Source of the DNA: an uncultured Gammaproteobacteria bacterium
GTDB lineage: Bacteria > Patescibacteriota > Microgenomatia > Levybacterales > GWA1-39-11
Direction: 5' to 3'
Assembly (NCBI GenBank): GCA_964537315.1
Contig: CAZIAP010000005.1
Coordinates: forward strand, 18,669 to 82,668
Length of the DNA stretch: 64,000 nt
How positions within the stretch are numbered: position 1 is the stretch's first letter; the number at the start of each line of letters is the position of its first letter. Under the pieces are notes generated by a model. The model saw only the letters and a program-made list of their open reading frames with translations, was not told where the DNA came from and ran no database searches. Made by a program: the position numbers and the translations under genes. This document shows positions 1-64,000 of the stretch, piece after piece.

Positions 1-417
1 ACTCGTGGGCCGTCAGTTAGAACTCGGCATAAAAAATTGAGCTCTTCTTCGTTCACCAAGACTGAATCTGAGTGATTCTCCTTTTCTAGTTCACGTCTCA
101 AATTAGAAGGAGGAGCTAGATGTGCGATTAGTTGTCGCGTATACCCTCTTTTTCTCGCAATCGCCAAAACCTTAGATATCTCAACCGGATATCTTTTTTT
201 TCCACTCATCGAATGGACCTTTCTATGACAAACGAGCAGTCACATCAAGCAATGACTCTCAGCATAAATAAAAGTATAAAAATTATATCAAAACTTAGAC
301 TATAAGTCATTTAATCCCTTCGTTTAGTATGATAAAATTGCAGGCAAACAAATATTAAAGATTTGTGATTTATGATTTATGGTATAAGAGATAGGGAAGC
401 GAATAAGTATTTATATT

Positions 418-2316
418 TTGAAAGCTAATATGAAAAATAAATTTTTCATCATCGATTTTGATTCTACTTTTGTAACTATCGAAGCGCTTGATTCACTTGC
501 CGAAATTGCTTTGAAAAACAACCCTCAAAAAGATCAAATTCTTCAGCAGATAAAAGGAATCACTCATCTTGGCATGGAAGGCAAGATGTCATTTACTCAA
601 ACACTCGAGCAAAGACTATCATTATTCTCAGCAGACAAATCTCATATTGAGGCTCTAGTCAAACTTCTAAAAAAGAATATTACACCCTCAATATTAAGAA
701 ATAAATCTTTTTTTAAAAATTATGCACAGAATGTATATATTATCTCCGGAGGGTTCAGTGAATATATAAAACCAATTGTAACAACTTTAGGAATACCGAC
801 AGAGAATATTTTGGCAAATGAATTTAAGTTTAAAAATAATGAAATTGTCGGGTTTAACTATCAGAATCCGTTATCCCAAAAACAGGGCAAGGTGAAAGCA
901 GTTAAGTCACTTAAATTAAAAGGTGAGGTATACGTTATTGGGGATGGATATACGGATTATGAGATTAAAAAACACAAGGCAGCAAATTATTTTTATTGTT
1001 TTACCGAGAACGTGCGACGTGATAGCGTAGCAAACCTTGCTGACCGTGAAGTAGCAAGTTTTGATGAAGTGCTATACGAAGTACATCTAGAAAGGTCACA
1101 ATCATATCCAAAAAGTAAGATGAAGGTACTGCTATTGGAAAACATACACGACGTCGCAGTACAAAAGTTCAAGGATGAGGGATACCAGGTAAAAACGTAC
1201 AATAAAGCCTTGTCTGAAGATGAGCTAATCAAAGAACTAAAAGATGTTTCTATTTTAGGAATTCGCTCAAAAACCGAAATTACAAAACGTGTTTTAGATA
1301 ACTCTCCTAAACTTATCGCCATAGGTGCATTTTGTATTGGGACTAATCAAATTGATCTGGATGTGGCAGCAAACAAAGGAATTATTGTATTTAATGCACC
1401 TTATAGCAATACCAGAAGCGTAGTCGAGATGGTTATTGGGGAAATAATAGTTCTGACGAGAGGAATTGTCGATAAAAGCAATATGCTACATGATGGGGTA
1501 TGGGATAAATCCGCTGAAGGAAGTCACGAGATTAGAGGTAAAACCCTAGGAATTATTGGTTATGGAAACATCGGATCACAGCTTTCAGTGGTAGCAGAAA
1601 ACTTGGGAATGAAAGTGCTGTTTTATGATCTGGAGACAAAACTCGCATTAGGGAACGCTGAACAGGTAAAGAGCATGAGCCAACTTCTGTCTAAGTCAGA
1701 CATTGTAACTCTTCATGTAGACGGAAGACCTGAAAACAAAAACTTAATATCTAGTAAGGAGTTTGCAAAAATGCGTGATGGGGTAGTCTTTATAAACCTT
1801 GCCAGAGGACATGTAGTTGATATTCCAGCGCTCAAGTCAGCTCTTGAATCAGGAAAATTACGGGGAGCTGCGGTAGACGTGTTTCCAAAAGAGCCACGAG
1901 GAAAAGACGAAGAGTTCGAAAGCGAGTTAAAGGGACTCCCTAATTTGATTCTTACTCCTCATATCGGAGGGAGTACTCAAGAGGCACAACTTAATATAGG
2001 TGAGTTTGTTTCAGATAAAATATCTCAGTATGTGGATTCTGGAAACAGTAACTTTGGGGTTAATTTTCCTCAGATTTCACTTCCTTCACTTCATAAAGCT
2101 CATAGGTTTCTGCACATACACGAGAGCTCTCCTGGTGTACTGGCTGAGATAAATAAAATACTTGCCAAACATAATATCAATATACTCGGACAATACTTAA
2201 AAACTATTGATAAGATCGGATATGTGGTCACCGACGTTAACAGATCTTACAAAGAAAATGTTGTTAATGAACTACAATCAGTAAAAGGAACAATAAGATT
2301 AAGAGTGTTGTATTGA
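418..2316 (+). CDS. serA: Fused phosphoserine phosphatase (HAD, SerB-like N-terminus) / D-3-phosphoglycerate dehydrogenase (SerA-like, with C-terminal ACT domain)
   Basis: N-terminus FFIIDFDSTFV (DxDST HAD motif I) and IGDGYTDYEI (HAD motif IV). Middle has the 2-hydroxyacid dehydrogenase NAD site GIIGYGNIGSQL. C-terminal ACT-like region. 632 aa is too long for SerA alone. Confidence 0.75.
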   Translation: MKANMKNKFFIIDFDSTFVTIEALDSLAEIALKNNPQKDQILQQIKGITHLGMEGKMSFTQTLEQRLSLFSADKSHIEALVKLLKKNITPSILRNKSFFKNYAQNVYIISGGFSEYIKPIVTTLGIPTENILANEFKFKNNEIVGFNYQNPLSQKQGKVKAVKSLKLKGEVYVIGDGYTDYEIKKHKAANYFYCFTENVRRDSVANLADREVASFDEVLYEVHLERSQSYPKSKMKVLLLENIHDVAVQKFKDEGYQVKTYNKALSEDELIKELKDVSILGIRSKTEITKRVLDNSPKLIAIGAFCIGTNQIDLDVAANKGIIVFNAPYSNTRSVVEMVIGEIIVLTRGIVDKSNMLHDGVWDKSAEGSHEIRGKTLGIIGYGNIGSQLSVVAENLGMKVLFYDLETKLALGNAEQVKSMSQLLSKSDIVTLHVDGRPENKNLISSKEFAKMRDGVVFINLARGHVVDIPALKSALESGKLRGAAVDVFPKEPRGKDEEFESELKGLPNLILTPHIGGSTQEAQLNIGEFVSDKISQYVDSGNSNFGVNFPQISLPSLHKAHRFLHIHESSPGVLAEINKILAKHNINILGQYLKTIDKIGYVVTDVNRSYKENVVNELQSVKGTIRLRVLY

Positions 2317-2332
2317 GAATAAAATAATAACT

Positions 2333-3409
2333 ATGTCAAATATCTACTTCACTGTTGGACCATCGCAAGCGTATCCAACAATCGATAAACATATACAGTC
2401 TGCATTGAAAGAGGAGATTATCTCTCTCAACCATCGTGGAAAATCTTTTACGTCTCTATATCAAAGTGCTGAAGAACGTTTAAAAGAGTTATTGTCTATT
2501 CCTACTGAATATTCAGTGTTTTTCCTTTCATCCGGGACTGAGGGTATGGAGAAAGTGATACAAAATACGGTTGAGAAATATTCTTATCACATTATTACAG
2601 GAACTTTCGGCGATCGATTTTATCAAACAGCAAAAGAGTTAGGAAAAGTAGCAAGTTCTTATTTTTTTAATCCTACGGAAGGCTTTAGGGCAGCTGATGT
2701 TGTAGTTCCTGAGAATGCTGAGTTAATAGCCTTTACTCACAATGACACGAGCACTGGCATGCAAATTCCAATGAGTGAGATTTATGCTATTGGTAAGCAA
2801 AATCCTGATGCGTTAATCGCAGTTGATACTGTGTCCTCAATGCCTGCTGTAGATATTGATTACCCCAAAGTTGATGCGGTATTCTTCTCAGTACAAAAAG
2901 GATTTGGGATGCCAGCTGGTCATGGAGTTCTAATTGTTAGTCCTCGCGCGATAGAAAAAGCAAAAAAATTATCTGATGCAGGAGTAAACATCGGATCTTA
3001 TCACAATTTTATACATCTGCAAAAATATGCCCAAAAGTTTCAGACTCCTGATACTCCTAATGTATTAGGGATCTATCTACTAAACAAGATACTTGGTGAT
3101 TTTCTTGAACTAGGAATACACACTATTAGGCAAAGTACAAAAGACAAATCAACCATGATGTACGACTTTTTTAAAAATACTGATAGATATTCACCACTTG
3201 TATCAGATATTGAGATACGCTCTGATACTACTTTAGTTGTACAGGTAAAAGGAGGATCAAAAGACATTATTGAAAATCTTAAAAAGCAAGGCATTATTAT
3301 TGGAAGTGGTTATGGCGAGAATAAGAATGACCATATACGTATAGCCAATTTTCCTGCACACACCCTAGATGATGTTAACCACTTGATTACTGCACTAAAA
3401 AACATGTAG
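2333..3409 (+). CDS. serC: Phosphoserine aminotransferase (class V aminotransferase)
   Basis: N-terminus FTVGPSQAYPTI...NHRGKSF matches the SerC pattern (FSSGPA...SHRGKEF). Lies immediately downstream of the serB/serA fusion. Confidence 0.65.
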   Translation: MSNIYFTVGPSQAYPTIDKHIQSALKEEIISLNHRGKSFTSLYQSAEERLKELLSIPTEYSVFFLSSGTEGMEKVIQNTVEKYSYHIITGTFGDRFYQTAKELGKVASSYFFNPTEGFRAADVVVPENAELIAFTHNDTSTGMQIPMSEIYAIGKQNPDALIAVDTVSSMPAVDIDYPKVDAVFFSVQKGFGMPAGHGVLIVSPRAIEKAKKLSDAGVNIGSYHNFIHLQKYAQKFQTPDTPNVLGIYLLNKILGDFLELGIHTIRQSTKDKSTMMYDFFKNTDRYSPLVSDIEIRSDTTLVVQVKGGSKDIIENLKKQGIIIGSGYGENKNDHIRIANFPAHTLDDVNHLITALKNM

Positions 3410-3422
3410 ACTAACAATTCAT

Positions 3423-3869
3423 ATGAGATTGCAAGTCGGAGATATTGCGCCTAGTTTTGAACTTTACGATCAGCACAAAGAACTACATGATCTTGAAGAT
3501 TATGAGGGTGAGTGGGTTATCCTCTACTTTTATCCCAAAGATGATACGCCCGGTTGTACAACAGAAGCATGTAATTTTAGAGATAATCTAGCAGAGTTGC
3601 AAAAACAAGCGGTACTTCTGGGAGTAAGTGCTGATACAGCTGAGTCGCATAAAAAATTTGATGAAAAATATAATCTTGAATTTCCTTTACTAGCAGATCC
3701 TGATAAGCAGGTAATTGAGAGCTACGGAGCAGATGGGATGATTTTTCCTAAGAGAGTAACATTTTTAATTAGTCCTGAGGGAATGATCGAAAAAGTGTAT
3801 GACAATGTTGACCCAGATACTCATGCTGCAGAAATTATGGCTGATCTAAGACTCCTAAAATCAGAATAA
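3423..3869 (+). CDS. bcp: Thiol peroxidase / peroxiredoxin Bcp (AhpC-TSA family)
   Basis: GDIAPSFEL...WVILYFYPKDDTPGCTTEAC is the canonical Bcp active-site context. Confidence 0.8.
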   Translation: MRLQVGDIAPSFELYDQHKELHDLEDYEGEWVILYFYPKDDTPGCTTEACNFRDNLAELQKQAVLLGVSADTAESHKKFDEKYNLEFPLLADPDKQVIESYGADGMIFPKRVTFLISPEGMIEKVYDNVDPDTHAAEIMADLRLLKSE

Positions 3870-3907
3870 AAAAATACCCCTAAGATTTACAAAGGGGTAT
3901 TAAATTT
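3868..3907. terminator. Bidirectional rho-independent terminator between convergent genes
   Basis: Hairpin TACCCCT-(11 nt)-AGGGGTA at 3875-3899, flanked by an A-run upstream and a T-rich run downstream. Confidence 0.5.
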
Positions 3908-4213
3908 ACTTTCAAATATATTCGCTAAGTCGTCCGGATCGGTATTTAAAATATCTGCGATCTGACATAAGTTATCCCATCTTAAAGGTATAAGTGAACC
4001 TATCCAAGGACGATTTGCCTGATGATAGATTGGCACACCACAATCTTGTAAGTCTTTGAGGGTAAGTCCTTTCCTCTTACATTCGTATGCAAGGTCAATA
4101 TAATTGATATAGTATATTTTCACCTTCTTTCCTCGAGTTTCAATTCCCGAGAGCAGAGTAATGACTATCAACCCCGAAGTGGCAAAGACTACGATTAGCA
4201 TGCCTAAAAGCAC
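3887..4213 (-). CDS. Membrane-anchored protein with a possible XRE-like HTH region
   Basis: N-terminal hydrophobic helix. LAYECKRKGLTLKDLQDCGV...LCQIADILNTDPDDL loosely resembles an XRE HTH. Weak call. Confidence 0.35.
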   Translation of the reverse strand: MLLGMLIVVFATSGLIVITLLSGIETRGKKVKIYYINYIDLAYECKRKGLTLKDLQDCGVPIYHQANRPWIGSLIPLRWDNLCQIADILNTDPDDLANIFESKFNTPL

Positions 4214-4681
4214 TATTTTAACCTTTCAAAATAGGTGCCCTTGCCTGAAATGACAAGGGCACTGATAGGTGGGTCAAAAGTAGGGAATGAGCCAGAGTAA
4301 GCCTAACGTGAATGCCCAGATTGTGAATATCAAAAACCCAATCCAGCCGATGTACTGCAAAGTCTTGCAGTGTTTTGCTATTGTCTGCAAAGTCTTCCGG
4401 GGATCATCATGGTGAGCGTAGTATAGCCAATTGGTTAAGATCCCTATGGCTATACAACCGTATCCACCAAAGAATAGTCACCAAAATGAGAATGACCCTG
4501 GCACACTCCTCTCCTTTCTATTGTTCATGTGCTAGAAACTACAATGCGCAAATGCAAATCGTTTCAGTTAAAGGATTATACATAAATTCAATACAGGATT
4601 CAAACTATAAGCTTGTTTATGAGTCTGTAGGACTTTAAACAAAGAGGCAAGTGGAGTATAATAACAAAACTCTTCGTAAAT

Positions 4682-5833
4682 ATGAATAATAATCTCATTA
4701 AATGTACTCACTGCGGAAAAGACATTGAGATCTCCGAAGCATTAACACATCAGCTCAAAGCAGAGGTATCTGCTTCTCTTGAATCCGAGTATAAACAAAA
4801 AGTAGAGGCACTCTCAAAAGAAGCTGAAGAAAAAGCGATGAAAAAAGCTACAGAGTCAATGGAGCTTAAGTTCAAAGATATTGAAAATGAGGCTAAAGAA
4901 GCAAGAGAACGTGGAAAAAAACTCCAGGAAGAGCTGCTAGAAGCAACACGCGCCATGCGTGAGCTTAGAGAAAAAGATGAGCAGCGTGAGCTGGAAATGG
5001 AGAAAAAAATTTCCCAAATGCAGAACACGCTTAAAGAAGAGATAACCAAACAGTATTCTTCAGAATTCAGGCTAAAAGAGCTTGAGAAAGATAAAGTTAT
5101 AAATGACCTTAAGAAAGCTTTAGACGATGCTCAGCGCAAAGCACAGCAGGGCAGTATGCAGACACAAGGTGAAGTGCTTGAGTTAGATCTTGAGCAGGCA
5201 CTAGGACTTGCATTTCCTACAGATATTATCGAGCCGGTTGAAAAAGGTATTCGTGGAGCCGATATTAAACATACCGTAAAAACGATGCACGGAAATGTTT
5301 GTGGCGTAATATTATGGGAAACCAAGCGCACAAAATCCTGGTCAGATGAGTGGGTAACTAAATTAAAAGACGATCTCAGAGCTGAAAAAGCGCATATACC
5401 GGTTATTGTCTCAGCTGTTTTACCTAAAGAAGCCGAGTCAGGAATGGGACTAAAAGATGGTGTGTGGGTGGTAAGTTTTTCATTGTTTATTCCTCTTGCG
5501 AGAATCTTACGGGATAAGCTAGTGGAAGTGGCGAGGGAAAAGTTTATGGCTCAAAGCAAAGAAGGTAAGTCAGAACAACTGTACGGTTATATAACCAGTC
5601 ACGAGTTCCGTCAGCAAATTGAGGCAATGCTTGAAGTATACGCGAGTATGAAAGATCAGATAGATAAAGAGCGCAGAGCATATGAAAAACTTTGGAGTCA
5701 GCGGGAAATGCAAGTAGAACGGATGTTTCGCAGTACTGCAAGAATTGTCGGAAGTATTCAAGGTACGGTTGGTTCTTCATTAAATCAGATAAAAGGCTTA
5801 GAGCTACTTGAACTCGAAGAAAGTACTCAATAA
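4682..5833 (+). CDS. DUF2130-like coiled-coil protein
   Basis: N-terminal IKCTHCGKDIEI zinc-ribbon-like start, long E/K-rich coiled coil, conserved C-terminal domain typical of DUF2130. Confidence 0.55.
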   Translation: MNNNLIKCTHCGKDIEISEALTHQLKAEVSASLESEYKQKVEALSKEAEEKAMKKATESMELKFKDIENEAKEARERGKKLQEELLEATRAMRELREKDEQRELEMEKKISQMQNTLKEEITKQYSSEFRLKELEKDKVINDLKKALDDAQRKAQQGSMQTQGEVLELDLEQALGLAFPTDIIEPVEKGIRGADIKHTVKTMHGNVCGVILWETKRTKSWSDEWVTKLKDDLRAEKAHIPVIVSAVLPKEAESGMGLKDGVWVVSFSLFIPLARILRDKLVEVAREKFMAQSKEGKSEQLYGYITSHEFRQQIEAMLEVYASMKDQIDKERRAYEKLWSQREMQVERMFRSTARIVGSIQGTVGSSLNQIKGLELLELEESTQ

Positions 5834-5905
5834 CTTCTTCAAATCATTCCATTTTGTTATAATCACGCTTATCGTTATAATTGCTCGTTAAGAAAGGAAG
5901 TTCGA

Positions 5906-6109
5906 TTGAATAGCTTTTTCAGGCGTAACTTTGATTTGCTGAAACCGCTATCTATTCTCGTAGGTGTTTGGATCTCAGTGACTCTACTATTCAAAGGCTT
6001 GAGCATAGAGTCATTTAAACTGAGTAGTGTGTTAGCCATCAGTATTTTTTTACTGCTTTCCTATCGTAGTGCAAAGACAGAGTATAAGAGGTGGGAAAAG
6101 GACAATTAA
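5906..6109 (+). CDS. Small membrane protein (2 TM helices), TTG start as given in the ORF track
   Basis: Hydrophobic 67-aa ORF. Non-ATG start makes it uncertain. Confidence 0.3.
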   Translation: MNSFFRRNFDLLKPLSILVGVWISVTLLFKGLSIESFKLSSVLAISIFLLLSYRSAKTEYKRWEKDN

Positions 6110-6411
6110 TGCCGGAGTTTATTACGACTTCAACTCTCTTATTTTTATTTTTTGTATGCAGTGTTACGTGGGTAAACTCTTGGAAAAGATATTACCAATA
6201 TAGAAAACAGGGAAGTCCTCGAACTCAGGATAGAGTTATAAAACTCTATATCAAAACTAGACAAGTAGCCATTATAGGTATGGCTGTTACTTCGGGGATC
6301 GTGCTAATCGTCTACGAACGATACTATGCTGTTACTGTCTGTTTCTTAATTGGTGCTGTTGTCGGTTTTTACTGGCATCGAATTAGCAGTATGATTGAGC
6401 GATATAACTAG
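6091..6411 (+). CDS. Small membrane protein (3 TM helices)
   Basis: Hydrophobic segments. Overlaps the previous ORF by 19 nt in another frame. Confidence 0.35.
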   Translation: MGKGQLMPEFITTSTLLFLFFVCSVTWVNSWKRYYQYRKQGSPRTQDRVIKLYIKTRQVAIIGMAVTSGIVLIVYERYYAVTVCFLIGAVVGFYWHRISSMIERYN

Positions 6412-6485
6412 TTTATGCGCCTTGAGATAATATCAATAGGCGCATCTCTCTTGTTTTTTAACAAAAATTAGTTGCATAATGAATT

Positions 6486-7091
6486 ATGGCCGCAATGGGT
6501 ACAATTCCAGTGAATGAACCAAGAAAAAGGTTTTTCAAATCCTTTGAAGCGAAATCTCTGCGCAAAAGATCATTTCTAACTCGAATTTCTGATAAGTTAA
6601 CAGCATTTTGCGGATCTACATACTTTCTTGTCTTTCATGTAATCTTTTTTACTGTTTGGATTGCAGTTAATACTGGCCAAATTCCTGGGGTCGCTATTTA
6701 CGATGAGTTTCCTTTCGGATTGTTGACTATGGTTGTGTCTCTTGAAGCAATATTTTTAGCCATATTTGTCTTGGTGTCCCAAAATCGTCAAGCAAACATA
6801 ACAACTGTTAGAGACGAAGTTAATATGAAAGTGAATCTAATTGCAGAAGAGGAAATTACCAAGATTTTGCACTTGCTAGCAGAAATGCGCGTACATATGG
6901 GAATAAAAAAGAAAGATGAGGAGCTGGAAGAGATGCTAGGTAGAATAGATACAGGAAACATAGAGCAATCTATTCTAAATCAGCTACAGAGAGCAGATAA
7001 GCCTATTCATCAGGACATTTCAAAACCTTTAGATATTCTTAAAAAGCCGGTTAAAGCGATTAACGACATGATGCAAGAAAACAAATCTTGA
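6486..7091 (+). CDS. DUF1003 family membrane protein
   Basis: FPFGLLTMVVSLEAIFLAIFVLVSQNRQA matches the DUF1003 core (FPF..L.LS.EAIFL..FVL.SQNR). Confidence 0.6.
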   Translation: MAAMGTIPVNEPRKRFFKSFEAKSLRKRSFLTRISDKLTAFCGSTYFLVFHVIFFTVWIAVNTGQIPGVAIYDEFPFGLLTMVVSLEAIFLAIFVLVSQNRQANITTVRDEVNMKVNLIAEEEITKILHLLAEMRVHMGIKKKDEELEEMLGRIDTGNIEQSILNQLQRADKPIHQDISKPLDILKKPVKAINDMMQENKS

Positions 7092-7111
7092 CAAATATAT
7101 TGTCACTATGA

Positions 7112-7345
7112 TTGACTAGATATATGGCAAAGAAAGCAGCAAAAAAAAGATATCAAGAACTAACCCAGCCTACACAAACCTCCAGAGTACTTACATGGTT
7201 GTTACTTCTATTAGTTCCTGTGATTGCCTTCTTTCTAGGTATGCGTTATCAAGAATCTCAATCTAACCTACAGATTTTAGAACTTAAAGAACAGATGATG
7301 TACGAACAGTTAAACCCAGCCACTCCTTCAGCAGATCTCCCGTAG
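7112..7345 (+). CDS. Small single-TM protein upstream of the SPFH gene
   Basis: Lys-rich N-terminus followed by one hydrophobic helix. Confidence 0.3.
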   Translation: MTRYMAKKAAKKRYQELTQPTQTSRVLTWLLLLLVPVIAFFLGMRYQESQSNLQILELKEQMMYEQLNPATPSADLP

Positions 7346-7390
7346 TCAGATAACAAATATCAGATAATTCTTCTGTGTTATAATCTTGAT

Positions 7391-8134
7391 ATGGAACTTC
7401 TAATTCTTCTGGTACCTTTACTACTCGTTATTTTAGTTTCAATTAAGCAAGTTAATCAATACGAGAGAGGTGTAAAGTTTCAGTTCGGTAAGTATGTGTC
7501 TATCATGGAGCCGGGTTGGAGACTTGTATGGCCAATTATTCAAGGATGGCAAAAAGTTGATATCCGTACAAAAGCAGTTGATGTGCCTGATCAAGAGGCA
7601 ATTACCAAAGACAATATTTCAGCTCGAATTAATGCTGTAATTTATTACCGTGTATCTCATGTAGAAAAAGCGGTGCTTGAAGTAGAAGATTTCTATTACG
7701 CAGTCTCACAGCTTGCACAAACTACGATGCGTAATGTAGTAGGTGAGACCTCACTTGATGATCTTTTGTCTCAGAGAAACAAAGTAGCTGACAAAATCCA
7801 AAATATAATTGATAAGGCCACAGATCAATGGGGAATAAAGGTAGAGTCGGTAGAGTTAAAAGACATTTTATTACCTGAGGAAATGAAAAGAGTGATCGGA
7901 CGACAGGCAGAAGCAGAGCGTGAGCGACGTGCGATAATCATAAGGGCAGAAGGTGAAAAAGCTGCTGCGGAAAATATTGCAAAAGCAGCAGATGTACTTG
8001 CTAAAACTACAGGCGGTCTGCATATCCGTACACTTCAGACACTTAATGAAGTATCAAGTGATAAATCTAATACTGTAATATTTGTGACGCCCCTTGAGGT
8101 TCTGCGAGCTTTCGAGAACTTTATTAAAAAATAG
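7391..8134 (+). CDS. SPFH / band-7 (stomatin-prohibitin-HflK/C-like) membrane protein
   Basis: N-terminal TM helix, then QYERGVKFQFGKY... and an E/A/R-rich coiled-coil tail typical of the SPFH domain. Confidence 0.8.
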   Translation: MELLILLVPLLLVILVSIKQVNQYERGVKFQFGKYVSIMEPGWRLVWPIIQGWQKVDIRTKAVDVPDQEAITKDNISARINAVIYYRVSHVEKAVLEVEDFYYAVSQLAQTTMRNVVGETSLDDLLSQRNKVADKIQNIIDKATDQWGIKVESVELKDILLPEEMKRVIGRQAEAERERRAIIIRAEGEKAAAENIAKAADVLAKTTGGLHIRTLQTLNEVSSDKSNTVIFVTPLEVLRAFENFIKK

Positions 8135-8410
8135 ACTTTTACACGATTATTACCCTTTACTAATTGAATACTGTCCTCTGAGAAATAAAGTTATCGTTCG
8201 TAATTTTTAGTTCCTAAACTACAACTAAATAAAATTTTCCCAAAACGTGTTGGATGAGATTCTTTGGACATTTAGTCAGTGTTTAAATAGCCATCATTCA
8301 GCTGTACAAGAGCGTTACGGAAATAGGAGGACCCGTTTCGCAGTTCAGGTGGGGACCGGTTGAATGGATGAGCACGAAATACGAGGTAGCACGTTTATTA
8401 TCAGTACCCA

Positions 8411-8764
8411 TTGGAAGGGGACCAATGCATGGATCAGACTCCAATCACCGATGCTGAGTCCGGGAAGAAGAGCGTACAGGAAGAAGGCGTGATTATAAAT
8501 ACAATCACGGGGGAGATCAATGATCTCAAAGATGTCTCATTACTGCCGCAGATTGACCCAACTCAGGTTGAAGGTCTCATAGACGTCTTGCATTACCACA
8601 GCGGAAAGCGCGTCACACGGCTTGAAGTATGGGAGTCGAAACAGGCGTTTGATCAAGCGAGGAAAAGTCCTTTCTATCAAAGCCAGCACCATCTGATAAG
8701 TATGGTTCTATCTCAGGTTCAGATCGAGCGGGGAGAGCTTATCCCATCGACATATCTTCAGTAA
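8411..8764 (+). CDS. Hypothetical protein, possibly ABM (antibiotic biosynthesis monooxygenase-like) fold
   Basis: ...RLEVWESKQAFDQARKSPFYQ resembles the ABM motif (E.W.s.eAf..H..sphf). ORF sits in a locally GC-richer patch. Confidence 0.35.
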   Translation: MEGDQCMDQTPITDAESGKKSVQEEGVIINTITGEINDLKDVSLLPQIDPTQVEGLIDVLHYHSGKRVTRLEVWESKQAFDQARKSPFYQSQHHLISMVLSQVQIERGELIPSTYLQ

Positions 8765-8912
8765 TAGCCGATTGAGGAGTACCAATAGAATGGTACTTAC
8801 TTAATAGGCAAAGCCGGGGGGTAGATATTGTTATCTATGCTATGTCGAACTGCTGCAATGGCGCAGCACGGAGATATACGTTTTACAGTCTACCTTCCGG
8901 TTATTCATATTT

Positions 8913-9461
8913 TTAGGTTTGAGTTTTATACTCTTCTTTTACTTTCTCTGTGTATTTGGACATTAGCTTTTGGATTTTAGGATTTATTACAAATGTACAA
9001 TAAGGTTTATTTCTATTTTTTTCGTAGTAATCTCTGTGATAATCTTCTGCGGGATAAAATGCTTCAAACTGAGTAATCTCAGTGACAATGGGATCTTTAA
9101 ACTCTTTTGAAAGTTCAAGCTCAGTTATTGCTTTTTCGGCGGTGTTTTTTTGGTTTTCACTATGGTAAAAAATGGCAGACCTATACTGTGTTCCTACATC
9201 ATTTCCTTGTCTATTTAGTGTTGTGGGATTATGTGTGTGGAAAAATATATCCAAAAGATCTTCATAGGAAATGATATCAGGATCAAATTCAATTTGAATA
9301 GCTTCAGCGTGACCTGTGGCGCCTGTTGAGACTTGTTCATAAGATGGATTTGCTCTTGCTCCTCCGGAATATCCAGGGATTACTGACTGTACTCCTTTAA
9401 GTCTGCGAAATACAGCCTCAGTACACCAAAAGCACCCATTCGCAAAAGTAACCGTTTCCAT
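8913..9461 (-). CDS. msrA: Peptide methionine sulfoxide reductase MsrA
   Basis: VTFANGCFWCTEAVF active-site motif plus GYSGG...GHAEAIQIEFDP...NDVGTQYRSAIF. Confidence 0.85.
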   Translation of the reverse strand: METVTFANGCFWCTEAVFRRLKGVQSVIPGYSGGARANPSYEQVSTGATGHAEAIQIEFDPDIISYEDLLDIFFHTHNPTTLNRQGNDVGTQYRSAIFYHSENQKNTAEKAITELELSKEFKDPIVTEITQFEAFYPAEDYHRDYYEKNRNKPYCTFVINPKIQKLMSKYTEKVKEEYKTQT

Positions 9462-9530
9462 TAATTAAGTATACTGTATGGAGTATTAGGTATAAAGTAT
9501 AAAGCTGTAAGTAGAAAGTATAAATATTTT

Positions 9531-9962
9531 TTAATCGCTATCCTCGTCTGTTGGAGTCGGAGGGGTTGTTGGTGTTGATGTTGGTGATGGAGTATTTGTC
9601 GGTGCAGGGGTATTAGTAGGCGCAGGTGTGTTTGTTGGCGCTGATGTTGGAACCGGTGTATTTGTTGGTGCTGTTGTGGGAGCTTTAGTAGGTGTTGCAG
9701 GACGACGCGTTGGAGTTAAAGTTTTTGTTGCTGTAGGAGTGGGTTCTTCCTCGTCTTCGAGTTCATCTTCCTCTTCGATCTCATCCTCTTCTTCTTGCTC
9801 TGCTACAACCTCTTCATCTGAGGATGGACTAATAAATTTTGGAGTAACAATAACAGCAATGATAATAAACATCAATGCACAAAATAGCGAAAGTACAGCG
9901 ATCAATGGATTTTTTCTATAAAATTCAGCTAGTTTTTCATTGATAATTGATAATTTCTTCAT
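9531..9962 (-). CDS. Membrane-anchored protein with an acidic (E/D) stretch and Pro/Thr-rich tandem repeats
   Basis: One TM helix, EQEEEDEIEEEDELEDEEE, then PTNTPAPTNTPAPTNTPSPT encoded by about 15-nt DNA repeats. Confidence 0.5.
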   Translation of the reverse strand: MKKLSIINEKLAEFYRKNPLIAVLSLFCALMFIIIAVIVTPKFISPSSDEEVVAEQEEEDEIEEEDELEDEEEPTPTATKTLTPTRRPATPTKAPTTAPTNTPVPTSAPTNTPAPTNTPAPTNTPSPTSTPTTPPTPTDEDSD

Positions 9963-10193
9963 GTCACTGATATTGTACCATTTTATAATACAGAATTATG
10001 CATGCTTGCATTTATGCTCACAGTGCTTCATAATAGCTACTTCATCCGCAAGGACTTCCCTGCCTGAAATTATCATGTGATATATCTGTGTGGGGATTTC
10101 TGTGCGGTGTACGTTAACAAGCGAAGCACCACAAAAAGCCTGCGTCTGGGTGAGGCTTAAAACCACCCTATCGTTTCTACGAAGGAGTACAGC

Positions 10194-11117
10194 GTGTCGC
10201 AGCAAAAAGCCCAACGAATCGGCGCTCTCATCGTGGGGATGAAGATCCGACTCGTTGTCGTTCCTGTGTTGGTGGCTGCAATCAGTGCAGTCATACTGGT
10301 AGTTGGCGAGAATACGCAGGAGGGTCAGAGCGAAAGCTCTGATCCTCAGGTCACACCCGTGATAGTATCAGCAGCACATGCTCCTATGGAGTACTGGGTT
10401 TCTGATCTTCCTCCGGTACTGACCAAACCTGCTATCGTCAAACAATCTCCACAGGAACAAGAACGCACTGTAATCAAATTTCAACTGCTTGAGCACCATG
10501 AACTCAGTGAGTCACTGCCTCAAGAAGAGCGCAAGACGCTGATGGTTAACTCTGCTTTGCAGTTTACTGAATTTGATACTATGCGTCCTGTACCAGCCAC
10601 TGCGGCGACAGAAGAAAACGTAGATATCCATGAACCGGTTGAAGAACCGGCAATAGAACAAGTAGAAGAAGTTGAACCTACAGCGGTTCCTGAACCGGAA
10701 CCACCTGTTGAGGAAATACTTCCTGAACCAGAACCAACCATAGAAGAACGGTCCGTCGCAGAGTATGCAAGCACAACCCTGTATGATGCAGGACAAGCCG
10801 CGTACTATGATCCCAGTTTTGACTGGGGAGGTTGGGAGAGTATCTATTGGATTCACGTAAACGCGGGACGTGTTGCTCAGGGAGCATCAGGTCCTAGTCC
10901 AAACGGATATCACTGTGTACACGTCAACTATGATATAGTAGGTGCCACATTTATTCTTCGCGCAAACGGCGTTGAGATTACATGTGTCACTGCTGACATG
11001 GTTCACGTAGATCATAAAGGCCAATGGGCAGGAAAATGGGCAATAGAGTTGTCCTGGACTGCCTTTGTAGCACTCGGACTCGACAACAATAACTATGTCG
11101 AGGTATATCTTCCTTAG
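10194..11117 (+). CDS. Hypothetical exported protein (GTG start), Pro/Glu-rich linker and conserved C-terminal domain
   Basis: AGGAG RBS upstream of GTG. TM/signal region, EPEPPVEEILPEPEP linker, Cys/His-containing globular C-terminus. Locally GC-richer. Confidence 0.5.
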   Translation: MSQQKAQRIGALIVGMKIRLVVVPVLVAAISAVILVVGENTQEGQSESSDPQVTPVIVSAAHAPMEYWVSDLPPVLTKPAIVKQSPQEQERTVIKFQLLEHHELSESLPQEERKTLMVNSALQFTEFDTMRPVPATAATEENVDIHEPVEEPAIEQVEEVEPTAVPEPEPPVEEILPEPEPTIEERSVAEYASTTLYDAGQAAYYDPSFDWGGWESIYWIHVNAGRVAQGASGPSPNGYHCVHVNYDIVGATFILRANGVEITCVTADMVHVDHKGQWAGKWAIELSWTAFVALGLDNNNYVEVYLP

Positions 11118-11210
11118 GGAAGGGAGGGTTAAGTAAAGTTGGTGCTTCGCTTGTCTCTTCCCAATAATTGATCTCTTGTTTTTCATTTGAAATAGGATAA
11201 TACTCAAATT

Positions 11211-11801
11211 ATGGATAGAGCATCTAATCCAGAGAAGACTCCTGCTACACAATCGCGTACGGAAAAACTTATTAAGAGTGCAATTCCTCACAAAGTATCA
11301 GTCGAACATGATCATGATGACGACACATTAATTGACGTAAAACTTGCAAATCCTTTACGTCGTATAACTCAGCTACTTGAAGAAATAAAAAAGCAAAAAG
11401 CATTTTCGTTTACGCTTAAAGGATCATTAGGTGTGGCAGGGATCGTTATGGTTGTTACTACGTTTGGTATTTTTGGGGGGACTAGAGCATTTTGCAGTAA
11501 AGGGACACAGTCTCACATTGGCACGTTACGCCAGCTCGAATTAAAAGAAGGTGCTGACCGTTCGGTGATTGTAGAGCGTGTAATGGTTATCTGGGATACC
11601 ATAACCGGAAACGATTTTCAAAGACGTAGCAGAAACCGAATGATATTAATTAAAGATAACGGAGATGTTATTGCAGTGTCTGAGAGGATAGTTAATCTAT
11701 CACTTCCTGCTTTTAGACTACCTGTTGTGGTTACGGGTGATTTTGATAGTTGTTCACAAACTCTAACACTGAAAGATTCAAATGGTGTAGAACAGCTATG
11801 A
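11211..11801 (+). CDS. Hypothetical membrane protein, translationally coupled to radC (ATGA overlap)
   Basis: One TM helix. Its stop overlaps the radC start in ATGA at 11798-11801. Confidence 0.5.
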   Translation: MDRASNPEKTPATQSRTEKLIKSAIPHKVSVEHDHDDDTLIDVKLANPLRRITQLLEEIKKQKAFSFTLKGSLGVAGIVMVVTTFGIFGGTRAFCSKGTQSHIGTLRQLELKEGADRSVIVERVMVIWDTITGNDFQRRSRNRMILIKDNGDVIAVSERIVNLSLPAFRLPVVVTGDFDSCSQTLTLKDSNGVEQL

Positions 11802-12499
11802 AAAACTCACATACTCTCAACGATCTGCCTCTGAGTGAACGTCCGAGGGAGCGTTTAGTTTTGTTTGGCACTGAGGCGCTATCTGCCCAGGAGCTCGTGG
11901 CGATTATTTTGGGTAGAGGTGTAGCAGGCGAGCCAGTCATGCTTACCGCGCAAAAGTTACTCTCAACGTTCGGGTCGCTTGATGCCCTAATTAACGCTTC
12001 ACTTGAAGACCTGCAAACAGTCAAAGGTATCGGACTTGCTAAAGCCTGTCAATTCCGAGCAATTTTGGAAATTTCTCACCGTATAAACGACCCTTTACAT
12101 AGCAGTGATAAAAGTAAAAAGTCAAAAGCTTTACTTAAACCTGATGACGTGTACAAAATGATTAAGCCTAAGTTTGCTCGTCTTAAGAAGGAACATTTTG
12201 TTTTATTATCATTCGATACAAGAAATAGAGTAATCGGGTTTGATACCATTTCAGTCGGAACTTTAAACGCAAGCCTCGTCCACCCGAGAGAGCTATTTGG
12301 TATTGCTATTAGACGGCACGCAGCGTCTGTAATCATAGTTCATAATCACCCTTCTGGAGACCCTGATCCTTCAGACGAAGATATAAAAGTCACTGCAAAA
12401 TTAGTAGAAGCAGGCAAGCTTATGGGAATTCAAGTTTTAGATCATATTGTCGTGGCACAAGATAGTTTTTACAGCTTCAACTCGGAGAATGTTATGTAA
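11798..12499 (+). CDS. radC: RadC-like JAB/MPN domain protein
   Basis: N-terminus LSERPRERL and JAMM motif HNHPSGDPDPSDEDIKVT. Start adjusted to MKNSHT. Confidence 0.8.
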   Translation: MKNSHTLNDLPLSERPRERLVLFGTEALSAQELVAIILGRGVAGEPVMLTAQKLLSTFGSLDALINASLEDLQTVKGIGLAKACQFRAILEISHRINDPLHSSDKSKKSKALLKPDDVYKMIKPKFARLKKEHFVLLSFDTRNRVIGFDTISVGTLNASLVHPRELFGIAIRRHAASVIIVHNHPSGDPDPSDEDIKVTAKLVEAGKLMGIQVLDHIVVAQDSFYSFNSENVM

Positions 12500-12586
12500 A
12501 AAGCAGACAGTAGTAATCTGTACAGTGAGCAGTAAACCAGGCTAGTTTCTTACTTAATTCTATAACTGGCAAATTAATATAAATTA

Positions 12587-13462
12587 ATGAGTATTCCAAA
12601 ATATAAGGTGTTAATAACTCTTGTCGTTGTAACATTATCAGCGATAGCTATTTATTATTTATTGCAACATGAAAATAGAGGAAATAGTCCTTTCGGAATT
12701 AATGGTAATAATACTGTACCCGATCAAAATCCAGGAAATAATTCACAGAATGAAGTTCCTGTACCACTTCGATCAGAAAACATCATTGTTAGTTTACCTT
12801 ACCGTAATAGTGAAGTAGGTCTTCCGTTAGTAGTACGTGGAGAGGCGCGCACATTTGAAAATGTAGTGAACGTCAGACTATCTCAGCAGGACGGTCGTAT
12901 ATTAGCTGAAGATTTTACGACAGCAGACGCTCCTGATATCGGTCAGTTTGGTCCGTTTGAGTTTCAACTGACATACCCTGAACCTACTCAGAGAAACGGT
13001 ATATTGGAAGTTTTTCAGCACTCAGCAAAAGACGGATCTGAGATCGACAAAGTTACCATACCTGTTATATTCGCAAGAGCTGACGCGATGATGATAAACG
13101 TATATTTTTCAGGTCAGAACTCCCAAAACTGTGAGGCGGTAGTTTCAGCCAGACGCAGGATTCCGCGTACTCAACAGACAGCAAGAGCTGCACTTGAACA
13201 GCTACTGCGGGGTCCAACAGCAGAGGAACGAAACCAAGGACTACAAACTCAGATTAATCCCGGTGTAGAGATCAAGGGACTTTCAATTCAAAATGGAGTT
13301 GCCTATGCTGATTTTAATGATGCGCTTGAGAACGGAGTAGCCGGATCTTGCAGAGTTCAGGCGATAAGATCACAAATCACACAAACATTGCTACAGTTTC
13401 CAACAATCAATAGTGTACAAATCTCGATTAATGGACGCACAAATGACGTTTTACAACCTTAG
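12587..13462 (+). CDS. Lipoprotein-like protein with Gmad2 Ig-like and GerMN domains
   Basis: TM/signal N-terminus. The motif block from VYFSGQNSQNCEAVVSARRRIP to LEQLLRGPTAEE is GerMN-like. Confidence 0.55.
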   Translation: MSIPKYKVLITLVVVTLSAIAIYYLLQHENRGNSPFGINGNNTVPDQNPGNNSQNEVPVPLRSENIIVSLPYRNSEVGLPLVVRGEARTFENVVNVRLSQQDGRILAEDFTTADAPDIGQFGPFEFQLTYPEPTQRNGILEVFQHSAKDGSEIDKVTIPVIFARADAMMINVYFSGQNSQNCEAVVSARRRIPRTQQTARAALEQLLRGPTAEERNQGLQTQINPGVEIKGLSIQNGVAYADFNDALENGVAGSCRVQAIRSQITQTLLQFPTINSVQISINGRTNDVLQP

Positions 13463-13500
13463 TGTATAAGTTATTGAGAAGTAAGGTTAAAAACAAAAAT

Positions 13501-14457
13501 TTAAACTTTTGCGCACTCGTTATATGCCTGGACTTGTGAATTATACTGACTGCTAAGCTGTTTCATATTTTCGACCAGAGTATTAAACTCTCTGACTTTT
13601 GCGTTGTACTCATCAACTTTTCGGTTATATTCATCAGCTTCTTGTTGAGACTGTGGATTCTTATTGTTTTCTAGTTCTTGTTTCCTTCTATCAAGGTCTG
13701 CCTGAATAGCATCTGCCTGCGCAGACTTCTGGTCCAGTTGCACTTTTAGTCCACCGTCGATTACAGGACAAGCGCTTCGTGGTTTTCCGAAATGTTGTAC
13801 TGCCATCCAGGTTTTTCTCCCCTCATATATGCCTTGTCCAACGGCAATTCCAATTTCAGTGTATCCTGCTTTAAGCATATTTTCCCTGTGTCCGGGGCTG
13901 TCCATCCAAGCTTGGATGAGGTCCTGATCATCAGCAAAATTACCTAATGCCAAGTTTTCTCCGGTCATGATGTACTCATACCCAACACTGGATACAACAT
14001 CTGCAGGTTTTACACCTTGGGGGTTATCATGCGCAAAGTATTGCTGATCGAACATGTCTTCCAGTTTTTTCTGTGCAGATTGATTAAGTAGCGTACTCTC
14101 AGTAAGTTGCCCTACTCCGTGTTGCGCTCTCATGGTATTTGTCCACTTTATCGAACCTTCCCTCGTTAGATAAGGATCGGGTGCATTACGATCAGTTTTA
14201 AGTGGTTCAGGAGTAGTTACCTCTTGCGCAATTTCTCTGGCAATCGGAACATCCAGTAGTGCTTCTAGTAACTCTTCACTGACCAGAGAATCATAAATAC
14301 TTTTAACATAACCTCTCCCCCAAAAAATTCCTCCTGCTATAAGAAGTAATAATATTGGAATAACTAAAAATTTAAAAGAAATTGTATTAAATATATTTTT
14401 TTTCTGATTCTTTTTAATCGGCATATCTGTATTATAGCAATATGATTTTATATGCAA
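13501..14457 (-). CDS. Secreted CAP/SCP (PR-1-like) domain protein with C-terminal coiled coil
   Basis: Signal/TM N-terminus, GHRENML...YTEIGIAV CAP signature, Q/E-rich coiled-coil tail. Confidence 0.6.
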   Translation of the reverse strand: MHIKSYCYNTDMPIKKNQKKNIFNTISFKFLVIPILLLLIAGGIFWGRGYVKSIYDSLVSEELLEALLDVPIAREIAQEVTTPEPLKTDRNAPDPYLTREGSIKWTNTMRAQHGVGQLTESTLLNQSAQKKLEDMFDQQYFAHDNPQGVKPADVVSSVGYEYIMTGENLALGNFADDQDLIQAWMDSPGHRENMLKAGYTEIGIAVGQGIYEGRKTWMAVQHFGKPRSACPVIDGGLKVQLDQKSAQADAIQADLDRRKQELENNKNPQSQQEADEYNRKVDEYNAKVREFNTLVENMKQLSSQYNSQVQAYNECAKV

Positions 14458-14495
14458 TATAAAGTTACTTAATATACTTGCACTGTGTGAAGTAA

Positions 14496-15053
14496 TTGCT
14501 TATACTAAATCTAATGAATAAAACTTTGCTTTTTGTTTTGATAGGAGTAGCTATACTCGCCGCAGTAAGTGTTTTTCTTTTTTCTCGTTCCGGATCTGTA
14601 GATTTACATGGTTCTGCAAATAACAATGAAAATATTACAGCTGGAGAGTCTGGTTTATTTACGAGTGCATTTACCGGTTCCGGATCTGTGAAATGTGAAT
14701 ACACAGATGATCTGGCACAAGGCACAGCGTATGTTAAGGATGGTAAAGTACGTTTCACATCAGTTAACGAAGGTCAGTCTGCCAATATTATTATCGTTAA
14801 TAACATAATGTATATGTGGGGAGTTGGTGCTACAGAAGGCTTAGTAATAGACACAACACAGGCACAAGCAGATGGAGAAGATGCAGGTCTCAACTACTCT
14901 AGTCCTGAGGAAGTGAGAGCAGAGATTGAGAGCAAACAGCCTGAGTGTGTAAACGAAGAGATTGATGATGCGATGTTTGACCCTCCAACAGACGTAAACT
15001 TTACAGACTTTAGTCAGTTTATGCAAAACCTCCCTACAGTTCCCACGGAATAG
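14496..15053 (+). CDS. Secreted hypothetical protein
   Basis: Signal-like hydrophobic N-terminus. No recognisable domain. Confidence 0.45.
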   Translation: MLILNLMNKTLLFVLIGVAILAAVSVFLFSRSGSVDLHGSANNNENITAGESGLFTSAFTGSGSVKCEYTDDLAQGTAYVKDGKVRFTSVNEGQSANIIIVNNIMYMWGVGATEGLVIDTTQAQADGEDAGLNYSSPEEVRAEIESKQPECVNEEIDDAMFDPPTDVNFTDFSQFMQNLPTVPTE

Positions 15054-15162
15054 TAATTTCCTAGAGCACATTTCTTAACAACTAGCATTCTGTCTCACCG
15101 TTTAGTAAAATCACTCCATCTTGCAATCTTGGCAAGCGTACATTAACTAGATAGGAGACAAC

Positions 15163-15762
15163 GTGGATAACACGCTTGACTTGCAGGCATTGGAAGTGTT
15201 CAATGTCATCGCTAACGCGCCTGAAGGGTCCATTACCTCTGTTCTTTTGAACTATTCGGATACGAGAGTCTATGAGCTTCTGAGGAATCTTGAAATCAGC
15301 TTTGACACAAAGCTGGTTAGACGTGAAAGTTCCGGCTATGTACTCACCGACGCAGGTAGAGAAATTGCCGTATATACTGCTCAGATTTCTCGCCTTTGTG
15401 CAGCGATTCATAATCAGCTCAAAGACTTTCCTGGGTTAGTCTCAGGTACAGTGACTGTTGGATATGTATATCCAATTCCAGAGATGGTTCTCATGCCTTA
15501 CAAGGCAGAGTTTGAACATGAAAATCCAGCTGCAAATCTGCGCGCTAAGTACTTTAGTTCCGGAAAAGAGGCTGTCAGAGGATTGCTTAATGGTGAAATA
15601 ACGTTCGCATTTGTGAAAAACTCTGACGTTAATTCCAATATCCAGGGAATTCGTTTTCGATCCGAAAAAAATGAAGCGTACTGGTTGCTTTGGCGTAAAA
15701 ACAATCTGCTGGTTCAAGCAGAGATGGCGTTTTTACGTCTATTTGAAACTGAAGGCAGGTAG
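15163..15762 (+). CDS. Short LysR-like transcriptional regulator (GTG start)
   Basis: AGGAG RBS. N-terminus LQALEVFNVIANAPEGSITSV...LTDAGREI fits a LysR HTH. Only 199 aa, so the effector domain is truncated. Confidence 0.4.
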   Translation: MDNTLDLQALEVFNVIANAPEGSITSVLLNYSDTRVYELLRNLEISFDTKLVRRESSGYVLTDAGREIAVYTAQISRLCAAIHNQLKDFPGLVSGTVTVGYVYPIPEMVLMPYKAEFEHENPAANLRAKYFSSGKEAVRGLLNGEITFAFVKNSDVNSNIQGIRFRSEKNEAYWLLWRKNNLLVQAEMAFLRLFETEGR

Positions 15763-15786
15763 AATTTACACTTTAATATCTAGTTA

Positions 15787-15816
15787 CCCGGCGGCAATCC
15801 CGCCGGGTTTTTTTGT
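15787..15816 (+). terminator. Rho-independent terminator
   Basis: CCCGGCGGC-AAT-CCCGCCGGG followed by TTTTTTT. Confidence 0.75.
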
Positions 15817-15911
15817 GGCAAAATACTCGTCATAAATATCCCATAGTTTGATTTTTAAATAAAAATATGCTATTATTTGCGGGTTCTTTATTCTCATTTC
15901 ATCTTGAAAGG

Positions 15912-16319
15912 ATGAGGAAAATGTACCGAGACGAAAAGAAAATCGCTCGATATCAAATACTTGCCGATGGAATGTTGAATAACTGTAACGCTGAATACTT
16001 CGGTATTCAGATTATAACCAGTCGTGAAGATCCGACGCTGACTGGTGCAGAATATTTTCTTGGTGACATTGAGCTATTTTCTATGTTAGTCGGAATGTTG
16101 GAAGACATGGAAACGTTTGATGAACCGGTTGACGGTAGCTTGGCTCTATTCTTTGATGACGAGGGAAACTTGGTTGATCTTGGAAGAGTCGAATCCGAAT
16201 CAAATGGGTCACTTAATGTCACGATCAAGTTTAGAAACTATATAGTTTCTGTTCCGGTAGGAAAGGCAGTTGTAGAGGCGACGCATGAGTCGGTGCTCTA
16301 CATTGAAGACCCTTTTTAG
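15912..16319 (+). CDS. Hypothetical acidic protein
   Basis: ORF with a GGATGAGG RBS-like sequence. Start placed at MRKMYR; the upstream ATG in the ORF track is possible. Confidence 0.45.
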   Translation: MRKMYRDEKKIARYQILADGMLNNCNAEYFGIQIITSREDPTLTGAEYFLGDIELFSMLVGMLEDMETFDEPVDGSLALFFDDEGNLVDLGRVESESNGSLNVTIKFRNYIVSVPVGKAVVEATHESVLYIEDPF

Positions 16320-16337
16320 TAATCGGAGTACACACAC

Positions 16338-16366
16338 AGCCCCCGCATAGTCGGGGGCTTTTCTTT
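16338..16366 (+). terminator. Rho-independent terminator
   Basis: AGCCCCCG-CATAGT-CGGGGGCT followed by TTTCTTT. Confidence 0.65.
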
Positions 16367-16399
16367 AGTGAATTTTTCAAGTGATGGTATACTTAAAGT

Positions 16400-16669
16400 A
16401 TGAAGGATAAAAATATAAAAAAATTATGGTTTAAAAGAAAAAAATATGGTTGGGGATGGTATCCTGCAACCTGGCAAGGATGGGCAATTACTCTTGCCTA
16501 TGTAGGAGTGATAGTCTTTTTTGGACGTACAATTGATGACCAAACTCCATTAAACGAAGTTATATATTCATTTCTGATTCCTATTGCACTACTTACAGCA
16601 GCCTTCATTTATATTGCCTCACGCACTGGTGAATCTCCAAAATGGCAGTGGGGGAAGAAAAATTCATAA
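16400..16669 (+). CDS. Small membrane protein
   Basis: Two hydrophobic helices. Stop overlaps the xseA start (TAATG). Confidence 0.4.
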   Translation: MKDKNIKKLWFKRKKYGWGWYPATWQGWAITLAYVGVIVFFGRTIDDQTPLNEVIYSFLIPIALLTAAFIYIASRTGESPKWQWGKKNS

Positions 16670-17772
16670 TGGAATTCGATAGACCAATCCCCGTCTCAGT
16701 TTTTATCCAAGTATTAAATACTCAATTAAGTAATCTTCATGCAAAAATTATCGGAGAAGTGTCTGGATTGAAAAAAGCTTCAAGCGGACACGTCTATTTT
16801 GACCTGAAGGATTCCGAAGGAGTAATAAATTGCGTAGTCTGGAAATATAAATATCAGGTTTCAGGTATCAGCTTAGAAGAGGGTATGCAGATTGTGGCAA
16901 ACGGAAAACCGAACGTATATGCCCCCAATGGAAGACTTAGTTTTATTGCAGATACATTAGAGTATGCAGGTGAGGGCGAGTTGAAAAAAGCATACAATAT
17001 GCTTCGTAAAAAACTGGATGCAGAGGGACTATTTGCGCAGGAAAGGAAAAGAGAGCTTCCAAAATACGTTAAAAAAATCGGAGTAATTACCTCAAAACAT
17101 GGAGCAGTAATTCATGATTTTGAAAATAATCTGGGACGGTGGGGTTTCAAAATAAAATTTGTTGATTCAAGAGTAGAGGGAAAAGAATCAATTCATGATT
17201 TATTATCTTCTATATATACCTTGAGCAAGCAGGATATTGATGCCTTGGTTATCATGCGGGGTGGAGGATCACGTGAGTCCTTGGCTTCTTTTGATACAGA
17301 AGCAGTGGTCAGAGCAGTTGCAAATTTTCCGGTTCCGGTTGTGGCAGGGATCGGACACCATGAAGACGTTCCGCTTACCGTTCTTGCTGCAGACTTGGCA
17401 GTGTCTACTCCGACTGCGGCAGCTCATGTGTTTAATAAACCATGGGAAGAGTTGGTTTATACCGTAGAAAATTATGAGGGTCGAATTATTCAGCAGTTTG
17501 CGCATCGCCTCAGCTCAGTAAGTCAGTATATGCAGTCGTACAGCTCAGGTTTAGTCAGGTTATTTGAACAGCAGTTTAGAACTGCGTATACAAAATTAGA
17601 AAACTTTGAAAAGATTATTGCCAGTAACAATCCTGAGCGTCAATTGAAACTCGGGTACAGTATAGTACGAAAAGACGGACAGATTGTGAGGAATATAAAA
17701 AATGTTACAATAGGAGACGAACTTGAGACACGTGTTTCAGACGGAACAATAACGTCCAAGGTCACAAAGTAA
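16669..17772 (+). CDS. xseA: Exodeoxyribonuclease VII large subunit
   Basis: OB-fold N-terminus (VSVFIQVLN...GEVSG...HVYFDLKD) and conserved catalytic core. Confidence 0.8.
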   Translation: MEFDRPIPVSVFIQVLNTQLSNLHAKIIGEVSGLKKASSGHVYFDLKDSEGVINCVVWKYKYQVSGISLEEGMQIVANGKPNVYAPNGRLSFIADTLEYAGEGELKKAYNMLRKKLDAEGLFAQERKRELPKYVKKIGVITSKHGAVIHDFENNLGRWGFKIKFVDSRVEGKESIHDLLSSIYTLSKQDIDALVIMRGGGSRESLASFDTEAVVRAVANFPVPVVAGIGHHEDVPLTVLAADLAVSTPTAAAHVFNKPWEELVYTVENYEGRIIQQFAHRLSSVSQYMQSYSSGLVRLFEQQFRTAYTKLENFEKIIASNNPERQLKLGYSIVRKDGQIVRNIKNVTIGDELETRVSDGTITSKVTK

Positions 17773-17773
17773 T

Positions 17774-18064
17774 ATGAGCACTATAAATGTAGATGAAAAA
17801 TTAAAAAAACTCCAAGAAATAGCCGAGTGGTTTGACAACCAGGAAGAAGTCGATGTAGAACAGGGGTTAGAAAAAGTTAAAGAAGCATCAACTTTGATTG
17901 CAGAAAGCAAATCCAGACTTAAAGAGATTGAGAATGAGTTTGAAGAGATAAAAAAAGAAATAGATCCGGAACTTAAAATTGAAGAGAAGTTAGTAATCGA
18001 AAAAACTGAATCAACAAAGATTGAAGTAACCTCAGAAGAAGACTCCAATGATATGCCTTTTTAA
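17774..18064 (+). CDS. xseB: Exodeoxyribonuclease VII small subunit with acidic C-terminal extension
   Basis: LKKLQEIAEWFDNQEEVDVEQGLEKVKEA is XseB-like. Directly follows xseA. Confidence 0.7.
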   Translation: MSTINVDEKLKKLQEIAEWFDNQEEVDVEQGLEKVKEASTLIAESKSRLKEIENEFEEIKKEIDPELKIEEKLVIEKTESTKIEVTSEEDSNDMPF

Positions 18065-18084
18065 ATAACCTCTTCACACAAGAA

Positions 18085-18122
18085 GAAAAAAAGCCCCGGG
18101 TGAATCCCAGGGCTTGGAAAAA
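18085..18122. terminator. Bidirectional terminator, strongest for the minus-strand small gene
   Basis: AGCCCCGGG-TGAAT-CCCAGGGCT hairpin, with A7 on one side (T7 on the minus strand) and a T/A-rich tract on the other. Confidence 0.6.
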
Positions 18123-18133
18123 GAGCGTGTCGG

Positions 18134-18325
18134 TTATCTACGCCACACCAGGAGGATGATTATGATTACAAGCAGGCCTATCACCACCAAAGATAAATTG
18201 GAGGTGTCGAGCTTGTATCGCAATGCATCATCAATTTGATGAAATGGACGGTCAGATAACCACCAGCCAACGAGGAAACCCAATATCATCAGCAGTGCTG
18301 CAAACACACCGGAGTTAGCCCTCAT
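18134..18325 (-). CDS. Small membrane protein (2 TM helices)
   Basis: Hydrophobic 63-aa ORF with a strong terminator just downstream on the minus strand. Confidence 0.45.
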   Translation of the reverse strand: MRANSGVFAALLMILGFLVGWWLSDRPFHQIDDALRYKLDTSNLSLVVIGLLVIIIILLVWRR

Positions 18326-18630
18326 CGTACTCTCCTTTTTTTAAAACGAACAATATGTACTGGCACAAAAATCAGCCGCTATTGGCCGAGCTTGCGCCTA
18401 AGACCTGCATTATACATCAAAATCAGAATAAGAAAATAATACGCTTCACTTTATAACCGTTTAACTCGTTAATATATAACCCGTTAATAATTAATAAACT
18501 GTTTTCTTTTACTCCATTCATACTCATCTACTATCGTTTTTTGTTTGACTTTGTAATCTCACGAGGTTAGAATGAACACTGTTTTAACCTCGAAAGTTTT
18601 TATTTCCAATTTTTTGATCTGGGGCTTTGC

Positions 18631-19131
18631 GTGCATGAAGAATCGTGCTCGGAGAGCCACAGTTCAGCATGGAGAGTAAATAGATTGGAGGAAAATCTTG
18701 AAACAGCACGTGGGGATGCTGTAAAACTCAACCCGATATACGGGTTTAGTGCTGATAATGGCACCAAGTACGTTGATTTGTTTGGGAAGGATATGCACAC
18801 CGTGAACTTTTCCGAAATCGGTCGAGAGAAAAAGGTGGCCTATGTGATTCAAGGTACAATCAACTGTCCAAAGCGGCAGGCTGATGTCAGCGAACTGTTT
18901 GAAAATAGGTTCCTGAAAACAGCAAAGTCACTTCAGGGATTTGATCAGGGATTTAAGCTGGTAGATCCTCATAGTGGAAAAACCTTTGCTATTACGGTGT
19001 GGAAAGATGAGCGGTCTTTCAAAAAAGCGTGTACAAATACCGATTTCTTGGTAGATCTGATAGATCTCTCCAAGACAATTGGGACAACACCTCATATGTA
19101 TGAGGTATCCGACGCTAGCGCGCAAACTTAA
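18631..19131 (+). CDS. Hypothetical protein, possible ABM-like fold
   Basis: FAITVWKDERSFKKA resembles the ABM motif. Start uncertain. Confidence 0.35.
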   Translation: MHEESCSESHSSAWRVNRLEENLETARGDAVKLNPIYGFSADNGTKYVDLFGKDMHTVNFSEIGREKKVAYVIQGTINCPKRQADVSELFENRFLKTAKSLQGFDQGFKLVDPHSGKTFAITVWKDERSFKKACTNTDFLVDLIDLSKTIGTTPHMYEVSDASAQT

Positions 19132-19273
19132 CAACGACAAAGCCGAAAGGTAGATAGAACACTCATAACATGCATCTTACGATGGAGCAAATCGATGTGT
19201 GTAGGGTCAATCTATCTTTCGGCCTCAACCTACACAATTGATAACCGCAGTCATCAGATGTATAATCTCATAA

Positions 19274-19954
19274 ATGAGTGAAGTTCTAAGAGATAATCCT
19301 GAACTGCCCGCTCCGACTCCTATAGAGGAAATTAGTAAATTCTGTACGAATATAGAGTTTGACTCCATACTGTTACCCGAAGAACAAAGACGACTTTATA
19401 GTCCTTTATTAAACTCGCTTAAATACGCAGTCGGCCATGATCGGTACGTTATGAAATATTTGGATTATCAAAAAAATCATTATGTAAACCAAAGACTTTC
19501 TTCATCCGAGTTATTCTTTATAAACAAATCTATCATAAATAAGTATTCTACGTTTGATGTAACGACTGAGGAACAAAATGAGGTTTTTCGTACGAGACTT
19601 GAAGGGTGGGCAAAGAAAATAGATAGTCCTTCAATTGTTGCGATAGAAAATAATAATACACCTGAGTTGATTGTTCGAGCTAACTATATTGGAGGTACAA
19701 CTTACGATAATTATGTCATTCCCGGTACCGCAATAGGAGCAGTTCGTTTTATACCTGATAAAAGTAGTATTGATGAACTATACGTGAATTCAAACGATAT
19801 AGAATATTCACTGCAAAATAATTTAGATTATAGTCCTATCTCTGATTATCATGCTGAAATATTAAAAAATATATTGAGCGTGACTGAACAAAAAATAAAA
19901 AAAGAATACGAGCAAGTGGTAAATTTTGTTGGTAAAGTTAAAGGATTAGAATAA
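19274..19954 (+). CDS. Hypothetical protein
   Basis: Long ORF with typical codon usage and no recognisable motif. Confidence 0.45.
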   Translation: MSEVLRDNPELPAPTPIEEISKFCTNIEFDSILLPEEQRRLYSPLLNSLKYAVGHDRYVMKYLDYQKNHYVNQRLSSSELFFINKSIINKYSTFDVTTEEQNEVFRTRLEGWAKKIDSPSIVAIENNNTPELIVRANYIGGTTYDNYVIPGTAIGAVRFIPDKSSIDELYVNSNDIEYSLQNNLDYSPISDYHAEILKNILSVTEQKIKKEYEQVVNFVGKVKGLE

Positions 19955-19975
19955 TCAGACTAGCGGCTTAAAGTG

Positions 19976-20788
19976 TTACTTATTAATTTTTTCTCTTAAT
20001 TTCCGTAGTATATCCATTTTTCTGACAATATCATTTAGTAAAGTTCTTTCAATGCCTGCAAAAATATCATAATTTTCATTTTTTGCTTTTTTAAGTCTGG
20101 TGCGCCAGCTATACCATTCTGATACTCTTAATTCTTGATATGCATTATTTTGATCTTCAATTTGTTTATTGATCTCTATAATAATAGCTTCTAGTTCTTC
20201 AATAGAGTGTTCTGTATCTTCAGATATTATTGATTCTTTTTCTAACTGCTTTAATTTGTCTAAGTTGTGCTCTTCGTAAGCTCTGTTAATTTGTTTCATC
20301 ATTTCTTCCCGATGTTTTTTTTCATCCATATCTTGGACTAGATCTGGGTGAAACTTTGCAACAAGTTTTTTCCATATTTTTCTTAGCTCTTCGGTTGCGT
20401 ACTTGGCTTTTGATCCGGAACGTTCTTTGAATATCTGCTCTTCTTGACGCATCTGTTCTCTTTCTTGTTCGTATTGACGCTGTTTTGCATAATACGTATC
20501 GTTGAGTTGTTCAACTGCGTCTTTATAACTGAGTCCTTGCTCGATGAGCTGAATAACATTACGCAGATATATAATTTCTAAGTCCAATTGGTTATCTTTG
20601 AGATATAAACTACCCACTCTTACGTCATATTCTTGTTTTACCATATCCAGCTCTACTCGCAGCATCTCTGTTTTAGTTACTATTTTGGTTAGCAGAATAC
20701 GCTTTTTACGGATGATGTTCTTAAGTTTTCTTTTTTTTATTTCTTCTTCATTTGAAAGAAGAATTGGTGAAAGAGTATTTTTTCCCAT
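19976..20788 (-). CDS. J-domain (DnaJ-like) coiled-coil protein
   Basis: KLVAKFHPDLVQD...MMKQINRAYEE contains the HPD J-domain signature. Extensive E/K/Q coiled coil. Confidence 0.65.
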   Translation of the reverse strand: MGKNTLSPILLSNEEEIKKRKLKNIIRKKRILLTKIVTKTEMLRVELDMVKQEYDVRVGSLYLKDNQLDLEIIYLRNVIQLIEQGLSYKDAVEQLNDTYYAKQRQYEQEREQMRQEEQIFKERSGSKAKYATEELRKIWKKLVAKFHPDLVQDMDEKKHREEMMKQINRAYEEHNLDKLKQLEKESIISEDTEHSIEELEAIIIEINKQIEDQNNAYQELRVSEWYSWRTRLKKAKNENYDIFAGIERTLLNDIVRKMDILRKLREKINK

Positions 20789-20909
20789 AGTTATAAAGTA
20801 TATCGCATAAAGTTCTTTATAAATACTTGCTTCGTCTTTATTACATTATTACGTAATTATCATATTTATGCTCCAAGATTAGATAAATTTTCTGTATAAT
20901 ACCTCCAGT

Positions 20910-22394
20910 GTGAATAAAATGAATAGATTAGTTGATTATCTAAATCCATTTGCGCGCATAGGAAAAAGAAGTTATTCCTTTGTCTTCCCGTTCTTTTTTA
21001 CACTTTTGGTTGTTGTTGTAATTGAATTGGTAGGATATGTCATTCTGAAAGATCCGGACAGAACTTCTATTTACGCAATCATTGCAACAATTGCAGCTAT
21101 CATTTACTGCTCGTTTCGTGATGGTTTGAAAGGAGGGCTAACCGCAACAGTTGGCACATTACTGTATTACTTTCATATTATATATACACGTAGCTATCAA
21201 GGTGAGAGATTAGAATCAGCTTTGATAATGGTTGCTCTATTAAGTTCCATTAATTTTTCTGTAGCGATGGTAATCGGATGGTTGAGGCAGACAATCGATA
21301 AACTAATCGAAAGAGAAATAAACGAAAAGCAAAGACTGGAAGCGGTTATTCAGCAAATTCCTGCGGGAGTAATAATTGCGGACAAAGAGGGAAATATCGT
21401 GCAAAGTAATGAACGTTTCAATAAAATTTTTAATAACAAGGGTCGGTTAGACATAAAAGTCGGAAAGGTTACTGCGCCAAACGCAACATATAAAGGCAAG
21501 CCAGTTAAGCCAAAACAATGGCCATTAGCACAAGCTTTATTCAATGGTCGACAAGTATTAGGTAAAGAATATATATTTCGTAAAAAAAGAGTGAACCAGG
21601 CAATACAAATTAGTGCTGCGCCAATCAAAGGTAGAGATGGGAATATCCTAGCCGCAGTGTGTATCATGACTGATGTGACTGCCCAAAGAGAGTTGGAACG
21701 GCAAAAAGATGAGTTTATAGGGATTGCAAGTCATGAGTTAAAAACTCCTGTTACGAGTATCAAAGCATACACGCAGGTACTAAAACATAATTTTAGTAAA
21801 AGCGGAGACAAAGATTCGGTTAACCAGCTTGAAAAGATGGATGCTCAGTTAAATAAACTGACTGACTTAATTGGTGACTTATTAGATGTAACAAAAATTG
21901 AATCAGGTCAAATTCAGTTCAATGAAAGCTTGTTTGACTTTGACAAAGTAGTTAAAGAACAAGTGTCTCAGATGCAATTAACCACTCAACGGCATACCCT
22001 ATCGTTAAGATGCAATACTAATGCAAAAATTTATGGCGATAGTGAGAGGGTAGGTCAGGTGCTTACGAATCTTATCTCAAATGCGATTAAATACTCTCCA
22101 CACGCAAAAAAAATAATTATTGAAGGAAAGAGGGTAAAAAATAATGTTGAATTATCTGTCAGGGATTTTGGTATCGGAATGTCAAAAAGCAATAGTGGAA
22201 AAGTGTTTGAAAGATTTTATAGAATAAGCGGTCCTAATAACCAAACTTTTCCTGGACTTGGACTGGGGTTATACATATCATCTGAAATAATCAAAAGAAT
22301 GGGTGGAAAAATTTGGGTTGAAAGTGAGGAAGGTAAAGGATCCACGTTTTTCTTTTCGTTGCCGATTAAGGATAATAATAAGAAGAAAGCTTAA
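20910..22394 (+). CDS. Sensor histidine kinase (TM, PAS, HisKA, HATPase_c)
   Basis: Four N-terminal TM helices, PAS-like region, H-box GIASHELKTPVTSI, N/G boxes (NLISNAIKYS, DFGIGM, GLGLGL). Confidence 0.8.
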   Translation: MNKMNRLVDYLNPFARIGKRSYSFVFPFFFTLLVVVVIELVGYVILKDPDRTSIYAIIATIAAIIYCSFRDGLKGGLTATVGTLLYYFHIIYTRSYQGERLESALIMVALLSSINFSVAMVIGWLRQTIDKLIEREINEKQRLEAVIQQIPAGVIIADKEGNIVQSNERFNKIFNNKGRLDIKVGKVTAPNATYKGKPVKPKQWPLAQALFNGRQVLGKEYIFRKKRVNQAIQISAAPIKGRDGNILAAVCIMTDVTAQRELERQKDEFIGIASHELKTPVTSIKAYTQVLKHNFSKSGDKDSVNQLEKMDAQLNKLTDLIGDLLDVTKIESGQIQFNESLFDFDKVVKEQVSQMQLTTQRHTLSLRCNTNAKIYGDSERVGQVLTNLISNAIKYSPHAKKIIIEGKRVKNNVELSVRDFGIGMSKSNSGKVFERFYRISGPNNQTFPGLGLGLYISSEIIKRMGGKIWVESEEGKGSTFFFSLPIKDNNKKKA

Positions 22395-22467
22395 CAACTT
22401 ATTCTTTCAAAATTCTTATGTTATAAAGTTATAATTAAAATCCTGACTTGTTTTAAAAAATATACTA

Positions 22468-22851
22468 ATGAAGTTTGAAGACGGAAAAAAACATGATAAG
22501 AAAAAAATACTTGTAGCTGACGATGATCAAGGCATTGTAGATGCAATAAAATTAATGCTGGAGACTGTTGGATACGATGTGGCTACTACTGTTGACGGAG
22601 AGACAGTGCTTAAGCTGAAAGAAGAATTACCGGATCTTCTCTTGTTAGATATTTGGATGTCAGGTCAGGATGGGCGAGACATCTGCAGATATCTGAAAGG
22701 TAGAGAGGACACAAAACGTATTCCGGTCATTATGATTTCTGCAAATAAAGACACAGAGACCATTGCAAAACAAGTCGGTGCAGATGATTTTGTTTCTAAA
22801 CCTTTTGAGATGGATGAACTATTGGAAAAGATAGAGAGATTGGTTAATTGA
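22468..22851 (+). CDS. Single-domain response regulator (receiver only)
   Basis: KILVADDDQ...LLLLDIWMSGQDG...ISANKD with a conserved Asp pocket. No output domain. Confidence 0.8.
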   Translation: MKFEDGKKHDKKKILVADDDQGIVDAIKLMLETVGYDVATTVDGETVLKLKEELPDLLLLDIWMSGQDGRDICRYLKGREDTKRIPVIMISANKDTETIAKQVGADDFVSKPFEMDELLEKIERLVN

Positions 22852-22901
22852 TAGTCAGTATATTAATTATTAACGCAATTTAACTCGTTAATAATAAATT
22901 T

Positions 22902-23564
22902 CTATTTCGATTGATAGTTTGTAAATTCTTGGGCACAGCTGTTTCCATGACATGCGACACAGCTATATTTAAAGTCTCCTATAATTGCGTCGTGGTGAAT
23001 CTTATCATTTACCCACCACTTAAAAGCAGATTCTTCAGTACTCATGGAAATAATATTTTCTGTATTCCAGTAATCGAGATTTCTTGATTGTAAACCAGCG
23101 TGTAAGTTACCGTTTTTAACCTCATCAGATATCTCAGGCGCTCTAGAATGAGCAAGTTCACAGGTTTTTTGATCTTTTGTAAATGGTTGCAATCCTCTTT
23201 CTTTTCTGTACTCGTTTGACATATTAAACAGTTTTTCCGGATCAAGTCCTCCTTTGTTTGAAATGGACTTAGTCTCGGGTGCTGAAGTTGGTTTAGGTGT
23301 TGCTGTTGTAGATGGAGATTTAGTTAAGACTGGTTCAGAAGCCTGAGTAGATATAGCAGGCTTTTTTTCTGGCTCTCCCACGTCCGTTGTAAGAATGGGA
23401 AGCTGGGTATAAGTCTCTTTGCTGTCTGAGGAATTCACATTTTCTGTATCAGTCTTTTGCTGTGCATGAACGTGAGCAACTGTTACTAAAAACAGAAAGA
23501 ATCCAAGAATGACAAACGCGCTCTGAATTGTTCGGGAATTCATAGGCCTAATTAGTATAGACAC
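22902..23564 (-). CDS. Secreted protein with Pro/Thr/Ser-rich linker and C-terminal Cys-containing CAP-like domain
   Basis: Signal peptide, TKSPSTTATPKPTSAPETKS linker, C-terminal ...WWVNDKIHHDAIIGDFKYSCVACHGNSCAQ. Paralogous in layout to 25238..25963. Confidence 0.5.
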   Translation of the reverse strand: MSILIRPMNSRTIQSAFVILGFFLFLVTVAHVHAQQKTDTENVNSSDSKETYTQLPILTTDVGEPEKKPAISTQASEPVLTKSPSTTATPKPTSAPETKSISNKGGLDPEKLFNMSNEYRKERGLQPFTKDQKTCELAHSRAPEISDEVKNGNLHAGLQSRNLDYWNTENIISMSTEESAFKWWVNDKIHHDAIIGDFKYSCVACHGNSCAQEFTNYQSK

Positions 23565-23885
23565 AGCGAGTGCGAATATGCAATTGTCTGATTTTTGTCC
23601 ACACCCAGTCCGTATAGCGTCAAGCGCACTGATTTAGTATCAAGTATGATCAATTTAGGAAGTAGGTGAGTATACATGACAGAGCATATATACAGACATA
23701 ACTTACAAGAATATCTAACATTTTATTTTGAAAAATGGCCACAGATAGAAAAATCCATAAATGAGTCATTAAATGACAGGATCAAATCAGAGTTTGTGCT
23801 AGCAGACCAAAGTTTGAATATAGAGAGTAAAGAATGAAAATGTGCCTGCTTTGTATTCTAGTAGAAAACGATGTAGAATGAGTTT

Positions 23886-24479
23886 ATGCCTTTGAAAACT
23901 ATCCTTGTGGATATGGATGGCGTACTGGCAGATTTTGAAAACGGGTTTATCGAACAATTTCGTCAAAGCTATCCTACTATTCCCTCTGTACCTGTAGGTG
24001 AAAGGAAAAATTTTTATTTAACAAGTGATTATCCGTTGGAGATGCGTAAAAATGTTGAGCAGATTTACCATACTCCTGGGTTCTTTGAGAACTTACCGAT
24101 AATTGCCGGTGGAAAAGAGTCTCTGGAATTAATGCGCTCAGTAGGTCATGAAGTTTTTATCTGCACTAGTTCACTGACCCGGTATGACGACTGTGTACTG
24201 GAAAAGTATAATTGGATTGCAAAAAATTTAGGATATGAGTGGACGAGGCGTATGATTCTAACATCGGACAAAACTCTTGTTAAAGGTGACTACCTTATTG
24301 ATGATAAACCAAATCCGATTGGTGTCGGTAATGCTGCGTGGGAACATATTGTGTATGACGCTCCGTACAATCGTGATATAACAAACAAACGTAGAATTAC
24401 ATGGAATACATTGAGTACTGTATTAGGAGAATTGGCTGTTCCAGTAGTACAAAATATGAAATTTTACGGTGAAAATTAA
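23886..24479 (+). CDS. 5'(3')-deoxyribonucleotidase (HAD, NT5C-like)
   Basis: ILVDMDGVLADFENGF (DxDGV motif I) and the overall NT5C pattern. Confidence 0.65.
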   Translation: MPLKTILVDMDGVLADFENGFIEQFRQSYPTIPSVPVGERKNFYLTSDYPLEMRKNVEQIYHTPGFFENLPIIAGGKESLELMRSVGHEVFICTSSLTRYDDCVLEKYNWIAKNLGYEWTRRMILTSDKTLVKGDYLIDDKPNPIGVGNAAWEHIVYDAPYNRDITNKRRITWNTLSTVLGELAVPVVQNMKFYGEN

Positions 24480-25053
24480 TATTATCGGGCTTCCTGCCAG
24501 TGGAAAAACTACACTTGCAGCAAATCTAACAAAAACTTACTCTCTCCCCTGCCTAAATCTAGATACACATATTTTTAAACTGGTTAAAAAAAAGAGAAGA
24601 GTCCGTGTTTCTTCAGATACCTATTTAAAGACGATCAAGCGGTTTATGAAAAGAAAAAATTGGATAATTGAAGGTATTTATACATTTGATGAAGTAATAA
24701 AAGAAGCGGACATTATTATATTTGTAGAACGTTCATTCTCAAAACTAATTTATTTACAATGGAAAAGATTTTTTACTAACAAAAGTCAGAGATTGGAATA
24801 TGGCTTTATAAGCAATCTTAAACTTTCATGGTTTATATATAACCTATACTTTAATAAAGTGGGTGTAGCTGTATATGACAACCAAAAACCTCTAACTATA
24901 TCTGATATACATACAAAATTATCAAAATACAAAAAGAAGGTGCAAATAATGCGTACAGGGTCTGAAATGAATATGTTCGTAGCAAGTTTGAATGCTAAAA
25001 AGTTATTTTTTATCTGTTGTTTTCTCTGCTATGGACATCTGTTGAATTTCTAG
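24469..25053 (+). CDS. P-loop NTPase, FlaR/topology-modulation-protein-like (adenylate/deoxynucleoside kinase-like), GTG start
   Basis: IIGLPASGKTTLA Walker A, WIIEGIYTFDEV...ADIIIFVERSF like FlaR. Overlaps the previous gene by 11 nt. Confidence 0.55.
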   Translation: MKINIIGLPASGKTTLAANLTKTYSLPCLNLDTHIFKLVKKKRRVRVSSDTYLKTIKRFMKRKNWIIEGIYTFDEVIKEADIIIFVERSFSKLIYLQWKRFFTNKSQRLEYGFISNLKLSWFIYNLYFNKVGVAVYDNQKPLTISDIHTKLSKYKKKVQIMRTGSEMNMFVASLNAKKLFFICCFLCYGHLLNF

Positions 25054-25237
25054 GTGCAATCATTAAGATATGAGCATAAATTAGCATCGAGTAAATATTG
25101 TAGCTAGACATGCGTAGCTTACGCTTGAATGAATAAGTATTGAGAACAAGAAATGAATATTGGACGTAATAATCGAGCGAAATGATCAAGTAGTTAAATA
25201 ATGGAGTATAAAAATTGCTTGAAGTGTTTAAAACAGG

Positions 25238-25963
25238 TTATGGCCTCCACCCTTCATATGCGTAGTAGTTACCATACGCTTCTACGCAAACGTAAGGAGT
25301 ATCCTGTCTCATGTTTTCAGCATGACCTGGGGAGTTTATCCACATAGAAACTACATTTTTGTAATTTGATGTCATCGCTAGATTCTCAGTGATTCTAGAA
25401 TAAGAAGGGTAAGGTAGAGTTTTATTTCTAATCCGATTTGAAAATCCGTCGTGGCTAAAATCAGTTGAGATTTCTTTGGCTCTAACTTTGGCAAACTTGC
25501 AAGTATACGGATCAGTAACAACTTCTGATAAACCTTTCGATGCGCGATATTTATTTATCTCCTTCATTATATATATCTGTACTTGATTAGTTTGTGTATC
25601 AGATGGTTTTGTTGCGGTAGGTGTTGGCTTATCATTTTTCGGACTAATTACTGTTGGAGTTGGCGTATTATTTTTTGTGGGTGTAGGAGTCAAAGTGGGT
25701 GTCAGGCTAACCGATGTTGGCTCTCTATCTGGTGAAATGGTACTAGATGGTGTTGGTCGAACTTCTTCTATATTAATTTTTATTTCTTTATTTATATTAA
25801 TACGATGTTCTTTAAATTTTTGTTTGAAGGTCTCGAATTGGGCTTTTGTTTTTTCACTAATCTGTTGCTTTAGATCGTCGTGAGTAACAGCTTGAGTGTT
25901 ATATGGAAAAATTAGAGAAAAAGTTATTACAATTGCGAGGACAATTGTGACGGGCAGTTTCAT
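25238..25963 (-). CDS. Secreted CAP/SCP-domain protein with Pro/Thr-rich linker
   Basis: Signal peptide, PTLTPTPTKNNTPTPTVISPKNDKPTPTATKP linker, ...MWINSPGHAENM CAP signature. Confidence 0.55.
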   Translation of the reverse strand: MKLPVTIVLAIVITFSLIFPYNTQAVTHDDLKQQISEKTKAQFETFKQKFKEHRININKEIKINIEEVRPTPSSTISPDREPTSVSLTPTLTPTPTKNNTPTPTVISPKNDKPTPTATKPSDTQTNQVQIYIMKEINKYRASKGLSEVVTDPYTCKFAKVRAKEISTDFSHDGFSNRIRNKTLPYPSYSRITENLAMTSNYKNVVSMWINSPGHAENMRQDTPYVCVEAYGNYYAYEGWRP

Positions 25964-26226
25964 GAACGTCTAATCTACCGCAGTAGGCTTTAATTGTCAA
26001 ATCCTATAACACAAGATATAAGCTGACTTAACTCAAGATATCAATCAACCAATTGTAAGAGAATTGTTCAAGATAAGTTTTGTCTTAATTCTGTCAGAAA
26101 ACAGTCCGTACTCCGTCAAGCAGTAAAGCCCAAGCTTGAGTAATATAAGGTTATGATATTCTACAAAGAAGTTTCAGGTTACAACTTACCTAACTCTCCT
26201 CCGTAGGAAATACACGCAGCAATTCC

Positions 26227-26283
26227 CTAGAAAGTATTAATTAGAAACTAGAAATTAGATATTAGAAATTAGATATTAGATAT
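26227..26283. repeat. Tandem 14-mer TAGAAATTAGATAT (about 2.3 copies), TTAGAAATTAG family
   Basis: ttagaaactagaaattagatattagaaattagatattagatatg. Confidence 0.6.
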
Positions 26284-26305
26284 GTATCCTCTTAAAAATT
26301 AAAAT

Positions 26306-26773
26306 TTATTCTGTTTGTTCTGTTGGAGTTGGTGAAGCAGTAGTCCTTGTAGGTGAAGGTGTTACTGTTTCTGATAGTTGTATCCTAATCGCTTCATATC
26401 CTCCCTCGCTTGGTTGCACAATTGCTTGTATCTGCATCCCTTGCCGCAAACTATTCCTGGAGATTTCAGTACCGTTTCTGTTAGTAATTGCTGTGTCCTC
26501 AGTTATATAAATCAACATTGCTGATCCGTTTTGTTCAATTGTGGCGGTTAACGAGTTTTTATATGTAACCGGAGTATCTGAAATTGTCAGTATTTCTCCA
26601 TCTATTACTTGCTCTGCTGGTGTAGGAGACGCGGTAGGTTCAACCGGTTGCGTAGGAAATGCAACGGTCTGATTTTCCTCTCTTTGAGGTTGACTGGCAA
26701 TCAATAAAATACCAAATAATAGAATAATTACCAACGCAACCACACTTGCGATTACCATCCGTGATGATCTCAT
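26306..26773 (-). CDS. Membrane-anchored protein with Pro/Thr-rich segments
   Basis: N-terminal TM helix, PTQPVEPTASPTPAEQ and C-terminal TPSPTRTTASPTPTEQ. Confidence 0.45.
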   Translation of the reverse strand: MRSSRMVIASVVALVIILLFGILLIASQPQREENQTVAFPTQPVEPTASPTPAEQVIDGEILTISDTPVTYKNSLTATIEQNGSAMLIYITEDTAITNRNGTEISRNSLRQGMQIQAIVQPSEGGYEAIRIQLSETVTPSPTRTTASPTPTEQTE

Positions 26774-26955
26774 ATCTCGTAATTATTACATATATTTGCA
26801 AAAAATATGTAACAAAACAGATAAATATGACTATTAATTACTCCTAAACCATTAATACCCAAAACAGTATACCGTATACAGAATACTGTATACACGATAC
26901 TCAATACTTCATACCGACTACTGAATATTCGATTGCTGAATCCAGACTGCTGATT

Positions 26956-27840
26956 GTGTATAATTATGGCATTATGCCAGTGGATAAATATTCCGCGGTT
27001 TGGGTGTCACATTCTTCCATAGGTGATTTTCTGAAATGTCCCAGATCATATTTTCTTAAAAACGTATATAAAAACCCGGATACCGGACACAAGATTCAGT
27101 TAGTTACTCCTCAGATGTCCTTGGGTCAGGCGGTTCATGATACTTTAGAATCGCTATCAGTATTACCTGCAGACAAAAGGTTTCTTGAATCTTTACAAGA
27201 TCGATTTGAGTTGGCGTGGAAAAAAGTCGAGGGTAAAAAAGGTGGGTTTACTAGTGAAGAAGCAGAGGTAGTTTACAAAGACAGGGGTAAAAATATGATT
27301 GAGAGAGTTTGGAGAAACCCCGGACCACTGAAAAACTTAGCTGTAAAGATAAAGATGGACCTTCCCCATTATTGGTTGTCAGAGGAAGATGGGATAATTC
27401 TCTGCGGTTTAATTGATTGGTTAGAGTATTTCCAAGACACTGATAGTGTACATATTATAGATTTTAAGACAAGCAAATCTGACGAAAATAAAGAGAGTTT
27501 ACAACTTCCGATATATAAACTATTAGTGGAGAACTGTCAAACCCGTCCGCTAATTAAAGCAAGCTATTGGTATCTGGAAAGAAACGATGAACCAACCGAA
27601 GTAGAACTTCCTGGTAGTGAAGAATCTCATGAAAAAATAATTAAAATCTCTCGTCAGATTAAGGTAGCCAGACAGTTATCGAGATTTAAGTGCAGTCACG
27701 AAACAGGTTGTTATGCGTGTGAACCGTATGAAGCTATTATTAGAGGTGAGGCAGAATATCTGGGAGTAGATGAGTATAACAAGGATAAATATCTTCTAAA
27801 GACTGACACTTTAGAGAATATAGAAAGCGAAGTTTTATAA
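26956..27840 (+). CDS. Cas4-like / RecB-family PD-(D/E)XK nuclease with 4-Cys cluster
   Basis: N-terminal Cys (FLKCPRSYF). Motif II/III IIDFKTSK...LQLPIYKLL. C-terminal C-x5-C-x2-C (CSHETGCYAC). Possible start at the Met 18 nt downstream. Confidence 0.6.
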   Translation: MYNYGIMPVDKYSAVWVSHSSIGDFLKCPRSYFLKNVYKNPDTGHKIQLVTPQMSLGQAVHDTLESLSVLPADKRFLESLQDRFELAWKKVEGKKGGFTSEEAEVVYKDRGKNMIERVWRNPGPLKNLAVKIKMDLPHYWLSEEDGIILCGLIDWLEYFQDTDSVHIIDFKTSKSDENKESLQLPIYKLLVENCQTRPLIKASYWYLERNDEPTEVELPGSEESHEKIIKISRQIKVARQLSRFKCSHETGCYACEPYEAIIRGEAEYLGVDEYNKDKYLLKTDTLENIESEVL

Positions 27841-27847
27841 AGTTTTT

Positions 27848-28351
27848 ATGTTGCGAAACATACTGGTTATTACCGTTCTCTTATTAATAGGTAGTGCGGT
27901 GGCTTTCATGTTATTCAGAGAACAAGAAGGAACCTCTATTGAGTTTGCGGACTCTCTACAGAGTACATTTGGAGACGAAGCAGAGTACGTCAATAAACAG
28001 GCCAATTTTTCTATCAAATATCCAAATTCATGGAACCTAGAAGTAAAAACGTTTGATGCTGAAGATGATACGAGAGGGGTTAGATTACGTGGGAGAACAG
28101 GATATATAGATCTTTACTGGGCAGTTGAACATGAAAAAGGAGGATGTCAGCAAAGCTTCTCTCAATTACAGTTAGCAGAGGAGTCAATTGAAGTCTGTAA
28201 CTTTAAGCAAGATGATGACTCAGAAATTTGGAATCAGATTGTAAGAGACCGTGGAGAAATGATTTTTTGGTCAAATGCATATGCAGCTTCGCCTTCTGCT
28301 CAGACTCGCCAGGCAATACTTGATGTATTTTCTACACTCACCTTTTTTTAG
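27848..28351 (+). CDS. Secreted hypothetical protein
   Basis: Signal/TM N-terminus. No recognisable domain. Confidence 0.45.
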   Translation: MLRNILVITVLLLIGSAVAFMLFREQEGTSIEFADSLQSTFGDEAEYVNKQANFSIKYPNSWNLEVKTFDAEDDTRGVRLRGRTGYIDLYWAVEHEKGGCQQSFSQLQLAEESIEVCNFKQDDDSEIWNQIVRDRGEMIFWSNAYAASPSAQTRQAILDVFSTLTFF

Positions 28352-28399
28352 TTCTGAGCGGACTTGACAAATACTGAAAAATTCAGGTAACGTATATCT

Positions 28400-29143
28400 A
28401 TGCGAATAAAAATTGCAGCCTTGACTTCGGTTCTCTGTCTTTTAGTTACTGCCTCAGTTGTAATGGCGCAAGAGACAGGAGAGTCTCCTGATTCCAACCA
28501 ACAAGATGTAGTAACCACTCCAGTTGAAGGGAGTTTGAGATTAGGAAATGTACGTAAAGCACAAGTAAATGATACGGCAGAAGCAAAGATTTCGCATAGG
28601 GAAGAGATTCAAAAAAAACGTATGGAGTCTCTGAATGCCGCAGAAACCAAGCGGAACGAGTTTAAGCAGCAGTTGGCAGGTATCCGTGATAATCAGAAAA
28701 CAGCCACTGTTCAGAGATTAGATACACGTTTTGTCAGTATTAATAATTTGATTACAGATCGTTGGGTAACCGCGCTTGAAACAATGTCTGGTATGGTTGA
28801 TAGAGCAAGCTCTGAGGCAGCAGGCCTTGAAGAATCAGGAGTAAATACAAACTTACTTGATGCTGCAGTTACTCGTGCTCAGACTGCTATCACTACAGCA
28901 CAGACATCAGTAACTACACAAGCTGGAAAAGTTTACGTTATTAATATAACTACTGAGGCAGGTTTGCGAGCAAATGTAGGAGCGACAGTTTCTCAATTTA
29001 GGACAGACATTAGAAACACTCACAGTTCAGTAGTTGCTGCAAAACAAGCAGTAATGCAAGTTGTAAGAGCATTAGCTACAGCAAAGTTATCAGGTACGAC
29101 ACCGTCACCTAAAGCAACTGAAAGCGCTGTAATATCAGAATAA
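28400..29143 (+). CDS. Secreted Ala/Thr/Gln-rich hypothetical protein
   Basis: Signal peptide. Low-complexity, coiled-coil-prone sequence. Confidence 0.45.
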   Translation: MRIKIAALTSVLCLLVTASVVMAQETGESPDSNQQDVVTTPVEGSLRLGNVRKAQVNDTAEAKISHREEIQKKRMESLNAAETKRNEFKQQLAGIRDNQKTATVQRLDTRFVSINNLITDRWVTALETMSGMVDRASSEAAGLEESGVNTNLLDAAVTRAQTAITTAQTSVTTQAGKVYVINITTEAGLRANVGATVSQFRTDIRNTHSSVVAAKQAVMQVVRALATAKLSGTTPSPKATESAVISE

Positions 29144-29145
29144 AT

Positions 29146-29640
29146 ATGGATAATAGAACCGACAACCCATTAACATCTAGTTTGCCTGAACAGGAAAAAG
29201 AAAGAAGCTCTATTCCTGAAGGTGAAAATAGAGATATTAATACTCCAGGGGCTTCAGACGCTAGCTCAGCAGGTACTTATCCTCCGGCATTTAATTCTAC
29301 ACCCCCACCGCCTCCACCAACTGAAAATAGTAACCCTCCCCATAGCGCTAATTCCAACACACCGGATGATGGGGGTAAAAAGAGTTTGGGAGTGATGATT
29401 GGCGCATTACTGGTGTTAATGGTTGTGTTCTTAGGATTAATATTCTACTTCGTATTGAGACAGCCTCAGGAACCTGAGCAGCCTGTTGAGCAAATGCCGA
29501 TTGAAAATACATTACCATCACCTACCGAAGTGCCTTTGTCTCCAACTCCTGAGCTTACAGAAGAAGCAGTTGAAGAAATAGAGATTGGAAGTCCTGAAGC
29601 AGATTTATCCCCGATTGAAACAGATTTGGAGCAATTATAA
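29146..29640 (+). CDS. Pro-rich single-pass membrane protein
   Basis: Poly-Pro PPPPPPTENSNPP, TM helix, acidic C-terminus. Confidence 0.45.
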   Translation: MDNRTDNPLTSSLPEQEKERSSIPEGENRDINTPGASDASSAGTYPPAFNSTPPPPPPTENSNPPHSANSNTPDDGGKKSLGVMIGALLVLMVVFLGLIFYFVLRQPQEPEQPVEQMPIENTLPSPTEVPLSPTPELTEEAVEEIEIGSPEADLSPIETDLEQL

Positions 29641-29643
29641 TTC

Positions 29644-29678
29644 GGTTCACGGTTCACGGTTCACGGTTCACGGTTCAG
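29644..29678. repeat. Tandem heptamer (GGTTCAC)x4 plus one GGTTCAG
   Basis: ggttcacggttcacggttcacggttcacggttcag read directly. Followed by AT-rich imperfect repeats (aaccttttaa x2). Confidence 0.85.
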
Positions 29679-29824
29679 GAAAAGATCTTCATTTTTCTAT
29701 TTTCGATTTGCAATTTTCAATTAATTATCAAACTTTCCAACTTCTTAACCTTTTAACTTTTTATCTTTAATCAACAACGTTTTAACCTTTTAATTTTTTA
29801 ATGAGTAATTCGTCAGCTGGCGGA

Positions 29825-31594
29825 TTAATATAGTTCAAAATTCTCGAGTAGCTTTTTATTTCCTTCAATCTGGTAGTTAAGCAAGTCAGAGTAAATACCT
29901 TGTTTTTTAGACAGTTGCTTAGGACTTCCATGATCTACAACCCTGCCACTATCAATTACAATTACTTTGTCTACGTTCTGAATAGTGGAGAATCTATGCG
30001 CAATAATAATTACGAGTTTATCTTTCATCAGATTTTCCAGTGCGTCTTGTACTTCTTTTTCACTTTTTGCATCCAGCGAGCTGGTTGCTTCGTCCATAAT
30101 GAGTATTGGTGCATTTTTCAGAATTGCGCGCGCAATCTGAATACGCTGCTTCTGTCCGCCTGAAAGTTTTACTCCGCGTTCACCGACAAGGCTGTTTATT
30201 CCTTCCGGTAGTTTTTGTACAAATTCATATGCATTTGCCTTTTTCAAAGCATCAATGATCATCTTCTCCGATGCTCCGGTTGTACCGTACTCAACATTCT
30301 CTTTTATTGTTGAAGAAAATAACTCGTTCTCCTGAAACACCAGCGATATGTTGCTACGGATATACTGATGTTCTAACTCAGTATAATCAACTCCATTCAG
30401 CAAAATTTTCCCGCTTGTTGGGTTATAAAACTTGAGAATCATATTTACAATAGTTGATTTTCCTGCTCCGCTATGACCGACTAAAGCAACTGTTTCATTA
30501 GGAGAAATTGTAAAAGATACATCGGACAAGACTCTATCATTTTTTTCGTATGCAAAACTGACATTATCAAATGTAATAGTTGGATTTTCAATTTTCTCAC
30601 TATTAACTGGTAGTGTATAGTCTTCAGCAGATTTAAGGTTAAGTACATCAAAATACTCTTTTGATCCGCTCTCGGCTCTTTGAATATTAGTTAAGATAAA
30701 TGACATTGCAAATAACGGTCTTCTGCTTTGCGTTACGAGCTGGAGTATTAATACCATCTCACCGATAGTTAAATCTCCCTGGAAAGTGTTATAGAAGACG
30801 ACTAAATTTATAGCTAATAAAACGATGTTGAGTGATAGTCCACGGAAGAAATCGAAGACATGAAACGTCTGACTTTGCTTGGCGTAAATTTTATTAATGT
30901 TTGTATAATTGGAAGAAATTTTATCGTATTCTTTTTTCTCTGTAATAAAGCTCTTAACCAGTCTTATGTTTCCAATTACTTCTTGAATTCGACCTCTGGA
31001 CTCGTCTTCTAATTTATTCTTTTTTACCTCTGACTCTCCCCATTTTTTTGTTGAATAATATGTAATTGTTATATATATAGGAAAGAGAATAATCATAAAA
31101 ATCGCAATTGGAAGACTGTAATATGCCAGAACAACCACAGTAAAAACAGCTTGCAAAAAAGAAGGAAGAGCAAAATTAGTCATGGTTTGAATAAAGCTTT
31201 GGATTGAGACAATTCCACGGCTTAATTGATTGACTATCTTTCCTGACATCTCAGAGTCAAAATAGGTAAGGGGTAGACGAAGTACTTTGTCATAAAATTT
31301 TTCCGTTAAAAACTTACCGAGTCTTGCTGCGAAGTGGTCACCTAAACGGTTGCTTACAGTTTGAGTTATGAGTGCCAGAATACTTATTAAAAATGCAGCG
31401 ACAATGAGTTGTATTAATGTTTGGATATCTCCGCCTTCTCCCTGTACAGACGCAACAATCTCATCAACAATAAATTTAGAGACAATAGGAGTTACCAGGT
31501 CAATTGCGGCACCAAATACAATTAGACCTGCAAGGATGCCTGCAATTCCGTGTAAAGGTTTAGCCAGTTTTATAATATTTACAATATTTTTCAT
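29825..31594 (-). CDS. ABC transporter, fused permease/ATPase (MsbA-like exporter)
   Basis: Six TM helices, Walker A GHSGAGKST, ABC signature LSGGQKQR, Walker B ILIMDEATS. Confidence 0.85.
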   Translation of the reverse strand: MKNIVNIIKLAKPLHGIAGILAGLIVFGAAIDLVTPIVSKFIVDEIVASVQGEGGDIQTLIQLIVAAFLISILALITQTVSNRLGDHFAARLGKFLTEKFYDKVLRLPLTYFDSEMSGKIVNQLSRGIVSIQSFIQTMTNFALPSFLQAVFTVVVLAYYSLPIAIFMIILFPIYITITYYSTKKWGESEVKKNKLEDESRGRIQEVIGNIRLVKSFITEKKEYDKISSNYTNINKIYAKQSQTFHVFDFFRGLSLNIVLLAINLVVFYNTFQGDLTIGEMVLILQLVTQSRRPLFAMSFILTNIQRAESGSKEYFDVLNLKSAEDYTLPVNSEKIENPTITFDNVSFAYEKNDRVLSDVSFTISPNETVALVGHSGAGKSTIVNMILKFYNPTSGKILLNGVDYTELEHQYIRSNISLVFQENELFSSTIKENVEYGTTGASEKMIIDALKKANAYEFVQKLPEGINSLVGERGVKLSGGQKQRIQIARAILKNAPILIMDEATSSLDAKSEKEVQDALENLMKDKLVIIIAHRFSTIQNVDKVIVIDSGRVVDHGSPKQLSKKQGIYSDLLNYQIEGNKKLLENFELY

Positions 31595-31684
31595 CCTTAT
31601 ACATTATAGTAAATGATATAAAAATAATCAGCGTCAAAATACTTCTTGCTTTCTGATAACACCCTTGTTTAAATAAATGTAGAG

Positions 31685-32443
31685 ATGAAAAGTTTGCTCA
31701 ATCAAAAACTTATTGCTACGTACGTTGTATTAGTGGTTGTAACTCTTTTAGGACTACTACTCATCAAAGAGTTGAATATATCATATCCTGTTCGTGTGAC
31801 TACCTCACAGGAATCAAATCTGTCTGTAGTAGGTGAGGGTAAAGTACAAGTTGTACCAGATCGTGCAAGTCTTGACGCTGGGATTCTAGTTACGAACGCG
31901 GCAACTATTGATGCTGCGCAGCAAGAGATTGACGAAAAAAATAATGCTATTGTAGAGGCTCTAACAAGACTAGGAATTGCGCAGGAAGATATTAAAACTT
32001 CTAATTACTCTGTAAACCCGAATCAGGACTTTAACCCTGGTGCTCCTGGAAGAATCACCGGATATAATGGAAATGTCACTATTACAATCACAGTCAGACA
32101 AATTGATTTAGTTCCTCAAGTAACACAAGCTGTAACAGAGGCAGGTGCAAATCAGGTTTACAATGTGAACTATACAGTTGAAAACCCTGAGAAATTCAGA
32201 GAAGAGGCACGCAATAAAGCAATAGAAAATGCACGCGAACAAGCAGAAAATTTAGCAAGTTCACTGGGAATTAGATTGGGTAAAGTAGTAAATGTAGTAG
32301 AGTCATCTCCAACTAATGGTTCAATTCCAATGTTTGATAGAAGTATGAGTTTAGAAGGAATGGGAGGAGCAAACGCGCCTGTCTTGCAGCCGGGAACTCA
32401 AGAAATTACCTCTGTGGTTACACTCTACTTTGAGAAAAGGTAA
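31685..32443 (+). CDS. SIMPL / DUF541 (BP26-like) periplasmic protein
   Basis: VVGEGKVQVVPDRASLDAGI...ITGYNGNVTITITVRQ matches SIMPL domain blocks. N-terminal TM/signal. Confidence 0.7.
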   Translation: MKSLLNQKLIATYVVLVVVTLLGLLLIKELNISYPVRVTTSQESNLSVVGEGKVQVVPDRASLDAGILVTNAATIDAAQQEIDEKNNAIVEALTRLGIAQEDIKTSNYSVNPNQDFNPGAPGRITGYNGNVTITITVRQIDLVPQVTQAVTEAGANQVYNVNYTVENPEKFREEARNKAIENAREQAENLASSLGIRLGKVVNVVESSPTNGSIPMFDRSMSLEGMGGANAPVLQPGTQEITSVVTLYFEKR

Positions 32444-32445
32444 AG

Positions 32446-33012
32446 TTAAATATCATCTAAGTCTAGATCATCTTTAATAAAATCTGTAAACGCTCCAAAA
32501 TCGCTATCTTGTTCTGCCATTAGATTTTTACTCTCTATTTTTTCCTGCTGAGTTAGATATCTGAGTTCAACTCCAGATTTTAAAACGCTTGTAAATATTG
32601 CCCTTCCTACCTCATAGTGTACATGTGGTAGATCTTGACCGTTAAAAAGATTAAGTTCTTCACACTTTGCAAAGACTGCATCTTTAATTTCATCAATATC
32701 CTTCTCATTGCCTATCTCGTAACCGGCAAGCATAATAGAACTAATACCTATATTCATTTCCGGTTGAGAAATAGAAAAGTTAGCATAATTTAAATCTTTT
32801 AACTGGTTTGAGATGGCAGAAAGAACTGGTTTATCCCAACCCGTACCAAGGTGTTTTTCTATTTCTGTATATACAACAGTTATTCTTTCAATATGCTGAG
32901 GATGCCATTTTCTGATATCAAAGCTGTATTGTTCGTGTAGGAAATGGCTAAGTATCGGAGATCGGCTTAGTATCTCTTCTCGTTTGATAAATTCGGGTCG
33001 TTCCCTTTCCAT
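32446..33012 (-). CDS. Hypothetical protein
   Basis: ORF with an acidic C-terminus. No motif recognised. Confidence 0.45.
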   Translation of the reverse strand: MERERPEFIKREEILSRSPILSHFLHEQYSFDIRKWHPQHIERITVVYTEIEKHLGTGWDKPVLSAISNQLKDLNYANFSISQPEMNIGISSIMLAGYEIGNEKDIDEIKDAVFAKCEELNLFNGQDLPHVHYEVGRAIFTSVLKSGVELRYLTQQEKIESKNLMAEQDSDFGAFTDFIKDDLDLDDI

Positions 33013-33082
33013 AAAATTAAGTTGAAGTATATCACCAATCTATTTTATAGACAATCAGATTATGCTGTACTACAATTGAGAC

Positions 33083-34831
33083 ATGAAACGGATGATACTT
33101 TCTTTAATAATTTTATTTCTCATGTTTGCAAAACCGATTTTTGCTCAGGAAGTCTGGGAGATAACAAACTTTGAGAGCAACATTCAGATCCAACAGTCTG
33201 GCGAAGTAAAAGTCGCTGAAAAAATATCAGTTAACTTTGGTACACAGGAAAAGCATGGAATCTACAGAGATATTCCCGTAGTGTATACCAATGATGATGG
33301 CTCAAAATATCACACGGAGATTAAAGACGTAAGTGTGTCAGGTCATGAGTCAAAAATCACCAGAGAAGGTGATTTTCTGCGTATACGAATAGGGGATCCG
33401 GATGTGACAGTGAGTGGAGAACAGGAATATAACATTGCATATACAGCTGTAGGAGTGCTTAGGGGTTTTGAGAATTTTGATGAGTTGTATTGGAATGTTA
33501 CAGGGAATTACTGGGAAGTTCCTATCAGACGCACATCAGCAACCGTGATGCTTGAAGGAGGGGACATAGGAAATGTTGCTTGTTATGTTGGTAATCTTGG
33601 ATCAACCGAAAACTGTGATTCTAGTGTATCTAGAAGTACTGCTAGATTTTTTGCACAGTCACTTGATTCTGGTCAAGGAATGACTGTGGCTACATCTTAT
33701 CCCAAAGGTATTACAGAGATTCCATTAGTAAAATCTTTTGCAGATAAAGTTTTGTCATTGCCAGCTATACTTACCTTTGGTGTTTCACTGGCTGCGGGTA
33801 TTGGTGCAATATTTCTTTTATGGTCACATAAAGGAAGAGATTTATGGATGCGAGGAAAACATCTTTTTGATCCTCACGCCAAAGAGGAGAAAAGACCACT
33901 ATTTCATAAAGATACAGTTGTAGTGGAATACTTACCGCCTGATAATCTCAGACCGGCAGAAGTTGGTGTAATTATGGACGAGAGAGCTAATACCCTGGAT
34001 GTAACCGGCACAATCATAGACTTGGCTACCCGGGGTTATTTAACAATTACCGAAGAAGAAAAGAAGTGGAAGTTTGGGTCGGCTGATTATATATTCAATA
34101 GGCTCAATAAAGATACTAAAGATCTTTTAAAATATGAGCAGGAACTTCTGGAGAGGTTATTTGAAAAAGGCGATTTGGTTAAAATGTCACATCTTAAAAA
34201 ATCATTTTACACAGACTTAAAGGAAGTAAAGAATCAGTTATACAGGGATATGGTTGAGAAAGGATTTTTTCCCTCCAATCCTGAAAATACCAGAGCTATG
34301 TATTTAGGGATTGCATTTGTCGGATTAGTTTTTGCTGGAGTTTTATTGATATTTTCGATAAATATTGAAAACGAATTTCTATTTTCGATAGCGATAGCTA
34401 CTGTAATTACAGGATTTAATTTACTAATTGTGTCAAGATTTATGTCACGGAGAACTGCTAAAGGTTATGAGATGTCTAGACGTATCAATGGTTATCGTCT
34501 ATTTATTGAGAATGTAGAAAAACACAGACAGAAGTTTTTTGAAAGTAAAAATATGTTTAATATAGTCCTACCCTATGCGATAATATTTGGACTTACGGGA
34601 AAGTTTGCGAATGCTATGAAAGATATGGGTGTAGAGCCTAGTACTGCAACCGCAGGGTGGTACTATGGCGCACACGCGTTTAATATATCTAGTTTTGAAA
34701 ATAGTATGTCAAACTTTTCTCAGTCTGTGGGCGCGGCTATGGCATCAACTCCTTCCGGCAGCGGGTCAGGAAGTGGCGGAGGAGGATTTTCCGGCGGAGG
34801 TTTCGGCGGTGGCGGCGGTGGAAGCTGGTAA
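33083..34831 (+). CDS. DUF2207 membrane protein with Gly-rich C-terminus
   Basis: Signal peptide, large extracytoplasmic domain, TM helices, terminal GGGFSGGGFGGGGGGSW typical of DUF2207. Confidence 0.65.
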   Translation: MKRMILSLIILFLMFAKPIFAQEVWEITNFESNIQIQQSGEVKVAEKISVNFGTQEKHGIYRDIPVVYTNDDGSKYHTEIKDVSVSGHESKITREGDFLRIRIGDPDVTVSGEQEYNIAYTAVGVLRGFENFDELYWNVTGNYWEVPIRRTSATVMLEGGDIGNVACYVGNLGSTENCDSSVSRSTARFFAQSLDSGQGMTVATSYPKGITEIPLVKSFADKVLSLPAILTFGVSLAAGIGAIFLLWSHKGRDLWMRGKHLFDPHAKEEKRPLFHKDTVVVEYLPPDNLRPAEVGVIMDERANTLDVTGTIIDLATRGYLTITEEEKKWKFGSADYIFNRLNKDTKDLLKYEQELLERLFEKGDLVKMSHLKKSFYTDLKEVKNQLYRDMVEKGFFPSNPENTRAMYLGIAFVGLVFAGVLLIFSINIENEFLFSIAIATVITGFNLLIVSRFMSRRTAKGYEMSRRINGYRLFIENVEKHRQKFFESKNMFNIVLPYAIIFGLTGKFANAMKDMGVEPSTATAGWYYGAHAFNISSFENSMSNFSQSVGAAMASTPSGSGSGSGGGGFSGGGFGGGGGGSW

Positions 34832-34862
34832 TCCGGTATTAAATTATTAACGAGTTAAAGAG

Positions 34863-35288
34863 TTATTTTTCTTTTAATAGTTTAAGACCTGTTTCTTCAT
34901 CATTCTCTCTTTCAAAGTATGCATCTAATTTGGTTATTATAACTTCTCCTGTACCTGAGATTCTCATACTATGTAAGTGACCGCCAACAGTACTGTAGTC
35001 TTTTTTACCAAGTGTTACATGTGCATGCATCATCCGTTTTCCATCTGCGTATCCAATATTACCTGTTAAGTTAAGTAATTCGCATTCTTCATTTAAAGTT
35101 TTCTTAATATATTCTCTTTTTTCAAGATCATAATAACTTAACTCAGTTTGATCAACTGCACCAAGTCCTTGAACCCATGCGGCATCAATATTTTTCTCAT
35201 CACAAAACGAAAGCACTTCTGACACTAATTCTTCTCCACGAAGAATTCTTAAAATAAATTTTGAATCTTTTTCGTAAATTACTTTCAT
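34863..35288 (-). CDS. PPC (DUF296) domain protein
   Basis: ELLNLTGNIGYADGKRMMHAHVTLGKKDYSTVGGHLHSMRISGTGEVIITKL fits the PPC consensus (L.G.i......H.Hv.l.d..G...GGHL....V..t.Evvi.el). Confidence 0.55.
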   Translation of the reverse strand: MKVIYEKDSKFILRILRGEELVSEVLSFCDEKNIDAAWVQGLGAVDQTELSYYDLEKREYIKKTLNEECELLNLTGNIGYADGKRMMHAHVTLGKKDYSTVGGHLHSMRISGTGEVIITKLDAYFERENDEETGLKLLKEK

Positions 35289-35573
35289 TTATGCGTTAGA
35301 CTTATCTGTAAAATCAAAAGTCTCTCCTGTGATTTGCAAATGCGCTCCTTTTAGTCTCCCTCCGATAGCGTCGATTGCATTTTTTGTTCCAAGTCCTATG
35401 ATAGTAGAGATACCTTCTTCAAGTGTAGCTTCTGATGAGCCTATTTCAGTATATTGGTGAGACGGACATTCTGATCTTACAAATTCTAAAATAGATTTAA
35501 TCTCTGAAGCTTGATCGGTTGGATAAGAAAACTTATACATTTTAATATCGATATTAGAGTTTCGTTCAGTCAT
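35289..35573 (-). CDS. Hypothetical protein, translationally coupled (TAA then ATG) to the PPC gene
   Basis: 94-aa ORF whose stop directly abuts the next start codon. Confidence 0.4.
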   Translation of the reverse strand: MTERNSNIDIKMYKFSYPTDQASEIKSILEFVRSECPSHQYTEIGSSEATLEEGISTIIGLGTKNAIDAIGGRLKGAHLQITGETFDFTDKSNA

Positions 35574-35618
35574 ATGGTCTATATTATACAGGATAATTCT
35601 ACTGCTTCGTGTTTAGTT

Positions 35619-36242
35619 TTAACCCAGGTGTGCATGGTCATTCCAAGTTATCAAACCCCACAACCCCTCTGGGTTTCTTTCGCATACTGTTATTCCTGTA
35701 TTGCTGGTTTTAAGGGCTAAATGTAAGTGATGAAATTCATCGTGATTAAGCGTGTCTCCGAACAAGATCAGTCCTATGAGCATACGTAGAAAGACAGAAT
35801 GAGTGACGGCAAGAATGTTTTCTTCTTTAAACAAAGTTAGATAACCAAAAAATTCAATCGCGCGAGCTTTAAGGTCGTGAAAATTTTCTTCGTCTGAGTA
35901 ATGCCAGTCCTTCAATCTAGCATTGCGCATAAGCATCTCTTTTAAACGTACGGCTTCTGGATCATCCATTTTTTTACCTTCTAGTTCTTTAGGTCTTTTT
36001 ACTTCACCTAATAGCTCGGTATAAAAAACCTGTTTGTTCAACACTTTATTAATTTCTTCGGTAGTCTGCTGTGCACGAAGATATGGACTGGAGATAATAA
36101 TATCGATCGGAATATCTCTGAATCTATTGGCTACAAATCTTGCTTGCTGTACACCCTTTGGAGAAAGTTCTGTATCTCTGCCTTGTTGAATCTTCTGTTC
36201 GTTTAGTTTAGTTTCTCCGTGCCTGATAAAGTAGAGCTTCAT
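35619..36242 (-). CDS. Histidine phosphatase family protein (phosphoglycerate-mutase-like)
   Basis: LYFIRHGET N-terminal RHG motif and a second His in ...AVTHSVF. Confidence 0.7.
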   Translation of the reverse strand: MKLYFIRHGETKLNEQKIQQGRDTELSPKGVQQARFVANRFRDIPIDIIISSPYLRAQQTTEEINKVLNKQVFYTELLGEVKRPKELEGKKMDDPEAVRLKEMLMRNARLKDWHYSDEENFHDLKARAIEFFGYLTLFKEENILAVTHSVFLRMLIGLILFGDTLNHDEFHHLHLALKTSNTGITVCERNPEGLWGLITWNDHAHLG

Positions 36243-36328
36243 TGAATAACATTATACAACAAGATATAAAATCAGTATTCAGAATACGCGCACTGAATAA
36301 TTTTATTGATTTAGTATAATAGACATCT

Positions 36329-37402
36329 ATGAAAAAGCTTCTGATAGTATTGATATTACTTGGTGCAGGGATTTTTTTTTATATGAAGAAAACTTCTCAG
36401 CCAAGTCCTGCGATACTTTCAGAGAAGAATGTTCCTAAATCAGCACAGAAAGTAACACCCTCAAATGCTGAAGCAGATAAATCAGTTTTTATTCCCTATT
36501 GGACTGTAGCGTCTGAAAAACCTTTAGATGAATACGAAGAGGCATATTATTTTGGAATCGAAGCTGATACTAACGGCATAAAAAGGGATGAAATCGGGTA
36601 TTCACGAATAAATCAGTTTTTGGATAAGACTCAGGGAATAAAAAGACAAATACTAGTGGTAAGGATGGTAGATAAAGAGGTAAATGGCGAGGTTTCTAAA
36701 GATCCTGAAGCTCAAAAAAAGATTGCAGCTGAATCAACACAGATTGCTAAGGAACATAAGTTTGACGGGGTAATGCTTGATTTTGAAATATCAAGTATAT
36801 CTTTTGAAGAAGTTACAAATAGAACTACTAATTTTTATACAATTTTTTCTGAAGAAGTAAAAAAGGTTAACTTACTATTCTATAGTGCGCTTTATGGTGA
36901 TACTTACTATCGAGTCAGAGCATACGATGTAAAAAAAATTGGTGAATTATCAGATAAAGTTGTAATTATGTCATATGACTTTCATAAATCTAGAGGCAAT
37001 CCGGGTCCAAATTTTCCTTTAGATGGTAGAGAAACTTACGGATATGATTTTAAGCAAATGATTGAGGATTTTATGAACGATGTACCTGAAGAAAAGCTTG
37101 AAGTTGCTTTTGGAATGTTTGGATATGACTGGAAGGTAGATAACGAAGATAAGGCAACTACTTCAGGCTCACCACTCTCTACAAGTGAGATAACAATCAA
37201 CTATATAGATTCCTGTGGTCAAAAAAAATGCAAATGGGAACGTGATCGGGTTTCACAGGAGATAAAAGCAGAATACATAAGCCAGGAGGATGAGCAGCAT
37301 ATTATTTGGTTTGAGGATAATGAATCTACCAAACGAAAGAAAGATTATATACAAAATATTGGTATCTCGCAGGTTTCCTACTGGGCGTATTCATACTATT
37401 GA
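36329..37402 (+). CDS. Glycoside hydrolase family 18-like protein
   Basis: FDGVMLDFE resembles the GH18 catalytic DG.D.DWE motif. TM/signal N-terminus. Confidence 0.5.
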   Translation: MKKLLIVLILLGAGIFFYMKKTSQPSPAILSEKNVPKSAQKVTPSNAEADKSVFIPYWTVASEKPLDEYEEAYYFGIEADTNGIKRDEIGYSRINQFLDKTQGIKRQILVVRMVDKEVNGEVSKDPEAQKKIAAESTQIAKEHKFDGVMLDFEISSISFEEVTNRTTNFYTIFSEEVKKVNLLFYSALYGDTYYRVRAYDVKKIGELSDKVVIMSYDFHKSRGNPGPNFPLDGRETYGYDFKQMIEDFMNDVPEEKLEVAFGMFGYDWKVDNEDKATTSGSPLSTSEITINYIDSCGQKKCKWERDRVSQEIKAEYISQEDEQHIIWFEDNESTKRKKDYIQNIGISQVSYWAYSYY

Positions 37403-37428
37403 GTATCCAGTATTCAGTATCCAGTATT
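37402..37428. repeat. Tandem heptamer (AGTATYC)x4
   Basis: agtatccagtattcagtatccagtatt. Contains the CAGTATTCAG motif also found at 36273. Confidence 0.7.
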
Positions 37429-37544
37429 AAAGAGTTAGGAGTGAGCTAATAGCTATCCTAGTCGCTTTGCAGGATTCTTACATACCCTTAACCCCTGTCT
37501 TATAGCTGGCCACTATATTAGGTATTATCGATAAATCCTTAGTA

Positions 37545-38216
37545 TTGGTCATGAAAAGCAGGGCAGGGACCATAGCAAATTTTCGAAGGCAAGATGGTGT
37601 CTCTCCAGAAAAGGGAGACACCATTTTTATTGATGAACAAAAACATCCCAAGCACCCAAAACGGGTAAACGCAGATCGCCAAACAGATGAAGAACAAAAA
37701 TACGGTAAGCAACAGCAAAAAAATGATAACCCTATTCCCAATTTAAAAGACGAAACACACTCCGCTGAGATTAAAATTTCAGATCCCTCCCGAACTTTAG
37801 AAGAAATTGCTGTAAATAGTGCAAGGATTGTATACCACATCCAAACTGTATTTCCTTTTGTTGTTTTTACTGATGAAGTGATAGCAGATGAGGAAAAGTT
37901 GAGTGTAGTAATAGGCAGGTTTTTTAAGAGTGGTTATATGAGAAGCGTGATGTTAAAAGATATTGCAAATGTAAGTGTAGACACTAGTATTTTATTTGCT
38001 TCGCTGACAATTATTGATAGAAACTTTATACAAGATCCGCTTGTAGTTAAGTATCTTAAAAAGAATGAAGCGTTAAGAATGCGAAGAATATTGATGGGTT
38101 TAATAATTGCTAATAATAATAAGGTTAGTCTTTCAGAGTACTCATTGGAAGAGATTCGTGAGTATACAGAAGAAATTGGTCGCGCTCGTGACGATAGCTC
38201 TGTATCATCTATCTAG
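37545..38216 (+). CDS. Hypothetical protein, K/Q-rich N-terminus and possible bPH-like C-terminal domain (start uncertain)
   Basis: Long ORF. C-terminal part looks protein-like, N-terminal low complexity. Competes with a Cys-rich minus-strand ORF judged spurious. Confidence 0.35.
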   Translation: MVMKSRAGTIANFRRQDGVSPEKGDTIFIDEQKHPKHPKRVNADRQTDEEQKYGKQQQKNDNPIPNLKDETHSAEIKISDPSRTLEEIAVNSARIVYHIQTVFPFVVFTDEVIADEEKLSVVIGRFFKSGYMRSVMLKDIANVSVDTSILFASLTIIDRNFIQDPLVVKYLKKNEALRMRRILMGLIIANNNKVSLSEYSLEEIREYTEEIGRARDDSSVSSI

Positions 38217-38557
38217 CGACTTTTAAGCAGAGTATTCATGAACGATGAGACTAAAGATACTATAACGCTGAAACCAAGTGCCCACCAAAAATTTACTACC
38301 TCAAATCCATTTACTCCCCAGCTGATTAACATTACAAGCAGAGCATTGATCACAAACATAAACAATCCAAGTGTTAAAACTGTAATTGGAAGTGTGATAA
38401 TAGTAATTATCGGCTTAATAAACATATTAATTACTCCAAGTATTATCGCGACTACAAGTGCAGTCCAAAAATCATCGATACGTACTCCCTCAGATAATAG
38501 ATATGATGCGACTAATATAGAGAGCGTAGTTACTAATAAGTTAAGAAGTAAGTTCAT
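38213..38557 (-). CDS. Four-TM membrane protein, YvlD / phage-holin-4-like
   Basis: Strongly hydrophobic 114-aa protein with four helices. Confidence 0.55.
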   Translation of the reverse strand: MNLLLNLLVTTLSILVASYLLSEGVRIDDFWTALVVAIILGVINMFIKPIITIITLPITVLTLGLFMFVINALLVMLISWGVNGFEVVNFWWALGFSVIVSLVSSFMNTLLKSR

Positions 38558-38648
38558 ATTTTTATCTTACTTACAAGATAACCTTATTGTCAACCAGCTT
38601 CAATAACACAAATTTTGTAAGAAAAACTAGCTAAATCTTGAATACCTC

Positions 38649-38677
38649 TTGACGTAATTAGTTTTATAATGTATATT
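38649..38677 (+). promoter_or_regulatory. Candidate sigma-70-type promoter for tuf
   Basis: TTGACG, 17-bp spacer, TATATT, about 47 bp upstream of the tuf ATG. Confidence 0.4.
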
Positions 38678-38723
38678 ATCATCACACCTAAAAAAAAGGG
38701 TGTTTTTATTTGGGGAAACCAAT

Positions 38724-39908
38724 ATGGCTGACACAAAATTTGAACGAACAAAACCACACGTAAATATCGGAACCATCGGTCACGTAGACCATGGTAAGAC
38801 AACTACAACAGCTGCAATTGCTACTGTTCTTTCTAAAAAAGGACAATCAAAGGCAATGAAGTATGAAGATATCGACAACGCACCTGAAGAAAAGGCTCGC
38901 GGTGTTACGATTAATATTTCTCACATTGAGTACGAAACTGAAAAGCGTCACTATGCACACATTGATGCTCCAGGTCACGCAGACTATATTAAGAACATGA
39001 TTACCGGTGCTGCACAAATGGACGGAGCTATCCTTGTTGTGTCTGCAGCTGATGGACCAATGCCTCAGACTCGAGAACACATTCTACTTGCTCGCCAAGT
39101 AGGAGTACCATCAATTGTTGTATACCTTAACAAGTGTGACATGGTTGAAGATCCAGAACTTCTTGATCTTGTTGAAATGGAAGTTAGAGAGTTGTTATCA
39201 AAACAAAAATATGATGGTGATAACACACCTATTATTAGAGGCTCATCACTAAAAGCACTTGAAGGAGACGCAGAATATGAAAATAAGATCGTTGAGCTTA
39301 TGAATGCAGTTGATGAGTTCATTCCAACTCCAGAGAGGCCAGTTGATCAACCATTCTTGATGCCTGTTGAGGATGTTTTCTCAATCAAAGGACGAGGAAC
39401 AGTTGTTACAGGACGTATTGAGCGCGGTGTTGTAAAAGTAAACGAAACAGTACAAATCGTAGGAATTAAAGCTAACCAAGACACAGTTGTTACCGGTGTT
39501 GAGATGTTCCGAAAACTTCTTGATGAAGGACAAGCTGGTGATAATGTTGGATTACTTCTAAGAGGTATCGAAAAAGACGATGTTGAAAGAGGACAAGTTC
39601 TTGCAAAACCAGGATCAATTACTCCTCACTCAGAGTTTGAAGCTGAAGTTTACATCTTAACCAAAGAAGAAGGCGGACGTCATACACCTTTCTTCTCAGG
39701 ATACAGACCTCAGTTCTACATCAGAACAACTGACGTAACAGGAGAAATCAAACTTCAGGAAGGTGTAGAAATGGTTATGCCTGGAGATAACGCAAAAATG
39801 AATGTTAAACTAATCGTTCCAGTCGCTATGGAAGACGGAATGAGATTCGCTATCCGTGAAGGTGGACGAACAGTAGGTGCAGGTGTAGTTACAAAAATTA
39901 CTAAATAA
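38724..39908 (+). CDS. tuf: Elongation factor Tu
   Basis: [27 protein letters not shown]...DAPGHADY...NKCD, conserved full length. Start adjusted. Confidence 0.95.
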
Positions 39909-39957
39909 GTAGTTTCAACTCCTGTCGCACATTTAAATCGCTTGAAAGGCAGTACTT

Positions 39958-40266
39958 ATGGCTAAAGGTAGAATTAGAGTAAAGCTAAAAAGTTATGATT
40001 CTCGAATCATAGACTCGACGTGTCAACAAATCCTTGACACAGCTATCAGAACAGGCGCAAAAGTAATCGGTCCTATCCCCCTACCAACCAAGCGATCTCT
40101 CACAGTTGTTAACAAATCTCCATTTATTGATAAAGATGCTCGTGAGCATTTTGAACTTAAAACTCACAAAAGACTTATCGATATCATGACTCCGACAGAT
40201 AAGACCATCGAGTCTCTAATCCACCTTGATCTCCCAGCAGGTGTTGATGTAGAGATTAAGATGTAA
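39958..40266 (+). CDS. rpsJ: 30S ribosomal protein S10
   Basis: MAKGRIRVKLKSYDSRIIDST...IRTGAKVIGPIPLPT. Confidence 0.9.
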   Translation: MAKGRIRVKLKSYDSRIIDSTCQQILDTAIRTGAKVIGPIPLPTKRSLTVVNKSPFIDKDAREHFELKTHKRLIDIMTPTDKTIESLIHLDLPAGVDVEIKM

Positions 40267-40346
40267 AAAGCGCAGAGCTAAAAACGAATAGCGCAAAGTT
40301 ACATCTTAAAATATATTAACCACTATCTACTTTTCTCTTTAGCTTA

Positions 40347-40355
40347 TGGTATACT
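40347..40355 (+). promoter_or_regulatory. Extended -10 promoter element (TGgTATACT) 7 nt upstream of the ATG, suggesting a leaderless transcript
   Basis: TGGTATACT at 40347-40355. ATG at 40363. No RBS. Confidence 0.35.
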
Positions 40356-40362
40356 CTGATCC

Positions 40363-40884
40363 ATGAAAGAGCAAGAAAACTTTCATTTTCCGTTTGATAA
40401 TGACAACTCCTCATCTGAAAGTAATCTAGATCCTGAAATTGCCAGAGTTGAAGCAATAAAATATGCTGAAAAAATAAAACAAATCATAAATATGATAAAA
40501 ACTACTCAAGAGACGAATCTAGGTAATGGAATGTGGATTAGCAGGAATAATGAAGGTGATATTGTCCCAGTATTGTACGATGACTCCAATTTCATTCAGG
40601 GTGTAAGTGGAATTACTATATTTAGCGTCTGGAAACCGTCATCTGATTCAGAACCTGTTTTGGAAGAGTCTATGTGTATACAATTTATTCATGAAGTAGA
40701 GGAATCTAAAGTAGGTGTAACAAAATATGATTTTTACGAGGATGGGGAATACGAAAAAGATAAAAGATATATTGTAGATGGCGAAAAAAGTCATGTTATT
40801 GTAAATGAGCCTATGTCTAGTGCCGATTTCGAGCTTGTTGGTTATGCATTAAAAAATATTTACAATAAATTACCAGCATTTTAA
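40363..40884 (+). CDS. Acidic hypothetical protein encoded between rpsJ and rplC
   Basis: 173-aa ORF with its own promoter-like element and a downstream terminator. No motif recognised. Confidence 0.5.
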   Translation: MKEQENFHFPFDNDNSSSESNLDPEIARVEAIKYAEKIKQIINMIKTTQETNLGNGMWISRNNEGDIVPVLYDDSNFIQGVSGITIFSVWKPSSDSEPVLEESMCIQFIHEVEESKVGVTKYDFYEDGEYEKDKRYIVDGEKSHVIVNEPMSSADFELVGYALKNIYNKLPAF

Positions 40885-41037
40885 AAATTTTTAATCTTTC
40901 TTACCCCTCTCTTGCAATCAGGCTTCAAATTTAATATAATTACTCGTATTGTCATGAGTTTAAATCAGGCTGATTTGACTAAACGTTATTCGAGAAGCAT
41001 TTCCTGACACTGAACTCTCCTATGGAGAAACAGTAGA

Positions 41038-41064
41038 ACGGCTTTTCGAAAGCCGTTTTTTTAT
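41038..41064 (+). terminator. Rho-independent terminator
   Basis: AACGGCTTT-TCG-AAAGCCGTT (9-bp stem) followed by TTTTTTTA. Confidence 0.7.
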
Positions 41065-41114
41065 GTCTCAAACACACATGATTCAGAAAAGATTACATAT
41101 AAAAATTATTAAAA

Positions 41115-41975
41115 ATGAACGTAACAACATTAATTGGAACAAAACTAGATCAGAAGCAAACCTTTCTTGAGGATGGTACACGTGTACCAGTTTCTCTTAT
41201 TTCAATCCGCGAAAATGTAATTACACAGATTAAAAACGTTGAAACTGATGGCTATATGTCACTACAGCTAGGATACGGTTCAACAAAAAAGGCAAAAAAT
41301 TCAGTAAACGGAATGGCAAAAAAAGCGGGGTTAAAAGAAACACCCCGTTTTTTACGAGAAACTCGTGTAGAAGACGTATCTGATGCTACAGTCGGTAACT
41401 CTCTCAAAGTTGAAGAAGTATTTGAAGCTGGAGATATTGTAAATGTTGCTGGAACTTCAAAAGGTAAAGGATACGCTGGTGTAGTAAAACGACATGGATT
41501 TCACGGTGGACCAAAAACTCACGGACAGTCAGACAGACATCGTGCACCAGGATCAATCGGACAATCCGCAACACCGGGGCGCGTATATAAAGGTAAAAGA
41601 ATGGCTGGACGTATGGGAAATGAACGTGTTACAGTCCGGAATCTTATGGTTTTAGATATCGTAGATGGTGTTTTATATGTTAAAGGACTTGTTCCAGGGC
41701 CAAAAGGGACATTAATTGAAGTCAAAAAAGTAGGACATGATAATAAATTTACTCCACTATTCAAAATTGTTGAGGAGGTAGAGGCAACAGACGCTAAAAC
41801 TACGGAAGATACGCCAGCTGTAGAAGAGACAGTAGTAGTTGATGAAGTAGTAGAGGAAACTCCAAAGACAGAGACAGTTGAAGAATCTGCTCCTGAAGAA
41901 GATGCTAAATCTGAAAATAAGGATGAAGTTGTAACTCCGATTGAAGAAGAATTAAAGAAGGAGGAGAAAGAGTAA
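41115..41975 (+). CDS. rplC: 50S ribosomal protein L3 with an ~80-aa acidic C-terminal extension
   Basis: N-terminus and core match L3 (LEDGTRVPVSLI...). Extension is rich in E/V/T. Confidence 0.9.
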   Translation: MNVTTLIGTKLDQKQTFLEDGTRVPVSLISIRENVITQIKNVETDGYMSLQLGYGSTKKAKNSVNGMAKKAGLKETPRFLRETRVEDVSDATVGNSLKVEEVFEAGDIVNVAGTSKGKGYAGVVKRHGFHGGPKTHGQSDRHRAPGSIGQSATPGRVYKGKRMAGRMGNERVTVRNLMVLDIVDGVLYVKGLVPGPKGTLIEVKKVGHDNKFTPLFKIVEEVEATDAKTTEDTPAVEETVVVDEVVEETPKTETVEESAPEEDAKSENKDEVVTPIEEELKKEEKE

Positions 41976-42085
41976 ATTAATCTAATTTCTAATTGCTCTA
42001 ATTGACCTAAGTATATTTGGTCATTAGTAAATTAGAATTTATTTAGAAATTAGAATAATTAGGTTAATTAGAAATTTCAAATATT
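41976..42085. repeat. Palindromic AT-rich intergenic repeat, TTAGAAATTAG / CTAATTTCTAA family
   Basis: Outer arms ctaatttctaattg...ttagaaattag. Nested hairpin ctaattgacc-(11 nt)-ggtcattag. Related copies at 46342, 47214, 48403, 57624 and 26227. Confidence 0.6.
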
Positions 42086-42841
42086 ATGGCAGAAGTAAAA
42101 AAGAATACTAAAAAAACAACTGAGGTAAAGGCTAAGGTAAGCAAGCCAACCGCAACTAAAGCAATGGCGAGCAAGGAAGCACAGCTTAAAGTTAGCGTTG
42201 TAGATATAAATGGAAAGTCAGCTGGAACAATTGAGTTACCAGTAGAGGTATTTGGTGCTAAAGTTAATCCTACACTTATGGCGCAAGCTGTTCGTGTATA
42301 TCTTGCAAACCAGAGGCAGGGAACGGCACGCGCTAAAACTCGTGGTGAAGTAAACGCTTCAACTCGTAAGATTTATCGACAGAAAGGTACTGGGCGCGCA
42401 CGGCACGGTGCGCTTACTGCACCTCTTTTTGTAGGCGGAGGAACAACTTTTGGTCCTAAACCTCGTGATTTTTCATTGAACTTTTCAAAGAAAATGCGTC
42501 GAGCTGCTCTATTTAGTGCTTTGACTCAAAAAGTTGTAAATAAGGAGCTCGTTGTTCTTGATGTATCTAATGGAGTAACAGGAAAAACAAAAGAAATGTT
42601 TGGAGCATTAAAAGCTTTAAATATGCTTAATAAAAAAGGAAAAGGAAATAAGGTTTTGTTAGTTACGCACGACGCTGAGTCGGTAAAAAAAGCAGCGCGT
42701 AATATTGAAGGGGTTCAAGCTACAAGCGTATCAACACTTTCGACTTATACAGTCCTAAATCACAGAAATATAATCTTTGTAAAAGGCGCAGTTGGAAAGA
42801 TGAGTGAAATATATCTAGATAAGCAAGAAGCTAAAAGCTAA
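42086..42841 (+). CDS. rplD: 50S ribosomal protein L4, possibly with ~26-aa Lys-rich N-terminal extension
   Basis: Core [16 protein letters not shown]...GTGRAR. Alternative start at Met 42164 gives a canonical-length L4. Confidence 0.85.
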
Positions 42842-42852
42842 AAACGAAAAAT

Positions 42853-43152
42853 ATGAAATCTATACACGAAGTTATAAAAAAACCAATTATAAGTGAAAAA
42901 TCTTTCGCTGAGGCATCACGCGGCAGATATTCTTTTGTTGTAGATGAGTCTGCAAACAAAAATGATATTAAAGCAGCAGTCGAAAAAATGTTTAATGTCA
43001 AAGTAGTAGGAGTTGCAACAAATATTATCAAAGGATCAAAAATGAGATTTACTAAAAAAGGGAGAAATTTACAAAACTTAACATATAAAAAAGCACGTGT
43101 ACAATTAGCAAAAGATCAAAAAATCGATATCTTCGAGGAGGTAAAAGAATAG
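42853..43152 (+). CDS. rplW: 50S ribosomal protein L23
   Basis: HEVIKKPIISEKS...KYSFVVDESANKNDIKAAVEKMFNVKV. Confidence 0.85.
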   Translation: MKSIHEVIKKPIISEKSFAEASRGRYSFVVDESANKNDIKAAVEKMFNVKVVGVATNIIKGSKMRFTKKGRNLQNLTYKKARVQLAKDQKIDIFEEVKE

Positions 43153-43154
43153 TT

Positions 43155-43898
43155 ATGAGAAAACTTAAAGTAATACTAAAAAAACATTCAGGACGTGATG
43201 GAAGCGGTCAGGTTGTAGTGCGCCATCAAGGAGGAAGGCATAAGAGATTTTATCGTGTTATTGACTTTAAACGAAATAAAATTGATGTAGATGGTACAGT
43301 AACCTCAATTGATTATGATCCAAATCGTTCTGTAGATATTGCTCTTGTGCAGTACGCTGATGGGGATAAAAGATATATTTTATGTCCGGTTGGATTAAAA
43401 GTAGGCGACAAGATAAAGGCAGGCGAGAAGTCTGAAATTAAAACAGGAAATGCGCTTCCTATGCGCAGTATTCCGGTTGGAAGTATTGTACATAATCTTG
43501 AGCTTACAAGAGGTCGTGGTGGACAAATAGTGAGAGCAGCAGGAAATCAGGCTATTATTCAGTCAAGAGAAGGCGGATATGTTCAAGTAAAACTTCCGAG
43601 TGGAGAGATCCGTAAGATAAACGCGGAAAATTATGCTACAATTGGCCAGCTTGGCAATGTCGATCGTAAGGATCGTGTAATGGGTAAAGCAGGTGCGAAC
43701 AGAAGAATGGGTAAACGGCCGACTGTTAGAGGTGTTGCGATGAATCCTCGCTCACATCCTCATGGCGGTGGAGAAGGAAGATCAGGTATTGGTATGCCTT
43801 CACCTAAAACCTATGCAGGAAAGTTAGCAGTAGGAAAAACAAGAAGACCTAAAAAATATTCAGATAAATATATTGTTAAAAGAAGAGGAGAGAAATAA
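43155..43898 (+). CDS. rplB: 50S ribosomal protein L2
   Basis: [18 protein letters not shown]...GNALP...GSIVHNLEL...GQ..RAAG...HPHGGGEG. Confidence 0.9.
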
Positions 43899-43900
43899 TT

Positions 43901-44185
43901 ATGGCAAGATCAAGTAAAAAAGGACCATTAATTGACGAAAGACTAATGAAAAAGGTACAGGCTCAAAAAGAGTCAGGTAATCGTGATGGAATAAAAACCT
44001 GGTCAAGAGCATGTCAAATACCGCCAGAGTTTGTCGGTCACACATTTATGATTCATAACGGTAAGCACTTTATTTCAGTGCGGATTACTGAAGGAATGGT
44101 AGGACATAGACTCGGAGAGTTTGCTCCGACTCGACACTTTAAAGGACACGGAAGAATTGTGGCTCGTGAGATTAGTAAAACCTAG
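43901..44185 (+). CDS. rpsS: 30S ribosomal protein S19
   Basis: [15 protein letters not shown]...[33 protein letters not shown]. Confidence 0.9.
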
Positions 44186-44207
44186 TTAATTGATTAGAAT
44201 TTGAATT

Positions 44208-44711
44208 ATGGAATACAAAGCAGAAGCAAAAAATATTAAGATATCACCCCGCAAAGTGCGGTTGGTAGCAGATAGTGTAAAAGGTTTACAGCTCGATCAG
44301 ATGATTGCTAGTTTGACTGTATTAAACAAAAGAGCGGCTGATCCAATTCGCAAGACTTTGGAAAGCGCAATAGCGAATGCTGTAAATAACTTTCAGGCAA
44401 GCAGAGGAGATCTGAAACTTAAAGAAATAATGATTGGAGAAGGAATCATGTACAAAAGATATCATTTTGCTGCACGGGGTCGTGTTCGCCCGTACCTTCG
44501 TCGTACCAGTCATATTAGGGTGATTTTGGAAGATCAGATTGAAAGAACAGAAATGGCAACAAAAGCAGCAGAGCAAGCAGTAATTAATATGACAGAGCCC
44601 ACCGACGCTAAAGCTATGGAGGGCAAGCCCACTTCTGTTAAAGCTAAGGAAGGAAAAGAAGTAAAGAAAGTTACTAAGAAGGTTGAGAAAAAGAAAGGAG
44701 AAAGTAAATAA
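44208..44711 (+). CDS. rplV: 50S ribosomal protein L22 with ~55-aa K/E-rich C-terminal extension
   Basis: KNIKISPRKVRLVADSVKG L22 core. Tail ...KEGKEVKKVTKKVEKKKGESK. Confidence 0.85.
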   Translation: MEYKAEAKNIKISPRKVRLVADSVKGLQLDQMIASLTVLNKRAADPIRKTLESAIANAVNNFQASRGDLKLKEIMIGEGIMYKRYHFAARGRVRPYLRRTSHIRVILEDQIERTEMATKAAEQAVINMTEPTDAKAMEGKPTSVKAKEGKEVKKVTKKVEKKKGESK

Positions 44712-45352
44712 TGGGACAAAAAGTAAACCCGATTGCATTAAGATTAGGAATTCACCATGACTTCAAGAGCGTGGGATATTATTCTAAGAAAAATTATGCA
44801 TCTACGGTATTGCAAGATATAAAAATTAGAGAAATGTTGTTTGACAAACTCAAGCAAGCAAGTATAGGCGAAGTACAGATATTACGCACATTAAATGGAA
44901 TTAAAATAACGATTCATGTTGTACGTCCTGGTATTGTAATTGGGCGTGGAGGACAAGGGTTAGAAGAGCTTAAGAGGTCAATTGTTCGCGTGATGCAGGA
45001 AACCAGCAAAGAGAAGGTTTCACCACGAATTGAGCTTAAAGTAGAGCCAATTAAGGATCCTAACCTGAGCGCGCATTTAGTAGCAACAAATATCTCTGAT
45101 ATGTTAAATCGTCGCATGCCTCACAGACGTGTAATGAAACAGTCTGCAGAGCGAGTTATGAATGCAGGTGCAAAAGGTGTTAGAATCATACTTTCCGGAC
45201 GTATTGGAGGAGCTGAGATTGGACGAAAAGAAAGAACACAGATCGGAAAGGTGTCTCTTTCAACTATTAGAGAAAACATTGATTATGCACAGATTCCAGC
45301 TTTGACAAAAAGCGGATATGTGGGAGTAAAAGTTTGGATAAATAAGGAGTAA
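44711..45352 (+). CDS. rpsC: 30S ribosomal protein S3
   Basis: MGQKVNPIALRLGI..., KH domain, GRIGGAEIGRKE. Confidence 0.9.
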   Translation: MGQKVNPIALRLGIHHDFKSVGYYSKKNYASTVLQDIKIREMLFDKLKQASIGEVQILRTLNGIKITIHVVRPGIVIGRGGQGLEELKRSIVRVMQETSKEKVSPRIELKVEPIKDPNLSAHLVATNISDMLNRRMPHRRVMKQSAERVMNAGAKGVRIILSGRIGGAEIGRKERTQIGKVSLSTIRENIDYAQIPALTKSGYVGVKVWINKE

Positions 45353-45358
45353 TAAATT

Positions 45359-45775
45359 ATGTTAATGCCAAAAAGATTAAAATATAGAAAAATATTTAAG
45401 CAACGTGAGGATAAAGGCGTAGAGCAAAAAGGAATCACTCTTGCTTTTGGTACATTTGGACTTAGATCTGAGACATCAGGACAGATTACCAGTCGTCAGA
45501 TTGAGTCTGCGCGTCGTGCAATGACCCACTTTACTAAGCGTGGTGGTAGAATTTGGATTCGCATTTTCCCTGCAACTCCAACGACTAAAAAACCGCCTGA
45601 GACTCGAATGGGTGGAGGAAAAGGTGACATACATGAATATGTGACAAAGGTAGGTCCTGGAAGAGTACTTTTTGAAATGAGTGGAGTTAGTGAAGAGGTG
45701 GCTAAAGAAGCGTTCCGTCTTGCTTCACACAAACTGCCTGTAAAAAGTGGTTTTATTACAAGGGAAGGAAAATAG
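45359..45775 (+). CDS. rplP: 50S ribosomal protein L16
   Basis: MLMPKRLKYRKIFKQ...RQIESARRAMTHF...GGGKGDIHEYV. Confidence 0.9.
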   Translation: MLMPKRLKYRKIFKQREDKGVEQKGITLAFGTFGLRSETSGQITSRQIESARRAMTHFTKRGGRIWIRIFPATPTTKKPPETRMGGGKGDIHEYVTKVGPGRVLFEMSGVSEEVAKEAFRLASHKLPVKSGFITREGK

Positions 45776-45776
45776 T

Positions 45777-45992
45777 ATGAAAACGAAAGAAGTAAAAGAA
45801 TTGCCTAATAAGACAAATGCAGATTTAACAAAAATGCTCGATGAGTTGCACTCTTCGTTTGCAAAAAACAAACTTGATTTAAAGCTTGGCAGAAGTAAGA
45901 ATACTGCAGTTTTAAAAGATATCAAGAGAGACATAGCACGGGTAATGACAGTGCTAAAGAAAAAGGAAGGAGAAATTAAAGAAAATGTCTAA
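45777..45992 (+). CDS. rpmC: 50S ribosomal protein L29
   Basis: Start adjusted to MKTKEVKEL. ...LDELHSSFAKNKLDLKLGRSKNTAVLKDIKRDIARV. Confidence 0.8.
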   Translation: MKTKEVKELPNKTNADLTKMLDELHSSFAKNKLDLKLGRSKNTAVLKDIKRDIARVMTVLKKKEGEIKENV

Positions 45993-46341
45993 AAAAATAT
46001 TAACAGGAACAGTAGTTTCGGATAAGATGACCAATACCGTTGTAGTTGAGGTTGTGCGTTACGTTGTGCATCCACTATATAAAAAGAGGATTAAGTTAAC
46101 AAAAAAATATAGTGCGGACACTAATGGAGTACCAAGCGCGGTAGGTGATTTTGTAAAAATTGAGGAGACTGTACCGATAAGTAAGACAAAACATTTTAAG
46201 GTTATTGAAAAGATCGTTGAGATTACACCTGAAGGAGAAAAAACAGCAAAGGTGAGTACGAAAGATACAAAAAACTCAGCTGAAAAAGAAGAAAAAAAGC
46301 CAGCACGAAAAGTCAGAGCAAAGAAAGGAGAATCTAAGTAA
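45985..46341 (+). CDS. rpsQ: 30S ribosomal protein S17 with K/E-rich C-terminal extension
   Basis: ILTGTVVSDKMTNTVVVEVVRYVVHPLYKKRI. About 35-aa tail. Confidence 0.85.
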   Translation: MSKKILTGTVVSDKMTNTVVVEVVRYVVHPLYKKRIKLTKKYSADTNGVPSAVGDFVKIEETVPISKTKHFKVIEKIVEITPEGEKTAKVSTKDTKNSAEKEEKKPARKVRAKKGESK

Positions 46342-46408
46342 AATAGCTAATATCTAACTTCTAATGCCAAATTAGGAATTAGTAATTAGGACTTAGAAAT
46401 TTATAACA
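46342..46408. repeat. Intergenic repeat copy (CTAATNTCTAATGNCAAATTAGGAATTAGTAATTAGGACTTAGAAATTT), about 85% identical to the copy at 57624
   Basis: Direct comparison of the rpsQ-rplN and rplM-rpsI spacers. Confidence 0.6.
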
Positions 46409-46783
46409 ATGGTACAATTACGAACAATGCTAGTATCTGCTGATAACAGCGGAGCGAAAGAACTAATGGTAATCCAGATATATGGTGGATCACGCCGTCG
46501 ATTTGGATATCTTGGTGAAACACTTGGTTGTATTGTAAAGAGAGCATTACCAAATGGTGAGTATAAAAAAGGCGACTTGGTAAAAGTTGTGCTGGTTCGA
46601 ACAAAAAAAGAGGTAAGACGCGCTGATGGATCATATATAAGATTTTCCGAAAATGCAGGTGTTGTAATAAATAGTCTTGAAAATAAGGACCCTGTAGGGA
46701 CACGTGTTTTCGGTCCAATTGCGCGTGAAGTACGTGAGAAAGGATTTACAAAAATTGCGAGCTTAGCAAAAAATGTAGTTTAA
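46409..46783 (+). CDS. rplN: 50S ribosomal protein L14
   Basis: MVQLRTMLVSADNSGAKELMVIQIYGGSRRR. Confidence 0.9.
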   Translation: MVQLRTMLVSADNSGAKELMVIQIYGGSRRRFGYLGETLGCIVKRALPNGEYKKGDLVKVVLVRTKKEVRRADGSYIRFSENAGVVINSLENKDPVGTRVFGPIAREVREKGFTKIASLAKNVV

Positions 46784-46788
46784 ATATT

Positions 46789-47094
46789 ATGAAATTAAAA
46801 AAAGGCGATTTAGTACAAATAATGATGGGAAAAGATAAAGGTAAAACCGGTAAGATTGAACGTGTTTTGCCGAAAAAAAACACAGTTGTAGTGGAAGGAT
46901 TAAATGTTTACAAAAGACACGTAAAAGGTCTTGGTGGACAGCAAGCGTCTGAGATAAAAACATTCTCGCGCCCGTTACCTGTTTCCAAGGTTGCACTGGT
47001 AGATCCAAAGAGCAAGAAACCTACACGTGTAGTATTTAAATCTGAAAAAGGTGAAAAAGTAAGAGTGGCTAAAAAATCAGGCCAAACAATTTAA
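46789..47094 (+). CDS. rplX: 50S ribosomal protein L24
   Basis: [27 protein letters not shown] (KOW motif). Confidence 0.85.
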
Positions 47095-47099
47095 ATATT

Positions 47100-47213
47100 A
47101 TGAAAGTACAAGCATCAGTTAAACCAAGGTGTATGAAATGTAAAATAGTACGCCGAAAAGGAAAAGTATATGTAATTTGTGAGAACCCTAAGCACAAACA
47201 GCGACAGGGATAG
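47100..47213 (+). CDS. rpmJ: 50S ribosomal protein L36 (not in the ORF track; 37 aa)
   Basis: Hand translation gives [37 protein letters not shown], the canonical L36 C-x2-C...C-x4-H zinc-ribbon pattern. Confidence 0.8.
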
Positions 47214-47251
47214 TTTGATAATGTCTAATTTATAATGACAAATTAGTAATT
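47214..47251. repeat. Short copy of the CTAATTT(C/A)TAATGACAAATTAG intergenic repeat
   Basis: gtctaatttataatgacaaattagtaatttt upstream of rplE. Confidence 0.45.
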
Positions 47252-47809
47252 TTGAATATGAGTAGTTATAAAAAAACATATAAAGATGAAATAGTGCCGA
47301 AGCTACAGAAGCGGATGAATATAAAAAATCCGATGGCTGTACCGAGGCTTCAAAAGATCGTAGTTAACACCAGCAATCGTGAGTTTTTGCAGGATAAAAA
47401 GAATATTGAAAAATATGCTGATGAGCTAGTAACAATCACAGGGCAAAAACCAAAGGTTGTAAAAGCAAAAATATCTGTTGCAACATTTAAATTGCGTGAA
47501 GGTGACGATATTGGGTTGGTTGTGACATTACGCGGTGACCGTATGTATGATTTTTTTGAAAAACTTGTTAAAATAGTCCTTCCGCGCGTGAAAGATTTTA
47601 GCGGAGTAAGTAGAGAATCATTTGACGGTCATGGTAATATGACAATCGGGTTTTCTGAACAGACGGTTTTTCCTGAGATTGACCCTGGTAGAGTTGATCG
47701 AATTAGAAGCTTGCAAATGGTACTTGTGACTAGTGCAAGTAACGATGAACAAGGGTTAGCTTTATTAGAGGAAATGGGAATGCCGTTTAAAAAGATAGTA
47801 AAGGAGTAA
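47252..47809 (+). CDS. rplE: 50S ribosomal protein L5
   Basis: Conserved L5 core (...[16 protein letters not shown]...[22 protein letters not shown]). Confidence 0.9.
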
Positions 47810-47811
47810 GT

Positions 47812-47997
47812 ATGGCTAAAAAATCAGACGTAGTAAAATTTGAAAAAAAACAAAAATATAGTACTAGAGAAAAGAACAGATGTGCAATCTGCGGTCGTTC
47901 ACGTGCATTTATTCGCATGTATGGTATGTGTAGAATATGTTTTAGAGAAAAAGCACTGAAAGGACAGTTGCCAGGTGTGAAGAAAGCATCGTGGTAA
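47812..47997 (+). CDS. rpsZ: 30S ribosomal protein S14, zinc-binding type Z (61 aa)
   Basis: [23 protein letters not shown] (C-x2-C...C-x2-C). Confidence 0.85.
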
Positions 47998-48012
47998 GAA
48001 AGGAAAAATAAT

Positions 48013-48402
48013 ATGAATTATACAATGGGTGATTTTATGATTAGGATTAAAAATGCGTATATGGCGCATCTTCCGACAGTGGAAGCACCGTATTCAAAGA
48101 CATCATTGGCATTGGCAAAAATTTTGGTCGATAACAAATACGTAAAAAAAGTTGAAGAAAAAGAAGTGGATGGTTGGAAAAAGCTGGTAGTAACTCTTAG
48201 TTACAGTAAAAGAAACCCGGCGTTAAGCAACGTGAAAATTATTTCTACGCCATCATTACACATTTACGTAAAGAAACATGAGTTGCCTACAAAAGTCCGT
48301 GAGCTGGGTATTCATATAATTTCTACCAGTAAAGGACTAATGTCAGATAAAGACGCTATGAAAGCTGGAGTTGGAGGGAAGCTTCTTTTCCAGGTTCAAT
48401 AA
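48013..48402 (+). CDS. rpsH: 30S ribosomal protein S8
   Basis: DFMIRIKNAYMA...IISTSKGLMSDKDA...GGKLLFQV. Confidence 0.9.
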   Translation: MNYTMGDFMIRIKNAYMAHLPTVEAPYSKTSLALAKILVDNKYVKKVEEKEVDGWKKLVVTLSYSKRNPALSNVKIISTPSLHIYVKKHELPTKVRELGIHIISTSKGLMSDKDAMKAGVGGKLLFQVQ

Positions 48403-48518
48403 GGAAAAGAAGAAATTAACCTAATTTCTAATTGACCTAATTAACCAAAAGTTAGATCAATTGAAAATTGGGATTTGTTTAGAAATTAGTAATTAGAATA
48501 ATTAGAAATTTATAAAAT
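48403..48518. repeat. Palindromic AT-rich intergenic repeat (same family as 41976..42085)
   Basis: cctaatttctaattgacctaatt...tttagaaattagtaattagaataattagaaattt. The left arm is nearly identical to the rplC-rplD copy. Confidence 0.6.
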
Positions 48519-49061
48519 ATGTCAAATATAGGAAAAGTACCAGTAGAAATAAAAGAAGGAGTTCAAGTCACAATTGACGGTAGTAAGGCAGTGGTTACAG
48601 GACCTAAAGGTACATTGGAGCAGAGAATTCCAAGAGGTATTGCAGTAGAGCAGGAAAATGGACACTTAGTAGTTAAAAAAGTTCACGATAGTAAAGAGCT
48701 TGAAAAGTTTTATGGTCTTACCCGAGCGCTACTTGCGAACATGGTAATCGGCGTAAGTGAAGGGTTTACAAAGCAAATGGAGCTTCATGGAGTAGGGTAT
48801 CGCGCAAAAGTAGAAGGAAATGTTCTTGTACTGAATGTCGGATTTGCTCACCCTGTCAGAATTACTCCGCCTGAAGGTGTAACATTTACCGTAGCAGATA
48901 ATAATATTAATATTTCAGGAATAAACAAAGAGTTAGTGGGAGATATTGCAAGTAAGATTAGAAAAGTACGTCCTCCGGATCCATATAAATCAAAGGGTAT
49001 TCGGTATGCAGGAGAAATACTAAAGAAGAAAGCAGGTAAGTCTGCAAAAGCAGCTAAATAA
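48519..49061 (+). CDS. rplF: 50S ribosomal protein L6
   Basis: MSNIGKVPVEI...VTGPKGTL...GVGYRA. Confidence 0.9.
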   Translation: MSNIGKVPVEIKEGVQVTIDGSKAVVTGPKGTLEQRIPRGIAVEQENGHLVVKKVHDSKELEKFYGLTRALLANMVIGVSEGFTKQMELHGVGYRAKVEGNVLVLNVGFAHPVRITPPEGVTFTVADNNINISGINKELVGDIASKIRKVRPPDPYKSKGIRYAGEILKKKAGKSAKAAK

Positions 49062-49070
49062 AGGAGAAAT

Positions 49071-49430
49071 ATGAGTGAAATAATAACAAAAAAAGAACGA
49101 AGGATACGGCGCGTGAATCGCGTACGTAGTAAATTATTGGATCAAAACGGAAAACTTAGAATATCAGTTTTTGCATCTAATAAGCATATGTATGCTCAAA
49201 TTATTGATGATGCAGATGGAAAGACATTAGTAAGTGTGTCTATGACTGATGTGAAGAGTGCCAAAGGATCAAAAAGTGAGATCGCAGCTCAACTCGGATC
49301 ACTTCTTGCAGAGAAAGCAAAGAGTGCAAAAATTAATGACAATATGGTATTTGATAAGGGTAGGTATAAGTATCATGGGCGCGTTAAAGCATTTGCAGAC
49401 GCAGCTCGAGAAGCAGGTCTTAAGTTTTAA
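49071..49430 (+). CDS. rplR: 50S ribosomal protein L18
   Basis: RLSVFASNKHMYAQIIDD...VFDKGRYKYHGRVKAFADAAREAGLKF. Confidence 0.85.
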   Translation: MSEIITKKERRIRRVNRVRSKLLDQNGKLRISVFASNKHMYAQIIDDADGKTLVSVSMTDVKSAKGSKSEIAAQLGSLLAEKAKSAKINDNMVFDKGRYKYHGRVKAFADAAREAGLKF

Positions 49431-49459
49431 GGTATAATAAATATATAAATTTAAATATT

Positions 49460-49915
49460 ATGGACAATCAACAAAAATACGAAGAAAAAATTGTACAAAT
49501 TAATAGAGTTTCTAAAAAAACTAAAGGTGGCAATAAAGTAAGGTTTGCCGCTCTTGTAGTTGTGGGTGATAAGCAAGGAAAGGTCGGAGTAGGGCTTGGA
49601 AAGTCAGAAGATGTCTCAAGCGCAATAATTAAGGCAGTTGCGTACGCTAAAAACAGGCTTATTGATGTACCGATCGTAAATGAAACTATCCCTCACAAAG
49701 TGCAGATTAAAGAAGGAGCATCTATTATTATGCTCAAGCCAGCACCACAAGGAACAGGTATTATCGCAGGAGGAGCAGTAAGAAGCGTGGTTGAAGCAGC
49801 AGGAATTAGAAATATATCTTCTAAAATTCTGGGAACTTCAAATAAAGCAAGCAATGTTTATGCAACATTTGAGGCTTTAAGAAAGCTGGGAAAGCAAAAT
49901 GGAGGAGTTAAATAA
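49460..49915 (+). CDS. rpsE: 30S ribosomal protein S5
   Basis: VQINRVSKKTKGGNKVRFAALVVVGDKQGKVGVGLGKS...GTGIIAGGAVRSV. Confidence 0.9.
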   Translation: MDNQQKYEEKIVQINRVSKKTKGGNKVRFAALVVVGDKQGKVGVGLGKSEDVSSAIIKAVAYAKNRLIDVPIVNETIPHKVQIKEGASIIMLKPAPQGTGIIAGGAVRSVVEAAGIRNISSKILGTSNKASNVYATFEALRKLGKQNGGVK

Positions 49916-50355
49916 TGGAATTACATAATTCGGTTAAAATAGTAGATAAGAAACATAAAAGAGTCGGACGGGGACACGGTTCTGGCCGAGGAAAAACAGC
50001 CGGACGTGGAACTAAAGGTCAAAAGGCTCGACGTGATATTAGCTTGTCGTTTGAAGGTGGAGCACTACCATTAATCAAACGTATGCCATTTCTACGTGGT
50101 AAAGGCAGAAATGCTGCAATTAAGGCTCCCGCTGTTGAAATCACTTTGTCAGTACTCAATCAACTTCCGGCAAAAAGCGTGGTGACAAAAGACCTATTAA
50201 TTGAGCATAAAATCATCCAATCCGGAACAAAAAGAGTAAAAGTTATCTCAACTGGTACGATTGAGAATCAATTAACTGTGCAGATACCTGTATCAAAAGG
50301 TGCTCAAGCAGCAATTGAAAAAGTTGGCGGAAAAGTAGAACTAAGTAGCGACTAG
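49915..50355 (+). CDS. rplO: 50S ribosomal protein L15 (abuts S5; no L30 gene between)
   Basis: KRVGRGHGSGRGKTAGRGTKGQKARR. Confidence 0.85.
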   Translation: MELHNSVKIVDKKHKRVGRGHGSGRGKTAGRGTKGQKARRDISLSFEGGALPLIKRMPFLRGKGRNAAIKAPAVEITLSVLNQLPAKSVVTKDLLIEHKIIQSGTKRVKVISTGTIENQLTVQIPVSKGAQAAIEKVGGKVELSSD

Positions 50356-50405
50356 TGTTTAGTTTAAAATGAACTATGTGCTGAACGCTAAACGCTGAAA
50401 AATAT

Positions 50406-51689
50406 ATGGCTTCATTTTTTAGTATCTTTAAGAATAGTATAAAAGATCGGGAGATCCGACGAAAACTTGCCATCACTGCACTACTTTTCCTCGTATTTAG
50501 ATTTTTTGCACACATCCCAGTCTCCGGTGTAAATATCACACAACTACAAGCATTATTTGCGCAAAATCAATTTCTAGGATTACTTGATATCTTCTCAGGA
50601 GGAACAATCTCTAATTTCTCTGTCTTAGCATTGGGCTTGGGACCATATATTTACGCTTCAATCGTGCTGCAACTTCTAACGGTGGTTTATCCAAAATTAG
50701 AAGCGTTATCAAAAGAAGGCGAGTACGGGAGACAGAAAATAAATCAATATACACGTTACTTAACTGTACCTCTCGCATTTATACAGGGTTTTGGTATTTT
50801 TGCTCTTCTAAGATCCCAGAATCTGATTGGCAACTTAGGAGTGATTGAGCTGGCTTCGTTTATCGTTACCTTGGTAGCAGGTACTTTATTTGTAATGTGG
50901 ATAGGAGAATTACTTTCTGAACAAGGAATTGGAAATGGAATTTCTCTACTAATTTTTGCTGGAATTGTAAATAGAATTCCTGTTATTGCAGGTCAGACTA
51001 TCACAACTTTAGGCCAGGCAGATATCATGAATATAGCGCTATTTATTGCTATCGGAGTTATTATGGTAGCAGCTGTGGTCGCAATTAATGAGGCTGTAAG
51101 AAGGGTGCCTATTTTTTATGCACGAAGAGTTAGAGGTTCTCAGTCTGTCTCTGCTCAGTCAACACATCTTCCGTTAAAACTTAACCAAGCTGGAGTTATT
51201 CCAATTATTTTTGCTGTTTCATTTGTGCTACTGCCTTCTATGATGGGAAACTATTTATTGGCAGCCGGAAATGAAACTTTAAATGCGATAGGTCGATTTT
51301 TTGCAACTTACTTTAGTCCGCAGCATCCGGTATATAACATAATTTACTTTTTGATGATTTTTGGCTTTACTTATCTTTATACTGCGATTATTTTCAATCC
51401 CCAGAAAATTTCTGAAGATTTGCAAAAACAAGGTGGTTTTATACCAGGAATTCGTCCAGGTAAACCTACCGCTGCGTTTCTAAACACAATTGTAACTCGT
51501 ATCACGTTTGCTGGCGCACTTTTCTTAGGTATTATTGCTGTATTGCCTAACTTGCTTGGACTATTTACTAATACCCAAAGTCTAATTATTGGAGGTACTA
51601 GCATCCTAATTGTGGTATCGGTAGTGATTGAGACGATTAAAATTCTTGAAGTACAGCGTACTACGCGTAGTTACGATCAGTTTAAATAG
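50406..51689 (+). CDS. secY: Preprotein translocase SecY
   Basis: Ten TM helices, ...[17 protein letters not shown]... and conserved SecY blocks. Confidence 0.9.
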
Positions 51690-51697
51690 CCACTTGT

Positions 51698-52273
51698 GTG
51701 GATATGGATAGGAAAAAAACATTGAAGATAGTATTAATTGGCATACAGGGATCAGGAAAATCAACACAAGGAAACTTGCTTTCAAAAAAACTCAAGGTTC
51801 CTTATCTTTCTACAGGACATATTCTCCGCGAACTTTCAAAAGAAAAAACCCGACTCGGTAGGTATATTAAAGAGACGATTAATGCAGGTGTTCTTGTGCC
51901 TGATAGTAGAATGATTCCGATTGTTGAAGATTATCTTCGACGAAAAGAGTACGAAGGCGGATATATCCTTGATGGGTTTCCGCGTACTGTAGCACAGGCG
52001 AAAGTATTTAATGGTGATATAGACGCAGTAATATACCTCAATGTTTCTGATAAAGAAGCGCTTTGGCGACTTTCATATCGAGAAGAGGATGAAGAGGAAG
52101 ATAGAGAGGATGCTACTTTGCTTGCAATTCGTAAAAGAATTGAATTGTTTCATGAGTATACTCTCCCCGTTTTAAAATATTACAGAAATAAAGATAAGTT
52201 AATTGAGATTAATGGTGAGCAGGAAATTGAAGAAATTCACAAAGAGATAATGAACAAACTTAAATTTAAGTAA
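51698..52273 (+). CDS. adk: Adenylate kinase (short form, no zinc lid)
   Basis: KIVLIGIQGSGKSTQG...YLSTGHILR...GYILDGFPRT. Confidence 0.8.
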   Translation: MDMDRKKTLKIVLIGIQGSGKSTQGNLLSKKLKVPYLSTGHILRELSKEKTRLGRYIKETINAGVLVPDSRMIPIVEDYLRRKEYEGGYILDGFPRTVAQAKVFNGDIDAVIYLNVSDKEALWRLSYREEDEEEDREDATLLAIRKRIELFHEYTLPVLKYYRNKDKLIEINGEQEIEEIHKEIMNKLKFK

Positions 52274-52992
52274 TGAAAAGAGGATTTGTAATTGCGATAG
52301 ATGGACCGGTCGCGTCAGGAAAAGGCACTGTTGCAAAAAAGCTCTCAAAAACAATAAATGCATTAAATTTTAATTCAGGAGGAGTATATCGGGCTTATGC
52401 AAGCAAGCTCAGAAATCTAGGAGTTTCACCTGATAATGATCAAGAAATCAAAAAATATCTTAAACCTGGTGATGTTGAAATCACTATAGATCAAGCAAGG
52501 AAAGATGAATTTATTATTACATTAAACGGAATTGATGTAACTGAAACCTTGTTTACTCCTGAAATCTCAATGGCAGCATCTGATTTTGGAAAAAGCCGTG
52601 TGTTCGTTGAGTTTATTAGCTCTGAATTGCGAAGAATTGCAAAAAAATATGAGAGTTCGGGATTTAGTATAATTATGGAAGGACGGCAAATTGGAGTAGA
52701 CGTTTTTCCAGATGCTGATGTAAAGCTTTTTTTGACCGCTGACCTGAAGACTCGTGCGAAAAGAAGACACACTCAGTACCAGTTAAAACAGATTGATAAG
52801 GTTTATAGCGAGGTGGAAAAAGAAACACATTTACGGGATAAGCAAGATATGAACCGTGAGTACGGTGCTCTACCCCGTAATCCGGAAAAACTGGATTATG
52901 ATATTATAGATAACTCTAACCTAAGTGAACAAGAAACGCTTAGCAAGATACTAAAAGTATTAGAAAAAAAAGGTATATGGAAAAAAAATTAG
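52273..52992 (+). CDS. cmk: Cytidylate kinase
   Basis: IAIDGPVASGKGTVAKKLSK...SGGVYR...MEGRQIGVDVFPDADVKLFLTADLKTRAKRR. Confidence 0.8.
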   Translation: MKRGFVIAIDGPVASGKGTVAKKLSKTINALNFNSGGVYRAYASKLRNLGVSPDNDQEIKKYLKPGDVEITIDQARKDEFIITLNGIDVTETLFTPEISMAASDFGKSRVFVEFISSELRRIAKKYESSGFSIIMEGRQIGVDVFPDADVKLFLTADLKTRAKRRHTQYQLKQIDKVYSEVEKETHLRDKQDMNREYGALPRNPEKLDYDIIDNSNLSEQETLSKILKVLEKKGIWKKN

Positions 52993-53783
52993 AACAAAAA
53001 ATTGAAGCAATGAGTAAGGCAGGCGAGATACTCGGAGCTGCATTGGATGATGCACTAAAACATGCAAAGCCGGGAGTTACCGAGCTTGAGCTTAACGACA
53101 TCGTTGATAAATTTATTACTAAGCATGGTGGCTTTCCGGGTTTTAAGAAAGTTCCAGGATACAAACACGCGATCTGTGCCTGTACAAATGATGTGGTAGT
53201 GCACGGAATTCCAAAAGATAGAATCCTTAAAAAAGGAGATATCATATGTATAGACACAGGAGTATTTTTAGATGGCTACCATACTGATATGGGAGAAACA
53301 ATCAAAGTGGGGGAAGGGGTAGTAGATACCAAAGAGGATACTGACGAAGTTGGTAGATTCCTTTCAGTTGGTAAAAGGACTATGTGGAAAGCGATTGAGC
53401 AGGCTATCCCAGGAAACAGGGTAGGTCATATTTCTCAAGTTATTCAGCAAAATGTAGAAAGTGCTGGATACTCAGTGGTTAGAAATCTAGTCGGACATGG
53501 AGTGGGAAAGACTCTGCATGAAAAGCCTGAAATCCCTGGCATTTTATCACAAAGTATAGACAAGACTCCTTTAATCAAATCAGGAATGACTTTGGCGATT
53601 GAGGTAATTTATAATATGGGTGAACCGGACGTGGAGTACGATGGGGAAGACGGCTGGACGATTTTAACCTCAGATGGATCACTCTCTGCAGTGTTTGAAC
53701 GGACAATTTTAGTGAGTGATAATGGGCCTATATTGTTGACAAAACTTCCTTCGGACGAGGCTACCAGAACACTGGAGTTATAG
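52977..53783 (+). CDS. map: Methionine aminopeptidase type I
   Basis: ...HGIP...DIICIDTGVFLDGYHTD...VGHGVGKTLHEKPEIP...AIEVIY (conserved metal ligands). Confidence 0.85.
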   Translation: MEKKLEQKIEAMSKAGEILGAALDDALKHAKPGVTELELNDIVDKFITKHGGFPGFKKVPGYKHAICACTNDVVVHGIPKDRILKKGDIICIDTGVFLDGYHTDMGETIKVGEGVVDTKEDTDEVGRFLSVGKRTMWKAIEQAIPGNRVGHISQVIQQNVESAGYSVVRNLVGHGVGKTLHEKPEIPGILSQSIDKTPLIKSGMTLAIEVIYNMGEPDVEYDGEDGWTILTSDGSLSAVFERTILVSDNGPILLTKLPSDEATRTLEL

Positions 53784-53858
53784 TATTGATTACAGGTAAG
53801 AAATCTGTTAGAATAACTCATCCCAGTATAGTAGGGTAGTTTTTTGTGGGGTTAATGT

Positions 53859-54077
53859 ATGGTACATCAAGGTGCGATTGAAATTGACGGAGTAGTAAAG
53901 GAAGTGTTGCCAAATACATTATTTAGAGTTGAGGTTGAAGGTGGACATGAGGTTTTATGTCATTTGTCAGGAAAAATGAGAATTCATTTCATTAAAATCC
54001 TCCCGGGTGATAAAGTAAAAGTTGAGATTACACCTTACGATAAAACAAAAGGAAGAATAACTTATCGAATGAGATAA
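53859..54077 (+). CDS. infA: Translation initiation factor IF-1
   Basis: [64 protein letters not shown]. Confidence 0.9.
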
Positions 54078-54184
54078 AATAAAAAGTTAAAAGTGAGAAG
54101 TCAAAAACACAATTAAAAATTAAGAAGTTTTGACTTTTGAGTTGTAACTTTGAGTTTTGAATTTTAATTTTTAAATTAACTATC

Positions 54185-54574
54185 ATGCGTTTAGTAGGAG
54201 TAAATATACCGGACAACAAAAGAATAGATATAGCACTGACCTATATATATGGAGTAGGGCGTACAAACGTGTATAAAATCTTAGAAACTGCTGGTATTGA
54301 TCCTGCAACTCGTAGTCATACTCTTAAAGAAGATGATTTGGGTCGTTTACAAAAAGCGCTTGAAGAATACAAGATAGAGGGTGATTTACGCGCTGAAATA
54401 TTTGAAAATACAAAACGATTAAGAGAGATTTCAAGCTACAGAGGGATCCGACACACACGTGGTCTTCCTGTACGCGGACAGAGAACCAGATCTAATGCAC
54501 GTACAAAAAGAGGTAAGCGTGTAACTATCGGTGCTATCAGAAAAGAAGTTGCAGAGAGAATGGGAGTTAAATAA
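54185..54574 (+). CDS. rpsM: 30S ribosomal protein S13
   Basis: [27 protein letters not shown]...[23 protein letters not shown]. Confidence 0.9.
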
Positions 54575-54575
54575 T

Positions 54576-54977
54576 ATGGCAAAACCACGAGCTGCTAAAA
54601 GAATTACAAAAAAACAAAAACAAATGGTTACAACTGGTGCTGGGCGAGTGTATGTCAGCACAACCTTCAATAACACCATTGTTACAGTTACCAACGAAAA
54701 AGGCGATGCAGTTGCTTGGAGTAGTGCAGGAGCTGCAGGTTTCAAAGGAGCAAGAAAGTCAACTCCATATGCCTCAACTTCAGTAGTCGAAGACGCAATC
54801 AAAAAAGCACGTGAAGTAGGAGTAAACTCTGTTGAAGTATATATTAAAGGTCCGGGAGTAGGAAGAGACGCAGCTCTACGTGCAATTAGAAACTCAGGTA
54901 TGGCAATTGCGATGATAGCAGATATAACTCCGATTCCACATAATGGACCAAGACCTAAGAAGAAAAGAAGAAATTAA
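54576..54977 (+). CDS. rpsK: 30S ribosomal protein S11
   Basis: Start adjusted to MAKPRAAKR. ...[36 protein letters not shown]... Confidence 0.9.
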
Positions 54978-54987
54978 GTATTAAAAT

Positions 54988-55593
54988 ATGGCACGATATA
55001 CAGGACCAAAACATAAATTATCAAGAAGAGAGGGCGTAAACCTTACAGGGAAAATGTCTCAGTCTCTCGATAGAAGATTAACCAATCCTCCGGGAGGAAT
55101 AAATCGTCGTGGACGTCCACGTAAAATGTCAGAGTATGGAATTCAGTTGCGAGAAAAGCAAAAACTTAAGAGAATATATGGTCTCCTTGAAAAACAGTTC
55201 TCACGATATGTAGATGAAGCATCTAGATTACCAGGCAATACAGAAGAACTATTAGTTCAGTTGCTTGAATCACGTCTCGATAATATAGTGTATCGTATGG
55301 GATTTGCCAACTCACGAGCTCAGGCGCGTCAGTATGTGTCTCATGGACACATTTCAGTAAATGATCAAAAAATTAGTATTCCTTCCTACCGTGTAAAAGA
55401 AGGGGATGTAGTCTCACTTCGCTCAAAGCTTGCGGATCTTGATTTTATAAAAACTAAGCTTACAGAGGAAGAATCGATGACCGATTTTGTAAAACGAACC
55501 AAAGATAAAGGGCAGGTTTTACGCATGCCAACACGTGATGAAGTAGCAAATCCTGTAGATTACGCTTTGGTTGTTGAATTTTACTCAAGATAA
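54988..55593 (+). CDS. rpsD: 30S ribosomal protein S4
   Basis: MARYTGPKHKLSRREG...SEYGIQLREKQKLKRIYG...LESRLDN and S4 RNA-binding domain. Confidence 0.9.
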   Translation: MARYTGPKHKLSRREGVNLTGKMSQSLDRRLTNPPGGINRRGRPRKMSEYGIQLREKQKLKRIYGLLEKQFSRYVDEASRLPGNTEELLVQLLESRLDNIVYRMGFANSRAQARQYVSHGHISVNDQKISIPSYRVKEGDVVSLRSKLADLDFIKTKLTEEESMTDFVKRTKDKGQVLRMPTRDEVANPVDYALVVEFYSR

Positions 55594-55669
55594 TAGTACA
55601 ATAGTGTTCTGTGAGCCTTAAACGGCATTAATATGTGTGTGGCTTGCAGAGAATTTTTTAAAAAATATT

Positions 55670-56608
55670 ATGATTGAACCAAATTTTAAAGTTATAGAAG
55701 AGGCACAAGACGGAGTATATACTCGTTTCGTTGTTGAGCCTCTAGAGCCAGGTTTCGGACACACCTTGGGTGTAGCTCTACGTAGAGTTATGCTAAATAA
55801 TATTGAAGGTGCAGCTGTTACATCCGTTAAAATTGATGGCGTTAAACATATGTTTTCTACGCTTCCTGGTCTTAAGGAAGATATAATCGAACTTATTCTC
55901 AACATTAAAACTTTACAAGTAAAACTAGCAGAAGGTCAGAATGAAGCAAGAATGACCCTTGCAAAAACAGGTCCTGGAAAAGTTCTTGCAAAAGATATTG
56001 AAGTAACTGAAGGTGTAGAGATTGTAGATCCTGAACATTATTTGGGAAGTCTCGCAGATAAAAATTCCAAACTGGAGATTGAGTTCACAGTTGAGAGAGG
56101 ACTCGGATACTCACTTTCAGAAGAGAGAAAAGTTTCAACTGTTGGTGTTATTCCAATTGACGCTATTTTTTCACCAATTCAAAAAGTAAATTATAAAGTA
56201 GAACAGACTCGTGTTGGACGTCAGACTAACTATGACAAAGTAATTTTTGAAGTCTGGACAGATGGAACAGTTAATGCTCGTGAAGCATTGGATGAATCAA
56301 GCAGAATATTAGTATCATATTTCTCTACGATTACTCAGCCAAAAGAAGCAGGAAACGCTGAATTGTCATCAGAAGATGCAGGAGTTGCAGCAACATCTGA
56401 GATTTCTGACGATCTTATGAGAATGACAGTTGACGAACTTGATCTACCTACAAGAATTTATAATAGTCTTCGAAATGCAGGCATAGAAACTGTAGGAGAC
56501 ATGTTAAATACTCCTAGAAAAGAACTTATGACGTATAGAAACCTAGGTGCAAAATCACTTTCAATAATTGACGAAAGCCTGGCAGAAAAAGGAATTACAT
56601 ATAACTAA
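55670..56608 (+). CDS. rpoA: DNA-directed RNA polymerase alpha subunit
   Basis: Start adjusted to MIEPNFKV. ...EPLEPGFGHTLGVALRRVML... and C-terminal domain with DELDLPTRIYNSLRNAGIETVGDM. Confidence 0.9.
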   Translation: MIEPNFKVIEEAQDGVYTRFVVEPLEPGFGHTLGVALRRVMLNNIEGAAVTSVKIDGVKHMFSTLPGLKEDIIELILNIKTLQVKLAEGQNEARMTLAKTGPGKVLAKDIEVTEGVEIVDPEHYLGSLADKNSKLEIEFTVERGLGYSLSEERKVSTVGVIPIDAIFSPIQKVNYKVEQTRVGRQTNYDKVIFEVWTDGTVNAREALDESSRILVSYFSTITQPKEAGNAELSSEDAGVAATSEISDDLMRMTVDELDLPTRIYNSLRNAGIETVGDMLNTPRKELMTYRNLGAKSLSIIDESLAEKGITYN

Positions 56609-56635
56609 TTCCTGCACAAAAAATATACGAACTAT

Positions 56636-56662
56636 ATGCGTCGAGGCTGACGCATTTTTTGT
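56636..56662 (+). terminator. Rho-independent terminator or attenuator between rpoA and rplQ
   Basis: ATGCGT-CGAGGCTG-ACGCAT followed by TTTTTGTT. Confidence 0.5.
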
Positions 56663-56676
56663 TAAAAGGGGATAAT

Positions 56677-57189
56677 ATGAGAAAGAAAATATTTGGTAGA
56701 AGATTTAAACGAGACATAAATCAGCGAAAAGCGTTATTTCGCAGTTTAATGCGTGAGCTTGTATTACAGGAGCGAATTAAAACTACTGAGGCTAAGGCAA
56801 AATCTATTAAAGCCGAAGTAGAAAAGCACGTAACAAAAGCAAAAGTTCAAGGAGACGCAGCACGGGTACATTTAATGCGTACTTTTAACCATGATGTGGT
56901 TGATAAAATTGTAACCGATCTGGCTCCTCGTTTTGCAGAACGTCCAGGAGGATATACACGAATTATTCGTCTCGGAAACAGAACCAAGGATAACGCTCCA
57001 ATGGTTTACATTGAATGGGTTGAGAAATCAAGTGTAGTATCTGAGCCAAAAACAAAAAAAAGAGCTAAAAAAGAAGTGAGTGAAAAAACATCTTCAGAGG
57101 TTAAAGCTGCTAAAGTTAAGGAAAATAAAGAAGAAAAAACAACTAAAAAACCAGCAAAAAAAGCTGCAGTAAAGAAAGAGGATAAATAA
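56677..57189 (+). CDS. rplQ: 50S ribosomal protein L17 with Lys-rich C-terminal extension
   Basis: Start adjusted to MRKKIFGRR (GGGGA RBS). ...RKALFRSLMRELVLQERIKTT... About 50-aa K/E/A tail. Confidence 0.85.
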   Translation: MRKKIFGRRFKRDINQRKALFRSLMRELVLQERIKTTEAKAKSIKAEVEKHVTKAKVQGDAARVHLMRTFNHDVVDKIVTDLAPRFAERPGGYTRIIRLGNRTKDNAPMVYIEWVEKSSVVSEPKTKKRAKKEVSEKTSSEVKAAKVKENKEEKTTKKPAKKAAVKKEDK

Positions 57190-57191
57190 CT

Positions 57192-57623
57192 ATGAAAACA
57201 ACTACACCAACAAAAGAAAGTCAGATCGAGCGCAGTTGGCACGTTATTGATCTAAAAGATCAAACACTCGGTCGTGCAGCTACAAAAATAGCAGAACTGC
57301 TAATGGGAAAAAATAAAACATATTTTGTTCGCAATTTAGATTGCGGAGATCATGTAGTTGTTACAAATGCGAAAGACTTTATCGTGACTGGTAATAAAGA
57401 AAACGCAAAACTGTATACAAGATACTCAGGGTTTCCAGGTGGTTTAAAAAAAGAAACTTTAGGAAGACTAAGAGACCGTAAACCAGAGGAAGCTATAAGA
57501 CATGCTGTTTCAGGCATGTTGCCAAAGAATAGGCTGCGTGATAAAATGCTCAAACGTTTACATGTATATGTAGATGAAAATCATCCGTACGAAGATAAAG
57601 TTAAAAAGGAGGAAGCTAAGTAA
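57192..57623 (+). CDS. rplM: 50S ribosomal protein L13
   Basis: ERSWHVIDLKDQTLGRAATKIAELLMGKNK...DHVVVTNA. Confidence 0.9.
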   Translation: MKTTTPTKESQIERSWHVIDLKDQTLGRAATKIAELLMGKNKTYFVRNLDCGDHVVVTNAKDFIVTGNKENAKLYTRYSGFPGGLKKETLGRLRDRKPEEAIRHAVSGMLPKNRLRDKMLKRLHVYVDENHPYEDKVKKEEAK

Positions 57624-57691
57624 AATAACTACTAACTAATTTCTAATGACAAATTAGGAATTAAGAATTAGGACTTAGAAATTTTAAATAT
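57624..57691. repeat. Intergenic repeat copy (CTAATTTCTAATGACAAATTAGGAATTAAGAATTAGGACTTAGAAATTT)
   Basis: About 85% identical to 46342..46408. Contains the 7-bp inverted repeat CTAATTT...AAATTAG. Confidence 0.6.
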
Positions 57692-58159
57692 ATGGCAAAA
57701 GCAGATATAAAACAAACAAAAACAGCTTCATCATTTACCTATGCCGTCGGTCGTCGCAAGGAATCTGTTGCTCGTGTTCGTGTTTATAATCCACAAGGAA
57801 ATACTATTTCTGTATTCAACAATGAATATAAAACTGGAGATTTAGTAATTAATGGTAAGCAGGCAGCTGAATATTTCCGATTTAAAACCTATGCGCCTAA
57901 GTATAAAAAAATCTTTGAAGTAACCGATACATTGGGAAAATATTTTATCTCAGTAAAGGTTGTGGGCGGAGGACTCGGTGGACAACTGGACGCGATGCTC
58001 CATGGAATTGCTAGAGCATTCGATAAAATAGACTCTGAAAAGTACCATAGCCTTCTTAAGGAACATGGTTATTTGACCCGCGATCCGCGAACCAGAGAAA
58101 GACGCAAAGTTGGTACCGGTGGTAAAGCTCGACGACAAAAGCAAAGTCCAAAACGATAG
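57692..58159 (+). CDS. rpsI: 30S ribosomal protein S9
   Basis: ...GGGLGGQLDAMLHGIARA...RDPRTRERRKVGTGGKARR. Confidence 0.9.
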   Translation: MAKADIKQTKTASSFTYAVGRRKESVARVRVYNPQGNTISVFNNEYKTGDLVINGKQAAEYFRFKTYAPKYKKIFEVTDTLGKYFISVKVVGGGLGGQLDAMLHGIARAFDKIDSEKYHSLLKEHGYLTRDPRTRERRKVGTGGKARRQKQSPKR

Positions 58160-58218
58160 TTTTGAGCGCAGTACTTAGCTTGTCGAAGTACAATCTCCTA
58201 AGCGATAGAAGTTACTAT

Positions 58219-58695
58219 TCACTTATTTTCTTTCAGAATTTTACTAATCACATCCCAACTAAATCCTTTACGTTGTAAAAATCCAGTTACTTTTTTCGTG
58301 TACTCATCTCCGCTATATTTTTCAAACATTCTGCGCTTGCGCTCTAAATATTCTTTTGCTGTCTCGTAATCGTCTTTGGCTGTACTGACCGCTTTATCTA
58401 CAGTATCTCGCTCAACTCCTTTTTCAGAAAGCTCTCTTTTAATGACATATTTACTTTTTCCGCGAAAAGTTTGTCTTTGTTCTGTCCACCACTCAGCAAA
58501 CTCTTCGTCGTTAAGTAACTTATCTTCTTTTAATTTTTCGATGACTTGATTAATAATCATCGGATCAAACTGCTTTCTGACCAGCCTATCACGAATTTCT
58601 TTTTCACTTCTAGGTCTATAGGTGAGTAGTCTTAGCGCACGGGTATAGGCTTTAAGCACCTCGATCTTAACCTTTTCCACATCATTATAATCCAT
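58219..58695 (-). CDS. recX: RecA regulator RecX
   Basis: LKAYTRALRLLTYRPRSEKEIRDRL and three-repeat helical architecture. Adjacent to recA. Confidence 0.75.
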   Translation of the reverse strand: MDYNDVEKVKIEVLKAYTRALRLLTYRPRSEKEIRDRLVRKQFDPMIINQVIEKLKEDKLLNDEEFAEWWTEQRQTFRGKSKYVIKRELSEKGVERDTVDKAVSTAKDDYETAKEYLERKRRMFEKYSGDEYTKKVTGFLQRKGFSWDVISKILKENK

Positions 58696-58731
58696 ACTTA
58701 TGAAATTGTCTCAGTAGACTAGACTACAATA

Positions 58732-59142
58732 CTATCGTTTTACATCCTTTCTTTTAAAACCAGAGTATGACTTTTTTTTAAATATCAACTCTGATCCACC
58801 TGTCAAGTGATGTTTCTTCTTGTTATAAACTTTTTCTACTTTCTTTCCACGTTCTTCTATAAGTTCAAAACATAATGGATAAGATTCCATGCTTTTATTT
58901 ACTAATGTAATTGTATTTTTACCTACATGGAGAAGTTGAGTAATTTCCTCAAGAGTGAGATTATTCTTTATACATTTTGCAATAATAATACGTCGACCAA
59001 TTTTTACCATCTCATCACTAGTAAAAATTCCATTAAGTATCTGGTTAACTTCTTCTCCATCTTTTGCGGCAAGAAGAACATTTCGAAGCTGGTTTAATGC
59101 TTCGTTGATATCTTCTTGGTTAAGGAAGCTATATCGTTTCAT
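58732..59142 (-). CDS. YerC/YecD-like (TrpR-fold) HTH protein
   Basis: EEVNQILNGIFTSDEMVKIGRRIIIAKCIKNNLTLEEITQLLHVGKNTITLVNKS aligns with the YerC pattern (EECYQFFDDLCT..E...A.R...A..L......Y..I....G.S.ATISRV.R). Confidence 0.5.
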   Translation of the reverse strand: MKRYSFLNQEDINEALNQLRNVLLAAKDGEEVNQILNGIFTSDEMVKIGRRIIIAKCIKNNLTLEEITQLLHVGKNTITLVNKSMESYPLCFELIEERGKKVEKVYNKKKHHLTGGSELIFKKKSYSGFKRKDVKR

Positions 59143-59212
59143 GTATAGTTCAGTAGTCTAGTCTACGAAACTAAAAAGTTATAAATGTCTAAATATATTT
59201 TATTGTATATAT

Positions 59213-60322
59213 TTATTCGGAGTTAAGATCACGTTCTAAATCTTTACTTTCTTCGTCTTCGACTCCTACTTCAAGCAACGGTTTGCCATCTTGGGACTTT
59301 GCCATTACTTCTTTGTGTATTTTTTGTGCAAGGTCACTATTTTCTCTTAGATATGCCTTTGCGTTTTCTCTGCCTTGTCCAAGCATTTGCTCACCATAAC
59401 GTAGAAACGCGCCTGACTTTGATATAATTCCCGTTTCAATTCCAACATCAAGAAGTCCTCCCTCTCTTGATATTCCTTCACCACTCATCACATCAAACTC
59501 AGCTACACGGAATGGAGGAGACATTTTATTTTTAACTACTTTGACCCTTACTCGGTTGCCGATAACTTTATCACCGTCTTTTAACTGCTCAATTCTTCGC
59601 ACATCAAGTCTTACAGAAGCGTAAAACTTCAACGCTAAACCTCCAGTAGTTGTTTCCGGATTTCCGAACATTACTCCAATTTTTTGTCTCAGCTGATTGG
59701 TAAATATACAGACTGTATTACTACGTGAGATTACACCTGTGAGTTTGCGCAAAGCTTGGGACATAAGGCGCGCCTGCACACCGACCGATGCATCTCCCAT
59801 TTCTCCCTCAAGTTCTGATCTAGGTACTAAGGCTGCGACTGAGTCTACAACGAGCACATCAACAGCTCCACTTCGAATCAGCTGTTCTGTAATTTCTAGT
59901 GCCTGTTCTCCTGTGTCAGGTTGAGAGATGATGAGATCGTCCAACTTAACCCCAATTGTCTGTGCCCATACCGGATCAAGTGCGTGTTCAGCATCAATAA
60001 ATGCTGCAGTTCCCCCACGTTTTTGTGCTTCTGCAATAACTGATAGACAAATAGTAGTTTTTCCTGAGGCTTCAGGACCGTAGATCTCAACGATTCTACC
60101 TCTGGGAAGTCCGCCTATTCCGAGTGCGATATCAAGAGGAAGTGCCCCGGTCGGAACGACGTCAATTTGCAGTTTTTTAGCCGCTTCACCAAATCGCATG
60201 ATTGAACCTTTGCCGTACTGTCTTTCAATCTGCTCCATAGCCATTTTAATGGCATTCATTTTTTCTGTTGCATCTGATTTTTGGTCTCCTGTGGGGATTT
60301 GTGCTTTTGGTGATCGTGCCAT
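59213..60322 (-). CDS. recA: Recombinase RecA
   Basis: [29 protein letters not shown] Walker A and the full conserved RecA core. Confidence 0.95.
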
Positions 60323-60386
60323 ACAGTTATATTAATATATCAGATCTATGTTAAAATGCAAGAACAAAATTCGAAAGGAATTCGTA

Positions 60387-60459
60387 AATTTCTAGCCGGG
60401 ATATCGTATAGTGGCAGTATGTACGCATGGGGTGCGTGCGGCCTCGGTTCGATTCCGAG
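60387..60459 (+). tRNA. tRNA-Pro (anticodon GGG)
   Basis: Manual fold: 7-bp acceptor CGGGATA/TATCCCG; T-arm CTCGG-TTCGATT-CCGAG; anticodon arm TACGC-ATGGGGT-GCGTG with U33 and GGG at positions 34-36; D-loop with GG. Confidence 0.65.
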
Positions 60460-60493
60460 TATCCCGACATTACACAAACTTAGTGTCAGTGAA

Positions 60494-61708
60494 TTACCTG
60501 AACTCTATATCTAGAAAGCTTCTTACTTTTGAAAAGATCTGGGTGATTCCTTTTCTTTTGCGTCTCTCGTAAACGGCTACGTTTTTTTCATATATTGATT
60601 CAATTTTGGCTATAGCACGGTCTATAGAAAACTCTGTAGCTTTCAACCGTGAGTTTTCGCCCATATTTTTTCTCAACTCACCATCGTTCAAAAGCTGTGT
60701 GACAGCGCTTGCAAAAGACTTAATATTTGAGCGGACTAAAAGGCCTTCACTTTTATTTTTGATCAGCTCATTAAATGGAGGTATGTTAAGTGTTACTACC
60801 GGCAATCCTGCTGCCATTGCCTCAAGAATTACTTTTCCTAACGTCTCAGTTTTTGACGCAAAAACAAATAGATCTGCGCTATGAAAAATAGAAGGTATTT
60901 TTTTATAATCAACTTCACCAAGAAAGTGAGTAGATTTATTGATCCCAAGTTGTTTTGATAAATTTATTAAATGTTGTTTTTGTGTGCCATTACCAACCAG
61001 GACTAAAGTAGTTTCAGGATTTGACTTATGTATAGTAGCGAAAGAGTGAAGCAACGTATCTACCGATTTCTCCTTTCCCAATCTGCCTACATACAATAAA
61101 ATTTTATTGCCAGAAGGTATTTTCAACTTTCTACGTAAAAAATCGCTATTCCCGGATTTATACTTAGAGAGATCAAGACCATGATGAATAACGGTAATTG
61201 GTTTTGTTACTCCATAACTCTTAAGCTCTTTTCTTGATATATTACTCGGAGAAATAATCTCACTACAAGAGTTTGAGAAAAGTTGTGTAATCTTTTCAAC
61301 TATTTTAGGGTGTATAAGTTTTCCAGCAGGCAAGTAGTGAGTGTAACGATTCCAGAATGTATGATGAGAGAGGATAAAAGGAATATTTTTCCTTTTAGCT
61401 ATTGTCCACCCAAGCATGGTAATTGGACCGTCTCCATGCCCATGAATAATATCAAAGTCCAGCTTCAATAACTGACGAAATGCTCTTTCAGGGAGGTAGA
61501 TAGCCAAACGCATACCCACCTGTTTTTTATAGTTGATCGATGAAAGCCTAATAACAGTGTGTTTTTTATCTTTATATCCAGGATATTTAGGAGCTATAAT
61601 TGTTACTTTATGACCTCGTGCTGCCAACGCGTCAGCGTATTCTGCAACAGAAGTTGCAACACCATTTTTCTGCGGCAGATACCCATCGGCAAAAAATCCT
61701 ACTTTCAT
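60494..61708 (-). CDS. Glycosyltransferase family 4 (GT-B, group 1)
   Basis: N-terminus KNGVATSVAEYADALAARGHKVTIIAP and C-terminal E-x7-E-like region (VFASKTETLGKVILEAMAAGLPVV). Confidence 0.8.
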   Translation of the reverse strand: MKVGFFADGYLPQKNGVATSVAEYADALAARGHKVTIIAPKYPGYKDKKHTVIRLSSINYKKQVGMRLAIYLPERAFRQLLKLDFDIIHGHGDGPITMLGWTIAKRKNIPFILSHHTFWNRYTHYLPAGKLIHPKIVEKITQLFSNSCSEIISPSNISRKELKSYGVTKPITVIHHGLDLSKYKSGNSDFLRRKLKIPSGNKILLYVGRLGKEKSVDTLLHSFATIHKSNPETTLVLVGNGTQKQHLINLSKQLGINKSTHFLGEVDYKKIPSIFHSADLFVFASKTETLGKVILEAMAAGLPVVTLNIPPFNELIKNKSEGLLVRSNIKSFASAVTQLLNDGELRKNMGENSRLKATEFSIDRAIAKIESIYEKNVAVYERRKRKGITQIFSKVRSFLDIEFR

Positions 61709-61762
61709 AATTAAGGATATTTATTATACTTTTTTATCTTGTCATAATCAAAGCAGATATAG

Positions 61763-62494
61763 CTATCTGATTACTTGTTGTTTAACCGGTGGATTTTTTT
61801 GTAATAAGTTTATAAAAATATAACCAAGAACATACTCAAACAACGTCTTTATTATCCCGTTTTTCCATCTTCTTGCAGAAGTTTGCACTTTTAAGTCAGA
61901 AACATACTTAACTATTCCTAATTTCTTCAGTCTTTTTCCGAGGTCCACATCACTGCTCATTATCATATTTATATTAATCCCACCTGCCTTTTTATATGAA
62001 TCACTTCTGAATGCCATATTGAAACCTGAAAAATTAGGAATACCTATGAAAAAAGATAATCTAAGAAAAAATGAATATAAAAGCTGCATGATATAACTAA
62101 GAAATGTATTGTCAAAATCAACTAACGCAGACCCGGTTATCCCGACAACTTTCTTATCATTAAAACACTGTGCTACTGTTTTTAACCATTCTCTATCTAC
62201 TATTGAGTCTGCGTCTGTGCAAGCAATAATGTCACCTTTTGCTGAGTCACAACCTTTTTTCAGTGCATATGTATTACCTTGTGTGGGAGCATTCACAACT
62301 TTAGCACCGTAGGATTTTGCTATCTTAACTGTATCATCGGTTGAGTTGTTATCAGACACAATTACTTCATAATTGTTATCAGGATAATCTTGCTCTTTTA
62401 GAGACTCTAAACAATTAACGATATATTTTTCTTCATTAAAAGCAGGAATAATGACCGATATGTATGGTAAGTTATTGCTAGTTAAATGTTTCAT
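61763..62494 (-). CDS. Glycosyltransferase family 2 (Dpm1-like polyprenyl-phosphate glycosyltransferase)
   Basis: Start adjusted to MKHLTS. ISVIIPAFNEE...SDNNSTDDT...TDADS (DxD) motifs. Confidence 0.75.
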   Translation of the reverse strand: MKHLTSNNLPYISVIIPAFNEEKYIVNCLESLKEQDYPDNNYEVIVSDNNSTDDTVKIAKSYGAKVVNAPTQGNTYALKKGCDSAKGDIIACTDADSIVDREWLKTVAQCFNDKKVVGITGSALVDFDNTFLSYIMQLLYSFFLRLSFFIGIPNFSGFNMAFRSDSYKKAGGININMIMSSDVDLGKRLKKLGIVKYVSDLKVQTSARRWKNGIIKTLFEYVLGYIFINLLQKNPPVKQQVIR

Positions 62495-62531
62495 AAGTAT
62501 TCTATAGTATACTACGAACACAGCATAAGTT

Positions 62532-62599
62532 ATGGAACTTCGTTTAGGTGCACATACTTCAATTATCGGCGGATACACTTCCGCGTTGCAGAGCATTCA
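62532..62599 (+). pseudogene. Duplicated 5' fragment of nfo (first ~22 codons) fused to unrelated sequence
   Basis: MELRLGAHTSIIGGYTSALQSIH is encoded by a 55-bp segment 54/55 identical to the true nfo start at 63355..63409. The downstream ORF sequence is not Nfo-like. Confidence 0.45.
62545..62599 (+). repeat. Direct repeat copy A (55 bp) of the nfo 5' end
   Basis: aggtgcacatacttcaattatcggcggatacacTtccgcgttgcagagcattcat. Confidence 0.85.
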
Positions 62600-62717
62600 T
62601 TCAGATGAACCAGTAGGTAGGACAAGCAAAATATTCAATCGAGGTAACATCAAAGATACATTTAAAGGATTTTTTAATCGTCCTGACGCCACAGTAAGAG
62701 TGGGAGAACCTCGATAT

Positions 62718-63218
62718 TTAGAAAAAATTGATCCAGAAAATTTTGCAAGATTTCAAGAGATTTTGGCAAAAGATGCTAGTCAACGAACACAAGAAGAAGC
62801 AGATTTTCGAAAGTGTTATAGCTGTCTGAACAACGATTACAGCAGCGACTCCGAACATAATCGTATGATATCCCTGAGAGGGAAGGAAGAATGATCTTCC
62901 TGTTCTTTCTGGAAAGTTTTGGATATAACCTTCGAGTCCAAAGACTACAACCAGCCCGATTGCTAGTACAAGTATGTGCCACCATGTTGCCTCATACCAT
63001 TTCCCTTGTCTTTCATAGTTTTGCAACACAACTGCTGCGAAACCTCCAAAGATAGGAAGAAAAATATTATCACCAAACTTGAATGATCTAAATTTGGTGG
63101 TATAGTCTGCACTCTCCATGGTAAAACGAATCACCATCGTGATGTTGAAGGATACGAAGGCGAGAAAAAATCCAAATCCGAATTTCATGCTCCAGAGTGT
63201 CTCCAAGATGTTAAACAT
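62718..63218 (-). CDS. Small polytopic membrane protein (possibly GtrA/flippase-like partner of the GT2 gene)
   Basis: Several hydrophobic helices, directly upstream (same strand) of the GT2 gene. C-terminal end uncertain because it overlaps the nfo remnant. Confidence 0.5.
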   Translation of the reverse strand: MFNILETLWSMKFGFGFFLAFVSFNITMVIRFTMESADYTTKFRSFKFGDNIFLPIFGGFAAVVLQNYERQGKWYEATWWHILVLAIGLVVVFGLEGYIQNFPERTGRSFFLPSQGYHTIMFGVAAVIVVQTAITLSKICFFLCSLTSIFCQNLLKSCKIFWINFF

Positions 63219-63346
63219 CTTAGTAACCTTTCTATTATTACCGAGTTATAAACGAACGAAGCAATTATATCAATAAATAAGCCTATAGTCAAAGAGAGTG
63301 TTTCAGAGAGCCACATCTTTTGTGGCTTGTACGGTATAATTACAAG

Positions 63347-64000
63347 ATGAGAATAGGTGCACATACTTCAATTATCGGCGGATACACCTCCGCGTTGCAG
63401 AGCATTCATGATAAAGGAGGAAACTGTATGCAGATATTTTCTTCTTCTCCCCGTATCTGGAAACGTGCTATTGTTACTGATACACAAATTAAAGAGTTCA
63501 AAGAGACGAAGAAAAAACTGGATATTGATCCGGTCTACTTTCATGCCTCGTATCTTATTAATCTTGCAAATCCTGATAGAGGAGGATATGCTTCAGTATC
63601 TGCACTTACAGAAGAGCTTACACTAGCTCACAGAATGGATATTAGAGGAAGTATTATTCATCTTGGATCACTGGCAAACGGAACATATAAACAACTAATT
63701 ACAAACATCGAAAAAATATTAGATTCAACACCGGATGACGTACAATTTATTGCAGAAAATGCTGGAACAAGAAAAATTGGAACAAATCTAGACGAGCTTG
63801 GAAATATACTTCGAGACGTGTCTAGCAAGAGAATAAAAATATGTCTTGATACCTGCCACTTACATGCTGCAGGATATGATTTGAGTACAGAAAAAAGTTT
63901 TGAACTGTTTTTTGCAGAGTTTGATAAAAAAATTGGTCTTGAAAAGCTTGAAGTGATTCATGTCAACGATAGTCGTGATTCTTTCGGTACAAATAGAGAT
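63347..64000 (+). CDS. nfo: Endonuclease IV (AP endonuclease family 2), 5' partial, runs off the window
   Basis: Hand translation from ATG 63347 gives MRIGAHTSIIGG...MQIFSSSPRIW...YFHASYLINLA...IIHLGS...ICLDTCHLHAAGYD...IHVNDS with no stop to position 64000. The ORF track's 63357..63626 is another frame. Confidence 0.85.
   Translation, partial: MRIGAHTSIIGGYTSALQSIHDKGGNCMQIFSSSPRIWKRAIVTDTQIKEFKETKKKLDIDPVYFHASYLINLANPDRGGYASVSALTEELTLAHRMDIRGSIIHLGSLANGTYKQLITNIEKILDSTPDDVQFIAENAGTRKIGTNLDELGNILRDVSSKRIKICLDTCHLHAAGYDLSTEKSFELFFAEFDKKIGLEKLEVIHVNDSRDSFGTNRD
63355..63409 (+). repeat. Direct repeat copy B (55 bp) inside the genuine nfo start
   Basis: aggtgcacatacttcaattatcggcggatacacCtccgcgttgcagagcattcat. 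One mismatch versus copy A. Confidence 0.85.

Follow-up and report, generated by a model that had tools for sequence, protein, structure and literature searches.

How the start of a gene came to be present twice, with other coding sequence in between, is the question raised by one end of the window analysed here (the whole stretch of DNA, 64,000 nucleotides long, from an uncultured member of the Patescibacteria). The gene is nfo, for endonuclease IV, and its two copies of 56 nt, R1 and R2, agree at 55 of 56 positions and are spaced 809 bp from start to start; their sole mismatch (ACT vs ACC) is synonymous at Nfo Thr14. A search of the window for the 56-mer with up to three mismatches returned exactly these two sites (0 expected, from 100 shuffles), and the pair is the only long near-exact repeat across the 64 kb. 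The initial annotation had described copies of 55 bp (62545-62599 and 63355-63409, 54/55 identical) around an 810-bp insert, which it read as the footprint of an inserting element carrying a replacement nfo end, with illegitimate duplication as the alternative. Realignment upheld the repeat and its high identity and shifted the second copy by one base. The features of the locus are collected in Table 1.

Table 1. Features of the window between the tRNA-Pro gene and nfo
Feature	Position	Strand	Basis
tRNA-Pro(GGG), between recA and GT4 in relatives too	60397..60468	+	conserved synteny
GT4 glycosyltransferase	60494..61708	-	76% identical to L051; conserved synteny
GT2 glycosyltransferase	61763..62494	-	Pfam Glycos_transf_2, E=8e-34
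GT2 upstream leader	62495..62544		local match to L051
Chimeric 120-codon ORF	62532..62894	+	ORF list
R1, ectopic upstream copy of nfo codons 3-21	62545..62600	+	repeat alignment
X, in-frame relic of atX residues ~187-257	62601..62810 (210 bp)	+	HMMER, BLASTP, tblastn, DNA alignment
M', small membrane protein cut to its conserved residues 1-136	62811..63218	-	homology ends at ...VQTAITL
Promoter region of the divergent genes M and nfo	63219..63346		promoter motifs
nfo (endonuclease IV), first 218 codons, passes the window end	63347..64000	+	Pfam AP_endonuc_2, E=8.9e-27
R2, native copy within intact nfo	63354..63409	+	repeat alignment; M and promoter context upstream conserved

The nfo locus and its relatives

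The downstream copy runs, as the initial annotation held, into a convincing Nfo frame, with the AP_endonuc_2 TIM-barrel domain of endonuclease IV, an orthologous gene context and, from the ATG at 63347, the N-terminus MRIGAH of its relatives. We retrieved 48 related nfo loci; the window's Nfo is 71% identical to that of locus L003 and 67% to that of L051, and in both the downstream order endoIII-rny-HU-miaA is kept. A TATAAT box (63335-63340) stands 6 nt ahead of the nfo ATG, and the nfo mRNA would apparently be leaderless. On the minus strand, the membrane gene M has a predicted TG-extended promoter (TTGACT-17-TATAAT, 63292-63264), and the same one is found in L059.

The minus-strand membrane ORF (62718..63218), GT2 and GT4 are all present as first described. 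M has five predicted helices (from a structure model of low confidence, pLDDT 44.7, of which the secondary structure alone was used) and its full length in relatives is 171 aa; Pfam searches with M and with the chimeric ORF gave just sub-threshold noise (Jiraiya, PYRIN). The window's copy is without the native last ~35 residues, which form the fifth helix, and without the GC hairpin downstream, its ORF being extended to 62718 through antisense X by an unrelated tail of 30 aa. This 3' truncation had been overlooked in the first reading of the locus. GT2 likely starts at the ATG at 62494, which matches the start position in relatives; a longer ORF of 277 aa begins at 62596 and extends into R1.

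Relatives present two types of locus. In the first (B-type: L001, L002, L003 and L059) the order is GT2, GC hairpin, full-length M, promoter and nfo, with M pointing towards GT2 and the promoter towards nfo, and there is neither repeat nor X; the upstream context of R2 (promoter and M) is kept in all four. The hairpin, likely a terminator, folds stably and fell below the scanner's terminator criterion. In the second (A-type: L051-L057) GT2 is followed by glf, atX and nfo, and the synteny rpoA...recX-recA-tRNA-Pro-GT4-GT2 is common with the window. M and atX occur together in none of the loci retrieved. Since M and its divergent promoter, which make up most of the bracketed 809 bp, occupy the same position between GT2 and nfo in four relatives without the repeat, this comparison identifies them as resident DNA and not cargo. 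The initial annotation had proposed a search for related loci in which the repeat-bounded segment is missing as a unit; the repeat-free relatives still have M and its promoter. It had also noted a tRNA-Pro on the other side of the glycosyltransferase cluster, which is indeed present. This tRNA gene is no island border: tRNA-Pro(GGG)-GT4-GT2 adjoins recA in L051 and L054 as conserved synteny, not as a variable island. Rfam detected tRNA and nothing else over 60-64 kb.

Homology of the window to L002 is limited to 62336-62476, the GT2 5' end (70.2% over 141 bp), and 62812-63464, M with its promoter (72.8% at the nucleotide level over 653 bp). The GT2-hairpin junctions of L001 and L002 resemble each other, which suggests a single origin of the B-type junction. 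The N-terminus of the window's GT2 is nearest that of L002 (74% vs 52%). The order in which the forms of the locus branched is therefore ambiguous.

A relic of atX between the repeats

Three novel joints interrupt the sequence between GT2 and M: J1 at 62544/62545, J2 at 62600/62601 and J3 at ~62810/62811. Upstream of J1, 62495-62520 is conserved promoter-proximal sequence of GT2, with 62503-62520 as a convincing match to L051 (14/17 in a local match at equal distance from the GT2 start, a score reached by 37 of 2000 shuffles). The adjoining 62521-62544, with the ATG at 62532, may possibly be a remnant of the glf 5' leader, a weak suggestion, as its alignment to the glf leader alone is not significant.

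Between J2 and J3, X is an in-frame relic of atX, a rare gene for a protein of 290-301 aa (P0005, P0007 and P0008); in L051-L057 this gene immediately precedes nfo and shares its strand. X matches P0005 with E=2.4e-9 by HMMER among 1.84 billion proteins and E=6e-21 by BLASTP. It is 45-48% identical to atX at the protein level (48% to P0007 by tblastn), the atX orthologues being 52% identical to one another, and its position adjoining GT2 and nfo agrees with the similarity. Its frame is the only stop-free one of six (by chance, 70 codons would lack a stop with a probability of 0.007). The match surfaced solely in the exhaustive HMMER search: a word-indexed protein search with the chimeric ORF returned the query alone, blastn and tblastx found no homologue of X within the window, and viral, genome and metagenome contigs gave no match to it. 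A second HMMER match of X, the PKD-repeat protein P0006, was dismissed as spurious. We also considered whether R1 itself could be native atX; extending the BLASTP alignment to residues 155-171 of P0005 requires a 12-aa gap, and with a hand score of about +9 we take this extension as chance. The window holds neither glf nor a second atX; for both genes, the nearest sequence is just ~65% identical in DNA.

The atX protein could possibly be a PlsC-like acyltransferase. An HX4D motif is seen (SPHLRDFD, TSHNTDCD, TSHLSDLD), and the matches to PlsC are weak: a 5kym profile at E=0.017, sub-threshold NCBIfam matches, for P0008 alone, and, for a structure model of low confidence (pLDDT 47.5), 5kym as the top Foldseek match (E=0.045). 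No Pfam family matched P0005.

The chimeric ORF consists of the leader ATG, nfo codons 3-23, atX residues 187-257 and 27 codons antisense to M. The initial annotation rightly saw here a pseudo-ORF holding the upstream nfo copy; the sequence fused to that copy, taken as unrelated, is the atX relic. Among 5.8 billion proteins the ORF has no homologue other than itself and it forms a singleton cluster. We judge it a by-product of the scar and not a gene.

Origin of the mosaic

We consider it probable that 62495-62810 is a mosaic scar of ~320 bp, left by recent loss of glf and atX through illegitimate recombination or template switching. The ancestral locus would have been a composite in which GT2 (minus strand) was followed by glf and atX (plus strand), with atX running into a hairpin from one side and M (minus strand) from the other, and then by the promoter and nfo (plus strand). 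One deletion would have taken the hairpin with the 3' ends of atX and M that converge on it, giving J3; another, of glf and atX residues 1-186, would have been sealed by a 56-nt patch from the nfo start ~0.8-1 kb away, giving J1 and J2. The patch could derive from template switching or from an ectopic single strand that was integrated in an SPDIR-like way, and the route as a whole would belong to illegitimate, replication-associated recombination. The product would be what is present now: GT2 leader, nfo codons 3-21, atX 187-257, M cut at ~136, promoter and intact nfo. The same product would come from a short tandem duplication reaching from residue 187 of atX to codon 23 of nfo, with two later deletions. 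Read across J2, nfo codon 23 precedes atX residue 187, the reverse of the atX-nfo order of relatives; the window has no second copy of any whole duplicated unit, just 56 nt being doubled and X being single-copy. The repeat, the atX relic, the shortened M, the two types of locus in relatives and J1 in independent assemblies are observed; the composite ancestor and the order and number of events are what we infer from this product. The atX and M alignments share no more than 3 nt (AAG) at J3, and reading them as microhomology would need the pre-event sequence. From L051 and L054 the loss would amount to ~1.16 kb of glf and ~0.56 kb of atX (residues 1-186), at least 1.7 kb in all, so that the replaced stretch is no short microindel and far exceeds the SPDIR ones reported. 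Against the reading stand this size, the absence of a composite locus with atX and M from the sampled genomes, the absence of J2 and J3 from independent assemblies, the weakness of the glf-leader match and the ambiguous branching order. The break is, by sequence comparison, recent, as X is about as close to the atX orthologues as these are to each other, its frame is stop-free and the repeat is 55/56 identical. Illegitimate duplication, the alternative named in the initial annotation, lies in the direction to which this evidence points, while the atX relic and the truncation of M had been missed there.

A lineage of the glf-atX-nfo type could instead have taken up M-promoter-nfo DNA from a relative by homology-facilitated illegitimate recombination, with the homologous anchor in nfo, the illegitimate joint in atX and a 5' piece of nfo duplicated, glf and atX 1-186 being deleted later. 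Horizontal replacement of this kind, which we regard as unlikely, would explain why a cut M faces a cut atX, the expected illegitimate end-joint of incoming DNA, and why a composite locus with atX and M is not among the sampled genomes; moreover, L002 of the M type (SRR7082984), L052 and L053 of the atX type (SRR7082976/66) and the window strain (SRR7082968/76) all come from one run series. However, nfo copies that agree at 55 of 56 positions would require near-identical donor and recipient strains, placing the nfo segment ahead of that from atX would take extra events, and M and its promoter diverge from L002 about as much as the GT2 5' end does, with nothing to suggest that a sampled donor passed them on recently.

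The window stems from a metagenome-assembled genome and both locus types occur in the same samples, so the R1-X-M' arrangement might be a chimeric contig over co-occurring strains or species and exist in no cell. We find this improbable. J1 is spanned by two Logan contigs (L060 and L061) from independent runs (SRR7082968 and SRR7082976), both with the exact GT4 protein and matching the window at 100% identity as far as 62574. They end there, inside R1, and J2 and J3 were not found in independent assemblies: the Logan/ENA gene index holds neither M' (166 and 156 aa) nor the chimeric ORF (120 and 114 aa), the M' cluster is, like that of the ORF, a singleton, and an exact look-up of GT2 (243 aa) gave no record. 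Yet a stop at 62574 is the expected k=31 unitig break on the 34-nt exact repeat. The three joints also lie at non-homologous positions with an overlap of at most a few nucleotides, whereas de Bruijn mis-joins occur at shared k-mers, and X is just 45-48% identical in protein to atX in the species found alongside, so these did not supply it.

That the scar has since been exapted, either as a new functional protein of 120 aa or through read-through from M' into GT2 that would regulate nfo as antisense RNA, seems to us very unlikely. One frame is open over all three joints; the two in-frame fusions have a chance of ~1/9, which is not significant, although selection may have played a part. The predicted M promoter is strong and no hairpin or terminator is left between M' and GT2; a likely side-effect, on our main reading too, is that transcription from this promoter now continues into GT2-GT4, and such an RNA would be complementary at 55 of 56 positions to nfo codons 3-21, just past the start codon. 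If true, genes for cell-envelope glycosylation would by accident have become coupled to one for DNA repair through antisense pairing in trans. Against exaptation, the chimeric ORF is a singleton without homologues, it ends in 27 codons antisense to M, and the arrangement is found in no relative; we infer a scar without function.

The inserting element first proposed, a site-specific integration into the nfo 5' end that brought the membrane gene between attL and attR, does have an att-like 56-nt direct repeat around 809 bp with an opposite-strand gene in its favour, but it hardly deserves credence: the ORFs of 56-64 kb (rpoA, rplQ, rplM, rpsI, recX, TrpR-like, recA, GT4, GT2, M, nfo) include no integrase or transposase, as the initial annotation had itself observed, M with its promoter sits at the equivalent site in four repeat-free relatives, M has lost its 3' end and the supposed attL adjoins debris of atX, the resident gene upstream, the native context belongs to the downstream copy and the ectopic one is upstream, the opposite of what the model needs, tRNA-Pro, GT4 and GT2 are conserved synteny, and X has no relatives in viral contigs.

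Wider meaning and known systems

The scar is ordinary in kind and reveals no new system. It offers a natural example of gene shedding in a compact genome of the Patescibacteria (candidate phyla radiation), at a locus that now has three states, glf-atX, M or, in the window, the debris of both, and it draws attention to two very rare families, atX and M, beside the GT2/GT4 glycosyltransferase genes. Duplicated gene ends can stem from illegitimate or template-switch repair, which calls for caution in scans for att-like repeats.

Integrative islands or prophages with att sites in tRNA or protein genes, which restore the end of the gene they enter, likewise leave a gene-end direct repeat around intervening DNA; this locus, in contrast, lacks an integrase, its bracketed DNA is resident in relatives, the ectopic copy is upstream and what the repeats enclose is truncated relics. 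The homology-facilitated illegitimate recombination of natural transformation, reportedly described by de Vries and Wackernagel in 2002, resembles this locus in having one side in a conserved gene (nfo), an illegitimate joint within unrelated genes on the other and a mosaic of two variants. It differs in that no donor was found, the divergence of M equals that of its flanks and the nfo piece needs extra events.

In a known class of bacterial mutation (bioRxiv 10.1101/2023.11.22.568220), ectopic patches 3 to ~100 bp long are inserted at microhomologies, and R1, 56 nt copied from a same-genome site 809 bp away, fits within that limit. As in SPDIR, an ectopic copy from the same genome would replace resident sequence at two illegitimate joints, without a recombinase. 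Unlike SPDIR microindels, which replace tens of base pairs, kilobases would have been replaced here, and the product alone is seen, in an uncultured patescibacterial host, the event itself being unobserved. Complex rearrangements of the FoSTeS/MMBIR type have been described mainly in eukaryotes and in E. coli amplification systems, and are said, after Hastings and colleagues in 2009, to arise by template switching during replication. The locus shares with them its permuted segments, closely spaced novel joints, a deletion that comes with a small local duplication, and little or no homology at the junctions.

The second nfo start and the sequence beside it

The start of nfo occurs twice in the window as a 56-nt repeat whose copies lie 809 bp apart, start to start, and agree at 55 of 56 positions, the one difference (ACT versus ACC, Thr14 of Nfo) being synonymous; the duplication reported in the initial annotation is borne out, with its coordinates and length slightly corrected. 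This pair is the sole long near-exact repeat of the 64-kb window, and a search allowing three mismatches returned just these two sites, where shuffled sequences gave an expectation of 0. The downstream copy sits inside a genuine endonuclease IV gene (Pfam AP_endonuc_2, E=9e-27), the product of which begins MRIGAH... as in relatives. The upstream copy sits inside a chimeric ORF, as had been noted, and between the two lies a minus-strand ORF with a hydrophobic product (M). GT2, GT4 and tRNA-Pro(GGG) were found where they had been placed, and the local genes and best Nfo matches point to Patescibacteria, near Levyibacteria and Roizmanbacteria. In our view the feature is likely to be a scar of recent gene loss, in which the nfo start has been copied to an ectopic site and a former upstream gene survives as a relic.

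The sequence fused to the upstream copy had been called unrelated, a description that did not hold. These 210 bp (X) are open only in the plus frame of the chimeric ORF (2-8 stops in the other five frames; chance of 70 stop-free codons, 0.007). They are unmatched elsewhere in the window and in three contig collections, and their translation matches residues 187-257 of P0005, a protein of 290 aa (45% identity; E=2.4e-9 by exhaustive HMMER, E=6e-21 by BLASTP), and the corresponding part of P0007 (48% identity). Both belong to atX, a family of which 5.8 billion proteins yield three known members; these share a conserved HX4D motif as well as AAHNP, and their genes always adjoin GT2 or GT4 glycosyltransferase genes. 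P0005 has no Pfam match; weak, convergent matches to PlsC (5kym) only hint at a PlsC-type acyltransferase, and these Patescibacteria may have in atX an acyltransferase of their own for glycolipids or lipids.

Elsewhere in the window, the ribosomal-protein gene region contains AT-rich intergenic repeats (one pair of 93 nt at 82% identity, another of 44 nt at 84%) with a common core, CTAATTTCTAATGnCAAATTAGGAATTAG, that includes a small palindrome; they could be elements of a terminator-like or REP-like kind.

Coordinates of the scar, its neighbours and the corresponding genes in relatives
Feature	Contig	Position	Remark
GT2 start	window	62494
-10 box region of GT2	window	62495-62515	minus strand
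Leader, 50 bp	window	62495-62544	left of J1 (62544/62545)
Chimeric ORF	window	62532-62894
nfo codons 3-21, ectopic copy	window	62545-62600	between J1 and J2 (62600/62601)
X, atX residues 187-257	window	62601-62810	between J2 and J3 (~62810/62811)
M ORF	window	62718-63218	minus strand
M residues 136 down to 1 (M')	window	62811-63218	minus strand; right of J3
Promoter region, then intact nfo	window		right of M'
-10 box region of nfo, with start codon	window	63335-63349
nfo ATG	window	63347
Downstream repeat copy	window	63354-63409
AT-rich repeats	window	41967-42010, 46310-46402, 47225-47257, 48406-48449
AT-rich repeat	window	57592-57684	overlaps rplM ORF end and spacer before rpsI
M	L001	221-736	ENA
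M, two ORFs	L002	285-620, 617-757	Logan, SRR7082984
M	L003	51-566	minus strand; NCBI Levyibacteriota MAG
M	L059	10001-10516	JGI, 23.6 kb
atX	L051	10001-10906
atX	L054	4588-5460
atX	L058	10001-10810
atX-type locus	L052, L053		SRR7082976, SRR7082966
Window strain	L060		SRR7082968
Window strain	L061		SRR7082976

Two locus types among relatives

In contigs L051-L053 the gene order is rpoA-rplQ-rplM-rpsI-...-recX-TrpR-like-recA-tRNA-Pro-GT4-GT2, and the other strand continues with glf, atX and nfo, atX ending 3 bp before nfo; L054-L057 have the same order and an extra GT4. Since their RecA and GT4 are 94% and 76% identical to those of the window, these atX-type contigs are true syntenic relatives, and because atX adjoins nfo in them, X is, on this synteny, the relic of that upstream gene. 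Neither glf nor a further atX is found within the window.

The four M-type contigs (L001, L002, L003, L059) share another layout, in which minus-strand GT2 is followed by a GC hairpin that is stable by folding, a full-length M (171 aa) and a divergent promoter leading into nfo; a second nfo start or extra scar sequence is absent from all four. The alignment of the window with L002 covers 62336-62476 (GT2 5' end) and 62812-63464 (M, promoter and nfo start), with nothing between. Judged by this layout and alignment, M and its promoter are old residents beside nfo, so that the downstream nfo-start copy is native and the upstream one ectopic. The earlier reading of the duplication as the footprint of an inserting element is refuted by this sequence comparison, as M-type relatives hold M and its promoter at the same site with a single nfo start; illegitimate duplication, then a fallback, points in the right direction.

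Window M tracks its homologues through ...VQTAITL (residue 136) and diverges beyond, its ORF continuing through 30 unrelated codons; the native last ~35 residues, a fifth predicted helix in a low-confidence structure model, are missing together with the GC hairpin. M has three database relatives only. The family (~171 aa, five predicted helices, four or five sequences known, always between GT2 and nfo) has no family assignment, and its motifs FRSFKFGDNIFLP and WYE..WWH are strongly conserved. In L002, M is broken by a frameshift into ORFs of 111 and 46 aa, through either sequencing or assembly error in this 1-kb contig or independent decay. In the window and in relatives (L001, L002, L051), TATAAT-like -10 boxes lie only 5-8 nt before the nfo and GT2 start codons, which suggests leaderless or very short-leader mRNAs.

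Support for the assembled arrangement

Two Logan contigs of the window strain, reached through an exact GT4 protein match, show 100% identity with the window along 4880 bp (L060) and 2134 bp (L061), and both stop at 62574, 30 nt inside the upstream copy. Over its first 34 nt the repeat is exact in both contexts, which forces a k=31 unitig to break at precisely this position; J1 thus has independent assemblies behind it, and the samples SRR7082968 and SRR7082976 contain both contexts. This support holds for J1 but not for J2 or J3. The Logan/ENA gene index has neither M' nor the chimeric ORF as an exact product, and the clusters of both are singletons; it does have the adjoining GT4-GT2 contigs of this strain, and a unitig of ~835 bp over 62549-63383 would be expected. 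Possible reasons for the absence are low coverage, polymorphism across the scar and index gaps. Mis-assembly of the region is possible but unlikely: L061 and the atX-type L052 share one run, a caveat for MAG purity, but X is just 45-48% identical to atX of the co-occurring species and was thus not borrowed from there, and three consecutive joints without shared k-mers are atypical of de Bruijn mis-joins.

Proposed formation and possible consequences of the scar

X resembles the atX orthologues as closely (45-48% identity) as they resemble one another (52%) and retains its frame, and a single base separates the repeat copies. Both points speak for an atX that was whole until a short time ago and for a rearrangement that is young when set against the 30-40% protein divergence of the sampled relatives. 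Relatives have atX before nfo; in the window the nfo piece comes first, and an order reversed in this way takes three novel joints or more; at J3 the shared sequence is at most ~3 nt (AAG). The first half of the leader matches GT2-proximal sequence of L051 at 14/17 positions (37/2000 shuffles as high), and the second half, with ATG 62532, may, on weak grounds, be the old glf leader.

The simplest ancestor would be a composite locus, with glf-atX beside GT2 converging across a hairpin on M, itself beside nfo. J3 would stem from a single deletion that took the hairpin with the 3' ends of both genes converging on it, atX and M; where glf and atX residues 1-186 were lost, the gap would have been closed by 56 nt copied from the nfo start close by (J1, J2). 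The same end-state could be reached if the stretch between atX residue 187 and nfo codon 23 had been tandemly duplicated and two deletions had come later, or by homology-facilitated illegitimate recombination between locus variants that occur together, for which the presence of the window strain, M-type and atX-type relatives in SRR70829xx runs offers the opportunity.

The deletion of glf and most of atX probably stopped where it did on its left side because loss of the GT2 promoter would have been selected against; every relative has a -10-like box just a few nt ahead of the GT2 ATG. No terminator-like element is left between M' and GT2, so the M promoter, which is strong and conserved, may now read into GT2-GT4; only as such possible read-through does the earlier view of the membrane gene as head of a GT2-GT4 operon stand.

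We regard the scar as a fresh case of a known event type; it warns against taking att-site-like signals at face value and captures one moment in the turnover of this locus in a reduced genome. Templating from the nfo start would suit replication template switching, or a single strand of ectopic origin being integrated at microhomologies. The latter is described in Acinetobacter as SPDIR, whose patches of 3 to ~100 bp (bioRxiv 10.1101/2023.11.22.568220) are comparable to the 56-nt patch, although the stretch deleted here is far larger than the reported microindels.
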